Origin: Escherichia coli
Lineage (GTDB): Bacteria; Pseudomonadota; Gammaproteobacteria; Enterobacterales; Enterobacteriaceae
Direction: 5' to 3' (one strand)
DNA length: 23,185 nucleotides
NCBI GenBank assembly: GCA_022664555.1
Contig: GCA_022664555.1_4839.1
Positions 1 through 23,185 of this stretch are shown here, in pieces (within the stretch, counting starts at the first letter, position 1; each line of letters opens with the position of its first letter). The notes under the pieces were generated by a model. The model searched no databases. It was given only the letters and a program-made list of their open reading frames with translations, and was not told where the DNA came from. The position numbers were made by a program, and so were the translations under genes.

Positions 1-28
1 GCCTGAAGGATCTTTCTACAGGCACTCC

Positions 29-148
29 TCACTTACGTTTGCGCTTGTTCTTTCCATAGGTCTTCGCCTTCTTCTTGCGGGTTACAGATGGACGACCATG
101 TCCCGGTTCGCCGGGTGTACCACCCTGAGTGTAACGACGCCCCCACAT
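29..148 (-). CDS. possible small basic protein (39 aa)
   Basis: Hand-translated ORF below the 60-aa track cutoff: ATG at 148-146, TGA at 31-29; weak GGTGA SD about 4 nt upstream. Lys/Arg-rich tail (KKKAKTYGKNKRKRK) resembles the tail of CDS 681..1031. Confidence 0.25.
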   Translation of the reverse strand: MWGRRYTQGGTPGEPGHGRPSVTRKKKAKTYGKNKRKRK

Positions 149-225
149 ATCATCACCACGATGCGAGGCGACTATTTACATTTATGACAGCGCTAGCATA
201 GCAGCAACAGCCGCAGATGATTTCT

Positions 226-681
226 TCATTTCGTTTCCCCCTTGGCAGCATAGGACAGTGCCTTGACGATCATTACAGCCAGATCGATCGGCGAGTAGGT
301 GCTGTTCAGATCTTCTCGAACACTCTGCTCGATTTCTTCATCAGACTGGACCACAGGACAGTTCTTCCCCTGGCGACGGCGTTCTGCGTTGATCATATCA
401 CGCAGGAGCAGATCGGTGAAGGAGTACTCATCAAAGTTCTCCAGGTATTTCTGAATCCCAGTGGATACAGGGGTTGGCTCCGGCTCCTGTGCCCCAGTAT
501 CTTTCAAGGCAGCAACAGTGGCATCAATATCCCACAGAGGGTTCATCAGTAACAGAAGATTAACTGTTTCTCCTGACTCTGAAGTCGGGTTCTTTCCCAG
601 CACCTTGTACAGATTCTTCAGGGTGCTGTCGAAGGTCAGAACGGTCTGCGCCAGTTCTTCATAAGTTGGTTTGGTAGTCAT
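226..681 (-). CDS. hypothetical protein (151 aa)
   Basis: Track ORF; its ATG overlaps the stop of the upstream gene by 1 nt (translational coupling). No recognisable motif. Confidence 0.6.
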   Translation of the reverse strand: MTTKPTYEELAQTVLTFDSTLKNLYKVLGKNPTSESGETVNLLLLMNPLWDIDATVAALKDTGAQEPEPTPVSTGIQKYLENFDEYSFTDLLLRDMINAERRRQGKNCPVVQSDEEIEQSVREDLNSTYSPIDLAVMIVKALSYAAKGETK

Positions 682-1031
682 CAGCGTTTGTTCCGGCGTT
701 TGTTCTTCATCTTCTTGGCCTGACGTTTGTGAGCAGCGGCTCCACGCAGGCGTGTGGGTTCTTGATAGCGGCGGTCGGCATAGAACTCCCGCATATCACA
801 TTCAGTGTCTCGTTGTTTAAGTTTGGCAATCAGAGCCTTGGTGTCCGGCATCTGTTCTAACTCGTCACAGATGATCATGCGCTCACCAGGCTCATTCCGA
901 CGCTTCGGGATATCATCGGGGGTGATGTGCACAACCTCAACTCCCGGCAGCTTCTCTTCCAGTAGAACTTTGATCAACCTATAACCCAGTACGTATACAA
1001 CAATCACAATCTTTCTTGGCTTGTCTGTCAT
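681..1031 (-). CDS. hypothetical protein with basic C-terminal tail (116 aa)
   Basis: Track ORF 681..1061 trimmed to the ATG at 1031, which has GGACAGGAAC (AGGA) 4-5 nt upstream. C-terminus KRQAKKMKNKRRNKR. Confidence 0.6.
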   Translation of the reverse strand: MTDKPRKIVIVVYVLGYRLIKVLLEEKLPGVEVVHITPDDIPKRRNEPGERMIICDELEQMPDTKALIAKLKQRDTECDMREFYADRRYQEPTRLRGAAAHKRQAKKMKNKRRNKR

Positions 1032-1040
1032 GTTCCTGTC

Positions 1041-1080
1041 CACGAAAAAGGGATAGAGCAATAATACCCTATCCCCCTTT
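1041..1080 (-). terminator. intrinsic terminator hairpin, probably bidirectional
   Basis: GGGATAG...CTATCCC stem (about 1050-1075). On the minus strand it is followed by TTTTTCG; on the plus strand by CCTTTATTGAA. Lies between the stop of CDS 1093..1506 and the start of CDS 681..1031. Confidence 0.6.
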
Positions 1081-1092
1081 ATTGAAGAACGA

Positions 1093-1506
1093 TTAGTCTT
1101 CAGATTCTACTTTACCGCCTCGTAGATCCCGAACTGGTTTACCGTCCGGTGTCATCACATAAATGGTGTTGATTGTCTCAAACCAAGACAGCTGGTCAAC
1201 ACCCTCGGTGTATGGAGTCACCGGAACAGAAGTCTTGACCTCTTTGCCTTTCGTGTTCGGATGTTCAACCACATCCAAGAACGCACATTTCCCGCTCGGA
1301 AGGATCACACCATCAGTAAACAGCACGATCTTCTTGCGAGGGTTGCTGGCCTCACCCAGGCACACCACCAGATGATGGATCATCTCGGGGCGGTCAATCA
1401 ACATGTCGTCTTTGATAATCCCTTGCTTGATAGCAGAGATCACCACCTCATCCAACAGAGCCTGCTGTTGGTCCAGTGTCAGGGATTCAGTGAGTTTCAC
1501 GCTCAT
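1093..1506 (-). CDS. hypothetical protein (137 aa)
   Basis: Track ORF 1093..1575 trimmed to the in-frame ATG at 1506 (MSVKLTES...), which sits 5 nt downstream of the LemA-like gene stop and has an AAGG SD. Confidence 0.55.
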   Translation of the reverse strand: MSVKLTESLTLDQQQALLDEVVISAIKQGIIKDDMLIDRPEMIHHLVVCLGEASNPRKKIVLFTDGVILPSGKCAFLDVVEHPNTKGKEVKTSVPVTPYTEGVDQLSWFETINTIYVMTPDGKPVRDLRGGKVESED

Positions 1507-1510
1507 GACA

Positions 1511-2080
1511 TCAGCCTTTGAAGTTAATCGGTTTCTGAATACCAGCGTCGAACGCGGCCTGGGTACGGGTATCACTCACCACTTGGCAGGTCTTGTCAAG
1601 GTCGATGCGCGGGTAGCCGAACATGCCAGCAATCAACGAACCAGGGAACTGAGCCAGCTTGGTTTCGTATATTGTGCAGATATCCAGCTTCTTGGTCTGA
1701 CTGATGCGGAATTCATCACGCCCAGAACTGATCACCACCTGGATCTCTTTGTACAGGCTGGAATCGAACTGAATATTCTGCTCCTGGATCCACTGCATGA
1801 CGGCCTTGGAACCATCAGCGCCATAACGCCCTTCGAACGTGCCTTTGATCACTTCCTTCAGGCCGTCTTTATACATGTCAGGAATCTGCGCCGTCTCTTG
1901 AACTTTGAGCGTATAGTTGCTCAGGTAGTTCTCGGAGTCTTTGTTGAACTTCTTGACCTGCTGCTCAGTGCGGTTGAAGTCGTTGAAGTAGCTGATGACT
2001 GTACCGATGCCGAGAATCACTACACCCAGCAAAGCCAAACCAATTATCCAACCTGTTGCAATACCCTTAGATTGAGACAT
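1511..2080 (-). CDS. LemA-family membrane protein (189 aa)
   Basis: N-terminal transmembrane helix (GIATGWIIGLALLGVVILGIGTVI) followed by a soluble domain whose C-terminal segment YETKLAQFPGSLIAGMFGYP matches the LemA signature (Y-N-x-x-I-x-x-F-P-x-x-L-x-A-G-x-F-G-F) as recalled from the family. AGAGGAAG SD 5 nt before the ATG at 2080. Confidence 0.55.
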   Translation of the reverse strand: MSQSKGIATGWIIGLALLGVVILGIGTVISYFNDFNRTEQQVKKFNKDSENYLSNYTLKVQETAQIPDMYKDGLKEVIKGTFEGRYGADGSKAVMQWIQEQNIQFDSSLYKEIQVVISSGRDEFRISQTKKLDICTIYETKLAQFPGSLIAGMFGYPRIDLDKTCQVVSDTRTQAAFDAGIQKPINFKG

Positions 2081-2098
2081 TCTTACTTCCTCTTTTGA

Positions 2099-3106
2099 TT
2101 AAAAATTAAACGGATAACGACGACGGCCACCATTGTACTCCATTCGCTGCAATATGAAAATTGCGGTGAATGGTAAGCAGCCCAGCAGAACAATAACCAC
2201 AACTTCCCAGGTCTTGAGTTCCCGCCACTTCAGGTACTCCATTTCCTTCATCTCAACGCGGTTGTAGCCTTTGGTGATGTTAGCGACAACATCAGCCATG
2301 ACACCGACGCCCATGTCGTGGCCTGTGAGAGTCATGCCATTGCGAGAGTGTAGTTCACGGTTATGCATACCATCAGCGAACGAAGTGCTCTTACCCCAGT
2401 TGATCTTCAGATCTTTGCTGATGTCGGTCACGACGATAACGTCGTTCTTTTTACCACCATCCCAAGCATAGACCAAGCCCTGGAAGTATTCAACTGGCTG
2501 ACCGGATGTCACAACCCAGACGATATTGACCTGACGTGAAGCACCTAATGTTTTCAGAGTATTGTTCAGATAGTCGTTCCAGTATGTGGTCGGTAACGCC
2601 AGGCCGGACACATTCAACACACGAGTGACACGATAGTAGTCATAGACCTCAGGGTACTTGGGAATCTTGTCTTTGAAGCGTTCAGCAAACTGCTGGTCTG
2701 AGCGGGAGAACAGAGAGTCCTTGTTGCCCAGCACATAGTTCATGTAGTAATGCTCACGGGCGGCAGGTTCACCAATCTGAACCTGTGTCCAGCGCGGCGG
2801 TTGACCAAGACCACGGCGGTCAATGCGGTCAATCGTCAGATTACCAACAGTCGTCAGCACATCCCAGTCCACGTCATACGAATGCTCATAACAGGTGCTG
2901 CAATGGCGGGTACGGGTGCAGGACTTACTACTGCCGGAGCCAGAGCACGATGTGGTGTAGTAACAGTTGCATTCATATGAATGCTCACAGCTCACCTCAT
3001 TCCGCTCCTTTGCAGTGACGTACCCGTTCAGGATCTCAATATCCCCTGAACTGCCAAGGGAGAACGCAGCATAAGTCCCCGCCTGAATCAGACACGATAG
3101 CACCAC
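2099..3106 (-). CDS. membrane protein with Cys-rich N-terminal region and TPM-like domain (335 aa); start uncertain
   Basis: Hydrophobic N-terminus, a run of about 10 Cys in 45 residues (CEHSYECNCYYTTSCSGSGSSKSCTRTRHCSTCYEHSY), a segment W-x-GGKKNDVIVVTDISKDLKINWGKS resembling the TPM-domain core (W-x-G-x-K-x-GVLLLV-x-DR-x-IEVGYG), and a C-terminal TM helix (VVVIVLLGCLPFTAIFIL). The track start is a GTG (3106-3104) with only a weak SD. Confidence 0.45.
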   Translation of the reverse strand: MVLSCLIQAGTYAAFSLGSSGDIEILNGYVTAKERNEVSCEHSYECNCYYTTSCSGSGSSKSCTRTRHCSTCYEHSYDVDWDVLTTVGNLTIDRIDRRGLGQPPRWTQVQIGEPAAREHYYMNYVLGNKDSLFSRSDQQFAERFKDKIPKYPEVYDYYRVTRVLNVSGLALPTTYWNDYLNNTLKTLGASRQVNIVWVVTSGQPVEYFQGLVYAWDGGKKNDVIVVTDISKDLKINWGKSTSFADGMHNRELHSRNGMTLTGHDMGVGVMADVVANITKGYNRVEMKEMEYLKWRELKTWEVVVIVLLGCLPFTAIFILQRMEYNGGRRRYPFNF

Positions 3107-3210
3107 TACAATCTCGGTCGATATCTGAGTGTCTTTATGCTAATTGTTATTGTTTTTGTATATCACATATTGTATAGCAAGTACCAATTTCACACCAAAC
3201 TGGATGTAGA

Positions 3211-3429
3211 TCATTTGGATTCACCGACAAGCTGCGCCTTGGTCATCCCAAGGAGTTGATCTTTATGCTCAGGATTGGCACCGTTCTTTAACAACAAATC
3301 CCAACGCTCTTCATGGTACTGTGGGTCCAGTGCTTCATCAAATGTGATGTGGTGGCGGAACATAATAGTTGCCACTGAATGGACACAGTGAGCGATTGCG
3401 CGCTTCATTGTTCGGGTATTCTTGATCAT
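3211..3429 (-). CDS. hypothetical protein (72 aa)
   Basis: Track ORF 3211..3450 trimmed to the ATG at 3429-3427, which has GGAGGGTG SD 6 nt upstream and forms an ATGA overlap with the stop of CDS 3426..3650. Confidence 0.55.
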   Translation of the reverse strand: MIKNTRTMKRAIAHCVHSVATIMFRHHITFDEALDPQYHEERWDLLLKNGANPEHKDQLLGMTKAQLVGESK

Positions 3430-3650
3430 CTTGTACACCCTCCGACACAAATGATATTCAGTTCGCCACGGACAAACCCATTCTTACCGGAGGATTTGTT
3501 GCCGTTCAGCATTTTCCACAGCCCATCAGCGTCGCCCAATTCCGGCATCTGATACTGTACCACAGGGGTCTTGCGATCTTCTTCGAGCATTACAGACACC
3601 ATAGATTCGATATCCAGGGAGTCCATATCTTCAATTCGTTGCATTGCCAT
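3426..3650 (-). CDS. hypothetical protein (74 aa)
   Basis: Track ORF; ATG at 3650 preceded by AAGAGGA SD (spacing 6). Confidence 0.6.
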   Translation of the reverse strand: MAMQRIEDMDSLDIESMVSVMLEEDRKTPVVQYQMPELGDADGLWKMLNGNKSSGKNGFVRGELNIICVGGCTR

Positions 3651-3662
3651 AGTGAAATCCTC

Positions 3663-3860
3663 TTAATAGAGTTTGGTGTATGTTTGTTTGACACACATAA
3701 AAGTGCTCATATATCTTTGTGATTCCACCAAATGAGCAAACGCCTTTTCTGCCGAACTCTTGTCCTTGAACTCCAGAACGGAAGTGTCTACTGCAATAGA
3801 TTGATTCTTCCCGTCGAAGCCAACGGTTGTCACTAAGATCTTATAATCTTGGGTTTCCAT
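3663..3860 (-). CDS. hypothetical protein (65 aa)
   Basis: Track ORF 3663..3932 trimmed to the ATG at 3860 (METQDYKIL...), preceded by AAGGA SD. The 5' extension in the track would read through the terminator hairpin. Confidence 0.55.
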   Translation of the reverse strand: METQDYKILVTTVGFDGKNQSIAVDTSVLEFKDKSSAEKAFAHLVESQRYMSTFMCVKQTYTKLY

Positions 3861-3871
3861 GATGTATATCC

Positions 3872-3917
3872 TTGCAAAAAAGAAAGGGGAACGGGCTAAT
3901 AATAACCCATTCCCCTT
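3872..3917 (-). terminator. intrinsic terminator, probably bidirectional
   Basis: GGGGAACGGG...CCCATTCCCC stem (3886-3895 / 3906-3915, one mismatch). Minus strand has TTTCTTTTTT after it; plus strand has TTTATTGAAGG. Confidence 0.6.
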
Positions 3918-3943
3918 TATTGAAGGAAGCAACCCCAGTCAGA

Positions 3944-4111
3944 TTACTTTTTCTTCAGCTCGTCCAGTTTGGCTTCGATCTGGTCCAGAATCTCTTTGCC
4001 TTTCTGAACAATCACTTCACCATCTTGCGCGTGTTTACGGAAGACCAGAGCACCAGCGATGAAGCCGACAACCGCGCTAGGAAGCGCATAAACCAGCAGA
4101 TCTTGTAACAT
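3944..4111 (-). CDS. small membrane protein (55 aa)
   Basis: Hand-translated ORF below the track cutoff: MLQDLLVYALPSAVVGFIAGALVFRKHAQDGEVIVQKGKEILDQIEAKLDELKKK. ATG at 4111-4109, TAA at 3946-3944, GAGGA SD about 8 nt upstream. One predicted TM helix. Confidence 0.5.
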   Translation of the reverse strand: MLQDLLVYALPSAVVGFIAGALVFRKHAQDGEVIVQKGKEILDQIEAKLDELKKK

Positions 4112-4116
4112 GATAA

Positions 4117-4141
4117 TATCCTCGCTTTATAGGCGAGGATA
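4117..4141 (-). promoter_or_regulatory. 9-bp hairpin that contains the SD of CDS 3944..4111
   Basis: TATCCTCGC / GCGAGGATA perfect inverted repeat with a 7-nt loop, sitting exactly between the stop of CDS 4148..5383 and the ATG at 4111. The GAGGA of the downstream SD lies inside the stem. Confidence 0.4.
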
Positions 4142-4147
4142 TTTATA

Positions 4148-5383
4148 TCAGCGTTTCAAGAGTGTCATGAGGTTGACGCTGCTGGACTTCGACTTGTCCT
4201 CAACCTTGCGCACAGGCATCTTCAGGTTCGTACATACCTCGGATGGTTCCCAGCGCGTACCCTTTTGCAGGTGCCAGATATGCAGAGGAACACCAGTCTC
4301 AAAGAACACAGGCATCTTCCACTTCTGGACGCCTGGAACGTGCCCTGCAGGAGCCTTTTCGCACAACAGGGTATCTGGCAGCCAGAGCGAACGGGCTTCC
4401 CAGAGCGCTGCGCAGGAGTATTCAGGCCAGACGCGTTCCATGTAGTCTATCTCATCCCAGGTACGCTCTGCGTCCCACCCGATGTAACGGGTATTCTTCA
4501 GTCGGAAGAATTTCTTCAGCCAACAAGCACCGGAGGTTTCAAAGTTCAGACGGTTGATGAACGTCAGATGCCCAAACTCAGCCACACAATCCTGGAACGC
4601 CTGCTCAAGGTCGGCCTCAAGGATGTCACACTCTTCATCCGTGATAGGACAACCGTTGATCTTTTTCTTCCCGTGTTTAGTCACCCAATCGTCACGGTTG
4701 GATAAGAACGCCGCGCCATTACGGTTGGACTCGCTTCCATCACGATCACGCAGCATGAAGCCAGGGACGTCAATGGTGTATTCGTTTCCGAATACCATGT
4801 TCAGGGCTTCCAGGAAGTTCCAGGCGCTCAGGCGACCGAAGTATTTCCAGGACATCGCCGTGTCCCACAGCTGGGTGAATTGTTCTGTCTTATCGATGCA
4901 CACCAACATCCCACGGAAAGCGTCATATTGAGTACGGCCAGCCAGCCAGTCAATATAGGACTGTACACACGGAATCATCTTGGACTTGCGGTAGCGACAG
5001 TCGGTATCGAATCGCATGCGATCAAAGTTCAGATTATACCAATCAGAGAAGCGCTGCATCTCTTCCTTAGACTGAGGCGGCACAGGGAACTCACTGTAGA
5101 TAGTCCACGGTCCGACAGCGTTATAGCAACAACCCCACAGGAATGCCATCCAGATCTTGCGCTCGACTTTCTGTTCGAGGCTGATGCCTTCAGTGGCTTC
5201 GATCGCATAGTCCATCAGACGCATCTGCTGGTTGTGCTCTTCTGTGTAGGACAGCGCCTCCACCCAAGCCTTGAGCAAGTACATGCGATTCTCAGGCTTG
5301 CGATAATCAACAGCTAGGTCAATCGGGTACTTCCATTCAGCCGGAGGCGTATAGCCCGTCGGCATTTTAGATAAATGATGCAT
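4148..5383 (-). CDS. hypothetical protein, Trp/Cys-rich (411 aa)
   Basis: Long uninterrupted track ORF; ATG at 5383 with GAGGAAG SD. No motif I can assign with confidence. Confidence 0.65.
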   Translation of the reverse strand: MHHLSKMPTGYTPPAEWKYPIDLAVDYRKPENRMYLLKAWVEALSYTEEHNQQMRLMDYAIEATEGISLEQKVERKIWMAFLWGCCYNAVGPWTIYSEFPVPPQSKEEMQRFSDWYNLNFDRMRFDTDCRYRKSKMIPCVQSYIDWLAGRTQYDAFRGMLVCIDKTEQFTQLWDTAMSWKYFGRLSAWNFLEALNMVFGNEYTIDVPGFMLRDRDGSESNRNGAAFLSNRDDWVTKHGKKKINGCPITDEECDILEADLEQAFQDCVAEFGHLTFINRLNFETSGACWLKKFFRLKNTRYIGWDAERTWDEIDYMERVWPEYSCAALWEARSLWLPDTLLCEKAPAGHVPGVQKWKMPVFFETGVPLHIWHLQKGTRWEPSEVCTNLKMPVRKVEDKSKSSSVNLMTLLKR

Positions 5384-5744
5384 CTTTCGCTTCCTCTTCA
5401 GGAGCCACAGCTTCAGGCTCAGGAGCCAGCTGAATATCTTCCGGCTTCACGAACCCCATCGGACGTTCCCACATATCGATAAAGCGACGGTCAGCGGTCA
5501 CGAACCACAGACGGGCTGCAGTGTGAGTCTTACCCGAGATGAACATCTGAGCATTCGTCTGGGTACGGAACGGAGCAGCCTGCAACCACTTGCCGAAGTC
5601 TTTGGACGACGGATTGGCATTCAGCTGGAACTGAGGGATGACGCAGTTCTTTTCAGGAATCAGGCGCACGGCAGTAATGTGCTTGGCGTTTCCGGTGTAG
5701 TCAATCGCGACAGCCACAGCATCGCGAGGGATTTGAATTTTCAT
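5367..5744 (-). CDS. hypothetical protein (125 aa)
   Basis: Track ORF 5367..5879 trimmed to the ATG at 5744 (MKIQIPRD...), which has AAGGAA SD 5 nt upstream and an ATGA overlap with the stop of CDS 5741..5938. Confidence 0.55.
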   Translation of the reverse strand: MKIQIPRDAVAVAIDYTGNAKHITAVRLIPEKNCVIPQFQLNANPSSKDFGKWLQAAPFRTQTNAQMFISGKTHTAARLWFVTADRRFIDMWERPMGFVKPEDIQLAPEPEAVAPEEEAKDASFI

Positions 5745-5938
5745 TTTGGTTCCTTGAATATTTTGTAACCAGCAGCGCCGATAGACATCACCGCGCCAAT
5801 ACAGTACATCACAGTCACGTTCAACTTCTCTGAGGTTGTTAAGTCCAGAGGGGTGAAATGATAGGCTAGGGCAGTGCACATTGAAACGGCTGCCATAACC
5901 AGACCAATGAACAACAGATAATTAGACAACCGTTTCAT
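5741..5938 (-). CDS. small membrane protein (65 aa, two hydrophobic helices)
   Basis: Track ORF 5741..5944 (GTG start) trimmed to the ATG at 5938, preceded by AAGGGGTGA SD. Two hydrophobic segments: LLFIGLVMAAVSMCTALAY and VMYCIGAVMSIGAAGY. Confidence 0.55.
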   Translation of the reverse strand: MKRLSNYLLFIGLVMAAVSMCTALAYHFTPLDLTTSEKLNVTVMYCIGAVMSIGAAGYKIFKEPK

Positions 5939-5940
5939 GA

Positions 5941-6846
5941 TCACCCCTTCTTCATCAGGTCAAGGAGAGAGCGCGACGCTGCCTTCGGTGCTTCTGGCTG
6001 GGCGCTCGCCTTGGTTTTAGTTTTGGATGCCTTCTGCGGCTTCTCAGGCACTCTGTGCGCCAAAGGATCATCACCGCCGACCTCACGGGTCATTGGATTG
6101 GTTTCACAGTAGGCATAAAAATCTTTGATGTCAAGGTTAACCGCGCCGATATCCATCTGATAAGCGATAGCATCCCCGACAACCCAAAGAGGGGCATCAA
6201 ACGGCATGACTGCCAGTTCGCTACGTGGATCCATTTCCCACTCATTCTGAGAAGGTTTTGTATACTCAACATCCTGCCCACTGTACACGTCTGCCAAAAC
6301 GTTCCACCCCAGTGCCAACATTTCGGCCTTCGACTTCTCAAACTCCTTGTAGTAAGATTCGTTGCGCGACCAGCCGGAGTTCCCTGCTTCTTTACCAGAG
6401 CGACCACGGATACGAGCATCGTACTGATAGCGGTCGGGGTACGCAAAGTACAGCAGCGCCAATGATTCAATCGGATAGTTCTTGAACATCCATTCAGGAC
6501 GCCATTTGTCCGATAGCATGAGAGGTTCTCCCTCGCACACCAGAGTGTATCCCTGAACCAACCAGCACTTGATTAGATCACGAGCAATATCGCCTGAGCC
6601 TGTAGCAGCATGGATTGCATCCATTGAAGTCCAGGAAGCCAGGCCGGACTTGTTAGACACGGTGTACTGTCCAACGAAGATTAACTTCAGCTCTCCGAAC
6701 TTCAGGCCAAACGGGCGAGTCTTGTCACCAACGGTGTAGGTCAGTTCGGTAGGCTCCAGCTTAGTGCGCAGCCATTCGATGAACTGGACCACTCTCGTAC
6801 CCTTGCCCGTGGCCGAGGTGCCTTTCACTACAATTATTTTAGCCAT
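5941..6846 (-). CDS. P-loop nucleotide kinase-like protein (301 aa)
   Basis: Walker-A motif near the N-terminus (IIVVKGTSATGKGT, GxxxxGKGT type as in guanylate/nucleoside-monophosphate kinases). GGAGAA SD before the ATG at 6846. No HAD DxDxT motif, so not a T4 Pnk-type fused kinase-phosphatase. Confidence 0.5.
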   Translation of the reverse strand: MAKIIVVKGTSATGKGTRVVQFIEWLRTKLEPTELTYTVGDKTRPFGLKFGELKLIFVGQYTVSNKSGLASWTSMDAIHAATGSGDIARDLIKCWLVQGYTLVCEGEPLMLSDKWRPEWMFKNYPIESLALLYFAYPDRYQYDARIRGRSGKEAGNSGWSRNESYYKEFEKSKAEMLALGWNVLADVYSGQDVEYTKPSQNEWEMDPRSELAVMPFDAPLWVVGDAIAYQMDIGAVNLDIKDFYAYCETNPMTREVGGDDPLAHRVPEKPQKASKTKTKASAQPEAPKAASRSLLDLMKKG

Positions 6847-7525
6847 TTAATATTCTCCAACCGAGACATGTTTTAGCCCTACCTTTCAAGAGATTCGTTA
6901 TATTACCGGAAGGGAGGCCATATTGAAGTTCCATGTCGCATCTTCTTAACTCAACGATGCGACCATCTTTGTGCTGCCATTTGTAAATCTTTTCATCGCG
7001 ACCAGGACCAATGTCTATCAGACCAAGAGCATGCAGCCTCTTCCTAGTTTCCCCTCCACGCGTTTGAGATTCAGAGGAAGGTCTTGGTGGTTTGGGGATC
7101 TTCCCTTCTGACATCAATTTGCTTATAATCTTACCCTTTCTGGCTTGTGCTTCAGGGGTGAGTCTTGGTGGAGGTTTAATCTTACCTTCAGCGATCAAAC
7201 GTTTGCGGGTTGCGGCGCTCTTTGCGGATGACTCTGGCGTGGCCAATGGAGGCTTCCCACCCCCGACGACCATGTTATAACACCACCCAGAGTCAAGGAT
7301 CTCCTGGCAGACCAGTTCAGACTCTATCTGAAGGATAACCGAATCTTTCCCTCGGAACAGAACTTCAAACTTGAACTGGTCTTCACCGTATTTCTTGAAC
7401 GCTCGTTGTAATGCAATGCTCCCCTGACCACACTTATGCTCAGTCAACCGCCTATCCGGTTCTGAGGTGACACCGATATAGAATTTATGATTGACGAGAT
7501 TCGTGATCAGGTAGAGCGACAGCAT
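6839..7525 (-). mobile_element. GIY-YIG homing endonuclease gene (Seg-like, 228 aa)
   Basis: N-terminal LYLITNLVNHKFYIGVTS carries both halves of the GIY-YIG motif, with downstream Arg/Glu catalytic-region residues. The C-terminal half has tandem basic proline-rich repeats (GKIKPPPRLTPEAQARKGK / GKIPKPPRPSSESQTRGGETRKR), consistent with a DNA-binding domain. Overlaps both neighbours (TAATG at 7523-7527; 8 nt with the kinase-like gene). Confidence 0.85.
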
Positions 7526-7830
7526 TACACAGCGTCCTCAATACGCCAGCTCACGCCGCCCAGCCAAGGTGCCCAGAACACAGCAACATGCGGACGACCG
7601 TTTTCTTCAAACTTAACTTTATACTGGTCGTCGAAGTTATAGAAGATTTCATCCGCTTCAGAGCGCTGGCCGATCTTCACCAGTACATCATGAAGAGCCT
7701 TGGCTGCGCCGATAGGAGTCGGAGTCTCCTGCTGGCGAATGAAGTTGTTCACATGGTTAATCACGCCATCCATGTCGCTATCACCGGAACGCTTGTCGGG
7801 GATTTCCCCGAACTTATTCTGATCTTGCAC
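7525..7830 (-). CDS. hypothetical protein (101 aa), GTG start
   Basis: Track ORF; the first codon is GTG with a strong AGGAGGA SD 4 nt upstream. Confidence 0.55.
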   Translation of the reverse strand: MQDQNKFGEIPDKRSGDSDMDGVINHVNNFIRQQETPTPIGAAKALHDVLVKIGQRSEADEIFYNFDDQYKVKFEENGRPHVAVFWAPWLGGVSWRIEDAV

Positions 7831-7839
7831 GATGTCCTC

Positions 7840-8619
7840 CTATCGGACGTATTGATAATGACTAATCAGGCGGTTAACCACTTCAACAATATTGTAATTC
7901 AGGAAGTCGAAGTGATTCTGGCCTTCTACTGGTTTAATATAAAGCATGTCTTCCGAATTCGAAAGATCCAGTTTTTCATAATTGCCCTGAGGAACAAAGA
8001 TGACAAAGATGTTGTTCAGACCACACGGCTCAACATACTTCGGATTGTCATCAATCAGGACATCGCCAGCCAGCATATGCTTTTCGTCGGTGCTGACAAA
8101 CCCGTTGAAGATACCAGGGAACTTATCATAGACAAACTGACGCTTGCTGCGCTCGTGTTCCGGCTCGCACTTCGACACCGCGATGAATTCAACATTGTCG
8201 AAATCTTCAAGCAAGATATCCTTCAGATTTACCAGGAACTCGTAAGCGCCGGGGAGCGGGTTCATCTTGGCGTACAAGTCAGGGCGACGCCACCAGTCCA
8301 TAGGATCGTTACCGCTTGGCACGCGTTGTTTGTGCATCCCCAATTGGACTTCATGGTATAGCCACGCCGGATGCGCACGTTCACGCATCAGAATAGCCAG
8401 GTCGCCAGCATGGGACATATAACACTCTTTGGTAATCGGCTGGAACTGGTATGACTTATGTTCCCCCGTAGCGATAGCAGCGGCGGCGATGTTCTCTTCG
8501 TTGAACCACTGCACCCAAGGGGAGAGGCTGTCGACCAACGTCAGGTCAACATCCACGAGGACGCGATACAGGCCACCGACCTTTGATTTCATATCATAGA
8601 TACAAACCAGGTTGTTCAT
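7840..8619 (-). CDS. 5'(3')-deoxyribonucleotidase-like HAD-family hydrolase (NT5C-like, 259 aa)
   Basis: HAD motif I (VLVDVDLTLVDS), a middle segment (LPGAYEFLV...FIAVSKCEP) and C-terminal AGDVLIDDNPKYVE resembling the NT5C family pattern (VLVDMDGVLAD ... GDLLIDD) as recalled. GAGGAAG SD; ATGA overlap with the downstream gene. Confidence 0.65.
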   Translation of the reverse strand: MNNLVCIYDMKSKVGGLYRVLVDVDLTLVDSLSPWVQWFNEENIAAAAIATGEHKSYQFQPITKECYMSHAGDLAILMRERAHPAWLYHEVQLGMHKQRVPSGNDPMDWWRRPDLYAKMNPLPGAYEFLVNLKDILLEDFDNVEFIAVSKCEPEHERSKRQFVYDKFPGIFNGFVSTDEKHMLAGDVLIDDNPKYVEPCGLNNIFVIFVPQGNYEKLDLSNSEDMLYIKPVEGQNHFDFLNYNIVEVVNRLISHYQYVR

Positions 8620-8957
8620 TTGTCTTCCTCAACTTTATCATAGCCTGTAGCAACACACTGTTCTTCGGTACAATCTGCATACAGAACGACGGAGGCCTGC
8701 TTCACGTAGGTGATGCAGTGGTAAGTTTCGTCTTCCTGGATGGAATCGTCATAGTTGCAGACAGTTTGGAGCGGACCTGGGGTGGCGTTATCCAACGCCG
8801 CATGCGCCTTAATGGTGTCTTCCATCTTGGACACAGCCTGCTCATTGGTGAACGTCGGCGCGTCAAGGTCTACAGTAGAAGCAACGTCCAGAAGGGTGGA
8901 ACACGCAGTGGTAGAGAAAGCCAGAGCGCACACCAGAAGAATCTTATTGAGTTTCAT
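8616..8957 (-). CDS. secreted or lipoprotein-like small Cys-containing protein (113 aa)
   Basis: Track ORF 8616..8966 trimmed to the ATG at 8957 with AGGTGA SD. Signal peptide MKLNKILLVCALAFSTTA followed by Cys; further Cys residues downstream suggest a periplasmic disulfide-bonded protein. Confidence 0.55.
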   Translation of the reverse strand: MKLNKILLVCALAFSTTACSTLLDVASTVDLDAPTFTNEQAVSKMEDTIKAHAALDNATPGPLQTVCNYDDSIQEDETYHCITYVKQASVVLYADCTEEQCVATGYDKVEEDK

Positions 8958-8986
8958 TTCAATCACCTGTTTGTCAAAGGGTTAAC

Positions 8987-9019
8987 AGGGGGAATTATAT
9001 CCCCCTTTGGTTTATTGAA
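8987..9019. terminator. GC hairpin between the DNA polymerase stop and the next gene (terminator or attenuator)
   Basis: AGGGGGA / TCCCCCT stem (8987-8993 / 9000-9006), followed on the plus strand by TTGGTTTATTGAA. The minus-strand U-tract is poor. Confidence 0.4.
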
Positions 9020-12019
9020 TCAACCTTTCTTCTTTTGCATCATGGCAAGAAGGTTCACACGGCGCTTGTGTGACCAGCCGACCACGTCGAGGATAGACTG
9101 AATCGGATCAATGAAGGACTTCTCAAAGGCCGCCTGATAATCCACCCATTTGCCCAGACCAAGCTCCTCGGGGAAGAACTCAGGATATGCAAAGTAATTC
9201 TGGCCGAATGGGTTGCCCGGCTTCAACAACACCATCTGTACCTTATCACCCGACTCGATCATCGGTAGACCCAGATCTTCGTTCTTCTCAACCAGACGGT
9301 TGTAACCCACACAAGCCTTTGCAGCAAAATGAGCACCAGAGATGAACGATCCGTCAGCAGCCACACACTTCTCTATGTCGGACACGCCTGACGCCTTGGC
9401 GATATCGTCTACAGAGAGTTTCATGTACTCCTCTTTGTACTGGGAGATGAGCGTCTGTACTTCCTCTTCGGTGCCGAGTAGGATCTTCTCATAGCACTTG
9501 ACAAGACGCTCACGACACCATTCCGGCGTGGTGGACTTGCGGGCTTCCAGACCTTTGAACTTGATCTTCGGCTTCTCGTACTTGATACCCTCACTGTCGT
9601 ACACGGCCATGGCATACATCTTCTTGGCTCGCCAGACAGCGGCTGACGCAATGACCTCACGCTCCCACACCATGCGCTGTTCAAATCCGTTCATGGTGTT
9701 ACACAGAAGCTGTGCCCACTCATTGGTCTTCGGCTGGTAGTTGTCTTTGATCCATTGGTCGATATTATCAACCATAGCATGATGGTCAGTAACATCAGGC
9801 CACAACTGCTTGACAAGACGCTCAATGCAGATGTAGTTGGAGTCGGTATCCCCTGCGATGACGAAGTCCTGGCCTGTTGTACCACACAGCTTGTTCAGAT
9901 AATCATCGGTGTAACGCTTGTTCCACTTGTTGATCAGCTGACCGGATGTGGTGATGGCTTCGGCAATGTTGAGGTTGAAGTACTCTTTGAACCAGACGTT
10001 TGAGATCGCGCCATAACCTGCGTTCATCAAGATCTTCAGACCTTGCTGTAGGGTATCTTGAGCGACGCCCAGGTCTTCCCACTTCTTCATCACTTCGGTC
10101 AGGGCATCAAGATCAATGTTCTTGTGCTCTTCATACCACTCTGGGTCATAATAGCGAGACTTCATGGCAGACTCAAGATGGAAGTCACCCTTCGACATCT
10201 CTTTACACCAGCCAGCCCACTGCTCATACTTCAGACCCTTAGCTTTCTCTACTTTACGGTCGCTGTAGATACCACGCATGATTTCAGACAGGAACGACAT
10301 CTTCTCGTTGCTGAAGAATTGAACGTTCGGCGTGAACGACACGTTGTAACGGCGCAGGGTTTCAAAGTGGAACTCACCCAGGGCAACCAACTCATCAACA
10401 ACCTGCAGGCGTTCGTCAACCGCACGCAACAGCTTGTCGTGAAGGGCTTTCATCAACCGACGTTTGTGCATCGGCGTTGCCATGTTATTCATCTGAGCAG
10501 CCAGCTCTTCACACATAGCCTCAATGATCTCGCGGCGCTGGTGTTTGTCGCCAACGATAGTCTCTGGACCGAGGTTGTACTGCTGAATGATGTGAGGATA
10601 CAGGGAGTTCAAATCTTCCGAGAAGACCCAGAAGTAGATTCCTGGTGTCACATCCATGACGTATGCACCCTCAAAGTCGGTCGGACCATCGTATACACGC
10701 TGGATCTTAGGCACTACCCCCTTCTCGTACAGGCGATAATAGCACATCGCCAGCCACGGAGCCACAGTGCCCAGACCGTCTTCATAGTTGGACTTGGTGC
10801 GGTACGCAAGGACGAACATCAGCTGGAGCAGACGCAGCTTATGTTCAAGTCGCCATACCAGCTTAACGTCTTTGATACCATATCGGGTGTGTTTGCAGTA
10901 GTCGTTGAAGTACAGATCAAAGAGCGACTTGCTCTCACTGTAGTCCATCTTCTTCTCACCCAGCTCACAATACGCAATCCAGTCAAGAGAGTAGCGTTCA
11001 CGGGTGGTGTACGTGTGTTTCTTGTAGATCTGCATATAATCGAGCATAGGACAGCCCACGAACTGATACGTCGTGATATCGCCCTTCTTATCGCGAATGA
11101 TACGCTTCTTAATGATACCCCAAGGACTCAGACGCGACGTTTCAGCCTCACCCAGAACCTGATTCATGCGCTCAACAAGATAAGGGCTATCAAACGTCTC
11201 AATGTTCCAGCCAGTCCATCCGTCGAACTGACGCTCCGACCAGAAGTCTAGGAACGAGCGCAGCAGATCTTGTTCGGTGGTGAACTCCTGATAAACAACC
11301 TCAAGGCCGCCGATCTCTTTGTCTTCGGTGTCGTATGCGAATTTGTTACGATCTTTGGCACAGGGCATACCCCAGACCATGAACTTATTGGTCGCCATGT
11401 CCTGAAGCTGGATCAGGGTAATGGGGAACGCCGCATTCATGTCTTGGGTGATCTTACCGTTGCTGTCAATGATAGGGAACTTATCAGTGACGTTGTTGCT
11501 GATAAAGGAACTGGGAAAGTGCTCACGGACAAAATCATGGTTGGCCAGAACTTGTTTATGGAAGCGGCGAATGCGCGCCTCATTTCCTTTGAACGTCTGC
11601 TGCTCAATGGTTGGGTGAGGGAATGGACCTTTGGTCATCTTTCCATCTTTCCACCCGGCGGAGAACACTTCGATATCGAGGTTAGCAATATGGATGTTGG
11701 AATAATCCGGCTCAATCTTTCCGGGAAAGCTATGGGCAATGAACTGGTATGCATAATCGGTCTGCCCGTAAATGGCAGCACCCTGGACTTCCTTGTACTC
11801 TTCAAGATAGTTGTCAGCGTCACGCATGGAAGGGAACTGCTTGGCTACCAGGGGTTCATTGAGAAGGCCGACCTTTTCAACATTTGAATAGTCAGCCGTG
11901 GGTAAATAGAGAGTGGGTTCGAATTTCTTTTTCAACAGACGGCGATTACCCATGTCATCTGCAATTCGAATCAACAGGTCATTGCCCCTGCGGGCAACGT
12001 TCGTATAGAAAACGGTCAT
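9020..12019 (-). CDS. 43: family-B DNA polymerase, T4 gp43-like (999 aa)
   Basis: 3-kb track ORF. Exo I motif (ANLDIEVF), polymerase motif A (SEDLNSLYPHII) and motif C (IAGDTDSNYI). The N-terminus (FY...QFPSMRDA) resembles T4/RB69 gp43 as recalled. GGAG SD 6 nt before the ATG at 12019. Confidence 0.95.
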   Translation of the reverse strand: MTVFYTNVARRGNDLLIRIADDMGNRRLLKKKFEPTLYLPTADYSNVEKVGLLNEPLVAKQFPSMRDADNYLEEYKEVQGAAIYGQTDYAYQFIAHSFPGKIEPDYSNIHIANLDIEVFSAGWKDGKMTKGPFPHPTIEQQTFKGNEARIRRFHKQVLANHDFVREHFPSSFISNNVTDKFPIIDSNGKITQDMNAAFPITLIQLQDMATNKFMVWGMPCAKDRNKFAYDTEDKEIGGLEVVYQEFTTEQDLLRSFLDFWSERQFDGWTGWNIETFDSPYLVERMNQVLGEAETSRLSPWGIIKKRIIRDKKGDITTYQFVGCPMLDYMQIYKKHTYTTRERYSLDWIAYCELGEKKMDYSESKSLFDLYFNDYCKHTRYGIKDVKLVWRLEHKLRLLQLMFVLAYRTKSNYEDGLGTVAPWLAMCYYRLYEKGVVPKIQRVYDGPTDFEGAYVMDVTPGIYFWVFSEDLNSLYPHIIQQYNLGPETIVGDKHQRREIIEAMCEELAAQMNNMATPMHKRRLMKALHDKLLRAVDERLQVVDELVALGEFHFETLRRYNVSFTPNVQFFSNEKMSFLSEIMRGIYSDRKVEKAKGLKYEQWAGWCKEMSKGDFHLESAMKSRYYDPEWYEEHKNIDLDALTEVMKKWEDLGVAQDTLQQGLKILMNAGYGAISNVWFKEYFNLNIAEAITTSGQLINKWNKRYTDDYLNKLCGTTGQDFVIAGDTDSNYICIERLVKQLWPDVTDHHAMVDNIDQWIKDNYQPKTNEWAQLLCNTMNGFEQRMVWEREVIASAAVWRAKKMYAMAVYDSEGIKYEKPKIKFKGLEARKSTTPEWCRERLVKCYEKILLGTEEEVQTLISQYKEEYMKLSVDDIAKASGVSDIEKCVAADGSFISGAHFAAKACVGYNRLVEKNEDLGLPMIESGDKVQMVLLKPGNPFGQNYFAYPEFFPEELGLGKWVDYQAAFEKSFIDPIQSILDVVGWSHKRRVNLLAMMQKKKG

Positions 12020-12037
12020 GTAATTCTCCAGGTTATC

Positions 12038-12052
12038 CGTGCCGTTAGCACG
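12038..12052 (-). promoter_or_regulatory. short hairpin in the DNA polymerase 5' leader (possible translational operator)
   Basis: CGTGC-nnnnn-GCACG 5-bp stem about 15-20 nt upstream of the polymerase SD on the mRNA strand. The position is analogous to the T4 gene 43 autoregulatory operator. Confidence 0.3.
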
Positions 12053-12098
12053 TGGGCATATTTAACCATAGAGCCATTCATTGACCAAGGAGTTTATT

Positions 12099-12671
12099 AT
12101 GGCAATCCCCCTCGTTGGTATGATCCCAGGGGCGCTCAAGCAACTCTGGAACCTCGGGACTGATTTGATACAATATAAGAGGGAAGTTGTACAGGCAAAA
12201 CACGACTTCAAGCTGGAGTACATCAAATACTCATCAGATTGTGAGCTGTCTAAGATCACCGAAGTCGGCGTGTCTTGGAAAGACGAATTCTGGACTATCG
12301 TGTTGGCCATACCCGCCATCCTCGTCATGACTGCTCCGGTTGTGGAACTGATTCTGTTCCCTGGTGAGTATCATAAAGGGGATTTCATCAAAGCAGTAAT
12401 CGGTGGCCTTCAGGCACTAGACACCGCACCTGAATGGTATACCTATTCGTTATTGACAGCAATTAGTGCATCATTCGGTATCAAAGGCTACAACCACTAC
12501 AAAAGCAACAGGCGAAAAGCCCAAGCTATGGATGCTCTCAAGCAATTTGGGGTTCGGGTCGTACAGAAAGATCCCACTGTTGTTACTCAGTCGGGTGCTC
12601 CCGATCTTGAGTCTGCTCCCCCAGCTGGGTCTACTGCGACCTCTGGTGCGTGGCCTGATCTGAAGAAATAA
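12099..12671 (+). CDS. membrane protein (190 aa)
   Basis: Track ORF 12081..12671 (TTG start) trimmed to the ATG at 12099 with a canonical AAGGAG SD 6 nt upstream. Two hydrophobic segments (AIPLVGMIPGAL; FWTIVLAIPAILVMTAPVVELILF). Diverges from the polymerase gene. Confidence 0.6.
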   Translation: MAIPLVGMIPGALKQLWNLGTDLIQYKREVVQAKHDFKLEYIKYSSDCELSKITEVGVSWKDEFWTIVLAIPAILVMTAPVVELILFPGEYHKGDFIKAVIGGLQALDTAPEWYTYSLLTAISASFGIKGYNHYKSNRRKAQAMDALKQFGVRVVQKDPTVVTQSGAPDLESAPPAGSTATSGAWPDLKK

Positions 12672-12677
12672 GTTCAA

Positions 12678-12702
12678 GGGGAGGAAACTCCCCTTTCTTT
12701 TG
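12678..12702 (+). terminator. intrinsic terminator
   Basis: GGGGAG-GAAA-CTCCCC (6-bp stem, GNRA-type tetraloop) followed by TTTCTTTTGG, just after the stop of CDS 12099..12671. Confidence 0.75.
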
Positions 12703-12713
12703 GTGTTTAGGGA

Positions 12714-12926
12714 ATGAATGTGGTAAACAAGAGATTGCTCGTCACCCAAGGCGGGGCGACGATAGTACGCGGAAGGATCTATGAACAAACACAGCTGGGC
12801 GATCATAAGACGCGCCTGACTGTTAAGGCTCCCGATGGTGGTTGGCCGACAAAGGTGATTGTCCCAGACGGTCTCATAGAACGAGGGACGGCGACGTACA
12901 GGGGAGCAGAGTTCAAAATTTATTAA
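12714..12926 (+). CDS. small hypothetical protein (70 aa)
   Basis: Track ORF. Start ambiguous: ATG at 12714 has AGGGA only 1-2 nt upstream; GTG at 12720 would give better spacing. Confidence 0.45.
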   Translation: MNVVNKRLLVTQGGATIVRGRIYEQTQLGDHKTRLTVKAPDGGWPTKVIVPDGLIERGTATYRGAEFKIY

Positions 12927-12943
12927 AATATTTATTGAATAAA

Positions 12944-12972
12944 GTTTACTTCTTCAATAACTGGCGTATACT
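12944..12972 (+). promoter_or_regulatory. sigma70/T4-early-like promoter candidate for CDS 13022..13579
   Basis: GTTTAC (12944-12949), 17-bp spacer, TATACT (12967-12972). AT-rich upstream region containing the palindrome TTTATTGAATAAA (12931-12943). Transcription start would be about 40 nt before the ATG. Confidence 0.4.
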
Positions 12973-13021
12973 TCTAATTGTAGTACGAACAAACAACAAT
13001 CTGAAGAGAAGGAAATACATC

Positions 13022-13579
13022 ATGGCAATCGAAATTATCGCTCAATCCAAATCTGGTAAAACTGTAATGTACGGCACTGAAGAAGGCCGCGCAATCACCA
13101 CTCTGGGCACAATTGACGGTTCCAACCCAGTGAAAGGCGGTCGCTACCTGGTTGAATACGGTTCACACCTGCTGATGGTAAGCAAAGTCGATGGTCGTGA
13201 AATCATGATTCCCCGCAAAGAGTACTTCGACTCGCGCATTGAAGCCATGAACTTCTTCCTTTTCCAGGAACGTCACGAACTGTTCGTTGAAGCGAAAGAC
13301 GCAGGCCTGGACGATGCGACTGCCGAACTGATCGCTGAAGGTAAAATGACTCTTGAGGCTGCTCTGGGTGACATGGATTGCGATGCTGAAGCCCATTACA
13401 TCGAATATTCCGCTTATCAGAATGAATGCGAAGACGATCCTGAAGATGACGGCTTCGACCCTGACCTTCACGGTGGCGAGGATGACAATACTCCTTCCCT
13501 GGAAGTGATCATGGCAGGCGGTCAGGCCGCTTGGGAGTGGCAGAACGAAAAGAACGCCTGGCTGGATTCTCACCTTTAA
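13022..13579 (+). CDS. hypothetical acidic protein (185 aa)
   Basis: Track ORF 12842..13579 trimmed to the ATG at 13022 (AAGGAAA SD, spacing about 8). The 5' extension in the track overlaps the preceding gene and the promoter-like region. Confidence 0.6.
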   Translation: MAIEIIAQSKSGKTVMYGTEEGRAITTLGTIDGSNPVKGGRYLVEYGSHLLMVSKVDGREIMIPRKEYFDSRIEAMNFFLFQERHELFVEAKDAGLDDATAELIAEGKMTLEAALGDMDCDAEAHYIEYSAYQNECEDDPEDDGFDPDLHGGEDDNTPSLEVIMAGGQAAWEWQNEKNAWLDSHL

Positions 13580-13589
13580 TGTGAAGAAA

Positions 13590-13620
13590 TAAAGAAAGGG
13601 GCTTAACGCCCCTTTTCTTA
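13590..13620. terminator. bidirectional intrinsic terminator between convergent genes
   Basis: AAAGGGGC-TTAAC-GCCCCTTT stem (GGGGC 13598-13602 / GCCCC 13608-13612, extended by A-T pairs) with T-tracts on both strands. Confidence 0.7.
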
Positions 13621-14076
13621 TTCTTCCCAGAAGTCTTCGTCGTCCCCGACAGCAGCCAGTTCCGTGTCCAGTTCTTCATCGGTAAACGGTGGCAGCACCC
13701 CGTTCTGAATCAGATAATCCATCTCATCGTCTTCCAGCTGCAGGTCGGTGGCAATATACAGCGCTCCACTGCCTTCTTCGTCCGTCTCGATGCTGTATGA
13801 AGTGTATGGCACTCCATTCACTGTAATGATGATAGAGGTCGGATCCTTGGGATCTACGTGCGCCTCGAACGGCACACCATCAATCGGTGCATCTTCCAGG
13901 AAGGTAGCAAGTGCTACGGCGGCGCGGACAACATCAGTGCCTTCAACGCCCGCATAGATCTCTTCCGCGCCTGTCTCTTCACGATCAAACAGCTCAATCG
14001 TGATACCGTCTTGAACACCAGTCCATACAGGGATGTCATTGGTGTATTCTGATTCAAACAATTTGGAGGTTGGCAT
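13618..14076 (-). CDS. hypothetical acidic protein (152 aa)
   Basis: Track ORF; ATG at 14076 with GAGGAA SD 5 nt upstream. Strongly Asp/Glu-rich. Confidence 0.6.
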   Translation of the reverse strand: MPTSKLFESEYTNDIPVWTGVQDGITIELFDREETGAEEIYAGVEGTDVVRAAVALATFLEDAPIDGVPFEAHVDPKDPTSIIITVNGVPYTSYSIETDEEGSGALYIATDLQLEDDEMDYLIQNGVLPPFTDEELDTELAAVGDDEDFWEE

Positions 14077-14101
14077 GTTGGGTTCCTCAGTGGGTTAGCC
14101 A

Positions 14102-14212
14102 TATGGGGTATTTAGGCTTCCCGCTTGGCGAGGCCTGGTTTGTACAGGGCACCTCTAGGAAATATTGGAGGAAGGTTTTCATAGATACCCCACACGGATT
14201 GTATGGGGTATT
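14102..14212 (-). promoter_or_regulatory. intergenic array of ATACCCC(A) repeats, with a late-promoter-like CTAAATAC
   Basis: On the minus strand AATACCCCATA occurs twice (plus 14102-14113 and 14202-14212), with an inverted copy (plus 14185-14194) that forms an 8-bp hairpin ATACCCCA / TGGGGTAT (14185-14192 / 14203-14210). The proximal copy reads CTAAATACCCCATAT about 30 nt upstream of the ATG at 14076. Confidence 0.35.
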
Positions 14213-14221
14213 CAGGAGGGA

Positions 14222-15415
14222 TCAGGAAGGGGTGAAGTCGTTTACAGGAACTGTTTCAGGGATAGCCAGCTCAGGGCATGCTGCCTTCATCGACTCGATG
14301 TACGGCTTGCTACCCACAATCCAGAACAGAGTGTTCTCATTGAGCAACTCGGGCTTGTGTTGCTGAACCCAGGTCATGACCTTGCCTTCATAGCGAGGAT
14401 GCAACTCAATATCGCCCCACTGATATTCCATCAGGTCATTATAACGAACCCAATTAGTGGTATGAAGATCCCAATGGTGTACCTCAAAGCGAGGAAGCAC
14501 GACCTCTGGCTCTTCCTTCTGCCTGATACCACTTAGGAGGCCAGCCAGCGAAACGCTCTTAGAGGCATGCTGAAGCTCCTTCTTGCCGTGTACATAGTCT
14601 GGGTTGTCGTGATAGCGACGGGTAAAGTCGACAATGTGCGGCAGATTGGCATGTTTGCCGATGATGCGCAGACGACTCTCGATAAAGTCCAGACGGTTCG
14701 GACCGATGCCAATCAGATACACACGCTTCAGATTAGGCTTCGGATGCATTGCCAGCCCGGTCAGGATGCTTGTGCAAGAGTTGCACGATCCGGCTGGGAT
14801 GATCAGGTCAGTAATGTGATCAGGAATGTTGGCAACCTGCTCGCCACCCAACATATGGAACCCAGCAATGCGCTCAGGGGAGTGGGCTGTATGGTCGAGG
14901 GTGATACCATACTCCAGATAATACGCCTTTGGATTCTGTTGTTCGATCAACTTCTTACAGCGCGGCTGGATGGTGCTGTTGTAACCCGAGCCGACGAAGT
15001 TGAACTCACTACCAAACCAGGCTGACATTACCACCATTTCATGGTTCATACAGGTGGTGGGTTTGGTCGCGCCGAGCACAGTAGTTGTCTTGCCGCCGAA
15101 GTGCCGAGAGACTGCTGTCGCCATAGGGGACTGCGGACTACCAACGACAGTACCATGGATGATGTCAGGGGAGCCTCCGGCCTTGAGGTGCTCAACCATC
15201 AACCAGATGGCCTGGCGGAGTTTGCTGCCATTGATGCCCTGCTTGGCGTTGGCATAGTTAGACAGCGGCGCAAAATAATCTTCACGCTTGAACCAGACCT
15301 GCTGGTTGGTTTCGGGATTGACGACAAGTTCGCACGGGGTGTGCTTGTAGAGATAGTCTTCCCAGTGAACCAGATTGCGGTCGAGGGAAAGGGTATCGAA
15401 AATGGTCTTGTTCAT
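14222..15415 (-). CDS. PLP-dependent enzyme, ACC deaminase / D-cysteine desulfhydrase-like fold (397 aa)
   Basis: Track ORF 14222..15436 trimmed to the ATG at 15415 (GGAGA SD, spacing 7). WFKREDY...GINGSKLRQAIWLMVEHLKAGG...IIHGTVVGSPQSPMATAVS matches the pattern YIKRDD...GGNKLRKLEFLV...LIT.GAIQSNH of that family as recalled, including the candidate PLP-binding Lys. Confidence 0.55.
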   Translation of the reverse strand: MNKTIFDTLSLDRNLVHWEDYLYKHTPCELVVNPETNQQVWFKREDYFAPLSNYANAKQGINGSKLRQAIWLMVEHLKAGGSPDIIHGTVVGSPQSPMATAVSRHFGGKTTTVLGATKPTTCMNHEMVVMSAWFGSEFNFVGSGYNSTIQPRCKKLIEQQNPKAYYLEYGITLDHTAHSPERIAGFHMLGGEQVANIPDHITDLIIPAGSCNSCTSILTGLAMHPKPNLKRVYLIGIGPNRLDFIESRLRIIGKHANLPHIVDFTRRYHDNPDYVHGKKELQHASKSVSLAGLLSGIRQKEEPEVVLPRFEVHHWDLHTTNWVRYNDLMEYQWGDIELHPRYEGKVMTWVQQHKPELLNENTLFWIVGSKPYIESMKAACPELAIPETVPVNDFTPS

Positions 15416-15423
15416 TCTATTTT

Positions 15424-15463
15424 CTCCTGTAGACATTGGTTTATCATAGTGTATCTACAGGAG
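15424..15463 (-). promoter_or_regulatory. 10-bp inverted repeat that sequesters the SD of CDS 14222..15415
   Basis: CTCCTGTAGA (15424-15433) and TCTACAGGAG (15454-15463) are perfect reverse complements separated by 20 nt. On the mRNA the 3' arm contains the GGAG SD; the upstream in-frame ATG at 15436 lies in the loop. Confidence 0.45.
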
Positions 15464-15485
15464 TATAGAAAAGGAGAATCTCGGC

Positions 15486-16142
15486 TTATTTCTTGAATAA
15501 ACGAAGGAACTTCATCATGTTTTCCATGAAAGTCGGCTTCTTGACCTTTTGTTTTACCGGAGCGCCCTGATCATTCAGAACACGACTGACCGGAGGAGTA
15601 GGTGGTGTCGGCGCTTTCGTTTCACAGGCCGGAACGATGTTCACGTCATGATGAGAAGACTCAGATGTAGTGTTAACAACATTGTTCTCCTGGACGACAG
15701 GCTTGACGAGATTCTTTTCGTACTCACGCGCCATGGCCTGATACATCAGATTCAAATCCACCAGATCAACAGACTTGACCTTGCGACGACGCCAATTGGC
15801 GCTTTCTTCGCCATAGAAATCATATCCGTTTCTGATCAGCCAGTGTACGGCTTGTTCAAAAGAACCGAAGACCATAAGCGGAGCGCCCTGGCCTTTCTCA
15901 GATTGTTCCAGGCTACTATAACCCATCAATACAACCTGGCCTTTGATACTCAAATCAAACGTCATACCAAGGTTCGGGATGTTTTTATCGCGGCGGAAGA
16001 ACCCGCCATCACGGTAGACGTAAACAGGCGAAAGGAACTCATTCAGAGTACGCTTGACACCCTTGTATTGGAAGAGTCTGACAATTGGAGGGGTGTCATG
16101 GGAAATCACTTCGTTCAATTCCCAGATAGAAACATTACGCAT
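15486..16142 (-). CDS. hypothetical protein (218 aa)
   Basis: Track ORF; ATG at 16142 with GAGGAT SD 6 nt upstream. Proline-rich linker (KAPTPPTPPV) and basic C-terminus. Confidence 0.6.
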   Translation of the reverse strand: MRNVSIWELNEVISHDTPPIVRLFQYKGVKRTLNEFLSPVYVYRDGGFFRRDKNIPNLGMTFDLSIKGQVVLMGYSSLEQSEKGQGAPLMVFGSFEQAVHWLIRNGYDFYGEESANWRRRKVKSVDLVDLNLMYQAMAREYEKNLVKPVVQENNVVNTTSESSHHDVNIVPACETKAPTPPTPPVSRVLNDQGAPVKQKVKKPTFMENMMKFLRLFKK

Positions 16143-16166
16143 TGGTGTATCCTCAAATCTATGATA

Positions 16167-16195
16167 GGGGGTTAACGGTTAAATTTTAAACCCCC
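16167..16195. other. GC-clamped hairpin in the 5' leader of CDS 15486..16142
   Basis: GGGGGTT...AACCCCC 7-bp stem with a 15-nt AT-rich loop, followed on the plus strand by TTTGTAT. Confidence 0.35.
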
Positions 16196-16261
16196 TTTGT
16201 ATCATTGAACAAACTACGATAAAGGAGGACATGCTTGGGTCGATAAGAAGATAATAAGACA

Positions 16262-16295
16262 GGGATAAAAAGAAAGCCGGATAGGATATCCGGCT
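16262..16295 (-). terminator. intrinsic terminator at the downstream (minus-strand) end of the tRNA region
   Basis: AGCCGGATA-GGA-TATCCGGCT perfect 9-bp stem (16275-16295) followed on the minus strand by TTCTTTTTATCCC (plus 16262-16274). Confidence 0.7.
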
Positions 16296-16352
16296 ATACC
16301 ACATCGATGGGATGGGTTGAAAGACTACACGCTTGCACTGGTACTACCCTAT

Positions 16353-16380
16353 GGGAGAGCGCGTCAGGAGTCGAACCTGA
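16353..16380 (-). pseudogene. tRNA 3'-end fragment (T-arm plus acceptor 3' strand), no anticodon arm found
   Basis: Minus strand reads TCAGG-TTCGACT-CCTGA-CGCGCTC-T-CCC: a perfect 5-bp T-stem with canonical T-loop, then a 7-nt acceptor-like strand. I could not find a matching 5' acceptor, D-arm or anticodon arm within tRNA distance. Confidence 0.35.
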
Positions 16381-16512
16381 AGTCGTCGACGTAGAGAAAG
16401 CTATTTGCATTTCACTATCCTCGCCGCGATTTTCTTAACTTCCTAAACACCCCGATTACGAGAGAGTCGACATGCACATCTTCTAACTCTTCAGGAAGTC
16501 ACGCCCGTAATT

Positions 16513-16601
16513 TGGCGGAAGGTGAAGGATTCGAACCTTCGGGGGCTAAAAGCCCCACTCGATTAGCAATCGAGTCCCTTAAACCTCTCGGGCAACCTTC
16601 C
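16513..16601 (-). tRNA. tRNA-Ser (anticodon GCU), class II with long variable arm, CCA encoded
   Basis: Reverse complement folds by hand into a cloverleaf: acceptor GGAAGGT/ACCTTCC (7 bp perfect), anticodon stem CTCGA/TCGAG with loop TTGCTAA, variable arm GGGGC-TTTTA-GCCCC, T-arm GAAGG-TTCGAAT-CCTTC, discriminator G, CCA. Confidence 0.9.
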
Positions 16602-16821
16602 AATTTGGACGGGCTTCGCACCCGATTGAGCATTTGATCTACCGTAGCCCAACTCCCCGCGCTTCTCAGCGCCGATTGGTTAACTGGCGACCAGTGCCTT
16701 CTGGTTCGATCTCCTAGAAGTTTACATGCTTTGCTGCCGACCATTTCTGGTAGTTAGGGCATCGTTTCCGATGTGGAGTCACCCCATTTTATACACAGCT
16801 GGCTGCAATGCTTACTGTGTT

Positions 16822-16898
16822 TGGTGATCCTGGTTGGATTTGAACCAACGACCAATGAATTATGAGTTCACTGCTCTAACCGACTGAGCTACAGGACC
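16822..16898 (-). tRNA. tRNA with CAU anticodon (elongator Met, or Ile2 if lysidine-modified), CCA encoded
   Basis: Reverse complement: acceptor GGTCCTG/CAGGATC, D-arm GCTC-AGTCGGTTA-GAGC, anticodon stem GTGAA/TTCAT with loop CTCATAA, T-arm GTTGG-TTCAAAT-CCAAC, discriminator A, CCA. G1-C72 pair argues against an initiator. Confidence 0.88.
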
Positions 16899-17802
16899 AA
16901 ATTATTGTGTGACCAACCAAGGACTGTCAACCCTTTATCCCGTTTGTGCATGATCAGTTCATGCAGGCCTCTTTGTGCTGCCTCACGGCATGCGCTTCTG
17001 TTGGTCATTGGCTTACACTGTGGCCTCACAACAGGCGTTTATTTTTCCAGGGCTTTCCACTTGCAAGTCTTGACCATACAGGGATACGGGCTTACAAGAT
17101 CGGGTTGGACACAACTTTGATGGCTCTGGTATTAAAGATCCCGCGTCACCCATAGACATGGTTTATAAATCCAGAGCCATCAAAGTTGCAACCAATGTCG
17201 CAACTCGCAGCTTCCATGCAGAAGAAACTTGTCCTCTAACGCTCGGACCAAACGAGGCTGGCTGGTTGATTCAGAGCCGCTGGTTGCTCCAGCAAGCATG
17301 GGTTGATAGCCCGGCAACATAGAATCACCCAAAGTTGAAGAACACTCAGTGGTACAAGCCAGGGATACCAATTTCAGGTCCTTTGCGAGTTCTTTAAATG
17401 CTCTTCATTTTGTGAACTTGAGAATACTACGCCTGTCTCGGGTTTCCCCTTAGTTCGGCCTCCCAGTCCTCGCCGCGCCGGGTAGCTAACCCTGATGGCT
17501 CGTCTGCTACTGAGTTCTTCTTGGTGCCCACCAGTGTCCGGAATGTGTAGGCATCGCAATCTGCAAGGCATGGTCTATTTCACCCAATGCTCTCTCAAGT
17601 TCACAAATCGAAGTGCCCTGACTCAACAGTATAGCCCAATATGCTGTTATCGTCCACCGGATTGGCCACCCACTTCGTAGATCAACCTTTGGGTTTAAGA
17701 TAAATTGTCAAGGCACTTCGATTTGTGTGCCCTTCACCTGCCAGGGATCAGGGCTGATGGCAAGACTTCGCTCACATCTTTCAAGATACTCGTGAGAATA
17801 TC

Positions 17803-17830
17803 CTCAAAGATGTGGGGCCGTTTTTAGGAG
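17803..17830 (-). pseudogene. tRNA 3'-end fragment (T-arm + acceptor 3' strand + CCA), no anticodon arm found
   Basis: Minus strand reads TTGGG-TTCGACT-CCTAA-AAACGGC-C-CCA, the same layout as the two intact tRNAs. No complementary 5' acceptor (GCCGTTT-like) or anticodon stem-loop could be found 60-100 nt upstream. Confidence 0.35.
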
Positions 17831-18803
17831 TCGAACCCAAATGCTTGGCCAGCGCTGACCTTACATCCCATCTGACTTAGGCAACCCACTCCCAGCCCCA
17901 CAACACTCACTACGGTTAAGATTATTGCGTATGTTGTATGGTCTTGCTGGTCACAACTGAAAGGGCACTTAACAGAAGATAGGTCTGATTGCCTCGGATG
18001 ATTTCTCAGTAGCCTAAATGCCCTTACATGTTGTGTGCCCATTATTAATCACAGCGGGCCACTGCGCCGAATTTGGTGATGAGGAATCGGAAGACCTCAC
18101 TGACTTATAGGCTGTTACGCCGCCATCAGAACTTCGGAATCATTAGCAGTTATTTGCTTGGTCAGTTTCTAAAAACCCGCAAAGTCACGCACAACGAAAA
18201 CGAAAACCTGTTTGAGCACAAGACACCATGTCCTGGGTTCACATCGAAGTGTTTGTCTAATGCCCAAACAGCTTTTCGCTTCAGTGGGTTAACTATACTT
18301 TGTAACCCGTTATTGATAAAACCTTTTATTTTTGTTGGCGAGGGTATCACCATCGATTTACCGGAACTTACGCATCCGGCCTCGCCTGTTGGTGATCCTT
18401 CGAATCCGGGAAGATCAGTAGGAACTATGAATCAAGTTAATTCAACCAACAGGAACCTTGTTGCCCTTTGACGCAACATTATGAACCCTCTATGGAAGAC
18501 TCATAATGTTGTGGCGTGATGGAGATTAGCGCCCCCGACCTCCCCTTATACGTTGGTGTCGACTTGCCAACAGGGTGCTCTCTGATTCTGAGCTAATCAC
18601 GCTACAACAGGGAGTTTCGTTCTCCGACGGTCAGTGCGTCCACCGACACCAGCGAGGTTGATATTACGCCTCTATTCGTCACGGTGCCCTGAGACTGGGC
18701 TTTCCTGGTTTCGGGTTCCAGCCCTACTCCCACCGCGCTATTCGCCTCGTGTTTAATACTTTACTACAGCCCAGCTAATTTGAAAAGTCCTCTCCTCTTT
18801 GAG

Positions 18804-18950
18804 CTACACTGCCCACAGCAGTGCGGGCGAACCTTCGCACAAAACCGGATGCGCCGAAGTGGGCGACTGTTTACCGGACTGATCGGGTAGACCCAGGAGA
18901 GTAAAGGTAATCCCGATCAGGAGGATGAGGAGTAACATCATGTAAAACAT
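18804..18950 (-). CDS. small membrane protein (48 aa)
   Basis: Hand-translated ORF below the track cutoff: MFYMMLLLILLIGITFTLLGLPDQSGKQSPTSAHPVLCEGSPALLWAV. ATG at 18950-18948 with a strong GGAAGGGAGGGAA SD 4 nt upstream; TAG at 18806-18804. One N-terminal TM helix. Confidence 0.45.
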   Translation of the reverse strand: MFYMMLLLILLIGITFTLLGLPDQSGKQSPTSAHPVLCEGSPALLWAV

Positions 18951-19007
18951 AGTGTTCCCTCCCTTCCATGCAACTAACTTTACTGCAATTATTTATTGAA
19001 TAAAGCG

Positions 19008-19577
19008 TTATTTTAACACTTCTAACTTCACAATACGACGCAGAAGGTAAACATATTCGCCAGCAGCTTCATGCGTCATATAATGGGTAGAAGGTGTGGA
19101 ATGAGTGTTCTGGGTTTCTTTTAATCCAACACGTTCTGCCCAACCATTAATAGAGTTCCCATAGAAACCGATAATCGCACCAAAATAAATGCGCCCGCTT
19201 TCTGGCTCTAAAACATAGTTGACAGTGAAGCAAATGTCAGAACGAATAGACTCCAGTTTCATACCAACACGACCTTCAGAGAATTCGTTACGAACATATA
19301 AATGACGGAAGCGATCGCGCCGTGCTTGTGATGATTCTTCCAATTCTTGTCGAAGTGAAGAAGTTATGTCAATATTAAATGAAAATGTTGGATTTCGTAA
19401 ATCAGAACGAGCCAACTCTAAGGCAGATTCAATAACGCGGCGGAAATTGATACTTTTACCTGTCAGGCGTTTCACTTCATCGGTGATTGTTTCAAAAGGG
19501 ATTTTCGTGGCGCGTTCCCCTTCGTATTTTGCTAACAAAGGAATAATGTGTTTCATGATTGCTGTGTTAATGTGCAT
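19008..19577 (-). CDS. hypothetical protein in an AT-rich islet (189 aa)
   Basis: Track ORF; ATG at 19577 with GAGG SD about 7 nt upstream. Visibly lower GC and different codon choice from the surrounding genes. No motif I can assign (no GIY-YIG, HNH, Walker or HAD signature). Confidence 0.6.
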   Translation of the reverse strand: MHINTAIMKHIIPLLAKYEGERATKIPFETITDEVKRLTGKSINFRRVIESALELARSDLRNPTFSFNIDITSSLRQELEESSQARRDRFRHLYVRNEFSEGRVGMKLESIRSDICFTVNYVLEPESGRIYFGAIIGFYGNSINGWAERVGLKETQNTHSTPSTHYMTHEAAGEYVYLLRRIVKLEVLK

Positions 19578-19774
19578 TCCGGAGCCTCACTGGATTGATT
19601 AAATGTCTCCGTTATTATATTGGGAGTATGTTTATTGAATATAAACACAGGAATGGCCAATAAAACAATGACAGTGATTATTAATAGGTAAAAACTACTT
19701 TTCTACAACATCAAGAAACTGTATCCTAACGCAGTGCCCTTCGAGTTGTGAGTGTCAACGAACAACGAGAAGCA

Positions 19775-19852
19775 GCCTCCATGGCTGTGGAATGGTGCTG
19801 CCCGCACAGGGCGGTGTTACGAGCGAGGGCGTCAGCCCCCTCGCGAGTTATA
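19775..19852 (+). other. cluster of three GC-rich hairpins upstream of the baseplate operon
   Basis: CAGCC-TCCAT-GGCTG; CTGCCC-GCACA-GGGCGG (one G-T pair); GCGAGGG-CGTCAGCC-CCCTCGC. All lie within about 80 nt in a non-coding stretch; none has a U-tract. Confidence 0.35.
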
Positions 19853-19895
19853 TTCGAATAAATTAAACGCGCGCGAGCCGTTTTGATTCCCGTTG

Positions 19896-19903
19896 GCTAA
19901 ATA
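19896..19903 (+). promoter_or_regulatory. late-promoter-like CTAAATAT upstream of the gp6-like gene
   Basis: CTAAATAT lies 41 nt upstream of the ATG at 19944 and resembles the T4 late promoter core TATAAATA. The same CTAAATA core precedes CDS 13618..14076 on the minus strand. Confidence 0.3.
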
Positions 19904-19943
19904 TCTTCAACACCATATTCAAACTCAGGTGATGGAGATTATC

Positions 19944-21722
19944 ATGGCCACGCAAACAGTCCCTTCACTCGATGTCAGGGCTTTCGAGTATCTTATCAAG
20001 AAGCGCATGAAAGCTGATCCAACTTTCAAGGATTATGACTTTGAAGGTTCTGGTCTCAGTGCAATCGTGCGTATCTTGGCCTCGGATGCCAACTCTATCG
20101 GGTTCATGCAGAACATGCTGAATGGCGAAAGCCATCTTCACTCTGCTCAACAGCGTTCTAATGTCGGTCTTGCGGCCGGGTTCTTGTCGTACACCCCTCA
20201 TAACTACCAGGCGGCGTACCTGTACGCAAACGTCACAGTCACTCCATATGACGCCAGCACGGCTCCGGACACGATTATAATGGATCGCCGCGCGATGTTC
20301 ATTGGGGCGAAGGATGGCAAATCCTACAACTTCACGGTTGAACAACCTGTGAGTGCCTCTCTTGTAGACGGCTCTTACAAGTTCGAGAACATCAAACTCA
20401 TACAGGGTAACTGGCTGTACAAGTCCTATGATGTGGAAGGCAGCGCGATCTCTACCTATGTGATCCCATCTTCTTCCGTGGACATCGACCATATGGTGGT
20501 GCAGGTGCAGGAATCTGAGACATCTGACGTGCGGTCTACCTTCTCACGATACGTAAGCCCGTTCGATTTGAGCCAGTATGCGCAACTTTACTTCGTTGAG
20601 CTGGGGTTGGACGGGATGTACACGTTCGAATTCGGTGATGGGTATATCTGTAAGCGAGTAGAAGACGGGAACGTCGTGTACCTCCAGTATCTGGAGACAG
20701 CTGGTGCAGACGGCAATGACATCACTGCCTTGTCCTCCGCGTCTTCCATCGGGGGATTCAACCTTGTAGAAGTTGAGCTGGTCTCAGAACGTTCTTCCTG
20801 TGGTGCGGACCCAGAGAGCATTGAGGACATCAAGCGCCTTGCTCCGCTGGCTTATCAGGCTGAGGGTGCGGCAGTGGCCGAAGTCGATTATGCTGTGTTG
20901 ACCGAGCGTCTGTTCTCCAACGTCTCCCGCGCCAAAGCATATGGCGGCGACACGCTCTCTCCGCCCGACTCCGGATACGTTTACATTGCTGTGATACCTT
21001 CTGTTGGTGAGGCGCTCTCGGACGCTGAGAAGGCAGATATCGTGGCGACGTTGGACAAGTATAATGTGGGCACGATCACACCCAAGATTGTCGACGCTGA
21101 ACTGACTTATGTTGATGTCACCACCCGCGTGTTCTGGGATCCGACTTCCACGACCTACACCGAAGAGCAGTTGAAGACAGTCGTGAAGAACGGTGTTGTC
21201 AACTGGGGCTTGGGGAACCTAGAAGGATTCGACGAACTGTTCGATAAAGAGCAGTTACAGTCGGACATCACAGACATGGACAGATCGATAGTGTCAAACA
21301 TCACTTCTGTGAAGTATAAGCGCCATTTCAAGCCAGACTATGGGGTACTGGACAGCTTCACGTTCGATTATGGGCGCTCGATTGCATCTGGTTCTGTGCG
21401 TATCAGTGGGTTTAAGCCGCTTCCGGCCGAGGTCGAATTCACTTACTACATACGCGACGTCAGTGGTGTCCTGAATATGTACAAGGTGAGTACAACAGAC
21501 ACGACCAAGGAATATCTGGTACAAGCTGTTGGAACGGTTGAATATGTGAATGGCGTTGTTGAACTCCAGCGCATCACAGTATCCAACAACAACACCCAGG
21601 GAGAGAAAATAATCGAGTCTCCAGACGGTCTTGACCAGAACATTCAGGCCACACAGAATCAGGTGCTCCGCATTGGTGCTGTAACTGTGGAGCCGGAGGT
21701 GCGTTATGTCCAAAGATCTTAA
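19944..21722 (+). CDS. 6: baseplate wedge protein, T4 gp6-like / P2 gpJ-like (592 aa)
   Basis: Track ORF 19893..21722 (TTG start) trimmed to the ATG at 19944 with GGAGA SD 5 nt upstream. The N-terminal region DPTFKDYDFEGSGLSAIVRILASDANSIGFMQNM resembles T4 gp6 (EFLDYDFEGSRLNVLCDLLAYNTLYIQQFGN) as recalled. Confidence 0.8.
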   Translation: MATQTVPSLDVRAFEYLIKKRMKADPTFKDYDFEGSGLSAIVRILASDANSIGFMQNMLNGESHLHSAQQRSNVGLAAGFLSYTPHNYQAAYLYANVTVTPYDASTAPDTIIMDRRAMFIGAKDGKSYNFTVEQPVSASLVDGSYKFENIKLIQGNWLYKSYDVEGSAISTYVIPSSSVDIDHMVVQVQESETSDVRSTFSRYVSPFDLSQYAQLYFVELGLDGMYTFEFGDGYICKRVEDGNVVYLQYLETAGADGNDITALSSASSIGGFNLVEVELVSERSSCGADPESIEDIKRLAPLAYQAEGAAVAEVDYAVLTERLFSNVSRAKAYGGDTLSPPDSGYVYIAVIPSVGEALSDAEKADIVATLDKYNVGTITPKIVDAELTYVDVTTRVFWDPTSTTYTEEQLKTVVKNGVVNWGLGNLEGFDELFDKEQLQSDITDMDRSIVSNITSVKYKRHFKPDYGVLDSFTFDYGRSIASGSVRISGFKPLPAEVEFTYYIRDVSGVLNMYKVSTTDTTKEYLVQAVGTVEYVNGVVELQRITVSNNNTQGEKIIESPDGLDQNIQATQNQVLRIGAVTVEPEVRYVQRS

Positions 21723-22560
21723 TAACGGACACAATGGGGTGAAATATGAAACCCCATTGTTTTACCAGAATGAATTCCCAGTATTCATCGAGTTTATGGA
21801 TACGTTCTTCAACTGGTTGTATCGCCAGCAGGGATTCACCGAAGAGGAGATCTTGGCGTATCTGGCAGACACTGGTGGTTGGGTGAACCCAAATACGGAT
21901 CAGTCTCCTATTGAGCAGTTGATTGACATCAAGAAGCGCAAGACGCCAGGTGCTGAGGCCAAAGACTTCTTGGAAGACAAGTTCCTGACGCGCACGTTTG
22001 AGAACATGATGGCGCTAGACTTCGAAGATTTGCTGGACGTGGACGGTCGGCCATTAATCTCAATGGAAGACAAGAACGAACGCATCGACGATTGGTATGC
22101 TGATTTTGGATTCCAGAGAACGGTTGATAAATCCTTCCTGGAGTTCGGGAAGTTTGTGCCAGTTGGTTCGGACAGTTTGGTGACTTCAGATGGAGACACT
22201 CTCTCTGTGTATGTCGAGGGAACTGAACGCCGGACACTGGACCATGTACGCTGGTTGAAGTTACTTAAACACATTTATCGCATTCGCGGGACGAAGAAAG
22301 CGATTGAATTGTTCTTCTGGATTTACTTTGGTTGCCCAGTGAGTGTGTATTATCCCAAGGAAGCAATTGGTGGCCTGGATGACAACTTTGAATGTGACGG
22401 CGCGACAGGAATGCGTGACGATTACTACTATGATGAATTCACGTATGTGATAAGAGTTCCTGGCAACGTATCTGATTTTGAAGGTGTGTTTGATCGCGTC
22501 TTCCGTCAGCATTTCCATCCTGCTGGGTTTACTGTATTCCTAGAAAGTTCAAGGAGTTAA
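21706..22560 (+). CDS. putative baseplate protein (gpI-like position, 284 aa)
   Basis: ATG at 21706 with GGAGGTG SD 4 nt upstream, overlapping the gp6-like gene by 17 nt. Assigned by position between the gp6/J-like gene and the tail fibre gene; no independent motif. Confidence 0.45.
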   Translation: MSKDLNNGHNGVKYETPLFYQNEFPVFIEFMDTFFNWLYRQQGFTEEEILAYLADTGGWVNPNTDQSPIEQLIDIKKRKTPGAEAKDFLEDKFLTRTFENMMALDFEDLLDVDGRPLISMEDKNERIDDWYADFGFQRTVDKSFLEFGKFVPVGSDSLVTSDGDTLSVYVEGTERRTLDHVRWLKLLKHIYRIRGTKKAIELFFWIYFGCPVSVYYPKEAIGGLDDNFECDGATGMRDDYYYDEFTYVIRVPGNVSDFEGVFDRVFRQHFHPAGFTVFLESSRS

Positions 22561-22562
22561 AA

Positions 22563-23185
22563 ATGGCCGATTTTCTGAGTCGATACACAGGTCAGCAGAT
22601 TGATGCAATCCTTTCTTCTGTTGACGATAAAATAAGCAAGACTGATGTTGTCAACGATTTCGCTGTTGATGATCCGTTGTTCCCTCCTTCAGCTCATTTG
22701 ACATACGAGCTGAAGCGTTCTGTGGATAATATCTACGACACACTGGAAAACAAAGTGATCCGCACCGACGGTGGTGAACAAACGATCAACGGGAACAAGA
22801 CTTTTGCTGCGTTGTTGACAGCCAACGGCGGCCTGGCTGTTCCGGCTGGAAAGAAACTTTCTATCGCGGATGAGCCTACGATAGCGACAGATGGTGTTAA
22901 CCTGAGCATGTTGAGAAAGCATGGTGTCAGTGAAGACACTACCCCACCTGGTTCTGGTTTGGCTGGGGAGTTGTTGACATCCGGATATTACAAATTCAAT
23001 TTGGATTTCACCAAATTGTCTGCGTATACCGGATCAACGCTGCCGACTTCAATCCCAGTACAAACAGATTCTGGAGCGCGTTATTGGACAATGACTGCAT
23101 TTTTTGATGCGTTGTTTGCAGACAACCGATTTGGCGGATATGTGACAACGACAGCGTATGATGCGGATATGCTAAGTTTAGAGTC
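22563..23185 (+). CDS. tail fibre protein, N-terminal part (runs off the window)
   Basis: ATG at 22563 with AAGGAG SD 6 nt upstream; open frame to the window end. Contains a GGEQTINGNKTFAALLTANGGLAV segment resembling the GGQTINGTL...GG motif of T4 gp12 and other fibre proteins. Confidence 0.7.
   Translation, partial: MADFLSRYTGQQIDAILSSVDDKISKTDVVNDFAVDDPLFPPSAHLTYELKRSVDNIYDTLENKVIRTDGGEQTINGNKTFAALLTANGGLAVPAGKKLSIADEPTIATDGVNLSMLRKHGVSEDTTPPGSGLAGELLTSGYYKFNLDFTKLSAYTGSTLPTSIPVQTDSGARYWTMTAFFDALFADNRFGGYVTTTAYDADMLSLE

Follow-up and report, generated by a model that had tools for sequence, protein, structure and literature searches.

What does a phage keep in 2.6 kb of DNA that holds no credible protein-coding gene? 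The question is raised by the interval 16143-18803 of the window (by which we mean the whole 23,185-nt stretch of DNA analysed here), which belongs to an Ackermannviridae phage of the Kuttervirus/Agtrevirus-like kind (Salmonella/E. coli phages). The first-pass annotation had seen no credible ORF there, and comparison with relatives bears this out: the longest ORF is of 132 aa, all those of at least 40 aa are broken in relatives by frameshifting indels and/or internal stops, and none of them displays third-position bias. In the same comparison, the genes on either side (15486-16142, 18804-18950 and 19008-19577) show the behaviour of coding sequence. A fragmented or frameshifted protein gene, named in advance as the contrary outcome, was not found, and a six-frame Pfam scan of 16143-18803 returned zero matches. 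The interval is GC-balanced, as had been remarked (GC 0.45-0.52), is conserved in 330-472 phage records and in parts surpasses the adjacent protein genes in conservation.

We estimate a probability of roughly 0.6 that the interval is a minus-strand RNA-gene island rather than decayed coding DNA, with a tmRNA-like gene among its members that would serve in tagging. Besides the tmRNA-like gene, which lies at 17811-18271, it contains two working tRNAs and one that has decayed, several anticodon-less tRNA-shaped RNAs and a second structured RNA (about 330 nt). Unless stated otherwise, the features described below lie on the minus strand.

True tRNAs and tRNA-shaped RNAs

At ARAGORN default settings and Rfam gathering thresholds, the sole matches in the interval are tRNA-Ser (GCU) at 16513..16601 (55.4 bits in Rfam) and a tRNA with the anticodon CAU, called as Met, at 16822..16898 (73.4 bits), each with an encoded CCA; no tmRNA is reported in the interval at these settings. 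These are the only two intact minus-strand tRNAs (Ser-GCU and Met/Ile-CAU) that had been recognised beforehand, and the dense array of ordinary tRNAs that might have been overlooked did not emerge from either program. In relatives, tRNAs for Tyr, Asn and Trp lie between those for Ser and Met; the window phage has none of these three.

Four further segments (18514-18602, 18385-18453, 17811-17902 and 16357-16425) are tRNA-like, and none matches RF00005 even at E <= 10. The first (18514..18602), whose minimum-energy fold is a four-arm cloverleaf, combines a 7-bp acceptor-like stem (GCGUGAU/AUCACGC), a D-arm (GCUC..GAGC), a T-like arm and a long arm with the conserved 10-nt loop CAAGUCGACA, without an anticodon or an encoded CCA. 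It is 93-97% conserved over Ackermannviridae loci, and the alignment reveals compensatory changes in Klebsiella phage KZag1 in both the acceptor stem (GUGUGAU/AUCACAC) and the long arm (GCGG/CCGC vs GUUGG/CCAAC). Next to it, a hairpin at 18474..18511 has an 11-bp stem (CAACAUUAUGA ... UCAUAAUGUUG) that is invariant in the alignment with relatives. The second tRNA-like RNA (18385..18453; fold z = -3.2) is closed by a 9-bp stem (CCUGUUGGU/ACCAACAGG) and displays a T-loop-like motif, GGAUUCGAA; relatives keep the stem, an A-to-G change in the alignment yielding a U·G pair.

Two segments are remnants. When aligned side by side with EP75, the one at 18338..18385 proves to be a deleted form of the 'tRNA-Ala(agc)' annotated in EP75 and SeKF_19, from which the T-arm and some 51 nt are missing. 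The other, at 16357..16425, was recovered by ARAGORN at a lowered threshold and by a T-arm scan; it retains an intact T-arm (UCAGG-UUCGACU-CCUGA) and is conserved in EP75, with a valid anticodon and CCA both absent. The scan also places T-arm-like pieces at 17840, 16380 and elsewhere in the interval, in agreement with the tRNA-derived pieces noticed at the outset. Among the explanations then offered, decayed tRNA genes hold in part, for at least one tRNA-like gene, that with the 51-nt deletion, while intron-like or ribozyme-like elements are unsupported, as an Rfam search to E <= 10 returned neither group I/II introns nor ribozymes. The proposal of stable non-coding RNAs was apt in that the interval is packed with structured, covarying RNAs, the suggested comparison with related phages having uncovered compensatory changes in them, but it missed the tmRNA-like gene with its tag frame.

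A tmRNA-like gene with a tag reading frame

The gene at 17811-18271 came to light through a tag frame recognised by eye and then through ARAGORN at a lowered threshold (-ps80), which calls a tmRNA with 'resume consensus' at 17813-18272. Judged from its sequence, it bears the characteristic features of the mRNA-like part of tmRNA, followed by a tRNA-like domain with a T-arm. The tag frame (18115..18147), identified by eye, by ARAGORN and by comparison of variants, reads GCU AAU GAU UCC GAA GUU CUG AUG GCG GCG UAA from 18147 to 18115, and its 10 codons specify ANDSEVLMAA*, which closely resembles the E. coli tmRNA tag ANDENYALAA. As in standard tmRNA (SsrA, RF00023), it begins at a GCN (Ala) resume codon without a start codon, encodes a 10-residue tag of the form AN(D/E)xxxx(L/M/A/V)(A/V)A and ends in a hydrophobic ...AA-type degron followed by a stop codon; an in-frame UAG lies 8 codons upstream.

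Across the 123 loci that carry the frame, 27 nucleotide variants encode 14 peptides, all of 33 nt and all conforming to AN(D/E)...(A/V)A (e.g., ANEEMYLAVA and ANDDLMMVAA in other phages), and many of the differences are purely synonymous. Variable sites among the 27 variants are distributed 5/6/10 over the three codon positions, and pN/pS is 0.52 in frame versus 1.55 and 1.00 in the shifted frames, a signal drawn from related sequences and modest because the frame has only 10 codons. Codons 4-6 vary freely in sequence and never in length; further, an alignment of 90 loci places one-nucleotide indels just 5' of the frame and none inside it. The tag frame is under both codon-level and length constraint.

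The leader 5' of the resume codon (18148..18207; GUUUUCG ... GCGUGACUUUGCGGG UUUUUAGAAACUGACCA ... AUAACU) was defined from the 90-locus alignment, the ARAGORN 'resume consensus' and the Rfam tmRNA_permuted alignment. It shares with standard tmRNA a U at -5 and an A at -4, both conserved in the 90 loci, with AUAACU, AUAAAU, AUAUCU or AUAAUC preceding GCN in all aligned loci; we take these two residues to be the counterparts of U85/A86 of E. coli tmRNA. The leader shows no convincing PK1. It is preceded by a 5' stem-loop (18208..18271; CUGUUUGGGCA ... UGCUCAAACAG; fold z = -4.2), whose inner helix covaries (GGGCA/UGCUC vs GAGUCCU/AGGACUC), being 15 bp continuous in Kevin and CCUGA/UCAGG in Bue1.

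On the other side, the end of the frame pairs with sequence 3' of it to form an analogue of helix 5 (18100..18129), which places the UAA stop codon in the hairpin loop; in the pair count over aligned loci its outer stem is 100% paired, CUGA/UCAG alternating with CUGG/CCAG (44:43 at one pair). An H-type pseudoknot (18067..18099) is formed by the hairpin UGAGG/CCUCA, whose loop CCGA pairs with a downstream UCGG; the two helices are 99.3% and 98.3% paired, and the loop pairing alternates between CCGA/UCGG, CCAG/CUGG and CCAA/UUGG. A stop codon in a helix-5-like loop and a pseudoknot immediately downstream are again found in standard tmRNA. This one downstream H-type pseudoknot is supported, and the other pseudoknot positions are taken by hairpins and modules. 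Next comes a hairpin (18037..18059) with compensatory changes in 4/4 stem pairs and a loop, G(C/G)UGUGAUUAAUAAU, nearly invariant in the 90-locus alignment. It is followed by a long-helix module, 'element B' (17952..18035; fold z = -3.6), in which CACAAC-A-UGUAAGGGCA and UGCCCUUUCAGUUGUG flank a 51-nt apical domain. Element B displays compensatory changes in phiWec188 (GGGCA/UGCCC vs GAACA/UGUUC), and its apical part, in the middle of the gene, is swapped between lineages. It is also mobile, occurring standalone in tRNA arrays of unrelated phages, with such copies adjoining tRNA-Thr in phiWec188 and in P1-type plasmids.

Over the tag module, pseudoknot included, 92.7% of cells are paired versus 81.0% in shuffles (0/500 reach 92.7%), and double (compensatory) changes occur in 16 of the 21 tested pairs; slid controls stand at 30-47%. 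The helices of the tmRNA-like gene covary across at least five phage lineages.

The 3' tRNA-like domain and its topology

The 3' tRNA-like domain (17811..17902), identified by T-arm scan, ARAGORN and folding (z = -3.3), is closed by a 10-bp helix of UGUGGGGCUG (17902-17893) with CGGCCCCACA (17820-17811) and contains an internal hairpin, GGUCA-GCGC-UGGCC. Its T-arm, UUGGG-UUCGACU-CCUAA (17840-17824), lies near the 3' acceptor-like strand, 3 nt from the closing helix, and is absent from the minimum-energy fold. Further likenesses to standard tmRNA are the UUCGACU loop of this T-arm, close to the 3' end, and a length of about 460 nt. The 3' block of the gene, T-arm included, is 93-99% identical in 199 records. 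Moreover, other phage families have a homologous tRNA-like 'module Z' 3' of the tag module (45 distinct variants), in which single changes in the 3' strand preserve wobble pairs with the 5' strand of the same module; RF00023 aligns to one of these modules as tRNA-like domain only (20.2 bits, E = 4.7e-6, below the gathering score).

Like module Z, the domain of the window closes locally (10 bp), and no tRNA-like domain built from paired 5' and 3' ends enclosing the mRNA-like part was found. ARAGORN at -ps80 proposes an end pairing of GCUGUUU (18272-18266) with AAACGGC, but GCUGUUU belongs to a covarying local hairpin, and phage Kevin keeps GCUGUUU without AAACGGC. The ARAGORN register gives an alternative 3' strand, AAACGGC-C-CCA (17823-17813), and only there does the window have a CCA end. 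G3·U70 is absent in the window in each of three registers, the pair being U-A in the 10-bp closing helix, G-C in an inner helix (GGGGCUG/CGGCCCC) and U·G in the ARAGORN register. In the closest relative, fGh-Ecl02, the inner register reads GGGGCUG/CGGCUCC-A, i.e., G3·U70 and A73, followed by CAU and not CCA. In P1 and Serratia phage Kevin the tag module is retained, but no tRNA-like domain was found near it.

Distribution and relation to known tmRNAs

The tmRNA-like core is present in over 120 loci, in Ackermannviridae, phage P1, lambdoid prophages (where it is located between Q and holin), Sf11-type siphophages and G7C-type podophages, and is annotated in none of them; the tag module is 73-88% identical between unrelated phage families. 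Rfam tmRNA matches stay below threshold (best 24.1 to 31.2 bits, 24.1 in the window, vs a gathering score of 47), weak matches of tmRNA_permuted and beta_tmRNA to the resume/tag/H5 region occur in the window as well as in five further phages (E = 0.0027 to 0.2), and the sequence as a whole is no more similar to E. coli ssrA than shuffled controls are. The phage RNA differs from standard tmRNA in falling below ARAGORN and Rfam thresholds and in its want of significant overall similarity to E. coli ssrA. It differs equally in architecture: the tRNA-like domain is best closed locally, 3' of the template, and not by the two ends, G3·U70 is missing, one pseudoknot is supported, and the middle consists of swappable hairpin/tRNA-like modules.

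The Rfam families that best match the resume/tag/H5 region are those of permuted or two-piece tmRNA (RF04321, RF01850). In the two-piece tmRNAs of alpha- and beta-proteobacteria and cyanobacteria, the parts are rearranged and tRNA enzymes process them into separate pieces (PMC11915505). However, the permuted order is T-arm, 3' acceptor-CCA, linker, 5' acceptor, PK1 and tag, whereas that of the phage RNA is tag, helices, 5' acceptor-like strand, T-arm and 3' strand, which is not a circular permutation of tmRNA. Likewise, in the Rfam alignment the permuted model expects a 100-nt tRNA domain upstream of the frame, where the window has an 18-nt hairpin tip.

The 2025 tmRNA database holds 79 phage sequences, and its pipeline demands a complete tRNA-like domain with CCA (PMC11915505). 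Mycobacteriophage DS6A encodes a tmRNA consisting of the tRNA-like domain only, which is reported to inhibit tmRNA (PMC4131195). The catalogued phage tmRNAs (Bxz1-type mycobacteriophages, Bacillus phage G and DS6A) are phage-borne like those described here, and in DS6A one half of tmRNA occurs alone; in contrast, they are found by standard detectors and, except for DS6A, have canonical architecture, whereas the enterobacterial phage elements display no complete tRNA-like domain with CCA. The tRNA region of T4 specifies small, stable RNAs (species 1 and 2, RNA C and D) that are excised by tRNA-processing enzymes. The RNAs of the window resemble RNA C and D in lying beside phage tRNAs, with which they are probably co-transcribed, and would likewise be small and stable; unlike the tmRNA-like RNA, RNA C and D are not known to carry a tag reading frame.

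Possible function and competing explanations

Since the gene is missed by default scanners and its topology is non-canonical, the mechanism outlined here is one that we infer. Enzymes of tRNA processing and/or RNase III would release the RNA from a precursor, cutting at the tRNA-like modules and long helices that flank it. The tag frame would then be translated by a trans-translation-like route with host SmpB, so that nascent chains of host or phage on stalled ribosomes would be given a tag specified by the phage, in place of or besides ANDENYALAA. Against a tmRNA-like reading stands the topology: a tag template followed by a self-closed tRNA-like domain is neither that of standard nor that of permuted tmRNA, and RNase P should remove a 5' extension on an acceptor stem, splitting the two halves. 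The T-arm outside the minimum-energy fold, the missing G3·U70, the want of a convincing PK1, the scores below default detector thresholds, the similarity to E. coli ssrA no higher than in shuffles and the condition of P1 and Kevin also speak against it.

We tentatively propose, as a possibility, that these loci represent an unrecognised, horizontally mobile phage RNA family, in which a tmRNA-type tag template is wired unlike any known tmRNA and may reprogramme ribosome rescue. In such a family, the template would be either uncoupled from the tRNA-like domain or 5' of a self-contained one, and could act in trans together with tmRNA-SmpB of the host, as a new kind of two-piece molecule once RNase P has cleaved it, or by an initiator-independent start at the Ala codon. 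If so, stalled ribosomes would add tags of the phage's choosing (ANDSEVLMAA, ANEEMYLAVA, ANDDLMMVAA and others), or free degron-like decapeptides would be made, and host proteolysis and ribosome rescue would be re-programmed during infection by P1, lambdoid, Kuttervirus and other phages.

We consider it rather doubtful that the RNA is an untranslated tmRNA decoy or mimic, which would titrate a host factor (SmpB, S1, RNase R or a tmRNA-cleaving toxin) or compete on the ribosome by copying the resume/tag region, helix 5 and pseudoknot, with the tRNA-like modules merely defining its ends. A decoy would suit both a topology incompatible with known trans-translation and the persistence of the tag module in P1 and Kevin with no detectable tRNA-like domain in cis, and the reported inhibition by the DS6A RNA indicates that phages do carry partial tmRNAs (PMC4131195). 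However, fixed length, variable third positions and a low in-frame pN/pS are predicted by a translated template and not by a binding decoy: the frame is of 33 nt in 27/27 variants, third positions are variable in 10/10 codons, pN/pS is low only in the tag frame, and codons 4-6 are free in sequence alone.

An unlikely alternative centres on a long inverted repeat at 17105..17195 (no strand assigned; fold z = -7.2), with 30-nt arms (17105-17134 and 17166-17195) that are 83% complementary and have an 18-bp perfect core. The palindrome TTTATAAAT (17162-17170), singled out in the first-pass annotation, is present and lies in or beside its loop. Several Kuttervirus GenBank records start or stop exactly inside this repeat. 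A DNA-level element, such as a replication origin, packaging start or genome terminus, with the RNA-like structures secondary, would accord with so stable a repeat and with the record ends. Yet it would account for about 100 nt and not 2.6 kb, the record starts may be mere assembly breaks at the hairpin, and the covariation includes G·U pairs and a pseudoknot specific to the minus-strand RNA.

Slightly less probable still is evolutionary debris, i.e., decaying tRNA genes and a captured, decaying ssrA fragment conserved through recent ancestry only. Differing tRNA content between close relatives (Tyr, Asn and Trp present or absent), the 51-nt deletion, the swapping of the middle of the tmRNA-like gene between lineages and the failure of any of the elements to reach scanner thresholds would agree with decay. 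Decay is opposed by the identity of the tag module across unrelated phage families together with its compensatory changes, by an intact frame in every copy of that module, by parts of the interval being more conserved than the adjacent protein genes, and by conserved promoters upstream. Finally, a fragmented or frameshifted protein gene, or several real micro-genes, is very improbable: automated annotation of relatives does put small CDSs here (e.g., 9 'hypothetical proteins' in SeKF_19), but in phage SM5 the CDSs labelled 'reverse transcriptase' and 'helicase' amount to fragments of 38 aa, and the broken ORFs without third-position bias and the empty Pfam scan tell against it.

Flanking structures and transcription of the island

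At the 3' end of the tRNA-like domain begins a 19-bp trailer hairpin (17773..17814), found by inverted-repeat search, which lacks a U-run and is thus a candidate processing or protective structure. Beyond it, inverted repeats and RNAalifold define the second structured RNA domain (17400..17727; about 330 nt), in which helix X (17727-17707 with 17622-17602) and helix Y (17616-17593 with 17423-17400) enclose smaller hairpins and the invariant stretch GAGGCCGAACUAAGGGGAAACCCGAGACAGGCG. With 8 Ackermannviridae as input, RNAalifold predicts 73 pairs, of which 12 show compensatory changes; ORFs that overlap the domain are broken by frameshifts in relatives, and the domain has no Rfam match in a search to E <= 10.

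A promoter-like site, TTCAAA-17-TAAAGT (18758..18784), lies just 3' of the small gene 18804-18950 and is a candidate start of the RNA cluster; it is weak, being missed by the consensus scan and recognised from sequence and alignment, with TATAGT or TATCAT as the second hexamer in relatives. The consensus scan detects a sigma-70-like promoter, TTATCA-16-TATAGT (18292..18319), about 20 nt 5' of the tmRNA-like gene, an arrangement (..TATAGT..) kept in Serratia phage Kevin and Erwinia phage Bue1, and a strong one, TTGACA-18-AATAAT (16901..16930; 11/12 matches), directly 5' of tRNA-Met. The island is apparently read from two or three such sigma-70-like promoters (about 18784, 18319 and 16930), and its transcription apparently ends at 16295-16265, where a motif scan recovers, as a terminator-like hairpin (16295-16275) with a 9-bp stem and the T-run UUCUUUUUAU (16265..16295 in all), the intrinsic terminator previously reported at 16262-16295.

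The ORF-free interval is an island of RNA genes

The longest ORF between positions 16143 and 18803 of the window is 132 aa, and every ORF of at least 40 aa is broken in relatives: against seven of these, all show frameshifting indels and/or stops, with substitutions spread evenly across codon positions. In the same comparison, a third-position excess, as expected of coding DNA, marks the genes on either side (15486-16142 and 19008-19577). A six-frame scan found no Pfam domain in the interval. ARAGORN and Rfam at curated thresholds recover only tRNA-Ser(GCU) at 16513-16601 and tRNA-Met(CAU) at 16822-16898, both on the minus strand and the same two that had been recognized by eye, and a terminator-like hairpin with a T-run ends the array at 16295-16265, where a terminator had been proposed. 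Neither a dense array of ordinary tRNAs nor a fragmented protein gene, the two alternatives raised in the first-pass annotation, was found. Thus, the scanner calls, the broken ORFs, the empty Pfam scan and the terminator-like hairpin together confirm its observation that this stretch lacks a credible ORF.

The interval has matches in 330-472 phage records, the best being Ackermannviridae at 94-96% identity (Enterobacter phage fGh-Ecl02, E. coli phage RPN242 and Salmonella phage vB_CECAV_050), in which one boundary is a conserved gene of 218 aa and the other a small gene of 48 aa, itself followed by the baseplate-wedge cluster. Among the collected homologous loci, per-position identity reaches 96-97% at 18450-18650 and 17850-17900 as against 87-91% in the adjoining protein-coding DNA; this better conservation than that of neighbouring genes argues that the interval is functional.

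Several explanations for such a region fared poorly. The reverse-transcriptase and helicase annotations of phage SM5 are spurious 38-aa ORFs. Intron- or ribozyme-like elements, one of the initial suggestions, find no backing, as group I/II introns, ribozymes, GOLLD/ROOL-type large RNAs, 6S and Y RNA gave no Rfam signal even at E <= 10. A genome terminus or direct terminal repeat would leave the region unexplained; the Kuttervirus 'repeat_region' features are 21-nt items, and record starts fall in an inverted repeat. The other initial suggestions, stable non-coding RNAs and decayed tRNA pieces, hold in part: the ORF-free interval is an RNA-gene island with remnants.

A tmRNA-like tag template

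More interesting than what was originally proposed is the centrepiece of this island, a tmRNA-like tag template that is unannotated, widely distributed and has strong comparative support. The sub-segment ~17883-18201 is also matched in unannotated, tRNA-adjoining DNA of unrelated phages, namely Sf11-type siphophages, G7C-type podophages (PGN829.1, CU10EC), Phapecoctavirus phiWec188 and Klebsiella phage 1611E-K2-1. Aligning the copies exposed the frame GCU AAU GAU UCC GAA GUU CUG AUG GCG GCG UAA (18147-18115, minus strand), encoding ANDSEVLMAA before its stop, within a tmRNA-like gene at 17811-18271; its equivalent in other phages reads GCA AAC GAU GAU GUU GUU CUG AUG GCG GCG UAA UAG (ANDDVVLMAA and two stops). 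The tag of E. coli tmRNA is ANDENYALAA. The window frame has no start codon, and a UAG lies in frame eight codons upstream. A sub-threshold match to the Rfam tmRNA_permuted model (24.1 bits) ends exactly at the stop codon of the tag frame, and once its threshold is lowered ARAGORN calls a tmRNA at 17813-18272, giving it the ANDSEVLMAA tag and a 'resume consensus'.

The frame exists in 27 distinct nucleotide versions, every one exactly 33 nt long, which encode 14 peptides, each beginning AN(D/E) and ending (A/V)A; several of these peptides occur in three or four versions that differ only synonymously. In codons 1, 2 and 10 variation is confined to the third base, and over the whole frame third positions vary at 10 of 10 sites, first positions at five and second positions at six. 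The pN/pS ratio, 0.52 in the tag frame, rises to 1.55 and 1.00 when the frame is shifted. In the alignment of 90 tag-module loci, 1-nt indels occur in the leader just 5' of the frame and never within it. Hence, the fixed length, the synonymous versions, the pN/pS contrast, the third-position variability and the freedom from indels argue for a translated template, and the variation has the pattern that one would predict, although the short frame and the relatedness of the sequences call for caution. A U at -5 and an A at -4 before the resume codon are invariant across the aligned loci; we take these to correspond to U85 and A86, invariant in E. coli. Neither base pairing nor sequence homology of the phage core with E. 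coli ssrA exceeds that of shuffled controls.

The structure of this core was drawn from the window sequence as 21 pairs in five helices, and pairs were counted on the 90-locus alignment. Two helices, an outer and an inner stem, make up a helix-5 analogue with the UAA in the loop; a further hairpin forms an H-type pseudoknot by pairing of its loop with sequence downstream, and a last hairpin has a covarying stem and the nearly invariant loop GUGUGAUUAAUAA. Of the alignment cells, 92.7% are paired; in shuffles the figure is 81.0%, and not one of 500 attains that of the alignment. Changes on both sides are seen in 16 of the 21 pairs, and sliding the partners by 1-3 columns lowers pairing to 30-47%. 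The pseudoknot pairing alternates among CCGA/UCGG, CCAG/CUGG and CCAA/UUGG. For a PK1 in the leader, the pairings seen were invariant or weak, and none covaried.

A self-contained tRNA-like domain 3' of the tag

In Kuttervirus, Agtrevirus and Taipeivirus the core is accompanied by a 3' block, 93-99% identical in 199 records, with the T-arm UUGGG-UUCGACU-CCYWA. In the window this 3' domain is closed by a perfect 10-bp local helix, UGUGGGGCUG/CGGCCCCACA (17902-17893/17820-17811). As the closest relative has two wobble pairs in this helix, the U-to-C change in the window strengthens the closure. Other families have, 3' of the tag module, first a long helix and next a homologous tRNA-like module, whose parts run UGUGGUG, AA, a D-type hairpin, a variable insert, a T-hairpin, CACCACA and A. 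Across 45 distinct variants of this module, single changes in the 3' strand keep wobble pairing with the local 5' strand, and the Rfam tmRNA model matches one of them as a tRNA-like domain only (20.2 bits, E = 4.7e-6, under the gathering score).

An alternative is the standard topology drawn by ARAGORN, which pairs AAACGGC-N-CCA with a GCUGUUU lying 125 nt 5' of the frame. In this register the CCA is conserved, whereas the 'discriminator' varies. We disfavour it because a covarying local hairpin (15 continuous pairs in Serratia phage Kevin; CCUGA/UCAGG in Erwinia phage Bue1) has GCUGUUU at its base, because Kevin keeps GCUGUUU yet has no AAACGGC, and because forcing the distal pairing costs 5.7 kcal/mol. 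Moreover, chance alone is not unlikely to supply a 7-nt complement inside ~250 nt, and none of the duplexes stands out as P2-like. A canonical acceptor stem formed by GGGGCUG/CGGCCCC, resembling the 5' end of the E. coli molecule, was rejected: it is part of the longer UGUGGGGCUG helix, and its 5' strand is confined to the window, fGh-Ecl02 and G7C-type phages. Candidate upstream 5' acceptor strands in the siphophage and lambdoid versions lie inside a near-consensus promoter spacer or show no compensatory pattern; in the siphophage copies no more than ~57 nt lie between a near-consensus promoter and the resume codon, so that such a strand would have no space.

Therefore, from the local closure in the window, the pairing in the module of other families and the lack of room upstream in siphophages, the conserved architecture is that of a tag template followed by helices and a self-contained tRNA-like domain. 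This order matches neither standard nor circularly permuted tmRNA, and the coupling of the template to its tRNA-like domain is non-canonical, a topology that challenges the rule of a tag template enclosed by that domain. Measured against tmRNAs, the element thus departs both in topology and in having no G3·U70 pair; since, in addition, P1 and Kevin show no tRNA-like domain near the tag module, a tmRNA-like mechanism is one that we infer from comparative data.

Distribution and implications of the tag module

Two exact-pattern scans of IMG/VR, taken with GenBank, RefSeq and PLSDB-independent collections, yielded 123 loci carrying the tag frame. Ackermannviridae carriers span five genera, including the phages Kevin (ANDNAFLMAA) and Bue1 (ANDNEFKVAA). 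Lambdoid carriers comprise phage HK633 and also prophages: of 5426 complete E. coli genomes, 147 have such prophages, among them genomes of 5.6-5.8 Mb typical of Shiga-toxin-producing strains, and the position is always a ~1-kb unannotated gap from antiterminator Q/pR' to holin. Phage P1 and 438 P1-type plasmids from complete E. coli genomes carry the tag ANDDLMMVAA, with the ban promoter and 'dicF-like region' on one side and tRNA-Asn/Thr on the other. Further carriers are many viral contigs of 40-50 kb and some of 111 kb without a cultured relative; a T5-like identity for these 111-kb IMG/VR contigs was set aside, there being no close isolate. The element is annotated in none of the records, the densely annotated P1 entry (535 features) included, nor is it by PGAP.

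In P1 (AF234172; locus L163, 1115-1216) the annotated 'dicF-like region' ends in a terminator and lies directly 5' of the tmRNA-like leader and 3' of the C1-controlled ban promoters; by this placement the P1 element would therefore be under prophage repressor control. The G7C-type podophages PGN829.1 (locus L010, 961-2856) and CU10EC (L009, 914-2987) likewise have an ORF-free region of ~2 kb, holding the tag module together with several tRNA-like RNAs; their CCA is encoded, and ARAGORN at default settings leaves them uncalled (among them, UCCGGUG...CGCCGGA-A-CCA and UAUCAGU...ACUGAUA-A-CCA). A motif, CGCAAUNAUNAUGUAGGGGUAUGUA, not seen in the window, lies within a stem on the minus strand of non-coding tRNA regions in Sf11 (L006, ~2290-2330) and PGN829.1 (L010, ~1310-1345), and recurs in Sf11-type and G7C-type phages and in many IMG/VR loci 3' of the tRNA-like module. 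The entry OR844942.1, 'Enterococcus phage Efm 3-10', has a Kuttervirus-type region at 81-84% identity and is probably mislabelled or contaminated.

The long-helix module (window 17952-18035, minus strand) is also found alone, as an 86-nt unit ACAACAGGUAAGRGCA ... UGCYCUUUCCGUUGU, in phiWec188 (L008, 2001-2086), Klebsiella phage 1611E-K2-1 (L007, 278-364) and locus L162 (from ~2098); in a Phapecoctavirus and in P1-type plasmids the standalone copy sits directly 3' of tRNA-Thr. Its behaviour is that of an independent, mobile part of phage tRNA operons, serving as a spacer or in processing.

Trans-translation is the main bacterial ribosome-rescue and quality-control pathway and affects phage growth. 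If our reading is correct, with a tag template conserved among many enterobacterial phages, the pathway would be one that phages actively rewrite, with carriers that include the model phage P1, lambdoid prophages and therapeutic-candidate Kuttervirus phages. It would also bear on annotation, as standard tools overlook the element and automated pipelines put spurious 'hypothetical proteins' in its place. Full-text literature searches gave no description of a tmRNA-like element in these phages, though a record elsewhere is possible. The phage tmRNAs known so far come from Bxz1-type mycobacteriophages and phage G, with DS6A adding a form that has the tRNA-like domain only (PMC4131195, PMC11915505); the 2025 tmRNA database lists 79 phage sequences, from a pipeline that demands a complete tRNA-like domain with CCA (PMC11915505).

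Other elements of the island

Read along the minus strand, the island opens with a promoter-like site (18784-18758), followed by a cloverleaf-shaped tRNA-like RNA (18602-18514), for which Klebsiella phage KZag1 has compensatory changes, a hairpin with an invariant 11-bp stem 3' of it, a second tRNA-like RNA with a 9-bp closure (18453-18385), and a remnant, by a 51-nt deletion, of the 'tRNA-Ala' annotated in EP75 and SeKF_19. A conserved promoter (18319-18292) precedes the tmRNA-like gene and its 19-bp trailer hairpin. Beyond these lies a structured domain of ~330 nt (17727-17400) with two long helices, 12 compensatory pairs among eight sequences and an invariant GNRA-containing core, and then a very stable long hairpin (17195-17105), in which the palindrome TTTATAAAT singled out by the first-pass annotation is located. 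A strong promoter (16930-16901) leads into tRNA-Met and tRNA-Ser, a stretch that in relatives also holds Tyr, Asn and Trp tRNAs, and a tRNA-like remnant (16425-16357) precedes the terminator. The CAU-anticodon tRNA (16822-16898) may be a lysidine-modified Ile tRNA instead of Met; we take its D-arm and T-arm to resemble those of E. coli tRNA-Ile2 (ileX).

Within the inverted repeat 17105-17195, position 17172 is the exact start or end of the Kuttervirus records heyday, rabagast, aagejoakim and barely, and in rabagast the left arm of the repeat aligns inverted; these record ends could reflect an assembly break at the hairpin, an invertible segment or a real terminus. STnc100 is a gammaproteobacterial sRNA, and in the Taipeivirus KZag1 (OR502445.1; L063, 1778-1992, minus strand) Rfam STnc100 (RF02076) matches at 52.9 against a gathering score of 47, between the tmRNA-like gene and tRNA-Met; the window has no STnc100 match. 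The 48-aa ORF at 18804-18950 (minus strand; MFYMMLLLILLIGITFTLLGLP...) behaves like a true gene for a small hydrophobic protein, relatives showing no frameshifts and only indels in multiples of three. In Salmonella phage FrontPhageNews (MW021754.1) an HNH homing endonuclease gene is inserted in the homologous non-coding region, the match there spanning 2.8 kb versus 1.9 kb.

Follow-up and report, generated by a model that had tools for sequence, protein, structure and literature searches.

The 23,185-nt stretch of DNA analyzed here (the window) includes a 2.9-kb non-coding island of an Ackermannviridae phage (Agtrevirus/Kuttervirus group), with the RNA genes on the minus strand. All motif features lie on this strand, which is that of tRNA-Ser(GCU) (16601-16513) and tRNA-Met(CAU) (16898-16822), the only two genes found in the window by ARAGORN; both are also identified by Rfam, and tRNA-Met by alignment with relatives as well. 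The 3' flank of tRNA-Met is the flank found after tRNA-Tyr in relatives, with the junction of a Tyr-Asn(-Trp) deletion at a common CACCA, Tyr-Asn being deleted in the window's phage. A sigma-70-like promoter (TTGACA-18-AATAAT, 11/12; 16901-16930, minus strand) is located upstream of tRNA-Met, and a terminator-like hairpin with a U-run (16275-16295, minus strand), putative in function, lies directly 3' of a further gene, E1. The promoters and terminator in the island are consensus matches only, and tRNA-Met, tRNA-Ser and E1 are predicted to constitute one transcription unit, with E1 as the last cistron. Several GenBank records annotate small plus-strand hypothetical proteins across the island.

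An earlier, sequence-only reading recognized tRNA-related fragments at this locus and overlooked their setting, an island of RNA genes that also contains a tmRNA-like tag module. Beside tRNA-Met and tRNA-Ser, the island is likely to encode long tRNA-like RNAs. These appear, with similar likelihood, to keep the coaxial helix of acceptor stem and T arm while other structured domains replace the D and anticodon arms. The analysis established sequences, structures, conservation, chimerism and distribution.

The first of the two elements of that reading, correctly placed at 16353-16380, lies within E1 (16352-16506, minus strand), a 155-nt gene defined by RNAalifold, minimum free energy (MFE) folding and a covariance model. 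The gene begins 6 nt past the CCA of tRNA-Ser, and the same gap between E1 and the preceding tRNA is seen in Menlow. Its T arm (16380-16364), UCAGG-UUCGACU-CCUGA, has a perfect stem, as had been claimed, and is followed by the acceptor 3' strand CGCGCUC (16363-16357) and then by U-CCC-A. The matching 5' acceptor strand that had been thought lacking is GGGCGUG (16506-16500), located 126 nt upstream of the T arm; the two strands form seven base pairs, among them G2.U71 and the third pair G3-C70, and the pairing covaries in relatives. Since a 7/7 acceptor partner occurs within 200 nt of about 19% of random positions, finding a partner is weak evidence by itself, and covariation supports E1 only. 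E1 thus shares with canonical tRNAs an acceptor stem of 7 bp stacked on a T stem of 5 bp whose 7-nt loop reads UUCRANY, with covariation among relatives. The 3' end is encoded as U-CCC-A in every copy, and since E1 ends in UCCC rather than NCCA, CCA repair would be needed.

In the RNAalifold consensus fold of seven sequences from four phage groups, the acceptor stem and T arm are joined by two large arms, with domains of 62 nt and 48 nt replacing the D and anticodon arms. Compensatory changes are seen in 14 of the 43 predicted pairs (for example, C-G to U-A at 4:69, G.U to A-U at 2:71, and three T-stem pairs), the loops GUGCAU and GAAAUGCAAAUAGC are invariant, and the single-sequence MFE structure is the consensus fold. 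The E1 covariance model scores 170 bits in the window and 85-160 bits in relatives, retrieving the SJ3, Menlow and L013 copies plus a new one in L037. Full-length E1 is present in 204 phage records, CBA120 among them, none of which annotates it as an RNA; these span Agtrevirus, Kuttervirus and Taipeivirus together with one unrelated phage group. Covariance-model folding, named beforehand as the test that would refute a fragment by showing a complete tRNA with unusual arms, did refute the fragment or decay reading of element 1: on the consensus fold, compensatory changes and model search, E1 is probably a complete tRNA-like RNA gene with unusual arms. A functional minihelix, another option of that reading, comes closest for element 1, which is part of a 155-nt gene with two large arms. 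A tRNA interrupted by a group I or other intron was rejected, there being no Rfam intron match and the spacing being too short.

The second element had been placed at 17803-17830, some 8-10 nt too low. It belongs to a second gene, E2, of which the window retains the 3' 77 nt (17813-17889, minus strand), identified by homology to relatives: the T arm (17840-17824), AAACGGC (17823-17817), and an encoded N-CCA (17816-17813) comprising discriminator C (17816) and CCA (17815-17813). Because the T arm, UUGGG-UUCGACU-CCUAA, contains one G.U pair, its stem is not perfect as had been stated. In sister phages E2 is an intact gene of 126 nt, GCCGUUA...AAACGGC-N-CCA, with a cloverleaf-like fold; the 5' acceptor strand is therefore absent in the window, where GCCGUUA is missing, but not in those phages. 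The discriminator position is variable (U/C/A) among relatives and CCA is conserved, and in SJ3 and L024 the gene starts 2 nt past the CCA of an upstream module. The native acceptor has six pairs plus an A-A mismatch, with C3-G70 as the third pair, and the sequences, about 90-95% alike, preclude a compensatory test. As canonical cloverleafs, neither E1 nor E2 is detected by ARAGORN or by the Rfam tRNA model, even at E<=10, in agreement with the lack of an anticodon arm noted for both elements.

Homology to the E2 of RPN242, CECAV_050, SJ3 and others begins exactly at 17889, and comparison with relatives shows that the adjoining 173-nt segment (17890-18062, minus strand) has replaced the 5' half of E2 and the loop of a pseudoknot considered below. 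Among the relatives compared, this segment occurs only in the window's phage and fGh-Ecl02, and it is homologous to siphovirus loci of the ST1UNAM type. It supplies a new local partner, GUGGGGCUG (17901-17893), for CGGCCCCAC, and the MFE fold of the chimeric E2 sequesters the T arm. The description of element 2 as a recombination scar was thus largely right for the window's phage, which kept the 3' 77 nt and had the 5' half swapped, although the gene is intact in sister phages. Sequence comparison favors the view of element 2 as the 3' end of another tRNA-like gene, one whose 5' half was exchanged by recombination with a siphovirus-type locus. Relatives give no support to E1 and E2 as recent duplicates. 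Within the exchanged region is a long hairpin, CACAAC-AU-GUAAGGGCA ... UGCCCUUUC-A-GUUGUG (17952-18035, minus strand), a repeated unit found also in lambdoid, P1 and siphovirus loci; compensatory variants were noted by eye and left uncounted (GUAAGAGCA/UGCUCUUAU, GUAAUGGCA/UGCCAUUAC and GUAAAAUCA/UGAUUUUUC). A local helix, GGGGCUG/CGGC(U/C)CC, matches the 5' end of E. coli tmRNA exactly and has G3.U70 in fGh-Ecl02 only, with G3-C70 in the window. It was rejected as a tmRNA-type acceptor: it is confined to the insertion lineage, leaves a 3-nt gap to the T stem, and has homologues in the GUUGUGG.../...CCACAAC helices of other loci.

Upstream of E2 is the tag module, whose core (18037-18205, minus strand) is supported by weak Rfam tmRNA matches on the tag and by covariation. 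A sigma-70-like promoter (TTATCA-16-TATAGT; 18292-18319, minus strand), putative in function, precedes it and is kept in Kuttervirus, Taipeivirus and others. The tag frame (18147-18115), GCU AAU GAU UCC GAA GUU CUG AUG GCG GCG UAA, specifies a ten-residue tag of the degradation type, ANDSEVLMAA*; its stop codon lies in a hairpin loop, beyond which come another hairpin and an H-type pseudoknot whose end is at 18037. Ten distinct tag sequences encode seven peptides (among them ANDSEVLMAA, ANDDVVLMAA, ANDNAYLAVA, ANDNTFLAVA, ANEEMYLAVA and ANDDLMMVAA), each of ten codons plus UAA. Third positions vary in nine of the ten codons, as against five of ten for positions one and two; an in-frame start codon is lacking, and U and A occupy -5/-4, like U85/A86 of E. 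coli. The module thus has the features of a tmRNA tag: a GCN resume codon, no start, about ten codons, a hydrophobic end with Ala, and a stop in a helix-5 loop. Of the cells in the structure, 98.7% are paired, against 35-44% when the controls are slid; 12 of 25 pairs are compensatory, including seven of eight in pseudoknot stem 2. One pseudoknot, downstream of the tag, is clear; an upstream PK1 is not definable by eye, and PK3 and PK4 were not found. Rfam tmRNA models score 24-31 bits on the module against a gathering score of 47, and ARAGORN is negative.

For relatives, an IMG/VR search with the flanking protein yielded only three loci; a DNA pattern taken from the tag module yielded 51. The module is present in 595 phage records, P1 and lambdoid prophages included, and even the P1 record, heavily curated as it is, has no annotation for it. 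Downstream of the tag module, many phage types have a tRNA-like domain on the same strand: E1 lies about 25 nt on in L037 and about 180 nt on in L013, and E2 about 200 nt downstream in the window and about 90 nt in sister phages. A canonical T loop is absent near the module in several phages (C1, HK633, P1-type 3' domains, TR2), and the lambdoid 3' domain has U3-A70 as the third acceptor pair. A one-piece tmRNA closed by GCUGUUU (18274-18268) and AAACGGC was considered and set aside: by eye, GCUGUUU pairs locally with CAAACAG, the match is not an improbable one (p of about 0.1), and in sister phages the nearby GCCGUUA is used instead. A literature survey covering tag peptides, phage tmRNA, tmRNA-like RNAs, T4 stable RNAs and P1 found no description of these RNAs; the loci may already be included in the tmRNA database, since the supplements of its paper list no phage entries.

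Close relatives differ in their complement of modules. A remnant of a further tRNA-like module (GGCGAGG ... CCUCGCC-A; 18336-18386, minus strand), recognized by alignment, has its T arm deleted in the window and intact in SJ3 and L006. E1 is shrunk to about 18 nt in L006 and L007, and E2 is absent from Menlow, L006 and L007. Conserved T-arm and acceptor sequences would serve as recombination points, such that modules may be shuffled, deleted and hybridized between phages. The dispensability of E2 and other modules in several genera would also fit slow decay of non-essential DNA.

The transcription units, the processing and stability of the RNAs and any part they play in translation are inferred from such features. 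RNase P and the 3'-trimming and CCA-adding enzymes recognize a tRNA by its acceptor/T-arm helix, and the modules would accordingly be excised like tRNAs. Judging from sequence, the modules' tRNA-like ends are probably handles for RNase P and CCA processing on polycistronic transcripts, and the excised modules may persist as stable RNAs; a link of these modules to trans-translation is possible. It is tentatively proposed that the locus belongs to an undescribed mobile RNA system common to many enterobacterial phage families, wherein a tmRNA-derived tag module operates alongside self-contained tRNA-like RNAs (E1, E2 and relatives), a topology unlike that of one-piece and permuted tmRNAs. Such a system would redirect or mimic host trans-translation in infection. 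The families concerned are Ackermannviridae, P1, lambdoid prophages, Drexler-type siphoviruses and N4-like phages.

Another proposal, which we regard as doubtful, is that tag and tRNA-like modules make up a working phage tmRNA of unusual topology, with an mRNA-like piece joined or paired to a self-contained tRNA-like piece; this RNA would be aminoacylated, enter stalled ribosomes with SmpB and add a phage-specified tag. The resemblance of the tags to genuine proteobacterial tags, with all ten codons plus UAA, accords with this proposal, as do the third-position variation, the lack of a start codon with U/A at -5/-4, the stop codon in a hairpin loop before a covarying pseudoknot, and the tRNA-like domain downstream on the same strand in many phage types. 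However, no tRNA-like partner (E1, native E2 or the lambdoid domain) carries the G3.U70 alanine identity pair, and the 5' and 3' ends of the RNA do not pair around the tag, promoters being situated just upstream of the tag module. In addition, C1, HK633, P1-type 3' domains and TR2 have no canonical T loop near the module, E2 is deleted in Menlow, L006 and L007, and both ARAGORN and the Rfam tmRNA models remain below threshold (24-31 vs 47 bits).

It is unlikely that all three elements are inert debris, that is, tRNA pseudogenes or recombination scars with no present function. Gain and loss of modules among close relatives would be expected of debris, and the window's E2 is chimeric with its native 5' strand gone, the module at 18386-18336 is without a T arm, and the Tyr-Asn deletion fuses tRNA-Met to a foreign flank. 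Yet E1 is maintained at full length in 204 genomes with 14 compensatory pairs and invariant loops, which indicates purifying selection on structure, and in native E2 the CCA is conserved and the spacing is the tandem one usual for tRNA genes.

The two repeats that had drawn attention to the locus differ in significance. The 12-mer AGGAGTCGAACC is, as reported, common to both elements, with exactly two copies (16366-16377 and 17826-17837) where shuffles give an expectation of 0. The 11-mer TTGGTGATCCT recurs as well (16821-16831; 0.02 copies expected), although its second copy is at 18389-18399 (minus strand), 2 nt above the 18387-18397 originally given. The claim that this copy is a second tRNA-Met acceptor end finds no support: relatives do not keep the likeness to Met, and part of the copy lies in a conserved 9-bp helix, ACCAACAGG (18393-18385) pairing with CCUGUUGGU (18453-18445), whose partner is kept in relatives while the GGAUC part is not. 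The likeness is therefore best read as a coincidence, relatives lending no support to a duplicated tRNA-Met end, and the repeated 11-mer as incidental. That both repeats are chance matches at sites unrelated to tRNA is nonetheless improbable. Counting all pairs, simple arithmetic predicts about 64 repeated 11-mers in a sequence of 23 kb, the relatives do not preserve the 11-mer as a tRNA-Met copy, and the 12-mer is mostly T-loop consensus, where elements 1 and 2 differ in relatives (e.g. SJ3). Both 12-mer sites, however, fall within 17-nt T arms with an acceptor strand next to them, in a context that is conserved and, for E1, covarying, so chance accounts for the 11-mer alone; at elements 1 and 2 it is already refuted by the E1 consensus fold and covariance-model search. 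Least credible of all is a protein-coding island with incidental RNA-like features: although several records list small plus-strand hypothetical proteins, the ORFs are short and lie on either strand, the five tested gave no credible PHROG family, non-triplet indels (173, 10 and others) divide close relatives, and substitutions track base-pairing rather than codons.

Annotation of phage tRNA clusters usually relies on tRNA finders alone, the DNA between being taken as spacer or dubious small ORFs, and in this island the inter-tRNA DNA encodes conserved structured RNAs. E1 is found in more than 200 Ackermannviridae genomes, several of them candidates for therapy or biocontrol, and the tag module in P1-type plasmids and E. 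coli lambdoid prophages. If processed and active, the RNAs would offer an entry point both to the 50-year-old puzzle of the role of T4-type stable RNAs and to phage manipulation of ribosome rescue and proteolytic tagging. The locus also illustrates modular recombination between unrelated phages via conserved T-arm/acceptor sequences.

As in tmRNA (SsrA), the frame of the tag module opens with a GCN resume codon, encodes a tag of proteobacterial type and has its stop in a helix-5-like loop; a pseudoknot lies downstream, and tRNA-like domains without an anticodon arm are nearby. Unlike in tmRNA, the tag is not enclosed by pairing of 5' and 3' ends, the tRNA-like domains are self-contained and downstream, G3.U70 is missing, only one pseudoknot is clear, and neither ARAGORN nor any Rfam tmRNA model reaches its threshold. 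A tmRNA form without a CDS, consisting of the tRNA-like domain only, is present in mycobacteriophage DS6A (PMC11915505).

The T4 stable RNAs C and D (species 1 and 2 RNAs, rnaC/rnaD) are 119-139 nt, of unknown function, and encoded at the 3' end of the phage tRNA cluster on the tRNA strand. At its 3' end T4 rnaC has a canonical T arm, CCGGG-UUCGAAU-CCCGG, and then CGUUUCG, whose 5' partner is CGGAACG; like E1, it has an acceptor/T-arm end without an anticodon arm. Like these RNAs, E1 is the last gene of its phage tRNA cluster, ahead of the putative terminator, lies on the strand of the tRNAs and has a tRNA-like 3' end; its size and inner domains are different from theirs. Homology of E1 to rnaC was rejected, the covariance model giving 18 bits (E 0.006), no better than true tRNAs.

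Y-RNA-like non-coding RNAs, some of them phage-encoded, likewise combine a tRNA-like acceptor/T-arm module with another functional domain. YrlA and other bacterial Y-RNA-like RNAs carry a tRNA-mimicking domain, as reportedly described by Chen et al. (2014, RNA). The Y-RNA families in Rfam have no match in the island even at E<=10. In plant mitochondrial t-elements, MALAT1 mascRNA and viral 3' tRNA-like structures, mimics of the acceptor/T-arm recruit RNase P and the tRNA 3'-end enzymes, by which the ends of the RNA are set. Whereas these are eukaryotic or belong to RNA viruses, the modules described here reside in the tRNA operon of a bacterial phage and contain large conserved inner domains.

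The window belongs to an Ackermannviridae phage; the closest matches of the region are fGh-Ecl02, RPN242 and CECAV_050 (~94-95% identity). The 2.9-kb stretch between the ORF ending at 16142 and that starting at 19008 contains no credible ORF, yet in Agtrevirus and Kuttervirus relatives its identity is 83-96%, and 147 records cover at least 80% of it. tRNA-Ser(GCU) (16601-16513) and tRNA-Met(CAU) (16898-16822) lie within it on the minus strand. A conserved non-coding stretch of 870 nt (16931-17800), which runs from the tRNA-like gene E2 to the tRNA-Met promoter, may be a further large structured RNA. Among its several long inverted repeats, 17105-17134/17166-17195 is matched by Rfam miRNA models and 17602-17622/17707-17727 is 95% complementary. 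The equivalent stretch of Klebsiella phage Menlow (L062, 3309-3523, minus strand) reaches the Rfam gathering score for STnc100, a Salmonella sRNA family (53 bits versus 47); Rfam gave no STnc100 match in the window itself at E<=10. The upstream part of the island (18400-19007) has more conserved hairpins, for example CAACAUUAUGA...UCAUAAUGUUG near 18513-18471.

The 12-mer AGGAGTCGAACC occurs at 16366-16377 and 17826-17837, each time as part of a T arm followed by an acceptor-like strand: on the minus strand, UCAGG-UUCGACU-CCUGA then CGCGCUC-U-CCC at the first site, and UUGGG-UUCGACU-CCUAA then AAACGGC-C-CCA at the second. No tRNA is reported at either site by ARAGORN, nor by the Rfam tRNA model with the cut-off relaxed to E<=10. 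The sequence-only reading placed the first of these elements correctly, the second ~8-10 nt off and a third, discussed below, 2 nt off. It took the first for a fragment without a matching 5' acceptor, but that strand is present: GGGCGUG (16506-16500) begins six bases past the tRNA-Ser CCA and is the partner of CGCGCUC. The resulting gene, E1 (16506-16352), has homologues in fGh-Ecl02, SJ3 (80% identity), Menlow (71%) and an unrelated metagenomic phage group (L013 type). RNAalifold, run on seven sequences with no structure supplied, predicted an acceptor stem of 7 bp, a T stem of 5 bp capped by a 7-nt loop, and two large arms, of which one has an invariant GUGCAU loop and the other an invariant GAAAUGCAAAUAGC apex; the same arrangement results when the window sequence is folded by itself to minimum energy. 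Pairing is kept through two-sided changes at 14 of 43 pairs in this alignment, including three in the T stem and, in the acceptor, 4:69 (C-G or U-A) and 2:71 (G.U or A-U). A covariance model built from the alignment scores 170 bits at 16506-16352 and recovers the SJ3, Menlow and L013 copies, together with a further copy at comparison locus L037. A BLAST search gave full-length E1 in 204 phage records whose names all place them in Ackermannviridae, CBA120 among them; their annotation either omits it or lets a 'hypothetical protein' overlap it. Because of the acceptor partner, the covarying fold, the model matches and these full-length copies, E1 is a 155-nt tRNA-like RNA without D or anticodon arms, and not a fragment. 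The promoter-like site TTGACA-18-AATAAT upstream of tRNA-Met (16930-16901, minus) and the terminator-like hairpin downstream of E1 (16295-16275, minus) suggest that Met, Ser and E1 form one transcription unit.

The second element has a different history. Its T arm belongs to a 126-nt unit, E2, in RPN242, CECAV_050, SJ3 and comparison loci L005 and L024, with the layout GCCGUUA-UA-UCUG...UUGGG-UUCGACU-CCUAA-AAACGGC-N-CCA, in which the discriminator varies among phages (U, C or A) and the CCA is constant. The minimum-energy fold of intact E2 is cloverleaf-like, the copies being too alike for a covariation test. In SJ3 and L024 the unit starts two bases past the CCA of another T-arm module, a gap typical of tandem tRNA genes. 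In the window and fGh-Ecl02 homology to E2 is confined to the part that begins at 17889; ahead of it is a foreign 173 nt (17890-18062), so that the native 5' acceptor strand is gone. Among Ackermannviridae relatives this segment is common to these two phages only, being missing from the others compared; it matches ST1UNAM/L022-type siphovirus loci (~74-93% identity), which suggests that unrelated phage families have traded RNA modules at short sequences they share (AAAUUCGGCGCA, GUGGGUU). In the window CGGCCCCAC pairs with GUGGGGCUG (17901-17893), which is a new local partner. The earlier suggestion of a recombination scar largely fits this phage; the right description of element 2 here is a recombination product, the surviving 3' part of E2.

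The 11-mer TTGGTGATCCT, present at 16821-16831 and 18389-18399, had been taken for a second copy of the tRNA-Met acceptor end. On the minus strand AGGAUCACCAA overlaps ACCAACAGG (18393-18385), which pairs with CCUGUUGGU (18453-18445) to form a helix that relatives conserve. The GGAUC portion is not conserved (SJ3 AGAACACCGACAGG, L007 GGAGCACCAACAGG, Menlow GGAGCGCCAACAGG), and the equivalents in these phages do not follow their tRNA-Met ends; the likeness is read here as coincidence. The 11-mer is followed directly on its 3' side by what is left of another tRNA-like module, GGCGAGG...CCUCGCC-A (18386-18336, minus); SJ3 and L006 retain the T arm of this module intact, whereas in the window it is deleted.

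Turnover extends to the rest of the cluster. The window phage and RPN242 lack tRNA-Tyr, tRNA-Asn (and tRNA-Trp), which are located between Met and Ser in relatives. The 3' flank of tRNA-Met (16800-16821) is that following tRNA-Tyr in fGh-Ecl02 and CECAV_050, and the junction, within 16822-16830, falls in the shared CACCA, which accounts for the missing genes. E2 is wholly missing in Menlow, L006 and L007, and E1 is reduced to about its last 18 nt in L006 and L007. After tRNA-Ser these two loci (L006 5911-5999, L007 5910-5998), like SJ3 between tRNA-Ser and E1, carry an 89-nt tRNA-like gene labelled 'tRNA-???' by ARAGORN, with normal acceptor, D arm and T arm and a 30-nt insert, CAGGAGAGCUUCGGAAGAACAAGGUGCCUG, replacing the anticodon arm; HK633 and related prophages have the insert too, in the domain that follows their tag module on the 3' side.

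In the window this tag module lies about 200 nt upstream of E2. A weak match to Rfam tmRNA_permuted (24 bits, gathering score 47) aligns the frame GCU AAU GAU UCC GAA GUU CUG AUG GCG GCG UAA, ANDSEVLMAA* (18147-18115, minus), and immediately before the module is a promoter-like site (18319-18292, minus) that relatives conserve. The region matches non-coding DNA of unrelated phages with equivalent frames (slightly better tmRNA scores, 27-31 bits), and a 44-nt module pattern occurs in 51 IMG/VR contigs, 9-160 kb long. Taken together, the loci give ten distinct tag sequences and seven peptides (ANDSEVLMAA, ANDDVVLMAA, ANDDAVLMAA, ANDNAYLAVA, ANDNTFLAVA, ANEEMYLAVA, ANDDLMMVAA), in every case ten codons and UAA. 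Third positions vary in 9/10 codons versus 5/10 for first and second positions, the +2 frame is interrupted by stop codons in most of the ten sequences and the +1 frame in all of them, and no locus has an in-frame start codon upstream. A U-A at -5/-4 relative to the tag matches U85/A86 of E. coli. A structure specified by hand on a 17-sequence alignment, comprising a stop-codon hairpin, a second hairpin and an H-type pseudoknot, is 98.7% paired versus 35-44% with slid partners; 12 of its 25 pairs are compensatory, including 7/8 in pseudoknot stem 2. Lambdoid, P1, siphovirus and Ackermannviridae loci also carry a long-hairpin unit, CACAAC-AG-GUAAGRGCA...UGCYCUUAY-C-GUUGUG, with covarying stems and a variable apical insert (T-arm-like GGGUUCGAAUCCC in one P1 copy), in one to three copies per locus (window 18035-17952; L065 2425-2495, 2674-2752; L068 1066-1146, 1505-1592, 1718-1785).

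The tag module is present in 595 phage records and matches ~600 P1-type plasmids and 656 of 5,426 complete E. coli genomes (137 with at least 80% of the query), at 150 chromosomal and 554 plasmid places. Rfam gives no family at or above threshold for it in the window, phage, prophage or P1 loci. Phage HK633 and a lambdoid prophage of E. coli 55989 carry it on the late strand, with Q/pR' on one side and the holin gene on the other. In P1 (L069 1414-1966; L068 793-1345) it encodes ANDDLMMVAA in the C1-controlled ban-operon leader, directly after the annotated 'dicF-like region' and terminator and before trnA and trnT, and is unannotated among the record's 535 features. In siphoviruses ST1UNAM and C1 (L008/L009) the RNA lies antisense in the 550-800-nt gap between tail-completion and major-tail genes, with its own predicted TTGACA-17-TAGATT promoter and bidirectional terminator. 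The literature searched gave no description of E1, E2 or the tag module; the tmRNA database may already include them.

Compared with tmRNA, the tag module has the mRNA-like half without the defining tRNA-like architecture, and the two ends of its RNA do not pair to enclose the tag. TRNA-like domains often come after the module (E2 here; E1 in L013/L037; UGUGGUG...T arm...CGCCACA in the 55989 prophage), but they are self-contained and lack G3.U70, and the C1, HK633 and P1 loci have no canonical T loop. For these reasons the module is filed as tmRNA-like, not as tmRNA. Structure, conservation, chimerism and distribution are observed properties of these RNAs; their maturation may be as follows. 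In established tRNA biology, RNase P cleavage, 3' trimming and CCA addition are all directed by the acceptor/T-arm helix, so that E1 and E2 would be excised from polycistronic transcripts as tRNAs are, and would persist as stable RNAs. The classical parallel is T4 rnaC, which has the same kind of T arm and acceptor at its end as E1 and E2.

Follow-up and report, generated by a model that had tools for sequence, protein, structure and literature searches.

Within the window analysed here, a single stretch of 23,185 nucleotides, a visibly AT-rich patch carries a gene for a 189-aa protein set between two AT palindromes, and the question that this locus raises is whether the gene is accessory cargo delivered by a mobile element or a resident gene with an unusual history. 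The evidence set out below makes it very probable that the patch is a core-gene allele which was brought in by recombination from a lower-GC relative, and that the palindromes are copies of a promoter box. The source of the window is an Ackermannviridae phage of the Aglimvirinae (Agtrevirus-like): the top match and nearest complete genome is fGh-Ecl02 (98% identity), the gp6 protein is 96% identical to that of Agtrevirus Gloob, and the relative AV101 is classed in Aglimvirinae. The locus forms the head of a region of non-structural genes (probably early or middle) that is transcribed leftward, away from the late baseplate operon, with a minus-strand order of P1, 189-aa protein, P2, 48-aa peptide, P3 candidate and then the tRNA-like RNA and tRNA genes (Table 1). 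A late promoter upstream of gp6 was also predicted in the AG3 paper (PMC3121705).

Table 1. Features of the locus, in window coordinates.
Feature	Position	Strand	Remarks
tRNA-Ser and tRNA-Met	16513-16898	-	
tRNA-like element	18512-18604	-	Acceptor stem, D stem, T-like arm
P3, weaker promoter candidate: TTCAAATT-N13-TAAAGT	18758..18784	-	Just 3' of 48-aa ORF, towards tRNA-like region
48-aa ORF, PHROG 8415	18804-18950	-	GGAGGG Shine-Dalgarno at 18957-18962
P2, putative promoter: TTCAATAA-N10-TAAAGT	18977..19000	-	In 57-nt inter-ORF gap; box overlaps left palindrome
Kuttervirus-type recombinant tract, probably imported	18991..19952		Informative sites, dS contrast, protein-level discordance
189-aa CDS, PHROG 3788	19008-19577	-	ATG start; Kuttervirus-type 'A' allele
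Minimal exchangeable cassette: P1, 5' UTR and ORF	19010..19680		Independent within-Kuttervirus swap
P1, putative promoter: TTCAATAA-N12-TATAAT	19614..19639	-	5' of 189-aa ORF; box overlaps right palindrome
CTAAATA late-promoter-like element	19897..19903	+	5' of gp6; block conserved in all genera
gp6 (baseplate wedge), ATG	19944	+	

The compositional contrast that the first-pass annotation described for CDS 19008..19577 is real: the ORF has a GC content of 0.404 and a GC3 of 0.337, against a GC content of 0.492 for the window and a GC3 of 0.53-0.66 in neighbouring ORFs. The fGh-Ecl02 ortholog has the second lowest GC3 of 171 ORFs (z = -3.5), and only two tailspike genes in that genome match it. 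This was taken as a sign of horizontal acquisition, which is correct insofar as the low GC reflects the transfer of a Kuttervirus-type tract, but an ortholog was replaced and no gene was gained. In relatives the composition is not foreign, an outcome that the first-pass annotation had itself named as counting against its reading. The GC3 values of the family gene and of gp6 are 0.56 and 0.61 in Gloob, 0.48 and 0.48 in Taipeivirus, 0.42 and 0.42 in aagejoakim, 0.55 and 0.66 in 3M, and 0.42 and 0.39 in a Vibrio phage, and outside the window lineage, the putative donor included, the gene has a GC typical of its genome. The backbone of the window has a GC content of 0.49 (GC3 about 0.57-0.60) and Kuttervirus (Cvivirinae) one of about 0.44.

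Nor is the gene accessory cargo lodged between a tRNA island and a structural operon, as had been proposed; it is a core gene restricted to Ackermannviridae. The family protein is encoded in 345 phage records, and family gene and gp6 records run in parallel by host (Salmonella 162/162, Dickeya 19/19, Serratia 10/10, Klebsiella 45/44, Escherichia 30/29). The order gp6, family gene, tRNA region is found in Agtrevirus, the Limestonevirus-like phiDP23.1, Taipeivirus, Kuttervirus, Miltonvirus and Vibrio phage D506. The site of the gene was never seen empty in about 276 enterobacterial Ackermannviridae records, no relative was present in the 185,579 bacterial and archaeal genomes scanned, and the family has only 14 representatives among 1.84 billion proteins. 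The locus resembles an accessory island in its atypical composition and discordant phylogeny (GC3 z = -3.5; dS 0.117 in the ORF against a saturated gp6) and not in presence or absence at the same site, given the 345 records and the synteny in six genera.

Comparison with the two most informative genera shows where the discordance begins and ends. The window is 92-99% identical to the Kuttervirus Mutine over positions 18400-20000 and about 70% identical past 20000, whereas its identity to Gloob is 61-77% at 19000-19700 and 92-100% past 19900. A tract of about 1 kb (~18991-19952) is 93-99% identical to Kuttervirus, next to a gp6 that is ~70% identical and saturated at synonymous sites. Almost all informative sites from 18991 to 19952 are of Kuttervirus (Mutine) type and from 19973 onwards almost all are of Agtrevirus (Gloob) type, which places the right switch between 19952 and 19973, at gp6 codons 3-10. 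To the left, the tract runs into a flank common to both genera: positions 18400-18990 are 92-98% identical in both, with Kuttervirus-type and Agtrevirus-type sites mixed, so that the left edge, set by one Agtrevirus-type site at 18985, is only apparent. The wider region 18100-18990 is a fine mosaic of both site types and is unusually alike across subfamilies. The same discordance is evident at the protein level, where the window shares 96% identity with Mutine in the family protein and 78% in gp6, but 69% and 96%, respectively, with Gloob; between window and Mutine, the dS of 0.117 in the 189-aa ORF stands against saturation in gp6 (pS 0.77).

The locus is a recurrent hot spot of exchange: the ORF and its promoter behave as an exchangeable cassette that has been swapped independently in other phage pairs. 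Mutine and aagejoakim, with 100% identical gp6 proteins and family proteins that are only 65% identical, differ solely from -100 to +570, counted from the ATG (50-80% identity inside, 100% outside), and Gloob and L026 (gp6 100%, family protein 80%) differ solely between +50 and +350, an intragenic event. In two events the left exchange boundary is no more than ~12 nt away from P2 and the left palindrome, and the right breakpoints fall past P1 and the right palindrome, by ~35 nt within Kuttervirus and by ~310 nt in the window. Comparing the locus among relatives did not reveal an indel bounded by the palindromes: one ortholog has been swapped for another, and the right palindrome sits inside the tract.

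We propose that the Agtrevirus-like backbone lost its own allele, along with upstream regulatory DNA (~18991-19952), to a Kuttervirus allele. Replacement would have proceeded by homologous recombination, with crossovers in islands that are near-identical across genera. The left-hand island would be the 48-aa ORF with the RNA region, and the right-hand one the late-promoter block and 5' end of gp6. Since these near-identical flanks are long, ordinary homologous recombination is sufficient. Transfer probably ran from Kuttervirus to the window lineage, a direction drawn from the fit in GC and the deeper diversity of allele A inside Kuttervirus (dS up to 0.73).

Both AT palindromes that the first-pass annotation saw bracketing the CDS are present. 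The left one, TTTATTGAATAAA at 18992-19004, has 6-nt arms around a 1-nt centre and begins 3 nt past the stop codon; the right one, GTTTATTGAATATAAAC at 19630-19646, has 6-nt arms around a 5-nt centre and lies 53-69 nt upstream of the ATG. They have in common an exact 11-mer, TTTATTGAATA, whose copies are 639 nt apart and which, with at most one mismatch, occurs eight times in the window against 0.33 expected, a count reached in none of 100 shuffles. Among relatives the palindromic symmetry is not kept, and only an asymmetric core, TTCAATA(A), is. A role as terminators was dropped, because a terminator scan found none at the palindromes and their folding is weak. The palindromes are two copies of a family-wide putative promoter box and not the ends of a mobile element. 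The 12-nt spacer of P1 is variable, but all alleles and genera retain the box and the -10 element. In P2 the spacer is 10 nt long and the -10 element weak; the P2 box and a -10-like element (TAAAGT, TATAGT or TAAATT) are conserved from Kuttervirus to Miltonvirus. P3, a direct repeat of family D1, is conserved in the alignment and is a poorer match than P1 or P2.

The TTCAATAA-N12-TATAAT motif class occurs 22 times in fGh-Ecl02 against 1.6 expected, with 18 of the 22 copies lying between genes, most of these 29-93 nt in front of a gene in the same orientation, and 10 times in the first 50 kb of Mutine against 1.5 expected. Genes 3' of the copies include dNMP-kinase, ligase-like and deoxyribonucleotidase-like genes as well as tRNAs, and all seven clear copies in the window are on the minus (transcribed) strand. 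Judged by these sequence features the box would be an active promoter element, probably of early or middle class; a literature search on the motif and on Ackermannviridae transcriptomes returned nothing relevant. The box is a sequence-defined candidate for the early and middle promoters, which had eluded Kutter et al. (2011). A far more speculative proposal, to which we give very little credence, is that the box, 12 bp from its -10 element, marks the long-missing early/middle promoter class of ViI-like phages and is served by MotA-like 'sigma appropriation' with the 189-aa protein as the phage activator, or that this protein is instead the partner of the ultraconserved tRNA-like RNAs; either way, allele swapping between genera would reflect selection on a host-contacting surface.

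Several other accounts of the AT-rich patch were weighed against allele replacement. That low GC is intrinsic to the gene, imposed by selection on expression or RNA structure and leaving no trace of transfer, is extremely improbable. Kuttervirus allele A is itself slightly AT-rich (GC3 0.353, z = -1.1, rank 8 of 40 in Mutine, against a Kuttervirus mean of 0.43), yet orthologs in sister Agtrevirus genomes have a GC3 of 0.53-0.56 despite gp6 sequences that are 96-100% identical, and the match of the tract to Kuttervirus extends over all codon positions and non-coding DNA; the sister-ortholog GC3, the allele/backbone discordance and the dS contrast rule this account out. The AT-richness of the ORF is historical, not functional, and because allele A is slightly AT-rich even within Kuttervirus, an older origin in a still lower-GC lineage is possible. 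It is likewise very unlikely that the islet is accessory cargo of a mobile cassette of the PeSL type, inserted and excisable by recombination between the two TTTATTGAATA repeats. The exact direct repeat does bracket the ORF, the left cassette edge does fall close to the left copy, and other motif copies in the window are genuine composites of promoter motif and G/C stem-loop like those of T4-type phages. However, the right copy sits inside the exchanged DNA, the event was the replacement of one ortholog by another and not a gain, the long flanks suffice for ordinary recombination, and P1 (-9.2 kcal/mol, z = -2.7) and P2 (-8.0 kcal/mol, z = -1.4) form weak AT-rich hairpins with no U-run. The gene is also syntenic, with no empty site in the roughly 276 enterobacterial records, and its universality already largely refutes the cargo model.

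Nearby homing endonucleases may have helped to drive the exchange. In the form considered here, a double-strand break in the tRNA/ncRNA region during co-infection would have been mended with the other phage as template, with the cassette carried along in the co-conversion tract. This is a refinement of allele replacement and compatible with it, and we rate it as rather unlikely. T4 provides the example of SegB and of a tRNA region that is preferentially inherited. HNH genes lie in the same non-coding stretch in Mutine (L002 1970-2425) and 0507-KN2-1 (L008 5126-5686), the region 18100-18990 has the fine mosaicism and cross-subfamily similarity described above, and transfer of adjacent DNA in T4-like phages has been ascribed to homing endonucleases (Comeau et al., 2014, PMC4122927). 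Against this, the window has no endonuclease ORF at 16900-18800, and the swap within Kuttervirus is clean-edged (-100 and the stop codon) between flanks that are 100% identical, for which a nearby break is not needed.

The 189-aa protein itself is a full-length match to PHROG 3788 (E = 1e-100), a family without an assigned function, and its sequence conservation (dN/dS 0.03-0.24) indicates a real protein under purifying selection. It is predicted to be soluble and basic (pI 9.0), and its AlphaFold2 model has a pLDDT of 90.8. Profile searches and structure prediction bore out the earlier judgement that no function can be assigned, and gave no relative outside the family by sequence or fold. Pfam returned only Radical_SAM, at 14 bits against a cut-off of 29.5 bits; sequence searches of NCBIfam, PADLOC and the PDB, run both from the single protein and from profiles, yielded no consistent match; the profile search of the PDB gave antibody chains at E >= 0.3; and Foldseek gave TM-scores of at most 0.22 against the PDB and family members only against BFVD. 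A homing endonuclease or selfish gene was rejected, the gene being universal, under purifying selection and without a catalytic motif. So were an ADP-ribosyltransferase, 2H phosphoesterase or Tpt1, for which motif order and spacing misfit and there is no fold match, and a PD-(D/E)xK nuclease, whose alpha/beta core with D...(D/E)xK residues was not found. A PUA-like, EVE, YTH or ASCH reader of modified bases, marked by a pseudo-barrel and an aromatic cage, was also weighed as a candidate. ORF163 of LIMEstone1, which adjoins gp6 and is presumably the family gene, is absent from the 39-protein virion proteome, a hint that the 189-aa protein is not a virion component. Tentatively, and with appreciable doubt, we suggest a non-virion protein whose ligand, a nucleic acid or a nucleotide, would be held at a conserved C-terminal Arg/Tyr/Asn/Trp/Ser-Thr-His site.

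The 48-aa ORF that follows was described as a strongly ribosome-bound transmembrane protein, and the features behind that description are there: GGAGGG 6 nt before the ATG and a hydrophobic N-terminus, with a Kyte-Doolittle value of 2.5 across 19 aa. It is a full-length match to PHROG 8415 (E = 7e-33), again a family without an assigned function, and is probably translated. The ORF overlaps conserved RNA hairpins at 18806-18824 and 18881-18918, and compensatory base-pair changes are seen in helices 2, 4 and 7 of this region. It is conceivable, if unlikely, that the ORF encodes no functional protein and is the by-product of an RNA whose conserved structure serves as a leader, terminator or processing signal and reaches into the tRNA-like region. 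Its dN/dS is about 0.7 (127 non-synonymous changes over 107 sites, 63 synonymous over 37 sites), its dS is only 0.03-0.15 between subfamilies in which gp6 is saturated, and 26 pairs have changed on both sides, including pairs of the in-ORF hairpins, where shuffles gave 8.5 +/- 1.9 and slid controls 4-10. The covariation was, however, tested on the same alignment from which the structure was derived, and the high dN/dS is weak evidence because transmembrane peptides tolerate many substitutions. Moreover, Kuttervirus, Agtrevirus, Taipeivirus (57-62 aa) and Miltonvirus (65 aa) all retain the Shine-Dalgarno sequence, the ATG, the exact 57-59-nt gap and the hydrophobic N-terminus although their nucleotides differ; the window and Taipeivirus further have the frame and the residues SGK.xPxxAHxVLxxGS in common.

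Further along the transcript, the tRNA-like element is undetected by ARAGORN or by the Rfam tRNA model at any threshold; it has a 10-nt 'anticodon' loop, as opposed to the canonical 7 nt, and a variable D-loop insert. Rfam at permissive thresholds over 16100-20000 gave the two tRNAs and chance matches ('mir-3119' on a long hairpin and a 24-bit permuted-tmRNA).

The locus illustrates that a striking compositional islet in a phage can be an allele swap of an orthologous core gene and not new cargo, and that recombination between subfamilies of Ackermannviridae is channelled through short ultraconserved anchors. Phages of this family serve in biocontrol and therapy, with Salmonella, E. coli O157, Klebsiella and Dickeya as targets, which makes freely exchanging loci worth knowing. 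The importance of the swap is nonetheless modest, and may be outweighed by its by-products: the candidate promoters, a universal protein whose confidently modelled fold has no match among solved or predicted viral structures outside its family, and a covarying tRNA-like RNA missed by standard tRNA and Rfam searches.

Three known systems offer comparisons. PeSLs (promoter-early stem-loops) are promoter and stem-loop cassettes of T4-type phages (Arbiol et al., 2010, PMC2839356; Comeau et al., 2014, PMC4122927), and the first-pass annotation suggested them as the carrier of the islet. The likeness holds elsewhere in the genome, but the two copies flanking the ORF lack a strong G/C stem-loop. Shared with PeSLs are a short regulatory motif repeated intergenically, between a stop codon and the next Shine-Dalgarno sequence, in many copies upstream of genes (the 22 against 1.6 of fGh-Ecl02); an association with genes swapped among close relatives; a -10 element that in P1 is a perfect TATAAT; and, at window positions 1045-1095, 3880-3930 and 8980-9025, an AAAGGGG-loop-CCCCTTT stem-loop around the -10 element, as in nt-1-type PeSLs (-17.5 to -26.5 kcal/mol, z = -2.9 to -6.7). 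P1 and P2, in contrast, form no stable stem-loop. Here the upstream element is TTCAATAA at 12 nt and not a sigma-70 -35 hexamer at N17, and the hexamer at N16-18 shares just 1-3 of its 6 positions with TTGACA. The gene between the copies belongs to the universal core and is no ORFan in a hyperplastic region, and its exchange is explained by long homologous flanks, with one motif copy inside the tract; boundaries lie near P2 on the left in two events, at ~35 and ~310 nt past P1 on the right, and within the gene in the third.

T4 middle promoters are closer in geometry, with a box 12 +/- 1 bp upstream of the sigma-70 -10 element (Hinton, 2010, PMC2988021). Like them, the sites here combine a conserved 8-9-nt box, 12 +/- 1 bp from an excellent -10 and replacing the -35, with positions upstream of replication and nucleotide-metabolism genes and tRNAs; in P1 and most copies the box is near -30, at this distance from TATAAT or TATTAT. 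The sequences differ, the MotA box being (a/t)3TGCTTtA and the box here TTCAATAA. ViI-like phages have been reported to lack MotA and AsiA homologs (PMC3184105), and the candidate class would place T4 middle-promoter geometry in phages without either.

The exchange itself has the hallmark of allelic replacement in mosaic phages, a sharply bounded stretch that is nearly identical to a remote lineage within a backbone that has diverged from it. Tailspike modules of Ackermannviridae are exchanged by allelic replacement, and within fGh-Ecl02 the compositional mismatch of the 189-aa gene is shared by the tailspike genes alone. Unlike in those modules, a small non-structural gene has been swapped here together with its promoter, between anchors formed by an ultraconserved RNA-coding flank on one side and a late-promoter block on the other.

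All well-matching records among the 273 phage records that match region 18400-20200 belong to the Ackermannviridae, with Enterobacter phage fGh-Ecl02 the top match (98.1%). Both ORFs of the first-pass annotation are present, and in fGh-Ecl02 and Salmonella phage Mutine they are annotated as hypothetical proteins lying between the tRNA cluster and the divergent baseplate wedge gene gp6. The window backbone (GC 0.49) is Agtrevirus-like, because its gp6 protein is 96% identical to that of Agtrevirus Gloob and 78% to that of Kuttervirus Mutine, and its close relative AV101 is classified in the Aglimvirinae. The islet had been taken for accessory cargo, but the distribution of the 189-aa gene (hereafter the family gene) marks it as a core gene instead. 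By tblastn, 345 phage records encode the protein, with records for family protein/gp6 numbering 162/162 in Salmonella, 19/19 in Dickeya, 10/10 in Serratia, 45/44 in Klebsiella and 30/29 in Escherichia phages. The order gp6-family gene-tRNA region is common to Agtrevirus, Dickeya phage phiDP23.1, Taipeivirus, Kuttervirus, Miltonvirus and one Vibrio phage whose family protein is just 27% identical. When 1.84 billion representative proteins were searched exhaustively with a profile, 14 family members came up, and none of the 185,579 bacterial and archaeal genomes scanned had a match to the gene. The dN/dS values of 0.03-0.24 show that the protein is under purifying selection. In the Limestonevirus-like phiDP23.1, a ~280-nt insertion separates the start of the family ORF from the conserved block upstream and the 48-aa ORF is missing downstream, so in that genus the locus varies by indels too.

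The low GC that had suggested horizontal acquisition is evident (GC 0.404; GC3 0.337 versus 0.53-0.66 in neighbouring ORFs), and GC3 is second-lowest among the 171 ORFs of the closest complete genome, fGh-Ecl02 (z = -3.5). Only two tailspike genes are as low there (0.32 and 0.34; 33030-38399), which fits a similar import of tailspikes from lower-GC relatives. In other genera the GC3 of the family gene tracks that of its own genome, with gp6 as yardstick (family gene/gp6: Gloob 0.56/0.61, Taipeivirus 0.48/0.48, aagejoakim 0.42/0.42, Miltonvirus 0.55/0.66, Vibrio phage 0.42/0.39). Allele A, the Kuttervirus-type version carried by the window and Mutine, has a GC3 of 0.353 in Mutine, which is ordinary there (z = -1.1, rank 8/40). 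The window is 92-99% identical to Mutine from 18400 to ~20000 and ~70% in gp6; against Gloob, identity is 61-77% over 19000-19700 and 92-100% past 19900. At sites discriminating the two, the window is Mutine-like over 18991-19952, with few exceptions, and Gloob-like from 19973. Window-Mutine dS is 0.117 in the 189-aa ORF, while in gp6 the synonymous sites are at saturation (pS 0.77), and window-Gloob dS in gp6 is 0.155. Together, the identity profiles, informative sites and dS contrast point to recent receipt of a ~1-kb tract, comprising the ORF, its candidate promoter and divergent regulatory DNA, from a Kuttervirus-type phage. We infer the direction from Kuttervirus to the window lineage because the tract's GC fits Kuttervirus and allele A is more diverse within that genus, where dS reaches 0.73 and exceeds that between Kuttervirus and the window clade. 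The proposed horizontal origin is thereby borne out, in the form of one core-gene allele replacing another by way of conserved flanks.

Comparable swaps elsewhere suggest that the locus is a recurrent exchange point. The kuttervirus phages Mutine and aagejoakim have 100% identical gp6 and identical flanking kilobases; their differences are confined to the interval from -100 nt of the ATG through the stop codon, and their family proteins share 65% identity. The same interval differs between Mutine and record L017, while Gloob and record L026 (gp6 100% identical) differ only in codons ~17-117 of the family gene. Crossovers are located in islands conserved across genera (see table), and homologous recombination within such anchors would suffice to account for the pattern. 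A cassette bordered by the two palindromes, as first proposed, agrees in part: the ORF is cassette-like and its left edge abuts the left palindrome, but the right palindrome lies at least 35 nt inside. HNH homing endonuclease genes occur in the tRNA/non-coding stretch of Mutine (1970-2425) and 0507-KN2-1 (5126-5686), with no such insertion in the corresponding stretch of the window. These genes may be what drives the region's fine-scale mosaic and its homogenisation across genera.

Features of the locus and related motif copies in the window
Feature	Coordinates	Strand	Description
189-aa ORF	19008-19577	-	family gene
48-aa ORF	18804-18950	-	downstream of 189-aa ORF
P1	19639 to 19614	-	TTCAATAA-N12-TATAAT
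P2	19000 to 18977	-	TTCAATAA-N10-TAAAGT
Promoter-like motif, family-wide	1061-1086, 3899-3924, 8994-9019, 16183-16209, 18292-18317, 18977-19000, 19614-19639	-	TTCAATAA(A)-N12-TATAAT/TATTAT
PeSL-like composite	1045-1095, 3880-3930, 8980-9025	-	TTCAATAA box, AAAGGGG...CCCCTTT stem-loop around -10, U-run
Long hairpin	17099-17204		near-perfect 17-20-bp arms AACTTTGATGGCTCTGG...CCAGAGCCATCAAAGTT
tRNA-like cloverleaf	18512-18604	-	7-bp acceptor stem, GCUC/GAGC D stem, T-like arm
Crossover island	18400-19007		92-98% identity between subfamilies
Crossover island	19682-19800		conserved across genera
Crossover island	19893-19975		late-promoter + gp6 5' block, conserved across genera
Conserved non-coding element, ~110 nt	~19715-19830		divergent intergenic region
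Terminator-like hairpin	19823-19844	+	part of the ~110-nt element

The AlphaFold2 model of the 189-aa protein is confident (pLDDT 90.8, pTM 0.88), with a mainly helical N-terminal part and a beta-rich C-terminal part. Foldseek searches with it gave no PDB match, and the BFVD matches were family members alone. R103, Y139, W146, T164 and H165 are invariant across the wider family, S66, N68, N144, P162 and S163 nearly so, and the protein is basic (pI 9.0). The LIMEstone1 ORF adjoining gp6, which we infer to be the family gene, is absent from the virion proteome. The best guess at its role, a low-confidence one, is that it is not part of the virion and that its conserved C-terminal site binds nucleic acid or nucleotide. 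The 48-aa ORF has a hydrophobic N-terminus and a GGAGGG ribosome-binding site. In favour of its translation, four genera retain the ribosome-binding site, ATG, 57-59-nt gap and N-terminal hydrophobicity, whereas a dN/dS of ~0.7, with dS only 0.03-0.15 between subfamilies, and internal hairpins with compensatory changes argue against a constrained protein. It probably encodes a small membrane peptide in DNA also constrained as RNA.

The ~1.9 kb that follow the 48-aa ORF (16900-18800) hold no convincing ORF and contain blocks 85-97% identical between subfamilies, against ~70% for the protein genes of these subfamilies. Across 18330-19000, 26 helix pairs have changed on both sides versus 8.5 +/- 1.9 in shuffles. 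The cloverleaf, not detected by ARAGORN or Rfam, carries a 5-bp stem with a 10-nt loop where a tRNA would have its anticodon arm, and compensatory changes affect six of its pairs. Its D-loop is enlarged by an insert of 44 nt in the Klebsiella phage 0507-KN2-1 and one of ~22 nt in the Serratia phage 3M. The 'degenerate tRNA' that has been mentioned for CBA120 is probably this element. The stretch may consist of a series of structured RNAs derived from tRNAs. For the long hairpin, the only Rfam match ('mir-3119') is a chance one. The ~110-nt element upstream of the family gene is common to Kuttervirus, Agtrevirus, phiDP23.1 and Taipeivirus, is non-coding because of 1-nt indels, and shows compensatory changes (CCAU/AUGG to CCCU/AGGG; GCCC/GGGC to GCCU/AGGC); it may be a leader or small RNA on either strand.

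By itself the allele swap is a modest finding; the leads are the tRNA-like RNA, the orphan fold and a candidate promoter class. The palindromes lie where first described and share an exact 11-mer, which has 8 window copies at ≤1 mismatch versus 0.33 expected. Read on the minus (transcribed) strand, each is TTCAATAA(A) with a -10-like hexamer downstream (P1 at the right palindrome, P2 at the left). At ≤1 mismatch per element, fGh-Ecl02 has 22 copies of the motif in 150 kb versus 1.6 expected, 18 of them intergenic, for the most part with a co-oriented non-structural gene or tRNA starting 29-93 nt downstream; the first 50 kb of Mutine has 10 versus 1.5 expected, at orthologous sites. Outside the window, the motif lies in records L003 (fGh-Ecl02) to L005 and L031. 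The P1 box and -10 element are kept across all alleles and genera with a variable spacer, while the palindromic arms are not conserved. Judged by sequence, the palindromes are therefore putative promoter boxes. We found no description of the motif in the searchable literature, which is no proof of novelty. According to Kutter et al. (PMC3184105), ViI-like phages are without MotA and AsiA, and neither their early nor their middle promoters were identifiable. The suggestion that PeSLs, the promoter-early stem-loops of T4-type phages, carried the islet does not fit P1 and P2, which are unlike them; three other window copies form composites that do resemble PeSLs, though in a different phage family, with stem-loops of -17.5 to -26.5 kcal/mol (z = -2.9 to -6.7). 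The motif is also alike in geometry to T4 middle promoters, in which 12 +/- 1 bp separate the MotA box and the -10 element (PMC2988021), but the sequence of the Ackermannviridae box differs.

Follow-up and report, generated by a model that had tools for sequence, protein, structure and literature searches.

The nutL/nutR (boxB) sites of phage lambda and the putL/putR sites of HK022 are processive-antitermination RNAs that let RNA polymerase withstand the terminators further on, with two promoter-proximal hairpin elements in each genome. In phage T4, the origins oriF (uvsY) and oriG (gene 34) need a MotA-dependent promoter and an AT-rich unwinding element of about 50 bp, and have no conserved hairpins. 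5'-terminal stabiliser stem-loops in the mRNAs of bacteria and phages, such as the ompA 5' hairpin, need no sequence conservation, while tandem sheared G.A pairs, GNA-triloop mini-hairpins (GCGAAGC) and the (Py)GA(Pu) duplex are generic stability motifs that are known mainly from DNA oligonucleotides. Another example is found in the PeSLs, which have been described as cassettes that combine an early promoter with a stem-loop in T4-like phages (Arbiol et al., 2010, PMC2839356; Comeau et al., 2014, PMC4122927). A PeSL has a strong sigma-70-like early promoter, AT-rich upstream, and is laid out as a cassette of about 100 bp, with the Shine-Dalgarno sequence and start codon of the downstream gene at its 3' end.

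In the Ackermannviridae, the description of phage CBA120 did not identify the signals of early and middle control or the promoters where genes diverge, and antitermination was suggested; MotA and AsiA are absent from these phages (PMC3184105). Here, an intergenic region of one such phage is described, which lies within a window of 23,185 nucleotides (the whole stretch of DNA that was analysed) and holds a conserved structured element upstream of the baseplate-wedge gene gp6. This element is most likely an undescribed regulatory RNA/promoter cassette with a putative function. The reading to which we give the most weight, tentatively and at a probability of roughly 0.4, is that of a plus-strand, promoter-proximal structured RNA cassette, like PeSLs and like nut/put sites, that heads the gp45 and gp6 operons.

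The hairpin element upstream of gp6

The source of the window is an Ackermannviridae (ViI-like) phage, which over positions 19400-20200 shares about 99% identity with Escherichia phages vB_EcoM-RPN242 and AV101, and 87-92% with many Kutterviruses. The hairpin cluster is inside a 366-bp divergent intergenic region, which runs from a 189-aa ORF to the ATG of gp6 at 19944, gp6 forming its right border. GC content reaches 0.63 at 19750-19849, as opposed to 0.28-0.36 at 19600-19749. The features of the region are as follows.

19008-19577, minus strand: divergent neighbour, 189-aa ORF, PHROG 3788, no informative function
19678-19706, plus strand: upstream box TTATTAATAGGTAAAAACTACTTTTCTAC (A-tract and CTTTTCT), nearly invariant
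19718-19727, plus strand: ACTGTATCCT, candidate pre-late -10 region with the hexamer TATCCT at 19722-19727
19739-19772, plus strand: hairpin P1, -11.6 kcal/mol, z -2.4, with a paralog upstream of gp45
19772-19788, plus strand: hairpin P2, GCAGCC/UCCAU/GGCUGU, -9.3 kcal/mol, z -3.4
19797-19815, plus strand: hairpin P3, GCUGCCC/GCACA/GGGCGGU, -12.1 kcal/mol, z -2.9
19819-19848, plus strand: hairpin P4, core GCGAGGG..CCCUCGC, -14.5 kcal/mol, z -2.75
19849-19867: AT-rich spacer holding the 8-nt palindrome ATTCGAAT, poorly conserved
19868-19880: GC box CGCGCGCGAGCCG, core GCGCG(A/C)G kept in all genera, a similar box being equivalently placed upstream of gp45
19897-19905, plus strand: late-promoter-like motif CTAAATATC, 41 nt before the gp6 ATG and followed by an invariant initial transcribed region
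19934-19946, plus strand: gp6 Shine-Dalgarno sequence GGAG (19934-19937) and start codon (19944-19946)

A preliminary description of this region had reported three GC-rich stem-loops starting at 19775, and all three are present as P2, P3 and P4 (its hairpins 1, 2 and 3, respectively), each folding better than its shuffles. A fourth hairpin, P1, lies directly upstream and had been overlooked; it forms the core of the element and is conserved better than the rest. The conserved sequence of the element begins at about 19678, still within the range first assigned to it. The palindrome is found at 19852-19859, preceded by a T and not by the A that had been given, and the run CGCGCGCG is found at 19868-19875. 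The hairpins had also been said to lack U-tracts, which is so for P1-P3; P4 has a weak U-rich tail, GAGUUAUAUU, and is called terminator-like by a terminator scan. The conserved structured non-coding element is real, and it is larger than was described.

P1 has the layout CUUC / GA / GUUGU / GA / GU / GUCA loop / AC / GA / ACAAC / GA / GAAG, in which helices of 4, 5 and 2 bp, separated by two tandem G.A loops, are capped by a tetraloop. P4 is built as AC / GA / GC-GAGGG..CCCUC-GC / GA / GU, and the two hairpins have in common the core Y-GA-GY-loop-RC-GA-R with its tandem G.A pairs, in which the pair adjoining the G.A loop covaries (C-G, U-A) and the middle base of the triloop varies (GAA, GUA, GCA, GGA), the closing C-G being kept. 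The basal pair of P2 alternates between G.U and G-C among relatives, and the loop of P3 has indels of 1-2 nt. Folding is biased towards the plus strand: P1 reaches only -6.0 kcal/mol (z -0.7) on the minus strand, and for the 141-nt stretch z is -2.24 on the plus strand, where 2 of 200 shuffles fold equally well, and -0.35 on the minus strand.

The long form of P4 is confined to Kuttervirus-type sequence; other genera, as well as some Kutterviruses, have a mini-hairpin in its place, GAGCGAAGCGAG or GAGCGUAGCGAG. As the terminator-like form is thus absent from Agtrevirus, Limestonevirus, Taipeivirus and some Kutterviruses, the element has no conserved 3' end. RNAalifold also predicted a long-range helix between 19730-19732 and 19823-25 that would close a cloverleaf; this helix competes with P4, shows one-sided changes only and may lie upstream of the start site.

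The loop of P2, CCUCCAU, resembles an anti-Shine-Dalgarno sequence. Pairing of this loop with the Shine-Dalgarno region of gp6 (AUGGAG) was considered and dropped as evidence: the 6-nt complementarity exists, the minimum free energy fold of a long transcript ignores it, and the changes in Taipeivirus (A to C in the loop, U to C in the Shine-Dalgarno region) are not compensatory.

Conservation, covariation and mosaic structure

The intergenic region matches 271 phage records, all of them Ackermannviridae-like, from the hosts Salmonella, Klebsiella, Escherichia, Dickeya, Shigella, Enterobacter and Serratia. In an alignment of ten phages from four genera, the block from TTATTAATAGG (19678) to GGCGGUGUUACGAGCG (about 19826) is almost invariant, and identity at 19730-19789 is 90-96% across Kuttervirus, Agtrevirus, Limestonevirus and Taipeivirus. 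By interval, and measured against the window sequence, identity is 0.90 at 19730-19759 and 0.96 at 19760-19789, falling outside the block to 0.44 at 19640-19669 and 0.42 at 19850-19879. Adjacent non-coding DNA is 42-57% identical and flanking coding sequence 54-91%.

Comparison with related phages had been proposed as a check for conservation and compensatory changes, and both are seen. From 13 distinct sequences, RNAalifold recovers P1-P3 with 28 pairs. Double-sided changes keep the pairing at 19742/19769 in P1 (C-G in 7, U-A in 6), and the apical pair of P3 at 19803/19809 covaries as well (U-A in 9, C-G in 4). When the gp45 paralogs described below are added, 99% of the cells of P1 are paired, four pairs have double changes and the inner pair occurs as U-A (5), C-G (3) and A-U (1); the observed values are not attained by any of 500 shuffles, and pairing falls to 22-62% in slid registers. 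All one-sided changes switch between G.U and Watson-Crick pairs on the plus strand, and would give A.C on the minus strand. These plus-strand-only G.U pairs, together with the folding asymmetry, favour a plus-strand single-stranded nucleic acid, most simply RNA.

The covarying variants form two block "alleles" that occur across genera, an example being C at 19756 together with GGUGC and CCCGCAYAGGG. The sharing of these blocks between genera suggests recombination, and the covariation could appear stronger than it is if whole blocks have recombined. Inverted repeats in duplex DNA can also change symmetrically and so mimic compensatory change. Variation for the covariation test is limited, as the phage collection skips from about 77% to 38% gp6 identity.

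The surroundings of the element are mosaic. Positions 18990-19953, which cover the 189-aa ORF and the whole intergenic region, are 92-99% Kuttervirus-like, while gp6 from about 19960 is 93-99% Agtrevirus-like, which places a crossover at 19953-19972, just downstream of the gp6 start. The exchanged Kuttervirus-like module sits in an Agtrevirus-like context, and its junctions fall in conserved regulatory sequence. The element is of practical use as a conserved crossover point, at which genera have swapped tail-spike (host-range) modules.

The gp45 copy, distant relatives and transcription signals

A sister copy of the element is found in a second divergent intergenic region, before the sliding-clamp gene gp45, where the 26-nt P1 string occurs for the second time in an Ag3-like genome. 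The region upstream of gp45 is conserved in 273 records, and the P1 string, the GAGCGNAGCGA module, the upstream box and the GC box recur before gp45 in all genera. In this copy a box TAAAAAYTNCTTTYCT comes first, then, after 17-18 nt, a TAnnnT hexamer, then P1 and the module YGAGCGNAGCGAR (P4), which is followed by an AT-rich tract (about 50 nt), the GC box and a CTAAAT-like motif ahead of the ribosome-binding site. P2 and P3 stand between P1 and P4 only in the gp6 copy, so that the gp45 cassette is shorter. Also upstream of gp45 is the hairpin AAAUGCC-GAAG-GGCAUUU, which is terminator-like and is scored as a terminator on the minus strand only. A degenerate-pattern scan of IMG/VR, which also matched unrelated contigs, found two copies per Ackermannviridae genome wherever both regions were retrieved. 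Within the 23-kb window, a covariance model finds only 19737-19774, and a repeat search finds no repeat of the element.

More distant examples have been found in Vibrio phage D533, whose gp6 is 38% identical. The hairpin GGGGU-GA-GC-GAA-GC-GA-ACCCC is present there at two places, one in the 780-bp upstream region of gp6 and the other directly before the ribosome-binding site of a gp5-like gene, each 5-13 nt after a sigma-70 promoter with 10/12 matches. Upstream of gp45 in D533 is a related GC-GAA-GC hairpin, which follows a TATATT hexamer. In an unrelated 42-kb viral contig (L091), the motif begins 2-3 nt after the -10 hexamer of a consensus promoter, TTGACA-16-TATACT. With the promoters being predicted ones, the occurrences in D533 tie the tandem-G.A hairpin to putative transcript 5' ends over a wide evolutionary distance.

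In the window itself the corresponding signals are less clear. The hexamer TATCCT is conserved as TATnnT in four genera, and TTTTCT-17-TATCCT has 7/12 matches to the sigma-70 consensus, which makes it a candidate only; a plus-strand promoter scan flagged no promoter of sigma-70 quality upstream of P1, either in the window or in the gp45 copy. The upstream box scores as promoter-like when read on the minus strand (TAGAAA-17-AATAAT). The distance from the -10-like hexamer to the start of P1 is 12 nt here and 2 nt in the gp45 copy, and since the hexamer of the latter abuts P1, a transcript from there would be without the 5' strand of the P1 lower helix.

The late signal is better defined. Of the 9 occurrences of the family late motif CTAAATAYC in 40 kb of RPN242, 8 have a start codon 28-41 nt further on; the motif mostly precedes tail-fibre and tail-spike genes there, and it also precedes one minus-strand gene in the window. 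This census of the motif was used because the "late promoter" annotation of the SPTD1 record is offset by 7 nt from CTAAATA. The element had been taken for the leader of the baseplate operon, which does not agree with the position of the late-promoter motif at 19897-19905: it is 3' of all four hairpins, and the late gp6 mRNA therefore cannot contain them. A literature search on Ackermannviridae and Kuttervirus found no transcriptomes, maps of transcription start sites, binding data or non-coding RNAs.

Proposed function and competing explanations

The promoter-proximal RNA cassette could work in the following way. The upstream box and the weak TATnnT hexamer would start a pre-late transcript at about 19734, made by host polymerase and possibly dependent on an activator, whose first 115 nt or so would fold into P1, P2, P3 and P4. 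The tandem-G.A module of P1 and P4 would be recognised by a protein or by RNA polymerase, while the late promoter CTAAATATC further downstream would make a hairpin-free late gp6 mRNA. In the shorter sister cassette, P1, P4 and the terminator-like hairpin head the gp45 clamp operon. The module would thus mark the pre-late transcripts of both operons and set their fate, which may be stability, attenuation or read-through past the hairpin or terminator. The sequence comparisons show that the element is conserved, structured, strand-biased and present in paralogous form, and where it stands with respect to the late promoter; its transcription and start site, the binding of a factor and the resulting effect are inferred.

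The likeness to PeSLs is considerable. Like a PeSL, the element is a composite cassette in intergenic DNA, made up of an AT-rich region upstream, a box that resembles a promoter and a stable, G.U-containing stem-loop; in either case the nucleotide sequence is conserved from phage to phage, and recombination junctions coincide with the cassette. P1 is such a stable stem-loop next to a candidate promoter, and the full layout of promoter, hairpin, Shine-Dalgarno sequence and ATG is seen in the Vibrio relative D533. There are also differences, in that the element has two copies per genome that head the core operons of gp6 and gp45, whereas PeSLs are found at ORFans in hyperplastic regions; the candidate promoter of the enteric phages is far from consensus (7/12, as opposed to 10/12 in D533); the element has four hairpins with a tandem-G.A module in place of the polyG/polyC stem of PeSLs; and a late promoter intervenes between its hairpins and the gene. 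The gp6 ATG follows the end of P1 at a distance of 172 nt, and only in the gp5-like copy of D533 are the Shine-Dalgarno sequence and start at the 3' end of the cassette. Given its copy number, its location away from ORFans and its distance to the start codon, the element is not classed as a member of the PeSLs.

In the nut and put systems, as here, two paralogous conserved hairpin elements stand at the heads of long operons, upstream of terminator-like hairpins. The resemblance does not extend to sequence or structure (no Rfam match, and no similarity of the element to the antiterminator RNA families of Rfam), the promoter and terminators are candidates here, and any N-like factor is hypothetical. 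In D533, L091 and the gp45 copy, the hairpin is a few nucleotides from the place where the transcript is predicted to begin, as with ompA-type stabilisers; unlike in them, its loops and non-canonical pairs show no variation here, and it is followed by three further hairpins. The sheared G.A and GNA motifs are contained exactly in the P1/P4 core, Y-GA-GC-GAA-GC-GA-R, but they define no biological family or function.

A more specific proposal, which we consider unlikely, is that P1 and P4 are the signal of an unrecognised control system of ViI-like phages, acting by nut/put-like antitermination or attenuation or through an R-loop primer. If true, the signal, which marks the heads of the gp45 (clamp) and gp6 (baseplate/tail-spike) operons, would provide the "missing" middle-mode regulation that was not found in the CBA120 genome, as MotA and AsiA are absent. 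Ackermannviridae (ViI, CBA120, LIMEstone and the Klebsiella Taipeiviruses) are widely used as therapy and biocontrol phages, and the two-copy cassette, at the heads of the replication-clamp and baseplate/tail-spike operons, offers a concrete and mutable candidate for pre-late control. It is also a candidate for a new RNA family.

Among the alternatives, a stand-alone plus-strand sRNA is rather unlikely, though it fares best. In this case, a transcript of about 110-120 nt (P1-P4) would start from the upstream box, end or be processed at P4 and act in trans on targets of the host or the phage, for instance by way of the anti-Shine-Dalgarno-like CCUCC loop of P2. The structure is indeed compact, conserved, non-coding and biased towards the plus strand, gp6 is separated from it by its own late promoter, and both P4 and the AAAUGCC-GAAG-GGCAUUU hairpin upstream of gp45 are terminator-like. 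This has to be set against the lack of a conserved 3' end, with the terminator-like form of P4 missing in other genera, a weak candidate promoter, the scoring of the gp45 hairpin as a terminator on the minus strand only, and the fold of the long transcript, which leaves the P2 loop unpaired with the gp6 Shine-Dalgarno sequence.

It is quite improbable that P1 (and P4) act as DNA operators. In this case, a regulator from the phage or the host would bind these imperfect inverted repeats in duplex DNA, just downstream of the -10 region in the pre-late promoters of gp45 and gp6, in a position like that of lacO1. Such an operator would account for the presence of two copies per genome at operon heads and for a motif placed 2-3 nt after the -10 hexamer in the gp45 copy and in L091, and the symmetric changes of inverted repeats noted above would mimic covariation. 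The arrangement TTGTGAGCG...AACAA presumably resembles that of the lac-operator half-sites, which is a lead only. The pattern of conservation argues against it: the invariant GA/GA positions are asymmetric in duplex DNA, which would be unusual for a dimer site; the centre is conserved and the arms vary freely if paired (GUUGU/ACAAC as against GGGGU/ACCCC in D533); one-sided changes keep G.U on one strand only; and P2 and P3 show the same RNA-like pattern. The 189-aa neighbour and the 125-aa protein upstream of gp45 were considered as the cognate regulator and rejected, as they have no informative Pfam or PHROG function and no DNA-binding domain matches.

Similarly improbable is a purely architectural cassette of the PeSL type, which would insulate transcription units and serve as a crossover point, its individual hairpins having no specific RNA function. 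The mosaic window, with junctions in conserved regulatory sequence, fits the description of PeSLs as promoter and stem-loop cassettes that mediate shuffling (PMC2839356, PMC4122927). As opposed to the many-copy PeSLs, which flank ORFans in hyperplastic regions, the element has two copies at core genes, and hardly any variation is seen between genera in its loops, linkers and G.A pairs, a constancy that simple terminators or insulators do not need. At gp6 there is also no co-directional upstream transcription to terminate.

An origin or primer of the T4 oriF/oriG type is very unlikely. Here, a non-late promoter would give a non-coding transcript that forms an R-loop in AT-rich DNA and primes the leading strand, and the hairpins would shape or stabilise the primer RNA or form a single-stranded DNA initiation signal. 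GCGAAGC-type mini-hairpins are reportedly very stable as DNA and are said to have been noted at phage origins by Hirao and co-workers, which counts for this explanation. As in T4, there is a putative non-late promoter in or near late-gene territory, with two paralogous promoter-proximal non-coding elements per genome, and the hairpins are followed by AT-rich tracts, at 19849-19867 here and of about 50 nt in the gp45 copy. RNase H and T4-like replication genes are also present in these phages. The element has no iterons and no DnaA boxes, however, its AT-rich spacer in the window has a length of only some 20 nt and is poorly conserved, the promoter required is a candidate only, and T4 origins depend on MotA, which like AsiA these phages do not have (PMC3184105).

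Finally, it is hardly credible that the hairpins are ordinary intrinsic terminators, or that the region is a degenerate tRNA or codes for a small protein, in spite of one hairpin flagged as terminator-like, tRNA genes 2.8 kb away and a 44-aa GTG ORF at 19752-19886. That the hairpins were unlikely to be simple terminators had already been proposed, and this is borne out: the flanking genes diverge, the upstream one being on the opposite strand, so that there is nothing to terminate, P1-P3 are without U tracts, and only P4, in a form that is not conserved, has a weak U tail and is flagged. ARAGORN and Rfam find tRNAs only at 16513-16601 and 16822-16898, with no tRNA-like signal in the element. 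The Rfam scan that had been suggested gave nothing meaningful at E<=10 in 19580-19950 or in the gp45 copy, the best Rfam 15 scores in the region being 14.6 and 15.4 bits against thresholds of 49.5 and 70. A host-derived sequence or host sRNA mimic was likewise rejected, with 0 matches at E<=1 in 5,426 complete E. coli genomes. As for coding on either strand, frame-breaking indels occur in relatives, and those of 1, 2 and 16 nt inside the 44-aa ORF across genera mean that no ORF is conserved; the small ORFs that some records annotate here are probably spurious, which annotators should bear in mind.

Mosaic module and gene-boundary motif

The hairpin cassette, a set of conserved stem-loops in the divergent intergenic region between the 189-aa ORF (19008-19577, minus strand) and gp6 (ATG at 19944), belongs to a Kuttervirus-like mosaic module (18990-19972) that comprises the ORF and the entire intergenic region. 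Both are 92-99% identical to the Kuttervirus SPTD1, as opposed to only 55-77% to Ag3-like Agtrevirus, while past ~19960 the affinity of gp6 switches, with 93-99% identity to Agtrevirus and 56-84% to Kuttervirus. The left junction of the module lies at a TTTATTGAATAAAGCGTTATTTTA motif (18992-19015) and the right junction falls inside the first ~10 gp6 codons.

A recurrent motif, TTTATTGAAT (minus-strand form ATTCAATAAA), is found at gene boundaries in the window:

9011-9034
12931-12954
18992-19015
19630-19646

One copy shares the intergenic region with the hairpins and lies upstream of a TATAAT that is conserved on the minus strand, and the motif may be a component of phage pre-late promoters, or of terminators, for minus-strand genes.

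P1-like strings outside Ackermannviridae

A 25-26-nt string typical of P1, the best-conserved hairpin of the cassette (GAGTTGTGAG-loop-CGARCAACGA), also occurs in metagenome and MAG contigs (L160-L179, L183 and L184), where its core is usually GC-GNA-GC and where it is embedded in two recurrent bacterial repeat contexts:

GGGAGAGGGTGGC...GCCGGGTGAGGGG around the P1 string, apparently from Bradyrhizobiaceae-like Alphaproteobacteria
GTAGGTCGGGTTCAG...CCAACCCGACAT around the P1 string, REP-like in appearance

These strings score 24-42 bits with R1, the covariance model of P1. The total number of P1-string matches is close to a rough chance estimate, with only 2 in 596 Gb of reference genomes, and the resemblance may therefore reflect either homology or convergence. 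Another example is in an unrelated 42-kb viral contig (IMGVR_UViG_3300033074_000227, L091:1206-1257), where a consensus promoter, TTGACA-16-TATACT, is followed after 3 nt by GTTGTGAGCGTTAGCGAACAAC, an exact match to P1 as it occurs before gp45 in the lineage to which the window belongs; the ORFs adjoining it in this contig showed no family matches.

Late-promoter motif and doubtful annotations

The motif CTAAATAYC precedes the start codons of genes for tail fibres, tail spikes and other products by 28-41 nt (14109-14115, minus strand, in the window; 8 sites in 40 kb of RPN242), and is a strong candidate for the late-promoter consensus of the family, a motif given as still unidentified in the 2011 paper on CBA120 (PMC3184105). 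In SPTD1 (OP991882.2), the feature named "Kuttervirus late gene promoter" (L001:2001-2007) spans ATCTTCA, the 7 nt directly after CTAAATA, and this annotation appears to be shifted by 7 nt. In Salmonella phage SeKF_64 (L002:1654-1761 and 1856-2014) and similar records, small minus-strand hypothetical proteins have been called over the hairpin region; these calls are probably spurious, because the sequence there carries indels among relatives.

Unannotated stretch and gp45 spacer

The ~2 kb from tRNA-Met to the 189-aa ORF (16900-19008), for which CDS annotation is absent in the near-identical RPN242 record, contains long inverted repeats:

17105-17134/17166-17195, 83% complementary
17602-17622/17707-17727, 95% complementary

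A degenerate tRNA past the tRNA cluster has been mentioned for phage CBA120 (PMC3184105). In the sister cassette upstream of gp45, Salmonella phage vB_CECAV_050 (L056:299-668) carries a ~19-nt tandem duplication (TTAATAAAGRTTATTATCT) in the AT-rich tract 3' of the hairpin P4, and spacer length is therefore polymorphic in this cassette.
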